DNA of 64,000 nucleotides, taken from Auanema rhodensis. Its lineage: Eukaryota > Animalia > Nematoda. Below, piece by piece: positions 1-64,000 of the stretch. Within the stretch, counting starts at the first letter, position 1, and each line of letters starts with the position of its first letter. Both the position numbers and the translations under genes were made by a program. The stretch lies in contig OZ059898.1 in NCBI GenBank assembly GCA_964057225.1, positions 8,618,001-8,682,000 on the forward strand, written 5' to 3'. The notes beneath the pieces are model-generated. The model saw only the letters and a program-made list of their open reading frames with translations, did no database searches and was not told the DNA's origin.

Positions 1-1013
1 CAGATACTACAGTATTGCATCCTCACCAAAACACAATAATAAGAGAGTATGTTTTCTTTTAGTTATTTATTGATAATATTAAAATGGAAATTTCAGGTTG
101 CTGTTTGCGCTGTTGTTACAAGATATAACATCGGAGATCGCCAGCTGAAAGGAGTCTGTACAAATTATCTTGTTGATAAGGTTTGCTTTTTTTAAAATTA
201 TTGTTATAAAATAATATATTTTTTAGCCTGCTGGTCAAAATGTTGCTATTTATGCCAGAAAATCGACTATGAGATTACCTCACCGCCAGACCAATCCAGT
301 AATTATGATTGGTCCTGGTACAGGATATGCTCCATTCAGATCTTTCATTCAAGAAAGAGCTTTCCATAAGAAGAATGGTATAGACGTTTGCATTTGTTTA
401 ACTTCATCCATAATTCTTCAGGGCGTGAAACTGGAGATATGTTCCTTTATTACGGTTGTCGTCATCCTGATCAAGACTTTATTTATCGTGAAGAACTTGA
501 AGAAGCTGTCAAAGAAAATGTGGTTACCAAATTGTTCTGTGCTTTCAGTCGAGCTCAAGATAAAAAAGTCTACGTTCAGGTTTGTTTATATACTTTATTT
601 TTTATTACTGTTTTGTTTTTAGGATAAACTTTGGGAATCTCGCGATATTGTGTACAAGGCTATTACTGATGGAGGATACATTTACGTTTGCGGGTAAATT
701 TATTTCGATTTCTCCAATTGATTTTCAAACCCAATATATGAACATTTCTTGCAAAAGGAAAATGACGTTATTTGTTCACGTGTAATTACGTCAAGACGTG
801 CTTCAGCATGCTAGAAATCGACTTACATGTCATATAATATTACAAAAAAACGAAAATCGGTTTTTCAGTGACGCTCGCTGCATGGCCCGTGATGTTCAAG
901 CCACCCTTCTTCGGATATTTAGAGAGGAAGGTGGTAAAACAGAGCAGGAGGCTGCCGCTATGTTTAAAGATCTTGAGAAACAGCGTAGATATCAAGCCGA
1001 TGTTTGGTCTTAA
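1..1013 (+). CDS. emb-8: NADPH-cytochrome P450 reductase, 3' part (5'-truncated by the window). Exons 1-46, 97-180, 227-377, 422-579, 623-693, 869-1013
   Basis: Spliced translation gives [62 protein letters not shown] and C-terminal RYQADVWS*, the FAD/NADPH-binding motifs of CPR. All introns are GT-AG. AATAAA at 1305-1310. Confidence 0.95.
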
Positions 1014-1341
1014 ATTTTATAATTTGCTAATATTTTTCATACATTTCATAAGCTAAACTTTCAATTTTCATTTCTGTCTAGCATTAATCAGGCATATTCT
1101 GGAAAGTTTTCTATCTTCTTTGTACTGCTTTTAATATCCTTACTAGAAATAATCAAATTCTACTGATTTATCAAAATTTTTTTCAAAGTAACTTACTAAT
1201 CATTTAAAGAGCTTTTTTCATAAATTTTTAATTTTTTTCATCAATCATCGCTATTTCTTAATTTTTCCCAGCTTGCGGGTATTTTTTTAAAATAATTTAA
1301 TTCAAATAAAGAAGTTATTATGCTTTATCATTGTACATTTA

Positions 1342-1603
1342 TCACCAGAGGGAGCCCCAGACATGTGATAAACTGAACCACTCATTGGTACTGAGACGTT
1401 TCGTGCTGTTGCTGTTTGAAGCATCACTGCAACAGGAAAAAATAGGAAAATTATAATTTTTCTAACTAAATAAGGTTTTTTTCTACTTGTTCAAATTTCT
1501 ATTATAAAATAACTATTTACCTGATTGAGCAGGATGACAGAGATACAAGACAGACAAGAAGAAGAATAAAGGAAAGCAGAAAAATCCGGGAAACAAAAGC
1601 CAT
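1342..1603 (-). CDS. Small secreted neuropeptide-like precursor, 55 aa: MAFVSRIFLLSFILLLVCLVSLSSCSISDASNSNSTKRLSTNEWFSLSHVWGSLW. Exons 1603-1521 and 1426-1342
   Basis: ATG at 1603 opens a hydrophobic signal peptide. Donor AG|gtaaat at 1521/1520 and acceptor ttcctgttgcag| at 1427/1426 bound a 94-nt intron that joins in frame. A KR dibasic site precedes a 17-aa W-x6-W peptide ending at TGA 1344-1342. Confidence 0.78.
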
Positions 1604-2028
1604 CTCGGTGAAGCGAATAGTCAAGAATGATCAAAATTATAGTTATAATAGGCGGTTTAATAGATTAACAGCGTCGTCCGTTGGGTAGGTTCTCAGGTTC
1701 TGAAGAAGAACTGTGAATGTTTTTCTTGAACGAAACCAGAACCTAAAAGCGAAACTGAAGGACAATGGGTTGATGAATGATGATGATATAACTATACATG
1801 GAATTAATAGGAACGCCTGTATGTACATGCCATGATGAAAACAACTGTATAGATACTATACAGAAAGCGGCAAATTGAATCATTTCATTATAGTCTTTCA
1901 AGATTTTATTGAGACCATTCGAATATTCTAGCTTTTATTTTTACCGATTTATTTGAAATATCAAATAATGCAAGATATTGAAATGTGTGCTAATTTCGAG
2001 CGCGTACCTTTACAATCGTACAACAAGG

Positions 2029-2150
2029 CATATATTTTTGAGGCTATTGGCGTAAATTCAGATAGGAGAATCATCTAGAATCATCTAGGAGAATCATATA
2101 TTTTTGAGGCTATTGGCGTAAATTCAGATAGGAGAATCATCTAGAATCAT
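2029..2150. repeat. Exact 56-bp direct duplication (2029-2084 and 2095-2150) with a 10-bp spacer
   Basis: CATATATTTTTGAGGCTATTGGCGTAAATTCAGATAGGAGAATCATCTAGAATCAT occurs twice at a 66-bp period. Confidence 0.95.
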
Positions 2151-3218
2151 TGAACGGAACCTGAAATAAATGCAATAATACCATCTAGAGTTAACTACAA
2201 TTTCTTTACTTATCTAGGATATCAGAAATACTGTTTTATACATTTTCTGTTTACTGATATAGTTTTCAGGACCAGGATTTTTAACGCTCAAACTATTATG
2301 TTATTTCTTCATAACAAGTCTGTATAATGTATAAGATGGCCAAGATAAAAAAAAGTAAGTGAATGAAGCTTATTCTTGTCAGGTATTTAGTGTTTAATTG
2401 CCTCTATCCCACGATTTTCACCTGTCCTGTTTCTGGCTTAATTTCGAACGCCTATTACATCTTCGAATGGTACTATCCATTTCATTCTATCTTTTTCTCT
2501 TTTTCTCTTTTTGTTTCTCTTTCTCTTACTCTTTCTCTTTCTCTTTCTTCTCCTCTTCATCTTCATTTTCATCTTGATCTCCCTAGTCATTCATGGGCTT
2601 ATCCCTAGAGTGTTTTTTTGCCTTTTCTCTTTTCCTCGAGGCTTTGTACAACATGACTGAACAGCTACAATCCTGATGGAAATCAAGCCACGTTTATCAC
2701 TTTATTGAATTTGCTGCTTCTCAAACAAAAATCCTAATTGCTTGTTGCACCTGCCACGGATTCAACTTTCCACGATATCTTGTTTGAAGTAGTCCTTAAT
2801 TCAGAACATAAGCTTGTCACTACATACTACCATGAACGTGTCACATCACCCATGACTATTTAATTTAAGTATCTTCTTTTCTTGTTCTTTTGATTACGAT
2901 TTTCTTAGAAGAAAATAAAAAAATGAATATTTATATTTTAAAAAACACCTAAGTATTAGTTTAATTTTTTCAATTATAAAGTATTTTTTCAAATCATTGG
3001 TGGTTTGTTCATTGTTTTTGTTTTGAAATATTTTTCGTAAGATCTATAGAAAGTTTAAAAGTTTAACTGTTTTTTTTTCCTGACATCCCCTAAGTTTTGA
3101 TGTTTCTGTTTTGAACAGCATGAGTGTGATGAAATGCATCATTTTGTTTTACATTAAACTTGAAGTTATAAGCAGAATATATTTGTTGTTTTTAGGAGTG
3201 CGGTCAAAATAAAAACGA

Positions 3219-3302
3219 ATGCTCGTGCTTTATCCCTCGCCCTCCATATCAACTCAGCCAGCGGTGTCTCTACATGGTCATTCGTTAATACAGCTGGATA
3301 AG
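3219..3302 (+). CDS. sup-26: Candidate alternative first coding exon of sup-26 (MLVLYPSPSISTQPAVSLHGHSLIQLDK, phase 0)
   Basis: tttag acceptor at 3195, ATG at 3219, open frame to AAG|gtccgc (weak donor). Phase fits the exons at 4660 or 10948. Confidence 0.45.
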
Positions 3303-4276
3303 GTCCGCTAATTTTCTTATTATTAAATATCAAATTAGTAAAAGAGAGAATTTTCATTTTCAAAGATAAGGTTTTTTAATCAAAAATACATAATATTCGT
3401 AGTTTCATCGCGTGTACTTCACATGTATACTCCCATATGTTTATCTCGTGTGAACTCACATCATCTCATTCGTTTGAGTTGGAAAGAAAAGATGAGATAG
3501 TGAGAGTTCGCATCTTTGAATTTTTTTTCACATGACGCTCCTGATACACCACCAACACCTTTTGCATTTTTCACCAGTTATCTTAATCTTATCTTTTTAA
3601 ACTGGATATTCTTATCTGTTTTACCTATTGAAATTTCACTAGTTTTTTTTATCTAATGGCATAGTCGTAATATTACCTTTTAACGTCAAACAAAAAGATA
3701 ATATAAGTTAGCTATGTGTTATCCAATTGTTGTTGCTGTAAATCCGAAAAAGTTTAATTCGAATAACCTTATATAATATTTATCTCGTGGTTATTCTATT
3801 TCTATATCCCAGTCTGTTGAATATTATTTCTCTTTGATATCTAGTCGCGCCATAAAGACGTTAAGTTATTCCGAACCTAAGACTGTGATTGGTTAAGAGA
3901 GAAAGGAAAAAAGAATGTCCATAAGATGAAGATGAGCAGGTGCACTAGTGTCAAGCCTGCGTCTCATTCACACTGGTCATTTGGCTCTCCTTAAATCATG
4001 TGTTCCCTCAACGTTCGTTTATATTGTGGTACTGGCTCTGCTTTCTCCTTCGGCTATGTCAGTTGTCTGCATCTCTGGATGCTCGTCTTCTTCACTTTTC
4101 CCTTTTTGGTGTGGCAACACACGCACTCTGTACCCACGCGGGCGGTTGTGACTCAGTTTCGAAAGGAAATACAGGCTGATGAGGAACTAATGTATTCTAC
4201 ACTCATTACATTTGGTGTTCAATCTATTTAACTGTACTTCTTTGTTTATAGAGATTTTTAAAATTTTCTTGTAGTT

Positions 4277-4303
4277 ATGTGCTTATCAACAGTTCCTGTC
4301 GAG
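4277..4303 (+). CDS. sup-26: Candidate alternative first coding mini-exon of sup-26 (MCLSTVPVE, phase 0)
   Basis: ttcttgtag acceptor at 4274, ATG at 4277, donor GAG|gtgatt. Phase fits downstream exons. Confidence 0.4.
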
Positions 4304-4659
4304 GTGATTGTAAGAACATCTAATCATCTTTGCTTTTTAATTTTCTTCTTTTCCTTTTTATTTCTATTACTCATATTCCTATTCGATACCCTTATACACA
4401 TTCATTGGTTTTTGAAATGTTGTTAAAGAACAAATAGCTCACTTGTATATCTTGCTCATCTGTACAGTTTTTGTATCAACACAGTCGTTTCATTTTCTCT
4501 TTCATCATATCTTTTATTTTTCATTCTCGTATCGTTCTCCTCACTTTTTTATTGATTTTTCACTATTTTATGTTTTAACTGAGTTCTGTTTTTGTCCGAC
4601 TCATTGTCATTGTCATTTATTTCTTCCGTATTGAATCTTTAACCGAGTTCTTGTGACAG

Positions 4660-7600
4660 ATGCTTTCCATGGATCGCCCTTCTCTACCACACGTGCCTCT
4701 TCAGAATCAGGATGGTCTTACCTTGCGCTTCAGCCCCACCGCAAAGAATACGGTAGCTTTTTTTTCCTTATCCTCTTAAAGAAACGACAGAAAGTTATGT
4801 TTTTATGACTTTCTTCTTCTTTCCTCTAAGATATTTTCACTATCATATTAACTCTTCTTTTTGACATGTGCATATTATGCTGCTAGCTTTATCGGCGGAA
4901 TTCTAATGGCTCATTTGTTTCTAAACATTTAATATTCGTCTTCTTACTTTTTTTTAGTTTCTCTCGTGTAAATAAGTCATTTATTGATATTAAATATCCT
5001 TATGCAATTCTCACATCAAAAGATGCATGATTCTTCGATTCATGGATTTTTAAAACTATTTTTCTGGAAAAATTCGGAAATGTAGTATTCCCGACTACAA
5101 GATGCCACACTTTCGGTTCAAACCATACATGCTCATATTTCTTGTGGAATTCGACGTACAATTTCGGTCAATATTTCCCAGTTAGATCGTCTCTTCGATT
5201 TCATCAGTACAGCAAGAACCGTCAGCAAAGTTGGTCTCAATCTTTGATCTGAATCTTCTCTTTTCTTCCTTTTATAGTTGTCTTCTTCGAATCTTATCAT
5301 CCTCTCATGTTGTTGTATACATTGACAATGAGAGTGCTGATGTTTGTCCCGCTGCATACGCTGCCCTCCCCAAACCCCTCGCCCATCTAAATGTTTTACT
5401 TGATTTCACAAGGCTACGATATATTGATGGGCAGTTTTTTTTTGGTTTTCGTTGTCTGCTTCAGCTGATTTAACTGTATGGCCTCGAATGATGGATATCA
5501 TTTGCTGCCCGTCAGGCGTAGACCATCGTTTCATATATTCTGACAATATTGAATGAATAAACGACAGAGTTTCTATGTACAGTGGTGACTCTCCGTTGGA
5601 GCAGCTGCGCGATAAGGTTTGAAACAATAAGTAATCAATTTGATATAGTGCTTTTTCATAACTCACATTTGAACTTAGATTGAAATTTAAAATTAATTGT
5701 TAATAGCATGGTAATAGCTAAAAGGTTTAAAGTTGTGATATAGAAAGACCATTTCTCAAAATATGTAATGGACTGATTCTGGTATCTAATCATGACCATC
5801 CGAGCTTTTTATCGCAATACTCCCTCTTGTATTTTTTTCTCTATATAATTTGTAATATTCTACTTTTCGATATGTCAAAATGATATAAAAGTCTTCTTTT
5901 AATCTGATTTTGTTTCATTTTCATGACTATCTATGCCCCCCCCCCAATATTAAAGCATTCTTAGTGTTTTGAAATCTTCTTGAATAATTTTCGAGTCCCC
6001 TATGGTATTGATTGACTTACATATTACTAACGATATTGTCCTAGTAGAGCCCTTATATTCACTCAATGATCTTTATACATATCCGTACTCTTTACCTAAC
6101 CTACCTGTTGTCTCTTTAGCTATTTTTGTGTCAGTATTTCCCTTAAATGATCTTTGATCATCTATCCCAATGGGATCACATAAAGTGAGCAATCTTGCCG
6201 ACTACCTTAGTGGGCTTGAGAATTTATGCGAGATAGAAGAAGATATGAAGATATATAAGAGAAAAAGAAAATAAACCTTAAGTAGTATTTAAGTATTGAA
6301 ACTTTGATCATTCATTACTTTCTTCTATTCAAGCTTTTCTCTCTTATTTCAACATATTTTTATTCAATCTAATTAATAAAATAGTAAGGAACTCTGTTAA
6401 ACGTCTTCATTCTTACTTTATGAGATAAAGCTATATCTCATGGTTTTTTTGATTTTTGTTACTTGACTTTTTTAAACATTCTCTTGTTGGTTCTTGATGT
6501 AACTAGTCTCAGCTCACTGAAACTACCGTAATTTTTTTGTTTTGTTTCCTAGATGAATATTAGGTCGTGTTCTTTCTTATCTATAAATTTTTCTAACAAA
6601 GATTGAACAGCTTACAGAGGCTTCAACGTAAGTCATAAAACTTAGCGTTATGTTCAAATTCTAACGTCATTGTTCTCTTGACTACTTTGATCAAATATTA
6701 TGAGGAGATATATCCGTTCTGACTTTGTTCTCATCCAACCAGTAAGAGACGATGATAGTACAAAATACCAAAATCGGAGCAGCAACAGCCGCGGGGTCTA
6801 AAGCAGATGGTCTTGTGATGAAAAAGCCATCTGGGCACCTTTCCGTTTCTCTTTTATCCTTTCCCTATCTCTCACAACAACAAACCACCCACAACGATTG
6901 AAATTCGCTTCTTATCTCACTTTTGTACTAAGTACTATGCGGTTACTGATGTATGGTCAGAATATACCCTTCGCGTTTTCAATGAGTCTCATTGGATTTC
7001 AGGATAGCCAGAGAGCATTTTTCTATTAGCAAATCTTTCATGATTGTTTGGCATCTTTTTCACCTATTAGTTCATGATCATGACTAGCCAACGCCATCAA
7101 GAGTTGTCCTTGAGCGGATGACGATTCCACCACCAACCTGATTAGGCCCAATGACGGCTCGCTTTTGGCCTCTCGGTCAGCAGAGGCAACATCCGATTCG
7201 TGTTTTTTCGACGTCTGATTTCATCTTTTTCGTGTTCGTCAATCGATTCTCATTGTTCAGGTAGTTTTACAAAAACGCGAAAAAAATTCCTTCTGCAGTT
7301 CATCTCTTTCCTGTGACCCAACTTAAGTTTTCTTTGTTTTTTACGTGATTCTTGCAGTGACATTTCTACAAGCCGAACTTTAAAAATATATCTTTCGGTT
7401 TTCATAAATCTCAACAAAGATTAGAACTATTTTTAGTTTTTTTTAATGTTTGGGACAAAATATATTTTATTTAACAATAGTTTAAAAATTTTATTTAGTA
7501 AATACATCTTATTGAAAATTAGGTTAAAACTAAATGTTTAAGTTATCTGAAAAGCTTTGCCTAATCATTGTCGTTTATGAACAGCATTTATAACAATTTA

Positions 7601-10094
7601 AACTATTTTTGCACTTTTCTCTATAACTATTTGTTGGTAACACAACTATTTCTATGCAACAACCTCTCAGTTTATCGTTTTCGAGCTATATTTTCTCCTT
7701 TTCCTTGATTTGGTTTTCCAAAACATTGGATGAAAACTACGAGGTCGAACAACACGCTTCAAAACCGGTTCTTTCTGCTCATCATAAGGATGTAAAGATG
7801 AGCCAAAATTCTGTCATTATTTCTGAGAATGAAAATCTAAAAAAATATCAAATGATTCCTTGCTCTTTTCTCAAAATTTTTTTGGCTACTAACATATTAT
7901 GCAAGAGCGAGCATAATCGCTGTTGTTCTATCAAGTCTGTTGCTGTATATAAGTTCGAATGGTGTGGGATCGCACAGGCCGATAGGCCGGGTGGGGTCTT
8001 GGCCAATCGCCAACGGTCGCCCGCCAAGACGAACCCCGTGACGTACTGACGCTCTCCACCTATCCCACTTGTCAACATTCCTTCTCGCTTCTCTTAAACG
8101 TTGTTGCCTCTCTTCCTCATTTGACTGTCTTTATTGTAACATTGAATTGTAGAAGGTTCCAGAAACTTTCAGTTAAGAAACAACAACTACGTTGACTTGT
8201 TTTCGATTTTAAAATTCATCAGAATCTACGATCATCTCGTTCAAACTGTTTGCTTTTAATATATCTCTATCTACAATTTTATAGCTTTTAAACATTCTAG
8301 CAACTCCAATCTTAATTATAATACTCTACTTCATATAAAAAGAAATATTTTAAAAACTACAAATATAAGTATGAAATATAATCTCTTAAAATCATGATTA
8401 CTTCATAATTTAAAGAATAATCACATTCCTTTTCTACAAAAAAAATCAATTCAAAATAATACTCAAGACATTTTCTTTAAACTTATACAAACTTTATGAA
8501 AAATCTTTGATCTCTCAGCTCTGCAAACGTACTACCTAGTCTTCATAGAGATTTTCAACGGTCTTGAAATTTCCTCACAGATATTTGTTTTTTAGCTTTT
8601 CTTACAACTGTTCATTGACCGTCTTCCTTTTATAATTAGCTTGTACAATTAGATCAAAACAAATTTATTTCTCCTAATTGTCACTTTAAGTTTATCATGA
8701 CTTTTATCTTTAGTTACCTACGTTTTTCTCATTTTTCAGCTGAACTTTCTGTCTTTTGACAATTGAACGTTACCTCTCTTTCTGTCGATGCTCAGCTGCA
8801 ATCGGGTTCTATTTACTTTTTCCTCAAAAAAAACCTCAGTCTTCTGCTGTTTCCATGTCTCCTTTACGTTTCTTTCATTGATTCCTGCTAGTAACATCTA
8901 AAAAATCGTCAACTTATGTTTTTCAATTCTCTGCAGTAAAAAATTCAAAGATTTCTGAATTATTGATGCAACGATACCTGTACTACGTGATTCTCTGATA
9001 GTAGGTTGATACGGATGTTTATTGTAATTACAACTTGCGCTTCCTACAGCTCAATGAACTTAGCAGTCTGCTGTGATCCTGACTTGACCGCCTGACCCAA
9101 CCTACTAAAGCATAGTCCATTCCAAGTTGATCATCGAGTTTGCCAGTATCGATTGCATCTATTCTCTAATAACATCCACTAAACGACTCACTCTGAGAGT
9201 CCGGGTATTCCGGTCTTTCTAACGTTCACGTTTATCCCTTTATAGCTAAAAACGCAAAATTGGCGCATTTTACGACCTTTACTTGGGTCACTGTTGTTAT
9301 TGTTTTGGGCATTTGTTTTTCTAGTGTTCTGCGATTTTGGTACAGTAGTGCACAATCGCCAGAAATCCTCCTAATATCCAGATACAGTGCTCAAAGCCAA
9401 CCAGCAAACGCCTAGGAACTTTATAGTTTGGTCGTTTTTATTATGGTTCCCAGCACGCCCACTTCCGGAATTTGTTTGTTATGATTTTTCGTTTTCGAAA
9501 CTTCCCGCATTTCCATATGGGATCCCATAAGAGGGCAAATCTAAGGCATATTACCGACAATGCTCCCATGTTATCCTAAAAAGGATACTAAAGCTTGTTA
9601 ATGTTTATATTATGTTCTTACTGATTTTATTTGCTGAATTTATTTGAGCTTAGTTCAATTATGCGAAACCAACTCATAATGAACTTTTTTATTGAGAATT
9701 ATCAGTAGCTTTGAGAGTCAATAACGACATCTGCACTTTGCTTGTATTTCCTCTTCTGATATCTTAGCGATAGGCCTTTAAAGATTTTGATCTTTACACT
9801 CTGTTTCTCAGCCTCTTAGTATATATTGTATCATACATCTGTTAGCTTTGTACGATTTACATTGGTAGTGTTGTTGGAAATTTTGCCAATTTGCCAGCTG
9901 CCACAGGTTGTCCCTTTTCGTTTTTTGTTTAGAAGACCAATCTGTTCGAAATGAAACTGAGAGATGGAAGGAGAACGATAAATTGCTGCATTTTTTCGTT
10001 GTCTGAACTTTAAAATTTATTAATGAGCCGACTGGTTTGAACTGAGCAGCTATTATTTTCCGCTAAAGTTTCAAAATAATAGTTGTATTATATA

Positions 10095-10144
<50 letters not shown>

Positions 10145-13100
10145 CTTTGGTCTCAATCGTTCAAATTTTAAAGTAAGATATCTATGTATAGCTGTTCGCT
10201 ATTTGTATTTGATTCCATTGCAGTTCTGTAATGATTTACTTAAGTTTTCTATTGTCTTATGACTGTTGTTGTGCTTTGGTTGTTCAACTTCACCCGCTGC
10301 TGTTGCCTGCATGTCTTTCTGCGCACTTTTCAACCCTGACACTTTTTCTTCGTTTTTTGTTATTCAGTTATTCGGTCAGTGTCCCTGCTTCCTGGGTCCA
10401 AGCCCAACAGTGTATCCTAGTCACGAGATGTTCGTGGTCTTCCCTCTGTGACTGTCTTTTTCCTTATTTGGAAATACTCATTGTCAGCCATGCGTCAGCC
10501 TAGTTGTAGCGGAGATAGTAAAAGGGGTGATCGAAGAGGAAGAGGTCGGCTGACTGGGTTTGTCCGTGGTGGACTTGACCCTCTCGTCTCTTTCCATTAC
10601 AGTCTGCTGCGCTCTTAATTCTCTGCACTCTCTTCTGGGCTGTGTCAGCGTCCTCTCTTCTCCTCTGTGTTAGCAATCAGCCAAGGCCTGGCACGTGGCC
10701 AAACATTTTTTGGCGTTTGTCCAACTGCCGAATTTTCAAGTTCTCTTGTTAAATCGATAGATTTTTGCGCCTTTTTTTGACTTACATGGAAGTCAGCTGT
10801 GCTATGTTCGTATGTTCCATCCGATATAGTTCTGATGGTCTGGTTCTTAACGAAAATTTACGTGAAAGAATCCTTTATTGCACTTTCTCTTCTTTTTTTA
10901 TCTTTCGAATGAACATTGTGCTGATGATTCTGATTTAATGATTTCAGGTTTCCCTACGAGACTCGCAGTTGAGCCGACACCAGTTAAGTAGTGTCAGACT
11001 TACTACTAATCGTTCTTCTCAAAAGTGAGTTACTTTCGAAGATTTTTCCGCTTAATGTAGTTCTGAACCTGTTCTGGATGCTTTCTACAGTTTACCTGAA
11101 ATTCGGCGCAATAGTAGTCGCTCATCAAATGTTCCTCATTATATTATCATTTGATTATTTCTTTATTCTAGTATTCATTAAGCTAACTTTTAATTTTTCA
11201 CTATGTTATCATTGCTGTGCATATTATTATCAAACTTCATTTAAAATCGTTTAAAAACTTTAATTCTGAGCAAAACTATTTTAACCGTTTTCTATATTCT
11301 TGACCGTCCAATGGGCCTTGTATCAACGAGACACTGGCCTCCATTTTCTGTTGTTTACGCGAATACCGTTCGGAGTTCGTTTCTTTTGGTTGACCAATGA
11401 TCTCTTGAATTGACAGATGAACGACGACGTTTACTTATAGTTTGAATCCTTTTTAATAATATTTTTGGTTTTTTTAAATCTTATGTCCTCAACATGCTGA
11501 CATGCTTTTTGTATTGAATACAAATGGGGAACTATTTTTGCAAATAACTTTTAATCAAAAAAAAACAACTATTATTCCTATTTTAATTATTATTTTTCAC
11601 ATTTTTTTCGTGGTTTTAGTATCTTTATTATATTTTGGGTGGTCTGTGCTCTATGTAGAACTATTTTATTGATCCCACAATTTCTCCATCAATTTCCAAG
11701 TCCCCAATTGATTTGCATAAAGTAAAAAAAATCTATGTATGGGAAAATTATCTAATGTAAGTATTATGCATTACCATATTCTCTTACTGACCCTGTTGTC
11801 TCTGTCTGTTTTTTCAAGAAGTGCTATTGTTGTTAGCAGGAATTGTTCAATATTGCTATTCTATATTATGTGCTAAAGAGGGTTTGCTCACTCCTACTTG
11901 CCATATTATCAACTTGCATTATACATTAATCTCATTTCCTTATTTTTTCTTCATATTCTTTTTTGTTTAATTCAATCAACAAGTTCTGAAATTTTATAGT
12001 TCGCATTGCGATCAACCGGCTCAACGGATCAGCATGTCTCCGGGACAGAATCCGCAATACAACAACAACGGAAACGTCTACGGAGTACCTCCACAAGTAG
12101 GCGGAGCTCCACCTCAATCTCAGGTTCAGCGTAATCCAAATGGAGGTGGATTTTATCAATATGTATGATTTTTAAAATGTGTACAAGTTATTTATGTTAT
12201 GTTACTTGCAGAACAATAGATCTGGATATTATGGAGGAGCTAACGGTGTTGGGATGGCCGGTAGAACAGGCTTTGGATTGCCCAGAGATGGTACCCCAGT
12301 TCAAGATGTACCTCTAAGTGCTGTAAGATACTCCTCACTAAAATTCTTTTCATTGTTTTGTTTTTGTTATCTCAGACTAACCTGTATATCCGCGGTTTGG
12401 CTCCTGATACTTCTGACGATTATTTGAGAAACATGTGCAAGCAGTATGGACCAATTGCTTCTACTAAAGCCATTATGGATAAGACCACTGGATCATGTAA
12501 AGGATATGGATTCGTTGACTTTGAAAACAGAGAAGCTGCTCAAAGAGCAGTTGAAGAACTGAACTCTAGAGGAATTCAAGCCCAAATGGCTAAGGTTGGT
12601 GTTGTGCTTCTGATCATAATTGTTTTTAAAAACATATATTTTTTCCTCCCTAAGCGAAGGCAATTTCAGCTTCAACAGCAAGAACAAGATCCAACTAATC
12701 TCTATATTGCAAATTTGCCAGCTCATTACAATGAACAGCTCTTAGAAAACGTTTTGGCTCCTTATGGAATGGTTATCTCCACTCGTGTTCTTCGTAATGC
12801 TGATGGACAAAGCCGCGGAGTAGGATTTGCTCGCATGGATTCAAAGGTATAATTTGTTTTGTTTTTTTATATATTCATTCTATTTAGGAAAAATGTGAGG
12901 AAATTATCGAGGCTTTAAACGGCAAACGTTTATCTGATATGACTAATGAGCATCCACCTCTATTAGTGAAGCAAGCAGATACTGGCAGAAAATCAAACAG
13001 AAAGAGAAATGATATCTCGTTCGAAATGGGAATGTTCCATACTCAGGTATAATGTTTTACAAGTATTCTGAATATGCGTATATTATAGCAATTCGTGCCT

Positions 13101-13544
13101 CAAGACTACATTCGCGGAATGGGAACTATGCCTCAGCTTTACGGACATCAGTTCGTTAACTATGGAATGGGATATCCCCAGCAGATGAGCTATGCTCGTA
13201 AGTTGTTAAAATTAATTTTTGTGGTTTACTGTTTTGTTTAGAGCCCCAACACTCACAATATGATGTAAACGCTAGTGTCAATGCTGTTGTAAATCAAATG
13301 GGCAACATGCAGATCAGTTCTGGTGGTGCAGCCACCACTGAAAGTGCCTATATGTATGGAACTCCTCCACAAGGGCAGCAGCAGTTCTTTGTAAATAACA
13401 GAAAGGTACTGTGGCTTTTTGAAAGATCGTTTTCATGTTTATTTTAAGGTACCTAATAATGCCAACAACAATCACCAAAATTCATATTCTTCTGTACAAG
13501 CCGATGAGCACGAGTACAGAAAGCATGCCGGCCAGGTTTGCTAA
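4660..13544 (+). CDS. sup-26: Two-RRM RNA-binding protein of the RBMS/MSSP/Shep family. Exons 4660-4752, 10948-11024, 12000-12162, 12212-12322, 12376-12594, 12670-12846, 12888-13046, 13089-13197, 13242-13405, 13449-13544
   Basis: RRM1 [16 protein letters not shown], linker [19 protein letters not shown] and RRM2 [10 protein letters not shown] are typical of RBMS/Shep. Upstream exons join in phase: [12 protein letters not shown] | VSLRDSQ..SSQN | [14 protein letters not shown]. The core from 12000 is secure; the two 5' exons are less so. Confidence 0.85.
7999..8013. promoter_or_regulatory. Perfect Nuclear Factor I consensus TTGGC-N5-GCCAA inside a GC-rich intronic island
   Basis: TTGGC CAATC GCCAA read directly. 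Near-consensus copies at 10688-10702 and 10710-10724. Confidence 0.5.
10087..10141. repeat. (TA)n microsatellite
   Basis: Direct inspection. Confidence 0.95.
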
Positions 13545-15380
13545 TCTCCAGTTTTCTGGAGAAGCTTATCTGCCCCGCTTCAGGTCGGTCCTCAATAGAC
13601 GACAATCCGTTAATCATCGCGTCTCGTATCTGCGCGGACTCTATGTCCAAAAAACTTCTCATACAGTTTAGGAACTGATGACACGTACCCTATTTGAGTT
13701 ACATAGTGTTCATATTTGTTGGTGTCGTTTTAGGTGGTCATAGTACTAAAACCATCATATTTACTCATTTTGGTAGTAGTAGGGCCACTTGCGGACTGTA
13801 TTGTGGGAAAGTTGTTGTTGTATTTATACACTGCTGCTTGCGTGTCTTTATCTACCCACTTGCTTATGTTCCACCTTAACCTCATCTATATCTAACGTGT
13901 CATTTTTATCATCCTTTACACCATCTTATTATTCTTGTTTCAATTTGTATCTCTATATTCTCATTCTGTACCATCTCGAAGTTTGTTGTTATTTTCTGAC
14001 ACACAGGTATAGGCGCAGCTCACATAACCCCCCTTTATTTAAATTAAAAGGGGTCTAATGTAATCAATTTCATCAACTTGTCCTTAAACTGTAGCAAGAT
14101 GATTTAACGGTGTAATTTGTACAGTTCGTTTTAGCTATTGTTGACCCATTTACATTCTTTTCATTCTATCCCATTGTTTGGCATTCGGTGTTGAATATAA
14201 TGTACTTCTTCGAAGCTATCATTGCTCTTGGATTTATATTAGGTGTTTTAAAAAATTCGTGGCACCCTCGGAATAAAATTATTAAAATACGATTATTTAT
14301 AATTTGTTTGATTGCTCATATTTGGTATTTTCAGTTCACTGGTACGGGTGTAATTGTACTCGTGTTCCCCATACTTCGCGCTTTTTATAAAATATTTGAA
14401 AGTAGGTTCAAGTAATGGAATTATCACCGGAGTGAATATTATTTTATTGATGATCTGGTTCCAAATCCATCGTATGTGCTGAAAGGGCATTTTGCCTTGG
14501 CGAACTGAAAAATTATGATTATCCATATGCTGGACAGAAATTTGAGGACATTTTTGAATGAAAAGGTTCTGATTATTTTCAAATCAATTTGTAACGTGTA
14601 ATACTCAACGATGCAAATTGTTGTCATACACAATATACCAAATCCCTTCATATTAATGATTTCCGTGACGAAGATATTTCTGATGTTGAACAACGACGGG
14701 ACCTTCAATTTTTATACACAACATTTATAATATTCAAAAGTTATTCACTGATTTTTATGTTATGAACTCAATAACAAGCGTTAGAACTCATTATAATAAG
14801 TAAATGAGCCATACCTCATTTTTTTCAAAACATTTGAATATAATTATCTGGATTTCTAATACTTTTAGATGATGCTGTTGCGAGCTTTTATACCTACTTA
14901 TTTTAAAATAATATACATGGAAAATAATAAAGATTTTATATAATAGTTGTTTTATACAAATTATTTTTTAGAATATATATTAATATAAGGTACCTGCTAT
15001 ACATTTATATATTGGTTTTCTCAAAAAAAATCTTTCTCATAAGTGATCTACATTTCAAATATAACATACAAAAAAAACAAAGAAAACTAGTTCTTTCACA
15101 ATTATGAACTGATTCAATTAACAGGGTGTAATAAGATCAATTACGCTTACGTTTCATAGTTAATGCAATTTGAGCAATAAACTGAATCATTGAAAGGACC
15201 CGTATACATTTAACAAGTCAAAAATTGGCTATATTTATTGGATTACGGTACAGTTCTCGTACGCAATAAATAAAATACGAAAATTCTTCAAACCTTTCTT
15301 TTTAAACAAGCTTAAAACAAGCTTGTTAAGTTATGAATCTGTTTAATATTGTATTGTTTGTTAATTGAGAACGGTGCTTA

Positions 15381-15387
15381 TTTTCAG
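15381..15387 (+). promoter_or_regulatory. SL trans-splice-type acceptor TTTTCAG 1 nt before the prp-6 ATG
   Basis: ttattttcag|A ATG GCA with no obvious upstream cis donor; standard nematode outron layout. Confidence 0.7.
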
Positions 15388-15388
15388 A

Positions 15389-19406
<4,018 letters not shown>

Positions 19407-19856
19407 AATGTTATCAATGGATTTCTATCATGAATCCTTGTTTATGTAATTTTGCGTTCCTTTGAAATCTGATGCATCTCATTAAATTTGTTTAAAATTT
19501 ATAACGAACATCCATTTTAATGAACAGACAGAAATATTATTTTAAGTAAACATTGGCACGAATAGAAATTTGGCGGTACAAGGGGAAATCAACTGGAGAC
19601 CATAAATGTTTTTATGGAAGCTAAAGGAATATATGATCTACTAACAAGACCGGGTGAAAGATGGAAACCTCTGAATGTTTTGTTAGAATACAATGAAATT
19701 AGAACAAGGTATAACACATCGATAATTTAATATATCATGCACGAATAGAACCAAATTTGGAAAGAAATGCAATGAAAATTGAAACTGTAACTTCAGTATA
19801 ATTAAAGTATTGCATGAAGACGATTGAAACAATTTTTAATTTATAAATATATTATT

Positions 19857-21983
19857 TTATACATCCTTTTTCATAAAGGCTCCAAACATTTCCACAGGGA
19901 CAGGGAAGACAATCGTTGAGTTATGTTCAGCACTGAAAGTTAACATTATAAACTATATTGTAAACGTTACGGAGATCAGTGAAACGAAATTTAGATTTTT
20001 TCAGAATAGCTTCATTGACAAAAACTTTGAAATCAACAAAGAATTCTTCAAAGTATGTAAAAAGAAGGTAGATGAGCTATTGGAGGAAAGCAGGTGAGAC
20101 GGAAACGAAAACTTACGCAATGCTGTTCAATGCTTGCAAATGCCTCAACTGGAGCGCCACAGGGTTGGCTTGGATCACATCTGCAGCCTCTTTTAATGCA
20201 CGAGATGCCTGAAATTAAATATAGTCATTTAGACAAAGGTTTCACTATTGGTTTCGGATTCCATGGATAAAAAATTCACCTTCTGTTCTCCTTCGGCAGC
20301 AACAACCTTAGCGCGAGCTTCACGAGCAGCCTCGGCTTCGGCAGCCATAGCCCTTGTGAGCTGTTGAGGTAAACGAATATCTTTCACTTCCACTCTTTCT
20401 ACCTTAATACAGACAAATATATCAAAATTCGAAACAAACAAAAAAATACCTTGACACCCCAATGTTCGGTACCTTCGTCGAGAATAGTCTCACAAAGTTG
20501 AGCAATAGCTTCACGTTCTGTTAACATTTCTGTTAAGGTTTTCATACCTAAAATATTTTGTATAAACACTTTTTTGACTGAAATTAAAACCTAAAGCATT
20601 TCTTAAGGTAGTCTGTGCAAGAAGCTTAGTGGAATAAATGGCGTCGTCAACATTGTTGACGGATGCAATAGGGTCTGATGTACGGAAATAGACGACAGCA
20701 TCGACCGACACTGTTACGGAATCCTTAGACAGAATTTCCTGTGGAGGTACAGCATATGAGACGACACTAAAAATATTAGTATTATTTCAATTATTTCAAG
20801 AGCATATGTGAATGAACATACCGAAGGTCGATTTTCCTATAAGTATCAATGCAAGGAATTACAAAAATCATACCAGGACCACGAGCCCCTCCAAAAATCA
20901 AACGACCAATTCGAAAGATTACAACTCTTTCGTATTCTTTAATAACCTATAATATATATGTTTTTGTATATTTTAACTGATGTTAAACGTACTTTAAGAC
21001 ATACACACATTGAAAATGGGAAGGTTACAATAATAAGAACCCATGATAAAGCTACTAACAAGTAGCCAAAAATTGTTCCTATAGTCTCATAGTCGGGAGG
21101 TACATCCTGAATAAAATTATGATTTTTAATAATTATTAATTATATTGCTGGGGAAAGCGATTTGTGCCAATGTGCAGGGTAAGACAACGAACACGTCAAG
21201 TTGCAAAAAATTGAAATTGAAAACAGACATCTTGATAATCTATTCAAAACAGAAAGAAAACGAAATGTACATGCACACATGCTTCTAACTATGTAAAGGC
21301 ATAAATCTTTTAAATCTTTGAATATTTCAGCAGCTAAAATAAGAAAAAAGTTTTTGAACAAAAAGAATGGAATAAACAGGTCTATTTTTCTAACCACATT
21401 TTTGAAATTAGTTATGAGCATCACAGAACATAATAGATTATGCTTGATTTGTATGAAAAAGATCAGAAAAGAAAATACAACAAATAAATTATGATATATA
21501 TGTAGTAAGACTATAATATATTTTATTGCTTTTGAGTCAAAATTGAATGCGATTTTTTAGTAAAAAAAATATAAATGAAAATAAACAAAATAATAATTGT
21601 AATAATAATAATATTAAAGAAATAATAATCATTATAAGAGTGAGTGCTACTATTATTATAATATACTAAATGTGAATTATTATTATTCATTTATCTCAGT
21701 TTTTTTTTCATTCTCATATAACAAACAAAAGCTGGTTTGCAAGCAATTAGTAAGCAGTAGAGCTGATGCCATCCGTTTCGTTTTCTTTTAAAATTATAAG
21801 TTTTTGAAACATATTTCAAAAATATATCTTAAGACTATTATTTCTAAAAATTAATTTATGGATGAGATCATGCTCAGACAAGAATACTGCAATTCAAAGT
21901 GAGTGTTGTGGACATACTTGCGATGGTACCTGATTGGAAGATGGAGTCACCCATTGCGGTTCCGAGCGCTCTTTTCCCGACAT
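19857..21983 (-). CDS. unc-1: Stomatin/SPFH protein UNC-1. Exons 21983-21930 (or 21918), 21106-20993, 20946-20822, 20766-20591, 20548-20450, 20402-20280, 20208-20117, 19932-19857
   Basis: [18 protein letters not shown]|[73 protein letters not shown] matches C. elegans UNC-1 as recalled, including both termini. TTTCAG acceptor at 21995-21990. Confidence 0.95.
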
Positions 21984-24900
21984 TACACGCTGAAATGGAA
22001 AGAAAAATAAAAATAACAATAAAAATAAGAAGAAAAACGGATCCAGAAAATGAATAAATGAATTAAAAGTTGTTGAGAGTCACAAATACGAAAAGTGAAA
22101 CAATTTATGAGAAAGGCAAAACATCCGAAGAATAATACAAGAATATAGTGAATGCAAAATTAGAATCTTTCAAGGGTGGAGCTTAAGCTAGGAAGGATGG
22201 GTGTTGACGAGAATACCCGATGGAAGGAACACATAACAATACGGAAGGTAGTGAAAAAGAATGGGTTCTGAGAGTAAAAAAGCAAAGGAGATAAAGAGCA
22301 ATATATTGAAAAAAACGAAAGGAGGACGAAGTCTTAGAAGCACCAGGATAAATATGGAGAAGCAAAGCGTTACAGAAGTTCTCTTAGAACAATGGAGTAA
22401 TTGGAAAATGGCTGATATTTTCTCTTCTAAATGTTCTAAATGTCATTAGACAACGAAGGATTTTCATTTGTTTTGGAAAAGGAAACACTCATATACATAA
22501 AGTAACATCATTGAGAGTTGAGTGTAAAAAACAAAAAAAAAGAAAGAAGAATTTCTGGTGAAATCAATCGCCCGTGAGCATTCATTCAAAGATGTAACAC
22601 GCCTTCACGTGTTTTTACGTTTTTTTTAGAATATTAAGAGTAGAGTACGGTTGTATTTCTTTTGCTCTCAATTTTATTTATTTCGATTCGTTTTCTTTCT
22701 CAAGCTTATTTCAGATTTGTCTAGCAGTTCATCATTCATTCATGTTATTTTACATTTTGTAAGGCGCACATATGAAAGAGGTGAAAATGCAAGCTGCTTT
22801 CTAGACCTGTTGTCATCGATTAAAAACTTTAAGCTAACATTAACAGAAAGGTTATAAATGAAATAAATAACGATTGAGTCACTACTCTAAAAGTAGGGGA
22901 AAAAACCAATGCATTCTTGCAAACAATCTAGTAGTCTGAGGTCAAAAATAACTAGCTATTTTCCGATACACATATTTGCATTGGAAAACCAAGAAAAGAG
23001 GAAAAAGATAGAATGCAAAAGTACAAGCATCTGATGAATGACTGACAGAAGACAAAGAAAGAGATGTGATGGAAGCTTCGAATAATCTTTATTTCTTTTT
23101 GTCGCTGAGAGAGCAGCCTCATTAGGAGTCCGTGGAACTACAGCTCTGCCACCCAAAATGAGCCTCTTTTGCGCGCCTAGGAGGCTTGATTGGATAGAAT
23201 TTCTAAGCAACTTAAGAGAGTAGACAAGCTTAGAGGACTTTGACTACATGGAGTCCTATTCGATTGATTAAGACAAAACAAAATTCAACTCAGAACATTA
23301 TAAGTAGGATGCAAAAACGTTTAAGATGAATTAGATGGGGAATAATTCAATGACTACAGCAGCTCATAAATCTACAATAACTTAACTACATAGACTAACA
23401 CATGTTTCAACCTATAGACGTTAAATAGTAAATTATTAGCTGAAATAAGTAGTAAAGAGTACTTTATCCATCGAATATATGTATGTAGAATTCAGAATAA
23501 AAAATGTAGCAACAGGCGCATAGCAACTTCACAAACAGTATCTGTATCGAAAAATACAAATTATTAAAATACAAATTACAAAAACTAAATTGATAACTAG
23601 AACAAGCTAAAATGGTTAAGGGCTTGAACTGCGGCATGCTTGACTTAAAGTTGAAGCAGCAGCTACAGCCTAAGTCTGGAAATACTAGAGGCATTTTCTA
23701 TTTCGGCACTCTGAGTCCGAGGGACACGACTGAGTAGGCAGAGCAGTCGATACACTGGAAGGGAGGGGAGAGGGGCCAGCGGGAGTAATTCAATAGGCAG
23801 AAAGAGAAGAAAGAGAGACTGAAATGAAAGAAAGAAAAAGAGAAAAAGAACGAGAAGAAGACAAAGACTCAGCATATACTGATGAAGAGGGAAATAGACT
23901 GCGAGGGAAAGGGGAAGAGAATAGGAAGGCAGAAGGAAAGAGAGGGGGGGAGAAAGTTCTGATGAAAGAAGAAATGAGCAAGAACAGGAGCCGAATGGGG
24001 ACACAGAAGGACAGACTTGGAAGACAACGGGACACGAACATGTCATGCTTGAATCTGCCTTTATCCTTTCCATATTCCATAGCTTTCGTCTCTATCTCTT
24101 TATCCTTAACGCAGTTTGATTGTCGTCTACGACAAATAATAGATGGGAGAAAGATGAAGGATAGGCTGTTTGAAGCTGTTTAAGTGGCCGCAGACCCACA
24201 TGAGGCCAGCTGGTCTGTCCCTCAGGCAGTACTTCTATGTTGCAGACTTGATGCAAAAGGTTGAGTTAGCAAAACGCAAGGTTGATAGCCTATAAAGTGG
24301 TCTTGAAACAAGTTAACCTAGATCCAGGGTCAGACATTTATATGAAAAAATATTGAAAGAGAATCTGGTCGTTTAGGTAATTCCAAATTAAGCACAGATG
24401 CGGAAGCAGATTATTATTGTGGTTGCGCTTGTGAACTATGAAGCAGAAAGTAGATATTGTAGTCAACGCATAAAAGTAAAATGAGTAAAAAGAACAGAAT
24501 ATATAAAGTGAAAAAGATAGTGAGAAAAAGGAGGGATAAGCTTAGAGAGACGTAAAAAGAAGGAAGAAAACTAGTAAGAGAAAGAGATAACTGCCTGAGG
24601 GACATACGACGAAAGATTCAGTTGAGTCAATATTTCAATAATGAAATATAGCTAGATAGATGACTTTGAACAATTTCATTGAATATTCAAGTATGGTTAT
24701 GTTCATGTCATGATCCAGCTGAAAAAGCGAAGCTATTTATGGGGAACAACTTATGACAAGATAACAGGTTGGGAGCAATCCAATTGATGACGATGTGCCT
24801 ATGTGAACTCAGCTAATGAAACCAGGAGCAGTGTGCTAATTTACAGCTCAGTCATTTAGATCATGGTGCCAATTCAGAAGTTTCAAATTGCAGAAGTAGT

Positions 24901-27900
24901 TAAGTTCCAGTTGGTTGAAGCTCTGATGATCATGTTTTCATAACTATAAATTTAGAGGCAAAGAGTACATTGCGGTCACACTTATATGCTCATCTGAAAG
25001 TTGGACGAGATATCGTTTAATCGAATAATGACTAAAGATGAAGAAGTAAAATCACAAAATCTCTGAATATGTTAACATTAGGCTTAGTAACAAAGCAATA
25101 AGTTGAAATTGAATGATTTTGCAAGCTTTTCGTGTAGTTGATTTATTTAATTTATTAGTTCTTATGTTCAGATCTTTAAACTACTATTCAAAAATAAAAA
25201 TGCACTTTTCTCATTTGAAAAAAAAATTGAATTATTGAGTTACTAGCATTTACTAGCATTTATTATAAACTATAAATGCAAAATTGAACTGTATTTAAAA
25301 GAAATATAATAGAAATAAGACTTACTAGTATTTACGCCAAACTATAGTAAAAAAGCAATAGAAGACTATATACACATAAACAAAATTTCAATTCTTAAAA
25401 AAGAGAAAACGAGGAGGAAGAAGGAGAGAGTGAGGTAGCCTTTAGGAGAGTGTGTGTGAGTTTGTTGAATAATGTGTTAGAATATGAGAAGTTATGAAGA
25501 ACTAGAATAAGTTAAAAGATGATGGCCACAAGAAGGTTGACTAGGGGTGCAATGTTGGGAGGGGGTAGTTTAAAGAAGTTGTTCATCTCTCTTTCTATCT
25601 CTATCTTTCTTTCCATATTGCTCTCTATTTTTCATTTATTCTCTCAGTCATCTTCTATTTCTTTGTCTCTCTTAAATTCATTCGTAATACGCGTCTCTGT
25701 ATTCTCAGTATTCGAGTTCAAGAAAGAAGTTAAGAGAGAGAGAGTGAGAAATATAGGCTGATGGAGGGAAGAAGAAGAAGAAGAAAGGGTAGGATGAATG
25801 ACACTATTGATCTGATGATGCAGTAGAAACAGCTGACCAGTGTAGTCAAGATATGTAGAACGTTTAGTTTATTTCTATAAATTAATAAAGCTAAAAACAA
25901 TTTGTTTAATTATAAGAATAATTGAAACTCAGCTTGTCATAATACACACAGCAACAAAGTATGCTTTTATCATTCAAATATTTATTTTTAATAAAGCATT
26001 AATCATTCTTTCTCAATTTCACGCAAACATGTCATCTACTGTTTTAGAAACTATAAAAAAGCCAAGAAATATAGAAGTTTTTTCGACAAAAATACTTGTT
26101 CGAATGAAAGTTGAAGAGTTTTAGTTTACAAACATGCATACATCGATGAAATAAAGATGCCATGCTTTTTCCTGTTTAAATTTAACCAAAAAAGGGAAGG
26201 AAATAGTACGTGTTTAGATGCTCTATAGTATTTTGAGCTTAGGCAAGGCAAAGCAAGCTAACAATTAATCGTAGCTGTCCATCCATCCATCCCTCGCCTC
26301 CCCAATATTCATTGTCGTTCGTTGAAAAGAACAAGAAAAAAGGCGGAGAGAATCAGAGAAATAGAGAAGGGGGAAATAAGAAAAAACGAAGCTGAAAAAG
26401 TCAGAGTAGAAGAATAGATTGAAGAATTGAAAAAAGGATTTTGGCAGATGTGAAGCACAACCGTTCATGACTTCCGTTCGAAAATGAAATGGCGTTCATA
26501 AACATACCTTGTAATATTTAAAATTGAATGTGATATGCAAAGTAAACGAAATAATAAAAAAAGTGAATAAAAATTTTTATTTTTTTGTTTGAATCAAAAA
26601 AGGTGAAATTTTCATGAGAAGTAAGCAAAATTATTTAGAAAATCACAAGCTAAATGTACGAAAGTACGAAGCACTAATGAGAAATTCAGAATTTTTAATT
26701 GAAAAACGACAGTTCTAAGAATAATTAAAATGAAAATCATATAATAATCATCAGAGTTATACTAAATAAATAATTGAACAGCGCAGAAAAATTTCGATGG
26801 ATATTCAGGAAAAAATAAATCTTGTGAAGAAAAAACATAAATAAGACGCATCAATCCTAGTATGTCTTGAGAAAATTGCTAAGTAATCCGAGCTTATGAA
26901 ATAGAAAACTATTTTTTTCAGAAAAAAATGTAAAGAAATAGACGTAGTGACTCTCATAAGGCGATAAGTTAGTTGTGTCAATCGTCAAACGACAATGACA
27001 GCGAGTTGTCCAAACTAGTCATTCGTTGCCAATTTGTATAGCAATCTACATGAATACTGAGCTCAAGCTGAGCAGCTGCTAACGGAAATAACTTGTACGG
27101 TAGTTAAAAGGAAGATAACTGAACTAAAGAAAAGAAAAAAGTAAAGAGGAAAGCATTTTTTATATAATTTCTAGTAATGCTTTCATATGTTAGCTCATTG
27201 GCAAAGTGCTTTGTCAAAGTACTTTGTCATGATATGACTGAGAAAGACATGAGCTTAGGATTACGTTTGATCCAATGCGTTAGCATTATATGAATGTTTC
27301 AACAAGAAAAAAGAAGTTCTAATAAAAAGGTTTCGATTAAAAGAAAAAAAAACTTTAAATTGTTAGTTTGTTGATAAAAAGTTCAGCATTTGATTATATA
27401 TGCATGTATGTATATAATCCATACTAAGCTCAGAGTACTTGTTTCAGAAAGCTATTAAACGAATATATATATATATATCATATTCGATGAAGAAATAGAA
27501 AATATGAAAGAAAATGAAAAATATTTGCCAAAACTTTGTTATACATCGAAAAATTTAATTATAATATTTAATTGTATTAAAACATGTCGTTTTCAAATTA
27601 ATGTATATAACAGTAATTTGAATTAAAAATATATAATAAGACGAATATTAAATATTATTATATAATTACATTGATGTTTTCTGATTATAAATCAAATTTG
27701 CCAACAAAAAATGAATAAAAGAAATTTCTAGTCTTAGCAATATTAAATCGATTTTATATATACAGCATTAAAATTGCTTTGTTATAGCTGTATACTTGGA
27801 TGGACTTCTAGCACGAGATATCGAATCGTATAGATCTACGTAGACACACATATGTATTTTGGATGAGGAATACACAGACTCGTAGCTAATATTAAGTCTT

Positions 27901-29700
27901 CAATTTATAAAAAAAATAATATCAAAACAGCAAAAAAAAATGAATTTATGCACATGTTAAGGCTTGCTAGGCTTCTTTGCTTTGTATTGTTCTAATTGAT
28001 AATAAATGAAAAGAAAAACATTATTCAATTCTCAGTTAGAAATGATTAAGAAAAGTGAGCCGATATCATTTTTGTAGTTTTTCATCAAATTCATAGTAAA
28101 TAGTAAAAATTTCTGTTTTTGGTATTGGCATCCCTTCATCACACGCTCATGCTGAGATTGAGATTTGAGACAAAAAATCAATTTTTTTCATATTCAAAAC
28201 TTGGTAATTTTAAATTATTTTCGATGAAAGATAAGAAATTGCAATACGTACATCAACGAAATAGGATTGTCCATAAAGAAATACATAAAATTGTGGATTA
28301 ATATGTATAATTCAATTGAAATAAAGAGAAAGTGTGCTCGCTGTACCAAAAGTGAAAAAATTCTAAAACAACTGGCTTTAACAACTCAATCCACCATTTA
28401 CTCTTTTCTCCTCTCTCTATAGCCGTTCTCACTCATTTCCTCATTCATTCTAAATCTTTGTCTCATTTTCTATTGAATCTCATGATAATCTATAGTATTT
28501 CCATATTTGAAAGTAATTTATGGAAATGAGACTCAGACATAATTGCTTTTCACGATTACAACAAGGCAACATAGCTTAATGAGATACGGGAGAACAGAGT
28601 CGAATCACAAACTCTGTTAAAGGACTTTCGGAAACTCCTTTTTACTATTTGTCTTCTGGATCCTTTTTTCTACTCCATTTGTCACTTTGTCGCTTCGTTT
28701 TCTCGTATTTCTTTTGAAATTGGCCACGAGAATTTGAAATTTTCATAATAATAACGTTTTCTATGTGCAAGAGCTACTTTGAGATTCTTGAAATATTCTT
28801 GAAAATTTTTTTAAAGAAAAACAGTGGAATAATCGAAAAATTATGAATTTTGATAAACAATCAAAAAAGAATATTCATGAAGTAAGTATTCAGAAAACTT
28901 TCTCTTCTTGTTGCTTTTTAGAGGTAAGTTTGGTGTTTTTCGTTAAATTTTTTGCATGAAAAATGAGATAAAAAGCTTCTAATGGGTTCGAATTGCAGTA
29001 TTTACTCAAAAAAATGGATAGAGTAACTGAAAATAACTCTTGTAGACAACAGTTTACCTCATTTTGCTGTTATCTTATTTATATTATTAAAAACCGTTGA
29101 AATTATTTTTATAACAGCATACACCATAATATTAGAAAATAAATTATAAAAAGATGAGATGAGATGAAAAGTATTCGTTTGAAAGGTTTATTTCAGTTTA
29201 ATTTACAAAGAAAGTACGTTTAGAAAAAAGTATTTTTGATAATTATATTGTATGTGATAACCATTTTCAAAAATAGGTTAAATCTGTGATGCAATAGCTC
29301 CACTTCAAATTATTGTTTGCAACATCATAAGAAACACATCTGATGAAGCACATAAGGTATAATTTGAATTATATGAAATAGGTAACATATTTGAGTAAAC
29401 ATGATTGTTCAAAAAAAATAAGATAATGAGGGATTAATTTGAGCACAGTTGAATAGCTTTACTAGCTACTAATAAACAGTTTACAAGGCTTCTGTCTTAC
29501 GCAGAGCTTTAGTTGAAGCTGGATGAGCCAGTTGGGGACAGTCATAAACACAGTGAAGAAAACGGAGAGGAAAACAAAACAAAACTACAGAAAAGCAGTT
29601 TAAAAGTTTTATTTTGTTAAAAAAAACAAAATTACTCTGTGGGAAAAATGAGATAAGGATTATACAAAATGCATGTAATAAGAATACTACAATATAATAC

Positions 29701-29701
<1 letters not shown>

Positions 29702-29775
<74 letters not shown>

Positions 29776-29863
29776 CAATGTCAAAATGATTAAATAACTA
29801 TTTATTCAGTTCACGTGGGAAATCACGTAATCAGCTCAAAAATTCTATATACTATATATACTA

Positions 29864-29894
<31 letters not shown>

Positions 29895-29925
29895 GCATAT
29901 AGCATATAGCATATAACATATAATA
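29702..29925. repeat. (TA)n microsatellites plus short (TAGCATA)n tandem
   Basis: Direct inspection: 29702-29768 and about 29845-29915. Confidence 0.9.
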
Positions 29926-30214
29926 TATGTAGATATGCATGGCATAGAGAGCATCATTGAAAAGAAACGCCAAATTAAGTAATTTCAAAAACAGATACAA
30001 CAGATTATTCAGTATTCAGGTATTACATTGGCGTATGCATGTATCTGATTTTGATACATTTATAATTACCATTCCCATGTTTTTTTATTGGCAAAAGAAA
30101 AATAAAACAGAGAAACAAGAGATAAATAAATTAAAATTGAATTTTATAGCGTGTCTCAAAAAAAAAGTGATTGGACGATAAAAAAAATTATAGTTTAAAA
30201 TGATACATTTCACC

Positions 30215-30760
30215 ATGCATGGCAAACATCAAGAAGGAATTACAGGAAATGATGAAAGGGATTAGGCTCTTGAAATCCAAGACAATAAAACATTATTAGT
30301 TTTTTTGGATATTATATGAAGAAAAACTACAGGTAAATTAATAATAGAATAATTATAATATTTTAATCGTAAAATATGATAAGTTAGTAGATGAAATCAA
30401 ATGTGACATATGTCAAAAAATGAAGAGCGCTTCGAACCATGTGAAGCTACGAAGAATATAAGAAGAGTTTTTGCTTCTGACAGCATCATCCGACATTGAG
30501 CTAAATGTGCTGGAACAAAATCTGGCTCAAACAAGAGAAACTAAAGAAATTGTCAAAGAAAGAATGTTGAATGGCTCTACGAGGAGAGTATATGACATGG
30601 CTCCAGAAGGAAAAATAACTTGTTTTTCGTTGTTGACGTCGCCGCCATAGTTGAAATAGAAGATATGGTAGAGGGAACCCATACATTGGCTCAGCGAAAA
30701 AAGAAAGCAGAAAAGTTGAAGCAAATGAATTTTATACGGATAACATGCATACATATGAGC
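30215..30760 (+). pseudogene. Degraded coding-like segment of unknown origin (pseudogene or transposon relic)
   Basis: Frame from 30372 reads KYDKLVDEIKCDICQKMKSASNHVKLRRI*EEFLLLTASSDIELNVLEQNLAQTRETKEIVKERMLNG.. with TAA at 30459. An apparent frameshift near 30620 leads into FFVVDVAAIVEIEDMVEG. An intron-like AT gap follows CAG|gtaaat at 30332. Confidence 0.35.
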
Positions 30761-32471
30761 AGATTTTCTAGCCCAGCTGTCTTGTTGTTCGGATTATTTT
30801 TTTTTAATTTATTGATTCAAAAACTAAACAGATTCAAAAAAGGAATTGCATCCACTTTTTCTCAGAAGTCTCCACTTCAATTCAAAACACAATAAGGAAT
30901 GTAACCAACGCTACAGACTTCTGAAATGAAATCAACGAAGATAGGGCTGACTAGCACGAAATAGTGGACTCCAAATGTCGAAAGCGGATGCTCACGTCGA
31001 TCGAAATTTTGCTTCATTCTATCTTCTTCTCTTATTCTCATCGTCTGTCTTTTCGTCTGTTTTCTCTCGATACCTCATTCTCTCTGAGCTATTTTATTCT
31101 TCTCCTTTCGTTGGACCCGTCTTCAAGCCCCTGAGGGGACATAAAGAAGTGGCGATGCCTAGGCTCCACACCCATTATTAACATCGACAATGGCATGCAA
31201 AACTGCTGTCATTCGATACTTCAGTCCATTTTTTATTCATTTCTCAAAAACATATCATTAAGCATTTTATGTCATGAACTTAAAGAATGAAACCATTATA
31301 TAGAAATAAATAAATTTGGAGACTTAGACATAAAATAAGCTAAAGATAAACTAAAGTTCTAGTGACCGAAAAATGTTCAGCTTAGTGTTGATATCTAAAG
31401 AAAAAGCTAGAATCTTTTGAAACCAAACTATATGTTTAACTGCTCAGTTGCTCAGTTCAGTTTTTATCAGTTTAAACATTGAAAAAATTAATTACAGTTG
31501 TTCAATACTGTGCTTACTGGAATTGAAGAATGCATTATGAAAGGGAATTGGTGCGAGCTTAAGCTACTTCAACTACTTCACTGTAAATTTGAAAACAATT
31601 AAATTATCGCACCCTGCAACAAGTAGAAATGAAAGCCCTTCTTCACTACATGTATAGTTCTCAAAAAGAGTAGAAATCAATCATAAAGCTTTAAAACAAG
31701 ATCTTACATTTTGGAATCAACTCTCTCTAGGGACACTCAGCTAGAAGACATTTAAGAGTGGCACACTTGGACAGTGGATAGATAAAACTTTTCAGAACAA
31801 AGCCATATCGCAGCTATCCTCCATTATTTGGAAATTTTGAAAAAAAAGATACTCAGGGGAAGAATAAACATATAGTATTTGATTCGTATCCTTGTGCCGT
31901 CTGCGACTCCAAATTGGTGTGATACAAGCTTCAAGTAATATTCTTAAATATGCAGGGAAATAAGAAATCTAGTTTCAATTCTATCTGAATAAAATTCACG
32001 TATTTATATTTACGAGCTGTATAAAATGTGTTTATATTATAGTATAAGAAACAACTTTATTTGATAGCATACAAAATAAAAAGTAAATCTAGAAAGAAAG
32101 TTACAAATATCCTTTGATACAAAAGTTTTAGAAATAAATTCATGCGAATTCGAATACAGCATATGTTTTGTGTTTATATTTGATGGAGCATTTATAAAAA
32201 AAACTGCATGTGGAAGTTCTTATTCGACATATGCTTTTCGTTTATTTGCTAATATCATACATTTATTTAATAATTATGTTTCAGATTTATAACATTAGAA
32301 ATGACTAGAAATTATTATTCGTACATGAGCATATCTAAGTGAAAAGAATCCAAAATTTGACATAAAAATCTTATAAATAACCTACATAACTACAAAGGCC
32401 AACCCGAAGCAGAAGTAGGTACTGAATAGCTAACTGTTTCCTAACACTGTGTGACTTTTTCCAGAAGAAAA

Positions 32472-33119
32472 TCACTTATCGGGATTTGATTTGTAGTACT
32501 TCCTTACAGTTTCATTCATTCCAATATCAACTGCAGTGTCAATTGGGTGAACAATGAATGGTATTGTTCCTAGTCCAATTCCTGTAACTACCCATTTACG
32601 GAGAGGAGTAGGCAAAGAAGAAGCTCTAGAAATACATTATTAATCAGTGTTATAAATATATATCATTACTTGGCCAGAATAGCATTAGAAAAATGGCAAA
32701 TCCTGTTAATGGTAAAGCCAGGGATTGCAACAGAAGCTAAAGCCTGCCACAAGAATGTATCCGCAGCGGCAATAGTTACTTGTTTACGTCGTTCTTCGGG
32801 AGTCTTCCACTCAAGCTTAAATTAACAAAATATTTCAAAAATAATTCAATTCTTTTATTTACTTTGTGTACTTTTCGGCTTTTATCTAATGCATCAGCAC
32901 ACGCATAACCTAATGCTACAACATATGTAGCTTTAACAGCTACTTTGGGAATCATTGACCGAAAAGCCTCGCCAACCTCATTGGCATAGCCTATATTAAA
33001 ATATTTTTAATAAATTAGCATTACTATTATTTACCTAAATATCGTATAGGTGTATCTCGGTAAATGTCAGTATTCTCCATTTGTTTTTGTAAAAGTTCAA
33101 AAGAGTCCACACCTGCCAT
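32472..33119 (-). CDS. mtp-18: Mitochondrial fission process protein 1 (MTP18/MTFP1), 4 exons: 33119-33035, 32990-32863, 32815-32670, 32625-32472
   Basis: DIYRDTPIRYLGYANEVGEAFR, DTFLWQALASVAIPGFTINR and GLGTIPFIVHPIDTAVD are MTP18-family signatures. Short GT-AG introns. Confidence 0.95.
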
Positions 33120-36100
33120 ATCTAAACTCAATTAGTGTTAGCATTGAAGCAGTCATTAGTGAATATCATGAGTGTTTTATAAATAATAAATAAAATTTAT
33201 ATTCACTGTATAATCAACAAAACAGAAACCTCACACCGATAATATTTTTCATAATAAAAAATAAAAGTGCAAATAAACATAACAGAAATTGAAATTATTT
33301 CAGCTGCGAGTAATTAACTCTACTTGCAATTATACGCAATTACGTACCAATAGAAAAAAATTCGGAAATGCTAGCACTGTTAGAATTTAACTACATTTCA
33401 GAATAAAATTTCAAGAAACTTTAACTAATGAAATTTCTTAATATTATATGCATAAAGATAAATAAACAGTAAACTACTTGAGTTGTTCAGAACCTCTCCC
33501 ATATTTCTTTTTAATATAGTGTATACTTATTTTTACATTAATTGAAACACTATAAAAGTACAAAAGTAGGGAAAGAAAAAAATAATTACTTTAATATTGA
33601 TAAAAGAGCTAAAGTTTTAATTATACGAATATTAATCTTTTTTTTCACTTTCTTACGAGTTTACAATTCTAAGACAAAATGATAGAGTTAAATGACAATT
33701 TTTTTTTATTGGAAACTCTATGACACACACGAGTGTTACGGTAATCCAAAGAATTAGCTTTTGAGGTATGTCCTAATCTTAAATAAACGAACAAATGAAA
33801 ACTGAAGTTTTTAAACACTTTCCCCATAAGAAATTCAAAATTGTTCTCACAATTATGGTACTACGTTTCATCTCTGAGGTTTCTTAGAATTTGACATATT
33901 AGGCGTCATTTCGTATAAATCAAGTTGACTTTTAAATATAATTTTGACACATATAGTCGTGCTTCCCAGTTACCTTGACAGGTGTCGTTCTCGGTATCAC
34001 GAGCCGGAAGGGGGAGTTCATCTATTTGTTTTCGCTTCCGTCTTAGGCACTCATTTGCTATTTTATAGCAGTCATCAGTACAGTCAAAAATTTCTCGTCT
34101 TTAGAATCTGAATTTATCTATTGTCTATTCTCCAATACTCCGTAGAATACATTAATTTATCTTAGTCACATCAAAATCGCAAATGTGTTTTTAATCAATT
34201 ATCAAACATTTCAAAGGCGAAGAAATTTAGTTTTTAATTTTTTTACGACATAGAGATTGTAATTTAAAACTTTTGTGGATAGAATGCTGTTTATATTTAT
34301 GTGAGGACTAAGTATTGTTTATAATATATATATATATAATTTACCTCCTCTTATAAACGTTTCACTATCTATAGGATCGCCAAAAGATGTCTATCTTTAC
34401 TGTTGGTCTGGATTCTCTTTCCATTTAAGGTAGACTATACAGTACAGGTCGCTGACCCAGGGCGATCTTCTTTTGCTCTAATCCATATTTTGGAGGAAAT
34501 ACAACAGTTTTGAATTCTTGCTGTCTTTTTGTTGTTTGAACGTTTTGGATAATAAGATTTTGTATGCTCTATATATATGTATATATGCATACATATATAC
34601 AATATTTAGTTTAAATCTATTTTTTCTCAGGTGTTTAAAATGTTTATGTGAGGTTATCTGCCTTTTTGTTGTCTGACGGCGTTCTATCCTTCATTCGATG
34701 TTCCTCTTCTCATTATTTCTTTTCTCTCTCCTATTTTTCTTTCTTCTATCATTTATCCAAGGACCTTCACCATCCCTACATGACGTCTTAGTGTTGAGCA
34801 TTGGAGTACCTCCATCAACCGCACGACTGTCGGAACGCTGTTCTCTAGAATACAGAGACAATTTTTGTTGTTCTTTGCCTTTTCTTCGTTTATTATGACC
34901 TTTCCAACACTTCAGTTTCCACCGAAACTAATTTCAGAAAGTCAGTAAGTATTGTTCAATTTCATGAATTAGTTGATTTATAATAGAGTGCCGCCGGTTT
35001 TTTTACCGTCGTTGCATTCTTTTCACAATAATCTATTTCCTACATGTCATTATATTCTATACTTCATTTTCTTTTTTCCTTTCTTTCAATCTTTCTATAA
35101 CTTCGAAGATGCTCGGATAAAACAGATTAGCCCTGCTCATAAACCTAGGCCGCGTCCCAGTAGCCTTTCATGCTGGTCACTACTACCTCAGTATTTTGCC
35201 TACTTGACCCTTTTGAGAATAAAAGATTGGCGCAATTCTCACTCTCGATTAGTTGCAATGTTCTTATTTTCTATTCATTTATCCAGATGGTATATTTTGA
35301 CTTCTCCTTTTGTGGAAAGTCGATCTTCTATTCTGTGCAAGTATTCTTGATAAAAATTTTCTTCATTGAACCGTCTGATAGCATTTTTCTTTCTGCCGTA
35401 AGTGGATATGTTTATGTTCGTATTAACATGTTTTTTTAACGGCTACCGGTCACTGACCAAAAAGGACAAATAATCTATTTGTTCGGATTCTTTGCATAGT
35501 TTTCAATGATTGCTACTTGACTAAGCATTGTAATTTATTCCATTTCTAGTTTGTTTCCGCCTATTTATTGTTCAATATTTCCTTTCGATTTCTAGTTTGT
35601 CTTAGTTTCAGTCTGCAAAAAAAATCTACTTAATTATATACTTTTTACTTGATTTTTCTTGATAGTCAATTAAAGAAGTTCATTATCTTAAATGACATCT
35701 TCTGATTCAAATTACCGTGAAAATTCATTATTGATTGAGAAAATGAATTTAAAGGTCGTTTGTCGCTGACCGTCAAATTTTCACATCTGTATATATTTGA
35801 AGTAATTTTCACTTATCCTCTCGTTTGATCTCTCTAATCTTGAAGAATTTTGCGTAATTTTCTTGCCGCAGGCTCATCATCTCCCTCTTTTTATTTTCAG
35901 CACAATATACGTTTCTGTGTTGACCATCTTTCTTCTGGTCACTCTTTCAAGTGTATCGTCATCGTAATTTCCCTTCTGAATAACAGTGTCTTTGAGTAGA
36001 TCTAAAGTATTATCGTGTGTTTTCTACAAATTCCCGTTTTATTTAAACCGTATATGTCTGAGAATAGCTCGGTAACATTTAGTTTTCCTACCGTTTATCT

Positions 36101-38267
36101 CTCTGTTATCCTTTCCGCGACCTCCTACTGTGCATTATGAGCAGTAACAGGAACATCTGCAATAAAATATTCCGCGTCTGTTATTAGATGTTTTTATTTG
36201 ATTGCGAACTAGATGTTGCATCCCTAACTACGACACTACTCTTTTCACCTTTAGCTGGATGATTGGTTATGATCCGAACTGAAACGTTCTGTTTTATTCA
36301 ATTTCGTGCCGGTACACCACGAGTGTACCATTTGATTGGCTTGTCCTTGTTCATTCTATAAAAGGAATCTTCGCCTCTCACGAATCTTTAGGGTATGATG
36401 TGTATGCGTTCTTATTTCCATTTGCGCCGTGCTTTCCGAAGCTGTTTCATAGCCATGTTTACCCGTTTCGCTTTGAATTGAGCTGGCTCTGAGTAGACAT
36501 TGTTCATGCTGTTGACCCAGGTTGCATTTGAGAAGTCCTCTCTCTAACGCTTGTTCTTTTTGCCTTTATCCAGAGATACCTCTGAAGTTAAACATTTTCG
36601 TTTTACCTCGAGCCTCCCGGTTAAACTGTCATTTTTGCTGTTTTCGTTCAATTATCAAAGTGTTATTTAACTTAATCTGTTTATTGTATTTTTGCTCATG
36701 CCATATCCCAATTGTCTATGTTTTCTCTAACAAGGTGTTTTGACCAGTCGTGTATTATGTTACCAGCCTTGGGTTTAACCTTTGCTCAATCTTGACCATC
36801 TTTTTTGTCTTCAAATTTAGTCTATAACAGTATTTCTTTTTTTTTGTGAATTGCAGCGTATGTGTTCAAAAATTGTTTCTCCGCCTCTTTCTTTAGTTTC
36901 TCTTTGTCATGTTAGTCCCAGCTGTTATTATTGCCCTTGGAATGCGTAATACTAACTGCGTACAGATCGATCTCACCAGTTTATCTGTCTCTTCTAGTTT
37001 TCTCTTTCTCTTCTATATAGATTGGATTATATATAGCCAGGTTTGCTCAAAAAATAACTTACCTTCATGTCATTTTAACACATACGATTTCAAACTTTTG
37101 CTAAGATTTTGAAGTACCTTCTTTAGCAGTATACCAAGCATTTTCTTTTTTTTTGGTGGGCTCCTTCAGTTACTCAAACTGGGATTAATTGTGATTCATG
37201 TTTAGAACTCAATTCGTCAAGTTCAAAATCAAGAAATAAATCTAGCATAAGAACTTGCCTCCTTTATTATAAACCGTTATATCATCACACTAATAGCACT
37301 TACCGGACAAGGGGAGGTCACATTTCGAAACGGATTGTCGGCTTTCAACTTCTTCCTTCCCACTATCAGTTTGCGCTTCATGTTTGCTCGACTCCGCCTT
37401 CGTTCCTCTCGTTTACCAAGGCTCTGCGTTGACCCTCTTTTCGGTTCTCACGATCTGACCTGCTTGAATTGTCCTTAAATAGTTTTTACCCGTCTTCCAG
37501 TTGTTTTCAAGACACTTCACACTAATTTTCATATATTCTATACCAATTCATCATTTTCTGGTTTTACTATAACCTACTCCAGCATCATTTCTTTACAGTT
37601 TCCTTCAAATAAAGAATAGCCTATCTTTTGCCATTCCAACCTCGTCAACCCTATCTCGTTTACCGATTGATCAATATATATAAATCACCCATATAAGTAA
37701 ATCTGGTTATAGTCCTCCTATTATTTCACATATGTTCTCGCAATAACTGTTTTATTAATCTAATTTACATTGTTTATATGTTCAGTTTTGATGATGTATT
37801 CTTTCAGATTTTGTTTGGCAGTATATCCTTCGATGTGGAAAGGATTTTCTTAAATTTTGGAAGTGTCATTCTTTAGCTGTTTTTTCATCACAGACTAATA
37901 TCAACTATTACTCACTACCTTCTCTAATATATATTTCAATTAAACCGTAAGAATTATGCGGTTACTACTTCTACTAGGCAAGTTTTTTTGTTCCTTTAAG
38001 AAGAGATAAGAAAGTTCTTCGATTCTATATAATTGAAAGCTTCGACTTTGTTAAATTTGTTCGATTTGTTAATTCTAATCACTAAACATTCTTTTGTCGC
38101 TCTGTTGTTCATTCATCAATAGCAAGCATATTTAGTGTGATTCCTAGTTCTTTGATAGCATTGATTTTGTTTTTGTTTTATAATGTTGTGATTTGTGACC
38201 TTGGAGAAAATAGAGAAAGAAAAGATTTTCCATCAAAGAAAGAAATTTTAAACATAGTTCATTTCAG

Positions 38268-41200
38268 GATTCGTCTCATTGGCTCTGTCACAGAGTGAAG
38301 ATGACAACGCTCTACATTTCTCTAATGAGCAAAATGGAAGAGCTGTCTGGATTGTGGATGATACAAACTTACCATGGGCAGGAAGCTATGATTATATCAG
38401 GTTATTATAAGACATTGACTAGAAAATCTCGTGAAAATCAGTTTTTGAACTCTCATCCTCATAATCTAAACTAGAATCCAGAACAGTCATTTGTATTTTT
38501 TAATATAACAGGATAATACGTTGCTAATAATATTTCTGAAATGCTCATTTTCCTGAAAGTTCGTGGCCTTCGTACCTTTTTTCCCTGGGGTGGGGGTCCT
38601 TTCATACATCTTCTTTTACAAACACAGATGAGATACAAGAGCCGTTTAATAGCCCGGTCGGCTTCAAAATTTGAAGAGACTTGGAGATCACGTGTCATTT
38701 TTCTAGAATGGCTATGGCGATTGTTCCCCTATTAAGCACTGTATGAATGAAAATTCAAAAAACTGGCAGTGGATGAATGAAGAGAATTCAAAAAATTTGG
38801 CAACTCATTGAAAATTTTGAAGCCACGTTCTTTTCAGTTATTTCTTGTTGAGAATATCATATGCAAAACTTTAATGGAGTGCATAGCAAACTTTATAAAT
38901 TCGCTTATACGTATCACATTACTACGGGCGCGATATATCGTCTTTGTATTGACCGCTACCGAACGGTCAGATGTAATACTAAAGCTGAATTCAACTAGAT
39001 ATTTTATATATGTCCAGTTTATTCATATACATGGGCAGACATGAAAATTCTTTATTAGTCATACCTCATTGGCCATACAAAGACCGGTGTATTGTGGAAT
39101 TTGGAATCACAGTCAAAACTTTCTTGTCTGTTTTCTCCGTGTCCACTTGCTTGAATTTTCAAGGGTTGTATGGAGTTGAAGCGTTACTAAACTGGTCATC
39201 TCCTCCTCTTAAGGAATGTGTATGTTTTTGCGATTTGTTAGTGATAGCTAAAATTAAAATTTTGTATCATGTTTCTTCGTTATCCTATAAGCTTTCATCT
39301 GTTTTGATGGCTAAGTATTTGAGCAAATGAGCTCGATGCTCTCGTTAGGTATGTAGGCACGCGACTTGCGGTGAGTCTCCTCTCAAACTGTCATTTCAAG
39401 TGTTGACATTACCGGCTAATCACGACCTAAGAGGGAATTGCTCCGTTGTGTAGTTAGAAGAGAATTAAATTGCTCGCGTTCATTTTCGTCTTGTTCTCTC
39501 AATTCCTTTTTCCTCACTGTCAAATTGTCTGTCAGTGAGTTTGATTAGGCTCATAAGAAATAGAAATATAGACCTTCGAAGGAAAGTATACATCCAGCGT
39601 GGACTTAGTTCTATGGACACGCACTAATTCGAATAATAGCTATTGAAAATTGCATAAAAGGTCATAAATGAACAAATGGTTTTGATTTTTAGTGCAATAT
39701 CTTTTTCTGCAATGTAATGGATTTATGTTGAGTCATCGCACGAAGTGACGATAAATTAGTATAAGTTATATAGAAGACCATGTCCTTATCATCTTCACAG
39801 TCTAATGTGCTCATTATATAAGAAGGCTCTAAACGATGCGAGAAGTGTTTGCTTGCTCAAGCCAGCTTCATCGGGTTAGCTTCACTGATGTTAGCTTCTG
39901 TCACTTCCTTTCTTATGAACTGACCAAACTGAAGTTACCATCTTACATAGTCTATTATGAAGTTTTGAAGGGTAATAGGGTTTTAAGTTTCCTTGGCTCG
40001 AATAAAGAAGGACTAGACAAAAGTAACACAATAGTTTATTTGTTTGGAATAGTTAACGGTTGTAAAGAGTAAAACAATTTAATGGGATTTTTAAATAATA
40101 TAAATTCTTCAATGAATTTTCAATCATATATATAATAAATACATTAAAGAATTTATATAATTAAGTAAAAATACATATGTAATATATATACACAAAAGGT
40201 TTGAAATAGAAAATGTGTGCCTGGTTGGTTAAAATTAAAAAAAAATAGGAAAAAAAAAACATTTTTTTTATTTTTCAGCACGGTGAAAGCTATGCCCAAT
40301 ACTGTTCTCATGACTATAGTGGATAGTTCTACAGGAAATATTCTAGGAGAATGTAAAACAGATCAACATGGTATTTTAAAATAACATATTTAAAAAAAAC
40401 ATATGTTTTTAATAGGAAAATGGACAAGATTCCAATGGGTTCTTGAAGCTAATAGTTTACATTGTATTGTTTCACCAACCAATGCAACACGTGTTCCTTT
40501 CCCAGATTCACAAGTTCCAAGAACTTTTTCGGTTCGAATTCAAGCTGGTATGGGAATAATAATAACGAAAATTAAATGTGAATTATTATATTGTATTTCA
40601 GTTATCGGACCAGCATGCGTGAAAGATTTGATTGTTCAAAATGAAAGACCTTTGGGATGTCCTCCACGCTTATCCCGTAATTCATTTTCTTCTTTACATC
40701 TTCAATGTGGATGTCCATATGATACCACAAGTGAGGAATCTACTGGTAACTAATTAAAGCATTGAACGATATTCAAATTGTGTATTCAGATTCTTCTAGC
40801 CCTCAGTTTCCCATTTTTGACTTGAATTTATCTCCTTCACCAGCACAAGTCACAACAGAGTTCTCCCTAGGACCTTGCGCCAATTATAATTGCCAGAACA
40901 ATGGCACCTGTGTAGTTACTCAAGATGGATTGGTAAGTTTATACGAGATAATTTAGTTTTATTTAATGAATCTTTCGTAATGTGCGAAATGGACATTCAA
41001 GTTTTGAAGTTTTTTGTCACAGTTTGATAGGCGGAATGCTACTGACGAATAAGACGTAAAACAGCAGCTTGACTTTTGCTTTTGACAGTTTTGCTTCACT
41101 ACTTTCATTATTTCCCTTTTGGTTTTTTTCATTAAATTTGACCATAGATCATCAGCTGATCTTCCCTTTCTCTGTGTTGAAGCTAATGTGATCCCGCACA

Positions 41201-43671
41201 GGAAATCACATTCTTTTCATATTTGTTCTCATAAACAATGACGTGAAAAATAATAATCTCTAGGCTAGTTGTAAACTTAAAGAGAACCGTCGAGAGTATA
41301 TAGCTGTGAAAAAACCCCAACTCCTCAAACAAATTACTACGCACCAACTATAAAAGACTTTATTGCTGTCACAACAGTCACCTGACTACCGACTGTACGG
41401 AAGCGTAGTTGAGGGTGTGTTCTATGCAGTGAAGATTACTTATACATGATCAGTTAGATGATAGGTGACCTTGCATAGGGACAGGGCGTTCAAGAGATTG
41501 TAATTCCAGATGTATTAGTGATTTTTTTTGTGAGATTGAAGGGGCGCTTGATATTATGTTTATGTGTTAACATACCAATGCTATTGTTTTTTTTTCAGCC
41601 AACATGCTTATGTCCAAGTGGATTCATTGGGTCAATGTGCGAAGTCGATTTATGTAGAGACGTTCCATGTCAATATGGGGGCGTATGTAAGACTAATGGT
41701 GCTGAAGCCTTCTGCGAATGTACTTCTGGATTCACTGGAGTACTGTGTGAAACAGTAAGTGTTTTTATAAAGCTATTCTGATTCCTAACTGGCTTCAATT
41801 GTTTTAGCCTGTTTGTGAATCTAAATGTTCAAATGGAGAATGTGTAGTTGATGAAGGGGTTCCCAAATGTGAGTGTCGTCAAGGCTTTATGGGAATAAAT
41901 TGCAATGTCATCGATGTTTGCTTAGGGTACGTATCTTAACTTTGGAATCCGAATTTTAAAATAAATTTATAGAGATGCTGCTTGTGCCATGTTTGGTGAC
42001 AATGCTAAATGTGTTGTGGACGCCTCCAGTTACAAAATTAATACTCCATTCCTTATTAATGCTACTTATGATTGTCGATGTCCTCATCCAGTAAATGGAG
42101 GTAGTTTTAGAAAATACTAAATAATTTATATTATTTTGCTTCAGAGTTTGTGGACTGTCTCCAGTTGCACTTGGCTACAATTTCTGGATCAGCTACAGTT
42201 CAACCTGCTCCCTCTCCAGCATTCCCAGTTATCGATATGCAAAGTCTACCTGGTTTCTTACCTACTCAGACTACAACTAAAAAACGCATATTAGTTGAAG
42301 AATGTAAGCATTACATTTATTTTGTCATAAAATATTCCTATATTCTTAAGCTACTACCGCACTTCCTACTCTTGTACCCGATGTTGAAATTCCACCAACG
42401 TTCTCGGTACAGCAACCTTTCCCGGAGTCATCATTCCAACCCGAAACTGTTACTTTGCCTACACAAGAGGTTTGTCCCAAACCATTTGGAAATAATATTT
42501 TTTTTATTTGCAGAGCACAAAGCAAAGTAGTCTCACTCCATTCAGCCCAACAATATCCAGCAATGTACATCCTTCAACCTTTATTTTCCCACAGTTTCCT
42601 CAGAGCACTCCATCTCCTATTGTCGTTGATCATCAGCCAACACATGCTATTTTGCCAACTGGTCCGGCTCCACAGCCAACTTTAGAAACTATTAAACCGG
42701 ACATTGGCTTCCCAACCCCTGCTCCTATGCCAGAACAAGAAACGGTTGAAACAGTATCTACTGAAGCCGATAATAATGGATTCGGAAGCTTCCGTGTACA
42801 TCCAACTACGATTACTTCATTCAAACCAGAAATTGTTAGTATCAGTTTCATTTTTGAAAATTTATTTTACTCTTTAAGATTGTTACTAACACTCCTGTTC
42901 CTGAAACAACTACAGAGGACGAAGAAGAGACAACAGTTGTTGAATACGAGGATGAATCTACCTCGTCTGAGTTCGCTACCATGGAGACTACAGTAAATAC
43001 TGTTTCATCCACGGAAGCAACAACGGAAGAACCCCACATCGAAGAAGAAATAGTTGAAGTGACAAGTGAAGAAACAACTGCAATGCCTACAATACCACCT
43101 TGGTTATTAACATCTTCTACTACTAAAGGAATGCCATTTGTGCCACAAGTTGTTACTGAACATGTTACACAGCCAACTGTATGTTTTAAAAAGTTATGAT
43201 TTGTTGTTACTATTTCGTATTAGGATCATGTTGTTCACCCTGAACTCAGTGAAGAAAGCAATACTTCTGTGGAAAACACTTCAAATGAAAATCGCGAAGT
43301 CTGAATTCAATTTCATATTTCTCTTTTATATTTGGGATTTTTCCAGATTGACATTGTTACTGACTCTCCAGTTTCTCCTGACGTTCATCAACAGGAATCT
43401 GGAGGTTCTGAACGACAAAAGAGCTCGGCTGCCAGTTGGATTGTTGCTATTGTTGCTTTAATTGGTAAGTAAATCAAAAGCTTCTATTATTTACTAATTA
43501 ATTTTAGTTCTTGGTCTACTTTTATTGGCTGCCAGCTTATTCGTTCTACGATATATCAAGCAATCGCGAAAACTTCACGGGAAATATAACCCAGCTAGAG
43601 AAGAGCATGCACTATCATCAGCTTACAGCATGCCAATGTCGCATATAACTAAAGAGGAACGATTGATCTAA
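38268..43671 (+). CDS. eat-20: Crumbs-like type I membrane protein EAT-20 (3-4 EGF-like repeats, Pro/Thr-rich stalk, one TM helix). First coding exon not located; it lies upstream of 38268
   Basis: N-terminal QSEDDNALHFSN..AVWIVDDTNLPW..GCPPRLSRNSF, EGF repeats at about 40870-42100, TM WIVAIVALIVLGLLLLAASLFVL. Tail RKLHGKYNPAREE..KEERLI* carries the Crumbs GxYxP FERM-binding and ERLI PDZ-binding motifs. Confidence 0.93.
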
Positions 43672-44441
43672 GCTATTGACATCATTCTTTGTTTTAGTTT
43701 GGTATTATCTCATTGCCCGATTTTTAAATTTTTTTTTGGGGAATTTCAGCATGATGTGTAATCGTTTAATCCAAATGTTCTCTCACGGGTTTTCTACGCG
43801 TTTCAAAGTTTTATGCGTCTGTATAATAATGAGATGCTTGTCTCTTAATCTTTCCTTTTTTTTCCATACTCTATTGACTATAGTCTTATTATTTAAGAGA
43901 CCTGTTTTCTAATTCATTAACAGTCATTAGAAATTGGTCTTGGAACTCGGTGATCATCGAGATTTTATATCTTTCATATATACTATATTGACAAATTTAT
44001 ATTCTGAGAATCTTATCCATTTTCGCATTTGCTCTTTCACAATGTTCGTGCCTTTTCTTTGAAGACGACTATATTGCATCGCCATTGAAATGGTGTTTTT
44101 AAGTTCCAAAAATTGATTAATGCTCATCTAGCAACTAACTCTTTTAATAAGTTCTTTAAAAAAACAGGGTGACCAATATGTTACAGAGAAATAGATTGGT
44201 CAGCTTTATTTGACATGGTTGAGCTTAAAATATCTAGATTATTGTTAATGTTCTTATGCGAAACGAATAAACGTTTTAAAACTATTTCTTATAAATGAAT
44301 TTATAAAATAAAAAATTCAAATATTTTTTTATTCTCAAGCTTCACACAATATTACGTGTTTTTCAATGATAAGTGAGATTACAATTTAATTGTATTTTTC
44401 ACATATTAGCTATATACATGAGGAAACAAGCCTGCCATCGG

Positions 44442-44641
44442 TGATGTCACTGTTATGACGTCATTTTCTGCCTTTATAGTGGTTTTGTTGAAGCCTGACA
44501 TGGAATAGAGGGTTTTGCTTATAACCAAAGTCGTAGATAGCCTGGAGTGTATCGATCTGCGACATAAAAAGCATCTGTTCTGTGTTCCTCATCCGCTTTA
44601 GGCTCTTCGGTGATGACACGATCACAATTTTGATGACGTCA
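44442..44641. promoter_or_regulatory. Enhancer-like patch with two full CRE palindromes (44456-44463, 44634-44641) and a TGATGTCA variant (44442)
   Basis: TGACGTCA read directly, in a locally GC-richer patch just past the eat-20 AATAAA (about 44266). Confidence 0.5.
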
Positions 44642-46241
44642 CAAGGAAATCTGTTAACATTCAGGATTAACATCTTGAATTCTTAGTGACTTTATTCATC
44701 TCATTCATCAATTAGATAGATTCAAGGTTTATGTTAATCAATCTAGAATGCCATCATGTTTTTTTGAATTATTTTTCTCGAAACAACGAAAATCTTAGTA
44801 AGACATTGGATCATAATGATATACAAAATTTTTTTGAGTTTAAAAAAAGTTTTTTGGTAGCATTCTAATTTTATTTTCAAATTTACTCAAGCTATAAGTA
44901 CAATGTATTATATAATATCATCATGCTTCAATTATAAGAATATTTTTTTCTAAATAAATATTTTAAAAAACGAATATCAATATCTTTCATCAAGTGATGT
45001 CTAATTTTTTTGATTTTATCAATCTTTTATCAGTATTTCATCTTATATCTTTCATCTTTGCTTTTTAACATTCTATTTCTGTCAAATGGTGATAATACAG
45101 ATCAAAAAGAAAATTTTGAAATTAAAAACACAATTAACTACGTTATTCACTGCTACAAACAGGAAAAAATTTTTATGAATCAAAATAACAGACGAACTTC
45201 TAGAAGACAGTTCAAACTATCTTCATTAGTATATAACGTCATAGCTTTTCTGAAATTGTCATTTTCTTTTTGATAGGAAACGTAAACGTTTGTATTATTC
45301 GAGAACATTTTAATATAAAAAAATATTAAAATTACTATTAATTTTTAATTTTTAATTATATTTAAGATAATATTTTGATTTTTATATTATATTGTTATAT
45401 TATGTTTATTGTAAAAACAGTTTATTTTGTGGTTCTCACACGCATTTCATGTTTCAAGTTCATAAAGTTTCTTAAAACATTTTTTTGTAATACGCTTTTG
45501 TTTTTTTTTCTTTTGTTGTGTTTTATCATTTTTTAAATATTAATTTAAAAAATAATGTTTAGAAAACGAATGATAGGAACATCATGGAGTTGACAGTTTC
45601 ATCTTTTACGAATCAACTGTTCAGCTTTGTGTTCAGGTCAGTTAAATTCAGTTAAAAACATATATATATATATATATGAATTTAATTTATTTTCGAATGT
45701 AGGAATAGCATAATTTAATTTTCGAAGATTTTTATATATTTATGTCGTTTACTTTGGAAAATTTGTTCGTTTGAAAAGAATAAGTTTAACTGACTATAAG
45801 AGTTTGGTTCGATGGTCAAACTTCACAAGTCAATGCATAAATCAACAATCATATGCTGTAAAAGTTATTAGAAATGACGCAATAGCTTGAGCTTTTGTGT
45901 GAGAACGTAATGTATTGTATTGATTTGAATGGGCTGCACTACGACGAATTTTACTCAAAACTGATTGGCTTTCCGATTAATGGACCGTTAAGAAAGTGAT
46001 CAGAGATTATGAGAAGCGAACAAATCATGAAAATGATCCATACTTTTGGGATATTTCGTTCGTGTCTGACAAAAGGATTGTAAAAGTTGTATTATAGTTC
46101 TTACCCCTTTCGTCATCAATATTTGCTCTCTTCTATCATCCTTTTTTCCATTGACGCAGACGTAGCATCTTTGACGACGTTGACGACAACGACCGACAAA
46201 CTTTGTCGGCCATACTGAAAACACAACTGCACAGCTTCGTC

Positions 46242-46280
46242 GTCTTCTTCTTCTTCTTCTTCTTCTTCTTCTTCTTCTTC
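46242..46280. repeat. (CTT)n microsatellite
   Basis: Direct inspection; it explains the poly-E in ORF 46116-46433. Confidence 0.95.
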
Positions 46281-47404
46281 ATTTTCTGATATCGTCAAGC
46301 AGTTGATGACGATGATGACTAGTGTCATCGGACTCGACGTCATCAGCATGGAAGCCTTTCTTCCTTCATAGAAAGGAAACGATCTAACAGCGGTGATCGA
46401 ACTGTTTTTTGATTTGATTCGTTCTCTTACCATGTATCATGGCTTCTTTCTTGATCTTCTGCTCTCTTCATCTCTATATGTTTCTCTAGTTTCATGCTAG
46501 TTCCCTAATTTTCGATTTATCCCCACTTCACCTCTTTATTGCTCTTTTTCTCTGCAATTAATGCTTTCTAGTCATCTCCGTTGTCTTTGTCATCTCGCAA
46601 ACTTTGAAAATTGTGTGAATATAGCCTGAGTTGTCATTTGGGAACCATTAAATATGTCTGAGAATATGAAACTTTTAATATTTTTTTTCATCATCATTAT
46701 CTATATATTTTTTTCAATACCTAACAAATTAATCACATTCTTATATAGATTTCTTACAACATGCTATTCTAATGTTGTCAATTTCTTCGATCAAATATTT
46801 TTATTTTGAAAGTTTAAACTTGTTGTTAGCACGTGAATGTTTTTTCATCATTTGTATCAAATATTTTATTTCTTAAAGTGTACGACCTTAGCTATTATGA
46901 AAATTGTCAAAGCATATATACTATATTGAGCTAGTTACAGTAATATTTATATATTCTTCTAATGATTTTAAAGAATTAATGCAAGAAAGACTTCAATTTC
47001 CTTTCTCTACAAGGAAATTATTCTGAAATCAGGGATAGAATTGATAGAACTCTATACGGTACTTCTTCCTTGATTTACAGCAATTTTTTGTACTATCGTT
47101 TTATTTCTTATAAATGTTAAGTGACATCCACATGGTGTCAGTATCGTTTTTTTTTTGTCACATCAGAATTTTCCTTTAAACTGACATCGTTGACGGTGGG
47201 TGGAGGATGGTAGGGTGTGGATGATGGAAGAGGATGATTTCTCATTTCTGTCATTCGTTTTCTTTCAGCATGTACACTTTAAAGACTTCATTAGTCAAAA
47301 TAAAGCCATTCTGATAATGTTTTGTGTGAGTGATTATTAAGTATTTGAGCGAAAAGCTTGAAATATGATTTCAACTACTATATCTATCAATTTATCTATT
47401 TATA

Positions 47405-47435
<31 letters not shown>
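47405..47435. repeat. (TA)n microsatellite
   Basis: Direct inspection. Confidence 0.9.
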
Positions 47436-47437
<2 letters not shown>

Positions 47438-50400
47438 AACTATTATTATTATTATTATACTATTATTGATAGTATAAAATTATTTGATATTACATTAACT
47501 CATCATGCTAATAAGTGGTCCCACTGTTATTATTATCGCTTATTTGCAAAATTCAGGATGTTCAGTTTACTTTGGGAATAATTTGAATCATTTCATTATT
47601 CATCAAAACAAATGTTAATTTGTTAAAACTTCAACCTGTTTTCAAAAAGATTCCCCAGATTCATTTAGATGGGACAAACTAAAAAAAGTTTTATGAGTCT
47701 GCAAACAATAAGTCCGTGGTGCTATTAAAATTTCTGTTATTTTGGTTGATGATGGTATAATCAAATAAAATAAGTTGAAATTCAACAAAAAGTTCAAATA
47801 TAATTTTTAATTTTCTTTTATCATCTTTAATTTTCTAGCACCTGATGATTCTATTATTCTGAAACATAAGAGTCTCTTAACATCAAAAGTTTTAATGAGG
47901 TTTTTAAGATCAAAACTTGATTTATCTGATTATCCTTAAATGTACATGATGTATACTATTATTTATTATTATCTTATTTAATTTATAAAAATTTCAAAAG
48001 AAATAAACCTCATTTCATTTATTTATATCTATTTTTTCTATTTTATTTGTATGAAAAACTAAGGAAGTTATTTTTGATTTCTATCTTCAAAAATTGTTCT
48101 TTACTCCATTTATATCGAAAAAAAAGTATTTTACATGAACACATAGTGTATGTACATGTTGATAAAGTTGTTGATACATTTTATAAGAGGAAGAGTGTAC
48201 AGATAAAACGAGAAAATGTATTTGAAGTTTTTGAGAATAAAAAATTCAATTTCAACCCATTAACATGTGTAACTATAATCAACAAAAACGTGTAAGATAT
48301 GAAAACGATTGCAAATATGAGTAGAAGAATTCCGAAAATGAAAATTTGTGATTAAGAATGATTTTGCTGCTGATAAACTAATGCAAAGGTTATCACTAGA
48401 GAAATGGAAACAAAGCGAGATACCGTAGAGGACAAAGACAACGAAAGAGAAGATGTAGAGGTATAGAAGAGACATTGTAGTGATCAACTGTTCTTTGTAG
48501 TATTGAAAGTGAAAAAATGAAAAATTTGCTTTTACCATCTGTAAAGTGACATTTCACGTAAATGGTATTCCCCCGTTACTTGGTCGATCGCATTTTCGTA
48601 AAATTTTCTGTTCATTGGCAATATTCATAAAGAGAAATTCAAATATTTTATTTTGAAATAACGAAAAAAATGAGAAGCCTAAGAGCATTGTGTATGTATA
48701 TTACAAGGAAATTAAAATGAGGACATCCTTGTCCGAAATTATCATTTTGTAAACAAAATCAAAATTGAATTTTTGAAAGTTAATAACGAAGAAAGAGAAT
48801 AATGATAAAGTATATTGACAGATCAGGTGATGACAGTAAGATGAGATGACGATTAGTTAAAATCTAATTGTTTTTACAAATTATCGAAGAAGCTTCTTAG
48901 TTTTCCTCACTTTTATGTTTCTCTTTCTCTCTCCCTCTTTGTATTCTCTTGCTTTCAATGTCTTTTCTACTCTCTCTCTCTCTTTTTATATATATCTCTC
49001 TCTATCATTCATTCTCTCACGATTTCTCTCTATTGACTTGGCTTACTTTTCAATTTTCTTCAGTCAAGTTTACTGGAGCACATATCAATAGAAACAATAA
49101 AAAGAAATTTTAGCTGAAATATCGAACAAACAGCCATTTTGTGGAAACATTTTTGAAGTCAACAAGCAATGGTAGGAATAATAAGGATGAGTTTAACATA
49201 TTTTCATCCATTAATACCAATAACTCTAACATATTACAAAGATTTCTTATCGGACTAAACGATATAACGTTCATATGTTTACGATTGAAAAGAAAGAAAT
49301 TGGTTCAATCTCATAGAATATTACGGCAAATAAGATATATGTATTTGATATAATTCTTTTGAATTTTCTATTTTCAAAATCAAAATTGTTATTACAGTCA
49401 TCTGATTGCTAAAGCTTTCATCTTCCTATCTTTATAGTTTCCATATTTAACCATAAATAGTTTACATTGTCGTTAAATGAGTTATATTGAAAATCAGATC
49501 ATCTTAGCAAACATAAGCCATTTAGGATGGTAGAGTTTTGAATTTTCTATTGATCATGGTGGTATTTTTTCTATTTTTCCACCCTCCAGTCATTGTTGAA
49601 CTTCTTAGTCAATTCCCACAAGTACTTTTTACATCCTCTCCATTTCCCTTTTCTATCATCTCTCCCTTTTTCACAACATGCTCAATCTTCCTCTTCCTTC
49701 TCCGCGACACCTGGTTTGATTGTTTTCCGAAGAATCAGTGCTGGTTCTTTCCATTTGTGGGAAGCTCTAATCGGAAATAGAAGCGGAGGAATCTAAACTT
49801 CAAGAACATTCGTTTCCTCCAAAAGACCAGTCACGAAGAATAGGTGCTGAGACCGGCTGAGCTATTATCTGTCCTGCTTCAACCGCAAGAATCAGTATCT
49901 CCGCAAGAGGGCTATAGGAAATCCTTCTGTACACACCTTCCCTTTATTTACGGAATTTTTTTCTAAAATTAAACTTGTCTGTTTTTTTCCATATCAAATT
50001 CCTTCTTCATGTTGGCTACACATTGTCCCTGTCTGACTAATTTTTATTTCACCTTCAAGGCCGAGATTTTCCCTTGTAATCTTCACCTTCTTACCGATTC
50101 CTTTGTAATAATTTACTTAATGTTTTTTTTGTTTTTTTTTGTTGGTTGAATAGTAAAACATTGTACTTACTATATAGATAGATTGTTCATTTTCTTCGCT
50201 CTCATCGTATTCTTATCGATGTTTCTTCTTTAAGAATCTTAGAAAGCTGTTGTTTATAATAATTGCAACCACCTCATAGACACAATTCGACCAGTTCTTT
50301 GTCTTTTCTTCTTTGACTTTTCAACGTTCTTTTCCTTTTTGCATTTCCTTCTTCATTTTTCGCCACATGTTGTACGAAACATATTATAAAATACAATGAT

Positions 50401-51689
50401 ATTAATCCCTTTGCATCATTTTCTAGGGCATATCGTTCAATTTTTATCATCATCTCAGTTTTGTCTAATTATACTAAAAAAACTGTAATTTTCTCCTTTC
50501 TTCTACTCTCCTCCTTTCTCTTCCTTTCCCTGTCTTCTCTTCTCTCTTTCACATACATATATATTATTTTTTTTGTTTTATATTGAAATCTTACTTGTTA
50601 TCAAAAAAAATTATAAAAAATCTTTGAAGAATGTATTGGAAGTTCATGTGTTCAGATAATCATCATTCTTTCCAAAAACAAGAATTTCGAATTAAAGAAA
50701 CAACTGTATTTTCAAATTAAATTTTTTTTTCATTTCCTGTAGATTGTTATGCTTGTTTATTATATTGTATAATTTATATTGATAGATATAATTTTTTCTT
50801 GCCCAAATGATGGTCAATCTAATATTTACAGCTAAATACGAAAAAAAAGAAAAAAAAGAATTAATGCTCTGAAAAAGGCTGGGGGGTCATGCTACATTGA
50901 AGTATGTTCCGCGTTTACGGCTTAAAGGCTGATGAGAGCTAGTTTTTATGCTCAAATCACATCATTTTAATGTTGATCACGAACCAATTATAGGACACAT
51001 CAATCTGCCGTTCTCCGCTAAGCGCTAAATTAAGCATTTACTTCAGAGATTACAGTAACAAGTTTCAATATCCTCATTCACATCAGAGATCATTGATAGA
51101 GATTGAAATGACGATTTCATATAGCCTCACAGATTTTTTTTTTCAATCACATTAATATTTATTTATTTGTTCATAAATTATATTAATTATTTTCTTTTTC
51201 AAATTTAAATATATTTCATATACTACAGTCTATTCTATATTGAAAAATTGTGGAGCTAGTGAAAAAAATTCGTCTTGAATCCATTGACATTCTCAAGCTG
51301 ATCAGGAGCACTGATATTCTTTTCTGAAACCTTGTATATACACGTCTCTATATCATGATCTCGTATCCTTCTCTCGTATCTCTTCTAATTTCTCTTATTT
51401 TTCGATCTTCTTTCATTCTTCACCCTTTACATCTCTCTTCCTCTCATTTATTCATTTTTTCTCTTTTGCCCTCTATCTCAACCCCTCTTCCTCTCATCAT
51501 CTTTCCTTCCCTGTATTTGATCGTATCTGTAAATCCGCGTTTTGCTCTCAAGTACAAAACTAGAAGATGATATCATAAGATAACTAGTTTGTACCATTCT
51601 GACAAGCGTGTTGGACCCACCTCCACTCATTCTACTATCCTTATAGCGCACTTTCGTCTTCATCGTCAGTAATCAGAACTTATTGCCCA

Positions 51690-51841
51690 CAGTGCTCCTC
51701 GATATACGACGGAACAACATCTGACAGAGAAGAAGTTGATTTTAATTAGTTCTGCCTTATTACGTCTGATGTTGTAATCTGGAGTGCTGACAACCCGAAT
51801 TGCACCGTGATTATCGTAGTCAGCCTTACGGTCAATCTGGG
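51690..51841 (+). ncRNA. Candidate structured RNA element with two adjacent hairpins (51690-51789 and 51794-51841)
   Basis: CAGTGCTCC pairs with GGAGTGCTG, ACAACATCTGAC with GTCTGATGTTGT (11/12), and CCCGAATTGCACCGTGA with TTACGGTCAATCTGGG. G-U pairs favour the + strand. No family recognised. Confidence 0.4.
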
Positions 51842-51910
51842 AACCAGTGTGTTTTCTCACTTAATGCTCTTTTGCTTTACAACTCTCTTTTCAAAATAGG
51901 GAAGATAAAA

Positions 51911-51968
51911 ATGTCCAACCTTGAGGTTCCGTCACCTACACCACCTCATGGCGTAATTGATAGCAGTT
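51911..51968 (+). CDS. Candidate first coding exon MSNLEVPSPTPPHGVIDSS of an unidentified gene
   Basis: Acceptor ttttcaaaatag at 51899, A-rich start context AAAAATGTCC, donor T|gtaaga at 51968 (alternative GGC|gtaatt). No in-frame partner exon was firmly found in the window. Confidence 0.4.
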
Positions 51969-54900
51969 GTAAGAGATATTTACGAATTTCGCAGACATAA
52001 CAGTAAAAATATAACCAAATTCGTAGCAACTTTCAATGTTTTCTAAGTTATTTTGAGAGAAATACTATAATTCATGATTTAAATCTCGTTTTTTTTCAAA
52101 ATTTCTTCCTTTTTATAAATTTCTTTAAATGTCTCTCTATCTACTCATCTCTACCTCTCTATTTCTCTCTTTATCTATCTATTCTCTCACTTTTTTTCTT
52201 TATAAAAGGAAATCCTTTCTGATGGAACACATCTGTTACTGTAAACCATAAAACAATAGTCAAATATTCTTTTTATTCATTTTCATCTATTCTACTCTGA
52301 TAGTTCTTATCATTTTGTGGTCAAGCTGGCTAAGGAAAATTTTTTTTTAGCAAGGTGACGCCATTTTATTTGACATGAGCAATTCATAGTTGTTATTTGA
52401 CTGAAGAAATATTTAACTGATTTTTTTTTAATACAAAGAAACAAATGACAACATTTATGTGCAGAAAGGTGTTTTTTTTAATTGTTTGACTTTATATTTA
52501 GAGTGATACATTAAAGTTTACGCAAAGTTTATGTGCAACTTGAAAACATCTAATTATAATTTTTCACAATCTTTTAAACTGATAATCAAATCGAGAAAAA
52601 ACTTTCTTTTTTTTTTGATTTTTATATTTTGAAATGATCAACGATTACAAAAATACACTGTGGCAAGCTTATAGGAATAATACACTGTTAGGAAAAAATC
52701 TTCCTATTTCTCTTTCTCTCTCTCTCTCTCTCTCTCAGCTGAGTAAAGAAGGTTAATCTTCTAGGCAAACTGTTGATATGGCACTTTTGCGATAGAAAAT
52801 GCAAAGATTCTTTATTGAGTCTTCAGCTAGTTATTGGGTCTAATATTCTTGAATTTTACGAAATAAAAAGTTACTAGTTCATTTTTTAAAATTCATTAAT
52901 ATATTTATGAAAATAAAATAAAATTGAATATAGAAATAGTTCATTCAATCTGTTGTAGCTGTTCTTCTCTTGAAGTTTTGAGAATTTCCATATTCTTGAC
53001 ATGCATTACAGCTTTGAATGATTCTCATGTGTATCCCGATTTTTCCTTTTTTTACAACATTTTCTAACATTTTCTAAAAATTTGATTACTTTCATATATG
53101 AGGAACAATCAGCTTTCTGCGCTCTCTGACCATCGACAATCCTGTTTATCAGATCAGTTTTTAACGGCTCTAAACCTGATCCTAATAATAGTATTATATT
53201 AAATATATGTTATGTATGATCATTGAAAAGAGGTGGAGAGGGACAGATAGCATATACAGGAAGGTAGGGATGAGGAAAGGGGATAGAGGTTTTCAAATAT
53301 TTTTATTATTTCTTTCTCAATAGTTTATCTTTATTATATTTTATTACTATATAGAATATACTATATATCTAGATTGAAATGGTAACCTTGTTTGATTGAA
53401 AATTCCTATATATTCAGGAAACAAAGTTAGTATCAAGGGTGGAACAAAAAGAGAAAAAGAGATATGAATGATGAGGCTGAGTGTATCCTCTGCTCTAATA
53501 CATATATATTCATATCACCCGATTCTGTTGAGCCAAATCTGTAGATAAGCAAACTAAAATTCATACAACCTATGTTATTTTCTTTCCTTTTTTCAAACTT
53601 TTCTTAAACCCTCTAATATTTTCATTATTTTCATTTATATAAAATTAAAAATTTGGTTTTATTTTCAAGATATTAAATATTTAATTATATATGTACATAT
53701 AAGTGTATATACTATATATATATATATATATTATATTACCTCAAAAATAATATAGAAAGAACATGGGAGGACTACATATTTTCTTTTTATTTGCCAAAAA
53801 ACAACAACCAGAATTCCCAATTTATTTTTCCAATAAATTAATTTTTGATGAAAAAGTTTTTTTTTAATAAAAATGATTTAAAACGGTTGAAAAGGCATTT
53901 TGGTATAACAATAAACTGATTATCATGTTTCTGCTTGAGGAAACATTAGTGTTTTGATTACAAACAGATTAATTTCCTTCCTACACCTTTGATTATCAGT
54001 CAGAACGTTTTTTTTCAGGCAAAACGTATTCAAGCATATCATTATATTCTAAATATATTAATTTAAGTTAATTATAATATTATTATTATATATATAACCA
54101 TATAATTTCTTTTTTTTTTAATTTCTTAACATTATTTTTTTTTTGATAATCTCAGATTTTATCTCAAACAAGAATATTCATTTGATTGATTTCTACATTT
54201 TTTTTGTCTAAAATGATAAAATGCAAAATGTAAAATAGCATAAATTGAATTCAAATGAATATGAGTTACAAGCTGAAATCAGTAATAATGCTGCTCAATT
54301 TAATATTAATCATCTGAATTGTCTGCAAAATCTGAGGGCCACAGCGATTTTCTCAAAAATCTCATTATCAATATATTTGAGGTAAACTGGTTGCTAGGAG
54401 AAAGAAAAAAAATGAATTGATATACAGATAAATATTGAGATATTATTGTATATTTGGTGGCAATTTTTTTTTCTTCCCAGTTTTAGCATCTAAATTTTCT
54501 GGTAAATTATTAAAAGGCTTTTGGCTATTTTTTCTGCATTTCACCGCCGCCTTTGTATATGAAAAGACTGCGCAGACTTCTTAAGCTTTTTTTTTTCGGA
54601 AAAATATATTTCATTCATATGCTTGATATGAAGAATGATCAGTATACGTTTGTTTGTTCCCTATTCTGCCACTTTTGCTGTTGTTCCCTTAGTCCAGCCT
54701 GGCACACCCTGTTGTATCCTAGTTCAAAGGTTTTCAATGCTCGTCTCTCTAAAAGCATATTCAATTTGAGCATTTCAAACGTCTTCAACATTCATTTTCT
54801 CTATATTTTGATCGTATTTTATTCCATGTTAGTCTATTTAGTTCTGTAAAAATATCTTTAGTACTCATGTGTTTTCAAAATAAAAAAATAGGATCTCTCT

Positions 54901-56278
54901 TTTCAAACATCTTTTAAATGTTCTTTCTCATGTTTTTTGAAACTATTTCACAGCTAACACAACATCATCACATGCTGTTTTTCTGTTTAGAAATTCAGAT
55001 ATGGCCCGACTTGAGACTATGAATCGTCAGATTTTCAGCTGGCCATCACAAATATTCTTCTATTTTCATTTATTCATAAATCTTAATAAATAGCATTCCT
55101 TATCACTTTTATAATTATGAATATGATAGTTAACATTCTCTATTATAATATATTTTTCTTTTTCTTTATAATCATCTTCAATCATGATTTGATTATGATT
55201 TACATTCAAATTTGTTTTGTATTTTCTATTTCCGTCACTTAACAATCCAACTTATTACAAACTTTCTAATTTCATCAATGTTGCAGCAAATCAGAAAACC
55301 TACGCTAACAAAAGTAGAAAACTGGACGTTACACAAGTACAGTTTATATTTACAAATAAGTCATCGACACACTATGACGAGATGTGCTAGTCCAAGATGC
55401 TTATCAAATGTTTGGTAAGTTTATGTATAGAAAAACTCAAAAAGTCGAATCTTTATTCTTATTCTATATTCATATTCAAATATTACTTCTTCTTCTTCTA
55501 TCTTATTCATCTTATCTTTTCTCTCTTTATTATTTTATAAATTTTTCTATTTCAATTATATTCCCTCAATTCATCTATTCATTTTCAAATATTTCATCAT
55601 TTTTCTTTTTAGTTATCATTTATATGATATTCGGAACAAAATGATGAATACAATATATACATCATAATAGAAATACAAATACATGGATTTCCATAAAGGG
55701 TGGAACATCCAGATCAATTTTTCTTTTCTTTTTTTTTCTTATTTCTTGTTTTTTTTAGTAAACAGAAATAACACATACTGAACTTACCATCAGAAGCATG
55801 TAAGCTTGTTCATTGATTAAATTGTAGGCTTCTACACTGAACAATTGAATTCGCTTTCGAAAATTTCCGTATTTTCAAGGTGTTTGTTTATTTCTTGTTT
55901 GTCAGAAAGTAAGTGATTAGAGTTACACAAGAAACAAAGCCAGTATTCATCAAAAAAATTAAAAAAAAAAGAAGTTTTGTTTTCTTGGTAGCTTATTTCC
56001 ATTTTTTTGCTTACTACCCTGTGCTAAATGTTTCTTAAAATCAGAAGAAAAGTGATAGTAGATGACTGTAACAATTAATTTTTATTTATTTTTCTATGAA
56101 AATCGTTTATTTATTCTAACAAAACTCTTTAAAACTCTTGAAAAATTCAATTGAATGATGACAAAGATTAGCTACCGTGTGATCGAAATAAGATAAAGCT
56201 AAGAGTAGTAACAGTATTAAGTTTAAATTTACTTTCAATTACCTATGACTAATACTCATTTTAGTTAAGTGGGGGTGA

Positions 56279-57578
56279 TCACGTGAAAAGTTTATTTTCT
56301 TATTAAATAAAATAAATATATATATTTGTATCTCATCATACACATTCACCTATGTTATTCTTAATTCACGTGATTATATAAAGAGATTAAAGCAAATGTT
56401 GATATATTATATACTATATAAATGTATTTGTATTATATAAAATGCTTCACATTTCATAAGAAATTCTAACCTATTAGATCTCTCATAGAATAAAGAAAGA
56501 AAGAGAGAGAGAGAAAGAGAGAGAGAGAAAGAGAGAGAGAATCGTTGCTAGTGAATAAAGAAAAAGAGAAATATAGAAAAATAGAAAAATAGAGAGATAT
56601 ACACATGAATATGCTTGTTGGTATAGAGTACAACTAATGACGTCATTTCATTTTTGACTTAGTACATGAGCTTAAAATCAAGGAATTCTAGTAATACTTG
56701 TCCAATATATCATAACATTGCGTTTTCGCATTGATTCCTGAAATTTATTTTACTCTTTGAAAATGCAACCGCTTTCAGTTTGTTCTGAAAACAAAATGAA
56801 AAAAAGGGTTCATCATCATGCAACTACTGCAGAATTCACGTTATCATTTTGAATTAGCATAAATGACGTCAATCATTCGAAGTATTAAAGTCAATTCTCA
56901 TTCTTGTTATTACGATATACTCATCAGTTTTAATATTTTATGTTTTTCATGATTCTTATGATGAAATAACTTCTTTTTTTTTTCTTTAATTCTTTTACCC
57001 CTTACTTGTTATTGCAATATATTTCTTCTAAAATTCTTCATATGATAACGAATTTTTTAGAAAAAAAGAAAAAGAAACAAAGTTTTATACATTCACATAT
57101 ATTTTAACTAAAAATAGAAGAAAAAAATTAAAATTTTGAGCTTCTCATGTCTCTAGCTTATATAGATATATGATTGTATTTTTGATACTTGAATTAATAA
57201 TGACGTGATGAACTAAAATATATAATTATATATATATCATCAACTTTATTTCATAACAGTTAAAATCATAAAAAAAGTTTAAAATTACATTGTTGGCTTG
57301 TGTGTTGAATATTTTCATTTCTAACATAGTTTGAACACCCCCTCTTTCTTTTTAATTGTGTCTAAAGATAAAAGTAAAGTAAAATTAATAATTTATTTAT
57401 ATTATAATCAATATTATAGATTATATTCAATAATTTTACTTTTCATTTAACTACATTTGAACTTATTCTATTGTTTTCGTTAACTCAAATATACAGTTAA
57501 AAATGTTGAACAGATATCCAGTTAGAGTTATAACTGATCTGTTGTCTTCAGACTAACATGACGTCATTCGACGTCATG
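56279..57578. promoter_or_regulatory. Cluster of E-box TCACGTGA (56279, 56366) and CRE TGACGTCA (56638, 56864, 57559) sites upstream of a likely + strand promoter near 57700
   Basis: Motifs read directly. They are followed by a pyrimidine tract and a donor CG|gtaaga at 57769. Confidence 0.55.
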
Positions 57579-58459
57579 GAGGTTTTGCTGTTGAGGGGTT
57601 CGTTTCTTCCTCCCGCTTCACCCGCTTTTTCTATTCTTCATTTCCCTCACACTCTGTTTCTCTCTGAATTTGGTTCTCTTTTCCTTTCTCTCCCTGTTCG
57701 CAGCCTCCCCCCCCCTCCCTCCTCTAACAGAAGCTACTAGCTATTGCAGCTGAAATTTTTTGTTTATCGGTAAGAGAAGGCAGACCACATACAAACATGA
57801 ATACATATGTGTATGTTGTTCCTTTATGTTTGTCTCATAACATTGAGGGTTTCAGTTTAAGTTTTTAGTTTTCATTAGACTCTTATTCGTTGGAATAAAA
57901 GAAAAAAAAGTTTGCTTCAAGACACAAATTATGTCAATGTATTCTTAGTACCAAGTGAGTATAAGAAGCATTTTCTACGAACTCAAATTAGAATGATGAA
58001 AGTGTTATGCTGAGTGGTGTTGGTGATGTAGATGGGAGGAGGAGGAGGAGGAGTAGAAGAGAAGGCAGGGAAGGTTACGAGAAAATTAGGTTCCACCCTC
58101 ATAAAGAATCTGACAACTTCAGTGTTTGTTGACTAATATATGCACATATGTATATAAATATATTTATATACATATAATTAACAAGATATATATATGTTTA
58201 GTTGAATATAATCAATTAATATAGTTTTAATGATAGTAGTTGTGACGTATTAATGAATATATTCAATAAGTTCAAATTATATGCTAAATAATGATCAGCT
58301 TTGATACCATGTTAACCTGAATAATCTCAATTATTCAAATATTTTGATTTTTCTAATTATATATTTTGAATATATGCATACATATATACTATATATATAT
58401 ATATCGATATATCATATAGTTAAATTCAATTTCCTAATAACTTTAATAATTTGTTTCAG

Positions 58460-58546
58460 TGAAGAAAATGTTGAAAGAACACGTGCTGTAGTTCCGCGCA
58501 AAGGTGTAGAATCTAGACGAAAACGACGACAATCCACAGATCAAAG
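58460..58546 (+). other. Isolated 87-nt exon, coding (EENVERTRAVVPRKGVESRRKRRQSTDQ) or 5'UTR
   Basis: Strong tttcag| acceptor and AAG|gtatgt donor around a GC-richer island in very AT-rich flanks. Confidence 0.6.
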
Positions 58547-59016
58547 GTATGTTCACATTAATATGTCTGACCCGTTCAAAAATATAAAAAATTTCCTCCA
58601 TATTCTGAAAGTAATTTCCTAAACTTAAAACTTTGAAAAATTTGTTGAAATCTTTTTTTTCTTATAATTAAGCATATCGTTCGATCGATTAATTAGAAAA
58701 GAGAAAAAAAAACAATCAAGATTCATGATTATGCAATATGTATGTAAAACTGGAAAATTAACTTTAATATTTTAATTTCCGTTAAATTCATAACGAATTT
58801 CATATCTTTTATTATTAGTATTATAAAAATTGATTAAGATATTTTTCAATTTAATCTATATATTCATAAAGATTTATAAATAACTATTTTTTTATAAAAT
58901 TATAAAAAAAATGATATCATTTCTTGTGTTGAAGAATAATAATGACAGAAAAAAGGCTAAATGACAACAAGATATGTCATTATATATACTATATACTATA
59001 ATATTTATTATATATT

Positions 59017-59018
<2 letters not shown>

Positions 59019-59060
<42 letters not shown>

Positions 59061-59264
59061 AATATTATAATATTCTGATTTAAATACAAATTGATTTCAT
59101 ATTTTCCATTTCAACATAATAAAAAGTACTTCCCTTTTGAAGTTAAAGCTTAATAATAAAATTGAAAAAAAAAAGTTTTATTTTATAAATACATACATAC
59201 ATGTTGTACATATGTATTACATGAAAAACTATTTATAAATAGCATATTTAATAAAAAATATTAT

Positions 59265-59300
<36 letters not shown>

Positions 59301-59322
59301 AATCACCATCATAATCATCATA
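59019..59322. repeat. (TA)n (about 59019-59057) and (CAT)n (about 59266-59322) microsatellites
   Basis: Direct inspection. Confidence 0.9.
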
Positions 59323-61051
59323 ATGTAAATTCAGTCATATGAGCTTTAATATGACTTTAGATGAAAAAATCTTTTCATTCCTCTATCTTCTCATTTTTCT
59401 TATAATCTTTTAACTTTTTATTAAACGTATATAATATAATATATTCTGATAAAATGATGACATTAAATAATTATTTGATCATTTTAAACGAATATAGAAA
59501 ATACGTATTGAAATAAAATTTAATGTTTTTATTAAAATATTATTATATTGATTTCCATTAAGATATAATATTACATTAATTATATATTTATTTATAATAA
59601 ATATAAATAAGATTTTATTCTAAAAAGTCGGCAGATGACAATTTGAATCAGAAGAACTTGGTCCGTTTGTTTTCTCAATATGTGATGACTATTTAAACAA
59701 ATGACATCATTCTATATATTCTAGTATTTCACTGCATTAATCTTGCAGATGAATCTCTTCTTGCTTTTCCTAGTTCATTTTCATCCAATTTTTCTAATTA
59801 TTAAGAGCAAAATCATTTTTAAAGGTTTCTACTATTTATGAATTATTCTTTCTCATTATATTAATTATTTCAAAATAATTATATAAGCTATCATAATCAT
59901 ATGCGTGTATAAGCTTTTCTTTTGAATTTAACATTTCTTTTAATATTTTTCTTGAAATCTTTTCTTTTCTTGGTAAATAAAAAAGAAAAGAATTAAAGAA
60001 TAACCTTTATTAGTTAAAACAGACGTTTTCTATTTAATAATTACTCATTTTTGATTATAAGATATACACATACATATGTTTATGTATACTATATGAATAT
60101 ATAATTTTTTGGTTTAAAAGTATTACTATACTTATATATATATATACTATACTATACTATACTTTATTAATGAATATATATATATATATATATATATTAT
60201 AATTATAATTATATCAGTATAATTTAAATATATTTTAAAAAGGATAAGACATCTATGTATATGTATATCTAGAAATAGTATAGTAAGTGCAAATGACCTT
60301 TTAAGTTTTGGATTATAAATGACAATATGATGGATATAAGAGAAAAGAAATGATGATAACTATATGTATGTATGTATACCTACCTATATAATATGTAAAT
60401 ATATACATTCAAATTTATTATTATATATATATATACTATATGTTTTATCAGCTTAGAAGAGAAAAAAAACAAATTTGACGTTTTCTTCTCATATTTTTTC
60501 CGTTTTTTCTCTTTAAATTTGATGAAAACGGTGAAAATTAATATTTGAGTTCTTGATTTGTATTAAATTTATGAAATAATTTATATAATTAAGAGCTGTC
60601 TCATTTAGATATTTTATATAAAATCATTCGTAAATTAATATTTGGACACCTAATTATCTTGATTTTCAATCAGCCATGAAATATGTTTTTTTTATAATTT
60701 GGTTGAATAATTTCAAATTATTATATTCATACATCTAGTATATAATTGGATATATATATACATATAGTTAGTATGTAGGTGTTATACTAGAGGGTGGATC
60801 ATTAAAATTAAGTGATGATAGAAATGACTTTTCTCATTTTTTTGTGTGAATAAACATTGAAAATAATCAAAAAGACTGAGAAGAGTCAGTGATATCAACT
60901 GAAATCGGATGAGAGGATGTGTAAAATGTGCAGAAATGCAATGTGATGAAGCCACAAGTCATCTAGAGAGAACGTGAGTGTAGAAGCTGAAATTCGCATT
61001 GAAAAGGAATAAGATTCGAGAGAAAAGGAAAAAGATGAGACTCAGATAAAG

Positions 61052-61058
<7 letters not shown>

Positions 61059-61143
<85 letters not shown>

Positions 61144-61218
61144 TTTCTAATCCCTCCTATGCATTTCTTGCTCTCTCTCCGTATTTCTAATCCCTCCTAT
61201 GCATTTCTTGCTCTCTCT
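61059..61218. repeat. (CT)n microsatellite followed by an exact 40-bp tandem duplication (61131-61170, 61171-61210)
   Basis: CTCTCTCTCCGTATTTCTAATCCCTCCTATGCATTTCTTG occurs twice in tandem. Confidence 0.95.
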
Positions 61219-64000
61219 GGACGTCTGTTGCATAAGTCTGAATGAAACGTATCAGGGATGCAGAGGAGCAGGACGAAAGCTGATTGGGTAGAAGGAAGGC
61301 GATGGAAGACGGAGAAAAAGAAGGAAAACGAGAGAGGGAAGCCGCGAAAGAAGGAGGGAGCAAGAGAGATGAGAGAAAATGAGAGTAGGGGATGGAAAAG
61401 TGACGTCGTTGTCCCTCCCACCCTCCACACTCAGATCCAACTATGGCTAATAAGCAGGCCGGGAGTGGCAACCTATTTTGTCGTGCTTGTTTCTCTGTCT
61501 GTATACTGCATGATCAAGTAAGCTTCAATGCTCTCTTCTGTCCTCTCTTTCTCTATCTCCCTCTCACTTCATATTGTCCTCTCATGTTTCTATTTCTCTT
61601 TTTCATTGCTCTTTTTCCTCAATTTATAATAAAGTATAACCATCACGTGAGTTAGAACTTTACGTGCAATGTCACGTACCCATGCTCAGTCATATCAGGA
61701 ATATCAGATTATTAAAATGCTTGTCCTTTAACTGTCTTCACACGTTTTTTCTTCCTTTTTTCCCTATTTCCAACTATATTCCATCTCCTTTTTCAATTTT
61801 ATGAATATCTGCCATCATTACTGTTATCTTTTAGAGCTGCTTACTTAGATATTTTGAAAATCTTAAGAAAAGGTTTCGAAATAGCCGGCTCATTGCTTCA
61901 GTATTCGTTCCAATTTGTCGTTAGCGTTGTCTTCTCGATATGTGTTGTCGTTTCCAACTTTTGCGCTGCTATCTATCTCCCTCGTTCTCCCTCTCTCTTT
62001 TTTTCTCTCTCTCTCTCTTTCTCTCTCTGTCTAATTCTTCTATCTTCGTCATCCCTCGTATTTTCTTTTTTCTTAACTTCTAATTCTTATTCTCATACTC
62101 CATATATCTGTATGTGTGATGGCTTACTCTATCTATAGAATGACGTTTACGTGACAGCACGTAAATCACATAAATCAAGTTCAGTATACACGTGCATTTT
62201 GCGATTTTTTTATTCAAAATCTTCTGAATTGTAATGAAAACTTACAAATACATTTATTTATATATAGATTTTATTCTCATTCATCATTCGTTCTCTATCT
62301 TTCCAACATTTTGGATGAATACTCTGTGAGCAGTGACAGACTAAGTAAAATGCCGATTATCTGATTTGGCATTTTTCCACGGAACTGCTACTTTTCCAAG
62401 AAACTTCTAAAGCTTATTGTCTACCTTTCTAACTATATACTCGTGATTTTTGGTGTTGGTCAGGTGTTAGCAGAAACAATGATTGCCCGTTCTGGTCAGA
62501 TGAATGACATCATAGACATGTTGTCATGCTCTATTTCAAGCAATCATCTTCTGATCTTTCTAAATATATCATTTATATTTTTATGTGTCATCACCATATC
62601 TGTTGTTGTCACTACGATGGTCACGCTTTATATGAATTTCACGTACTCACGTTTCATCATTTTCTTAGGACTAGGCTTGAAGATCGGTTACATGTTGTCC
62701 AACCCATTCATCTCTTTTTCTTTTCATTTTTCTCATTGTTTCTACGTTTTCATGTCCTGCTACCTTCCCTATTTTACCTTTTTTTATCTGGTTTTCAATC
62801 CAATTCTGATATCCCCTGCAATATGGTGATAGGTATACCTTATAACACAATCTTTAAATCATTAAATAATACTTTGATACTTAAAATTATTATTATAAAC
62901 TATATTATAACTATAATTGAACTCTAATTTTCATATCAGACTGTATATATATATATAAATATATTCATAAGAAGTTTTGATTATTTTATTTTTATAATCT
63001 ATAAGACTTATACTTCTTCTGAATGTTAGCAATCTTACTTAAAATATAATTTATGATTCTTAAATTCTCTTTCGTCTTCTTCTTCTTTTCTATAAAACTG
63101 TTCTGGAGATTACAAGGTGCCACTATCTATTTAAGATATAAGGCTATAAAGCTTTTCAACACCTCCATTCAATATTATCTTTGTTATTTTGTTGCATTAT
63201 ATGATGTTATAGAAATATTTTCTACTACAAATTCATTTTATTTGCCAATTATGATGAAAGAAATATTCTCGATGAAAAAGTTCCATCGCATTCAACGTCT
63301 TCATCACTCTAGCCTCAGGCATCTGTTGCGCAGACAAGGCGCATGATGTCATATCCTGACCATTATAAACGAGTTTCACGTCCTCTCGTTGTCATTTCCA
63401 TTTATAGATATAATAATCATTCAAAAATAATTTTTTTGGTAATGTACTTTCGAATAGAGGACAGATCAGAAACCGTTAAATCCCAGAAATGCACTTTAGT
63501 TTATTATTACGTTAATGCGTTTTTTCCTGGCTTCAAAGCTTTTTTTTTATCAATATTTATGTTCATCTTTTTCCTATCCAGCTTAAATATCGTCTTAACT
63601 ATTTCTTTTAATTAAGAAATAACTGAAAACAGTTTTTTGATCATAAAACATGAGATGGAGGTGCAAAGAGAAGAGGCGGGAGGGTTGGGGATTTCATTTG
63701 ACACATTCCCAAATTATAATACAAATGTATATCTAATCAATGTATCATCACACATCATTTTATTTCCTAAATACTATTTTTTCGAAGGAATGAAACGAAT
63801 TTTCAAGCCTAAAAAGACATTAAAACTCAGTTCAAACTATAATCGAAATAAAAAAAACTGTGATATAAGCTCATATCGTTAACTGATATATTTAATATGT
63901 TTTCCTCTATAAAATGGCTTATTTCTCTAAAGATTGTGATAAAGAATCACAAAATTGAGAGGAAAGATGCCGATGTATAGAGCTGATATTGGAATACTGT

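Follow-up and report, generated by a model that had tools for sequence, protein, structure and literature searches.

We describe a two-exon micro-gene on the minus strand of the Auanema rhodensis genome, located near one end of the 64,000-nucleotide stretch of DNA that was analysed (hereafter the window, to which all positions refer unless stated otherwise). The gene is transcribed, precisely spliced and protein-coding; its structure and its position beside a conserved neighbour recur in a second nematode species, and the C-terminal core of its product is under purifying selection. In our view it is a genuine micro-gene that probably specifies a small, secreted prepropeptide of the NLP type known from nematodes, representing a so far uncatalogued peptide family.

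The 55-aa open reading frame (168 nt when joined) starts with the ATG at position 1603. The coding part of exon 1 (1521..1603, 83 nt) consists of the 27 codons MAFVSRIFLLSFILLLVCLVSLSSCSI, i.e. Met1 to Ile27, and the AG of Ser28, and runs directly into GTAAAT; the intron that follows (1427..1520, 94 nt) has GT..AG borders (GTAAAT...TTGCAG), lies in phase 2 and has a GC content of 20%. The coding part of exon 2 (1342..1426) reads (S)DASNSNSTKRLSTNEWFSLSHVWGSLW-TGA from position 1426 onwards, the TGA being at 1344-1342, and encodes a spacer SDASNSNST, a dibasic site Lys37-Arg38 (KR, 1396..1401) and a C-terminal peptide of 17 aa, which is the predicted mature product (1345..1395, free C-terminus, pI ~5.2, average mass ~2049 Da). 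Within this peptide the W-FSLSHV-W-G core, a W-x6-W-Gly motif, occupies positions 1354..1380. The whole precursor is thus MAFVSRIFLLSFILLLVCLVSLSSCSISDASNSNSTKR / LSTNEWFSLSHVWGSLW-stop. The 5' UTR (1604..1755) is about 152 nt long, with contig ends at 1753, 1755 and 1754 in three runs, and it contains no ATG, so the ATG at 1603 is the first one in the transcript. The 3' UTR (1271..1341) has a length of ~35-70 nt, as contigs end at 1271 and at 1309. The GC content is 39-48% in the 5' UTR and the exons (48% in exon 2), as opposed to 20-21% in the intron and the 3' UTR (21% in the latter). A plain listing of open reading frames contains the gene as fragments only, and the gene is therefore invisible to an ORF track. 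A preliminary description, made from the letters of the sequence alone, had already proposed a two-exon gene with a 55-aa ORF that such a track misses, and its coordinates agree with the sequence.

That description had also named the junction between 1521 and 1426 as the point at which RNA should be consulted. Contigs from four RNA-derived runs were placed on positions 1-5000 of the window, and the exact junction is present in contigs of all four: position 1426 is joined to 1521 and the 94 nt in between are skipped, with CT..AC borders on the plus strand that correspond to GT..AG on the minus strand. The neighbouring plus-strand gene for NADPH-cytochrome P450 reductase (CPR, emb-8-like) serves as a positive control, since these contigs lack all five of its GT..AG introns. 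As a negative control, the depth is zero over 2506-3173 and past 3341, and these long stretches of zero depth on the right indicate that the runs represent cDNA and not contaminating DNA. Two stand-alone contigs, X2 (1271-1426 + 1521-1755) and X3 (1309-1426 + 1521-1736), correspond to an mRNA of ~390 nt. The peptide gene is transcribed and spliced exactly as predicted, and its assembler depth in the four RNA runs is ~6-8% of that of the neighbouring housekeeping CPR gene.

The last exon and stop codon of CPR (868..1013 on the plus strand, stop at 1013) lie convergent to the peptide gene and form the conserved syntenic anchor of the locus. The 3' UTRs of the two genes overlap, CPR contigs extending to 1278-1318, and in X1 and X4 the peptide-gene and CPR transcripts are joined within single contigs. 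On the other side, the first exon or exons of a gene for an RRM protein (1800..2354, plus strand) are divergent with respect to the peptide gene, the RRM transcript starting ~45 nt from the 5' end of the peptide gene; this gene is not kept as a neighbour in the other species. The window gave no matches in Rfam and tRNA scans, and it contains no paralog of the peptide gene.

The last exon of CPR, together with related database fragments, was used as an anchor for fetching CPR-flanking DNA from other nematodes. One further nematode species has an ortholog of the peptide gene, again on the minus strand and tail-to-tail with CPR, ~150 nt beyond the CPR stop. It is found in an ENA contig (L006) and in two Logan contigs of 69 kb (L010 and L011) that are 98.8% identical to L006. 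In L006 the ATG is at position 2859, exon 1 comprises 56 nt (83 nt in the window), the intron 40 nt (94 nt in the window) and the TAG stop codon is at 2672-2670, which gives a product of 49 aa as compared to 55 aa in the window. The intron again has GT..AG borders and is in phase 2, and in both species it splits a Ser codon, AG|T, right after the hydrophobic N-terminus. The product of L006 is MLPFAILLLVAFLIFSAG-S-APILPESVPQIPQRLSNGSWFSLSHLWGPL. The flank away from CPR carries a methylmalonyl-CoA mutase gene in this species (L010) and not the RRM gene, and since the two flanks differ, the transcript cannot be explained as a by-product of the RRM promoter. The second strain, represented by L010 and L011, retains the ORF, and its differences are concentrated in the 5' UTR and in codons 2-3.

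The C-terminal core reads RLSNGSWFSLSHLWGPL-stop in the ortholog and RLSTNEWFSLSHVWGSLW-stop in the window. Over the 17 aligned codons of this core, 12/17 residues are identical while only 28/51 bases are, and the 12 base differences that fall in 7 of the conserved codons are all synonymous, including switches between codon families (Ser AGT/TCA, Arg CGT/AGA, Leu CTC/TTA and TTA/CTC). In a simulation with 23 random base changes among the 51 positions, 12 residues were retained in none of 200,000 trials. Blastn between the two loci found no nucleotide similarity outside CPR. Twelve of 17 residues kept on 28 of 51 bases, with synonymous changes only in the conserved codons, is the mark of a coding sequence under purifying selection; the peptide gene is therefore protein-coding and old, and purifying selection acts on the core RLS-x3-WFSLSH(V/L)WG-x-L. 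As to the depth of conservation, CPR is only ~70% identical at the protein level between the two species, and the CPR of either species is 70-72% identical to strongylid CPRs and 66-69% identical to that of a Caenorhabditis-like contig; a CPR tree of 118 aa leaves the relationship of the two species without resolution.

Conservation sets in precisely at the Arg; the spacer before it is unrelated between the two species both in sequence and in length. An unconserved spacer followed by a conserved Arg and peptide looks like the usual pattern of a propeptide. The two species share the W-x6-W-G spacing and the Arg, but not the Lys of the KR site or the last Trp; the residue before the first Trp is E here and S in the ortholog. 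The preliminary description had made its case depend on the conservation of KR and of the Trp spacing in related species, and this expectation is largely borne out: the Trp spacing and the Arg are kept in a distant species, whereas the Lys is replaced by Gln. The dibasic site of the window corresponds to (Pro-)Gln-Arg in the ortholog, where basic residues are absent at positions -4, -6 and -8 as well, so processing at the Arg is uncertain in that species.

The N-terminus of the window protein is of the signal type, with an n-region MAFVSR, a hydrophobic core of 16 aa and the small residues SSCSIS, as judged by an n/h/c heuristic of our own that was devised after the candidate was known; together with the short, unconserved Ser/Asn spacer it has the form that the preliminary description gave it. 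We propose that the ~390-nt mRNA is translated from its first ATG and that the hydrophobic segment would direct the product into the secretory pathway and would be cut off somewhere around Ser23 to Ser28. A cut after the conserved Arg may then remove the Ser/Asn spacer, Lys-Arg being a classical proprotein-convertase site in the window species and Pro-Gln-Arg a possible, unproven monobasic site in the ortholog. This would release the 17-aa peptide LSTNEWFSLSHVWGSLW with a free, non-amidated C-terminus, and the conserved core could act as an extracellular signal on a putative receptor. Cleavage of the signal peptide, processing at the Arg, secretion and the signalling role are what we infer from the layout of the precursor.

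Other explanations of the locus have to be weighed against this one. It could be argued that the transcript is non-coding, i.e. a divergent product of a promoter shared with the RRM gene, the two 5' ends being ~45 nt apart, and that the ORF arose by chance in a pyrimidine-rich exon. Statistics within the window leave some room for such an argument. All three frames are open over the CT-rich exon 1, a first-ATG ORF of at least 55 aa appears in ~5% of shuffles, and the codon-usage score gives no coding support, although its training set of merely 346 local codons is too small and we treat the score as uninformative. A signal-like N-terminus is found in 0/170 (strict rules) to 9/170 (relaxed rules) of random window ORFs, that is 0-5%, with rules that were written after the candidate was known. 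Taken alone, these internal statistics are only suggestive, and it is the ortholog that constitutes the decisive evidence for coding status: the ORF, the intron phase and the peptide core are kept where the RRM gene is not a neighbour, and the changes in the conserved codons are exclusively synonymous where nucleotide similarity is otherwise undetectable. The non-coding explanation is thus strongly disfavoured, and we regard it as extremely improbable. It is also very unlikely that the product is a single-pass membrane micro-protein with an uncleaved signal anchor and a Trp-rich tail at the membrane interface. Trp-rich segments are often located at membrane interfaces; the hydrophobic stretch of the window protein measures ~16-21 residues, and weak, sub-threshold Pfam matches include small membrane proteins. 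The hydrophobic core of the ortholog, however, has only ~12 residues followed by S-A-G|S, which is too short for an anchor and typical of a cleaved signal, and it is the tail that is conserved while the hydrophobic segment is conserved poorly.

An explanation that is less easily set aside, even if we think it unlikely, is that the product is a small secreted protein rather than a processed neuropeptide, the whole 27-32-aa product being functional in a non-neuronal context (excretory/secretory, epidermal, intestinal or reproductive-tract). The replacement of KR by QR in the ortholog, with no flanking basic residue for monobasic cleavage, is in line with this, as is the N-glycosylation sequon NST in the spacer of the window species; in addition, a whole-animal RNA level of ~6-8% of CPR would be rather high if expression were confined to a few neurons. 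On the other hand, a spacer that is wholly unconserved up to the very Arg at which conservation starts resembles a discarded propeptide. Nor does the peptide resemble a cationic antimicrobial peptide, given its pI of 5.2 and a hydrophobic moment that is not above that of shuffles, i.e. it is not significantly amphipathic. A processed NLP-type prepropeptide remains our preferred explanation.

The two tryptophans invite a comparison with the myoinhibitory peptides (MIPs, allatostatin-B), to which the preliminary description had likened the peptide as a non-amidated, MIP-like ligand. MIPs are peptides of 9-12 aa that end in W-X5-8-W-amide and are released from multi-copy precursors (PMC6380545; PMC11004728), and a small aliphatic residue precedes their amidated Trp (PMC6380545). 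In nematodes they are represented by NLP-38 (MIP-1) and NLP-42 (MIP-2), whose receptors are SPRR-2 and SPRR-1, with the patterns W-x-x-x-x-(G/S)-L-W-G-KR for NLP-38 and P-(D/E/H)-W-x-(D/Q)-L-G-W-x-W-G-KR for NLP-42. The new gene shares with them the precursor logic of signal peptide and basic site, two Trp residues 5-8 positions apart and followed by Gly (W-FSLSHV-W here, W-FSLSHL-W in the ortholog), an aliphatic residue before the second Trp (Val here, Leu in the ortholog) and a Leu three residues after the first Trp that is kept in the ortholog; the acidic residue before the first Trp resembles NLP-42 in the window species only. The spacing is weak evidence when taken alone, since for three Trp in 17 aa the probability by chance is 22% for x6 and 64% for x5-8; the real point is its conservation across lineages. 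What distinguishes the new peptide is its end. In neither species is W-G followed by a basic site or by the stop codon: the window peptide ends W-G-S-L-W-stop, not amidatable by the standard route, just as it had been described, and the ortholog ends W-G-P-L-stop. The Trp-amide is thus replaced by a tail that is short and conserved, G-(S/P)-L(-W). Furthermore, each precursor carries one copy of 16-17 aa, as opposed to 2-5 copies in the two nematode MIP genes and to the 2-7 copies of 9-12-aa peptides between dibasic sites that characterize MIP precursors, and the interior FSLSH is unlike the LGW of NLP-42 and the NGL/NSL of NLP-38. Homology to the NLP-38 or NLP-42 precursors is not detectable, though short peptides limit the power of such a search; no 4-mer is shared with any NLP-38 or NLP-42 sequelogue, and a visual alignment to NLP-42 yields matches at E, W, L, W and G only. 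As there is no basic site after the Gly there can be no Trp-amide, the defining MIP feature, and the gene is not filed as a MIP: with amide, multiple copies and detectable sequence link all lacking in both species, it does not belong to the MIP/allatostatin-B family proper.

A different question is whether the peptide could be a derived MIP-type ligand, analogous to the sex peptide of Drosophila, whose W-x6-W core would bind a GPCR of the MIP/sex-peptide-receptor family (an SPRR ortholog) as an agonist or antagonist. We consider this quite unlikely, and the roles on SPRR receptors that the preliminary description suggested, namely agonist, antagonist or seminal signal, are speculative, but there is something to be said for it. 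W-x6-W-G and the aliphatic residue (V/L) before the second Trp are kept in two distant lineages, and the likeness to NLP-42/NLP-38 extends to the E/D before the first Trp (in this species only), the Leu at the third position after it, and (L/V)-W-G. A natural non-amidated copy of W-x6-W-G with an extension is known from Ascaris suum: in NLP-42C (ALGGSVSPQWESSGWTWGEQTFPL...) the Gly is followed by non-basic residues, so that the predicted peptide carries a C-terminal extension and no amide. That peptide, however, is a degenerate copy beside canonical amidated NLP-42 peptides, whereas the new gene lacks any canonical copy and bears an extension that is short and conserved. In C. elegans, moreover, the MIP-receptor paralogs SPRR-3 and T21H3.5 are still orphans (PMC11004728). 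Against this reading stand the differences listed above, namely the absence of the Trp-amide in both species, the single and longer copy, the deviating interior and the lack of detectable precursor homology; the acidic residue before the first Trp is not kept (E vs S), and W(X)nW is common by chance, thousands of such motifs being present in intergenic ORFs of the fly (PMC11017328).

The analogy with the sex peptide itself (Acp70A) deserves a closer look. The gene of sex peptide has two exons separated by one short intron and encodes a 55-aa precursor; the peptide ends in W(X)8W plus three residues without an amide and binds the MIP receptor via its two Trp (PMC11017328). The nematode gene has the same kind of ~55-aa two-exon precursor with one short intron and the signal peptide in exon 1, the same variable middle and the same conserved C-terminal W(X)nW, after which come Gly, a few further residues and a free C-terminus, so that a sex-peptide-like architecture (two exons, signal peptide, C-terminal W(X)nW, non-amidated tail) is present in outline, with n being 6 and not 8. 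The two peptides come from different phyla and have no sequence homology. Sex peptide contains a Cys24-Cys36 disulfide and has a sperm-binding N-terminus, while the nematode peptide is devoid of Cys. Among C. elegans peptides, NLP-63 (...RRQIFSRKFW-stop), NLP-41 and NLP-68 offer another parallel: they too have a small precursor with a signal peptide, a spacer, a basic site and a single non-amidated C-terminal peptide, whose last residue, aromatic or Trp, has a free carboxyl as here, even though there is no sequence similarity. We speculate, as a long shot, that some nematodes may possess a sex-peptide-like, single-copy, non-amidated W-x6-W-G-x-L ligand, either independent of the MIP genes or radically diverged from them, that acts on a GPCR of the MIP/sex-peptide-receptor family. 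If this were true, ligands of MIP/sex-peptide receptors with W(X)nW but no amide would have evolved on more than one occasion within the protostomes.

In the survey of CPR flanks in nematode contigs, the gene was found in only one lineage besides that of A. rhodensis. There was no ortholog within 10 kb downstream of CPR in Nippostrongylus brasiliensis (L007, L008) or downstream of CPR in Caenorhabditis-like DNA (L014-L016, ~9 kb in one contig); these results, like those that follow, refer to the position and not to the genome. The same position downstream of CPR is also without an ortholog in Teladorsagia circumcincta (L013), in Cylicostephanus (C. goldi, L009, with an N gap in the region) and in the Logan contigs L005, L012 and L017. 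In the Caenorhabditis-like contig the convergent neighbour of CPR is HIRA, as it is at the emb-8 locus of C. elegans.

Database searches with the 55-aa precursor gave no match in a word search of 5.8e9 proteins, in a phmmer search against 1.84e9 representatives, in exact look-up or in the PDB, and Pfam returned merely sub-threshold signal/TM noise. Degenerate DNA patterns searched against metagenome contigs gave 0 matches in one search and 4 chance matches in the other. A literature search with peptide motifs, including the conserved 6-mer WFSLSH, found none of them reported as a peptide in any of the papers searched, and the 4-mers NEWF, WFSL, VWGS, GSLW, SHVW and EWFS are absent from all nlp-1 to nlp-98 sequences and alignments (McKay et al. 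2022, PMC8764417). No match to a named nlp gene was obtained, which the preliminary description had given as the finding that would remove the novelty. NLP-97 (NPYSW) and the C. elegans precursors NLP-1 to NLP-84 do not resemble the peptide gene. A likeness to the PDF peptides (KR-x-S-x-x-E and hydrophobic residues) noticed by eye was dropped, as the PDFs of nematodes hardly vary and carry an amide. We would class the gene as a new, lineage-restricted NLP-type peptide gene of nematodes, belonging to an uncatalogued family. Fourteen nlp families were added in 2022, and new ones turn up regularly.

Efforts to deorphanise peptide GPCRs, a group of candidate anthelmintic targets, set out from catalogues of nematode neuropeptides. 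As these catalogues rest on homology to C. elegans genes, families that are lacking in C. elegans are missed. The gene described here adds a new candidate ligand family with a defined core, WFSLSH(V/L)WG, that is kept in two deeply separated lineages, and it raises the question whether a two-Trp, MIP-like motif without an amide may still address MIP-type receptors. Its recovery also illustrates that synteny anchored on CPR, combined with counts of synonymous changes, can validate micro-genes that are overlooked by statistical gene finders and protein databases. The evidence for a new nlp-type family is unusually clean in this case, and the possible link to the MIP-receptor family is one that can be tested.

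The two-exon peptide gene on the minus strand lies between two genes of the plus strand. At its 5' end is the gene of an RBMS/sup-26-like RRM protein (1800-3304 and 10950 onward, + strand), which is highly expressed and starts about 45 nt from the 5' end of the peptide gene, with the two in a bidirectional-promoter arrangement. The 5' exons of the RRM gene are separated by introns of 841 nt (2355-3195) and about 7.6 kb (3305-10949), and the RRM coding exons are found around 12358-12852. Within the first exon, a stretch of about 67 nt is directly duplicated (approximately 2028-2160); the RNA contig of X3, one of the four RNA runs, has it as a single copy (joint 2028->2095, where 56 nt fit both sides). 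This single-copy state may reflect either a polymorphism in copy number or a collapse during assembly.

At the other end is the emb-8-like NADPH-cytochrome P450 reductase (CPR), whose C-terminal tail is encoded at 868-1013 on the plus strand. The other nematode CPR tails that were fetched have the motif GDARNMARDV, in which the Asn is replaced by Cys in the window; the motif belongs to the NADPH-binding domain and is strongly conserved. CPR and the peptide gene are convergent, and their 3' UTRs apparently overlap (1271-1318) by at most about 45 nt; in two of the four RNA runs the assembler joined the two transcripts into a single contig.

The ortholog-bearing species is represented by two strains (ENA contig L006 and Logan contig L010) that are 98.8% identical overall. 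Nevertheless, the 62 nt that precede the peptide-gene ATG (L006 2860-2921 vs L010 10801-10862) contain eight differences, and codons 2-3 are changed (Leu-Pro vs Ser-Ile). The remainder of the gene, intron included, has one synonymous difference.

The window as a whole has few genes and small exons; only two ORFs of at least 150 aa are found across its 64 kb. An ORF at 18768-19088 (+ strand) carries HAT-repeat sequence typical of splicing factor PRP6.

Gene order around CPR varies among lineages: L010 (1-20282) reads RRM(-) ... CPR(+), peptide(-), methylmalonyl-CoA mutase(-), and the Caenorhabditis-like contig L014 (1-10191) reads CPR(+), HIRA(-). Of these arrangements, the window has in common only the tail-to-tail CPR/peptide pair.
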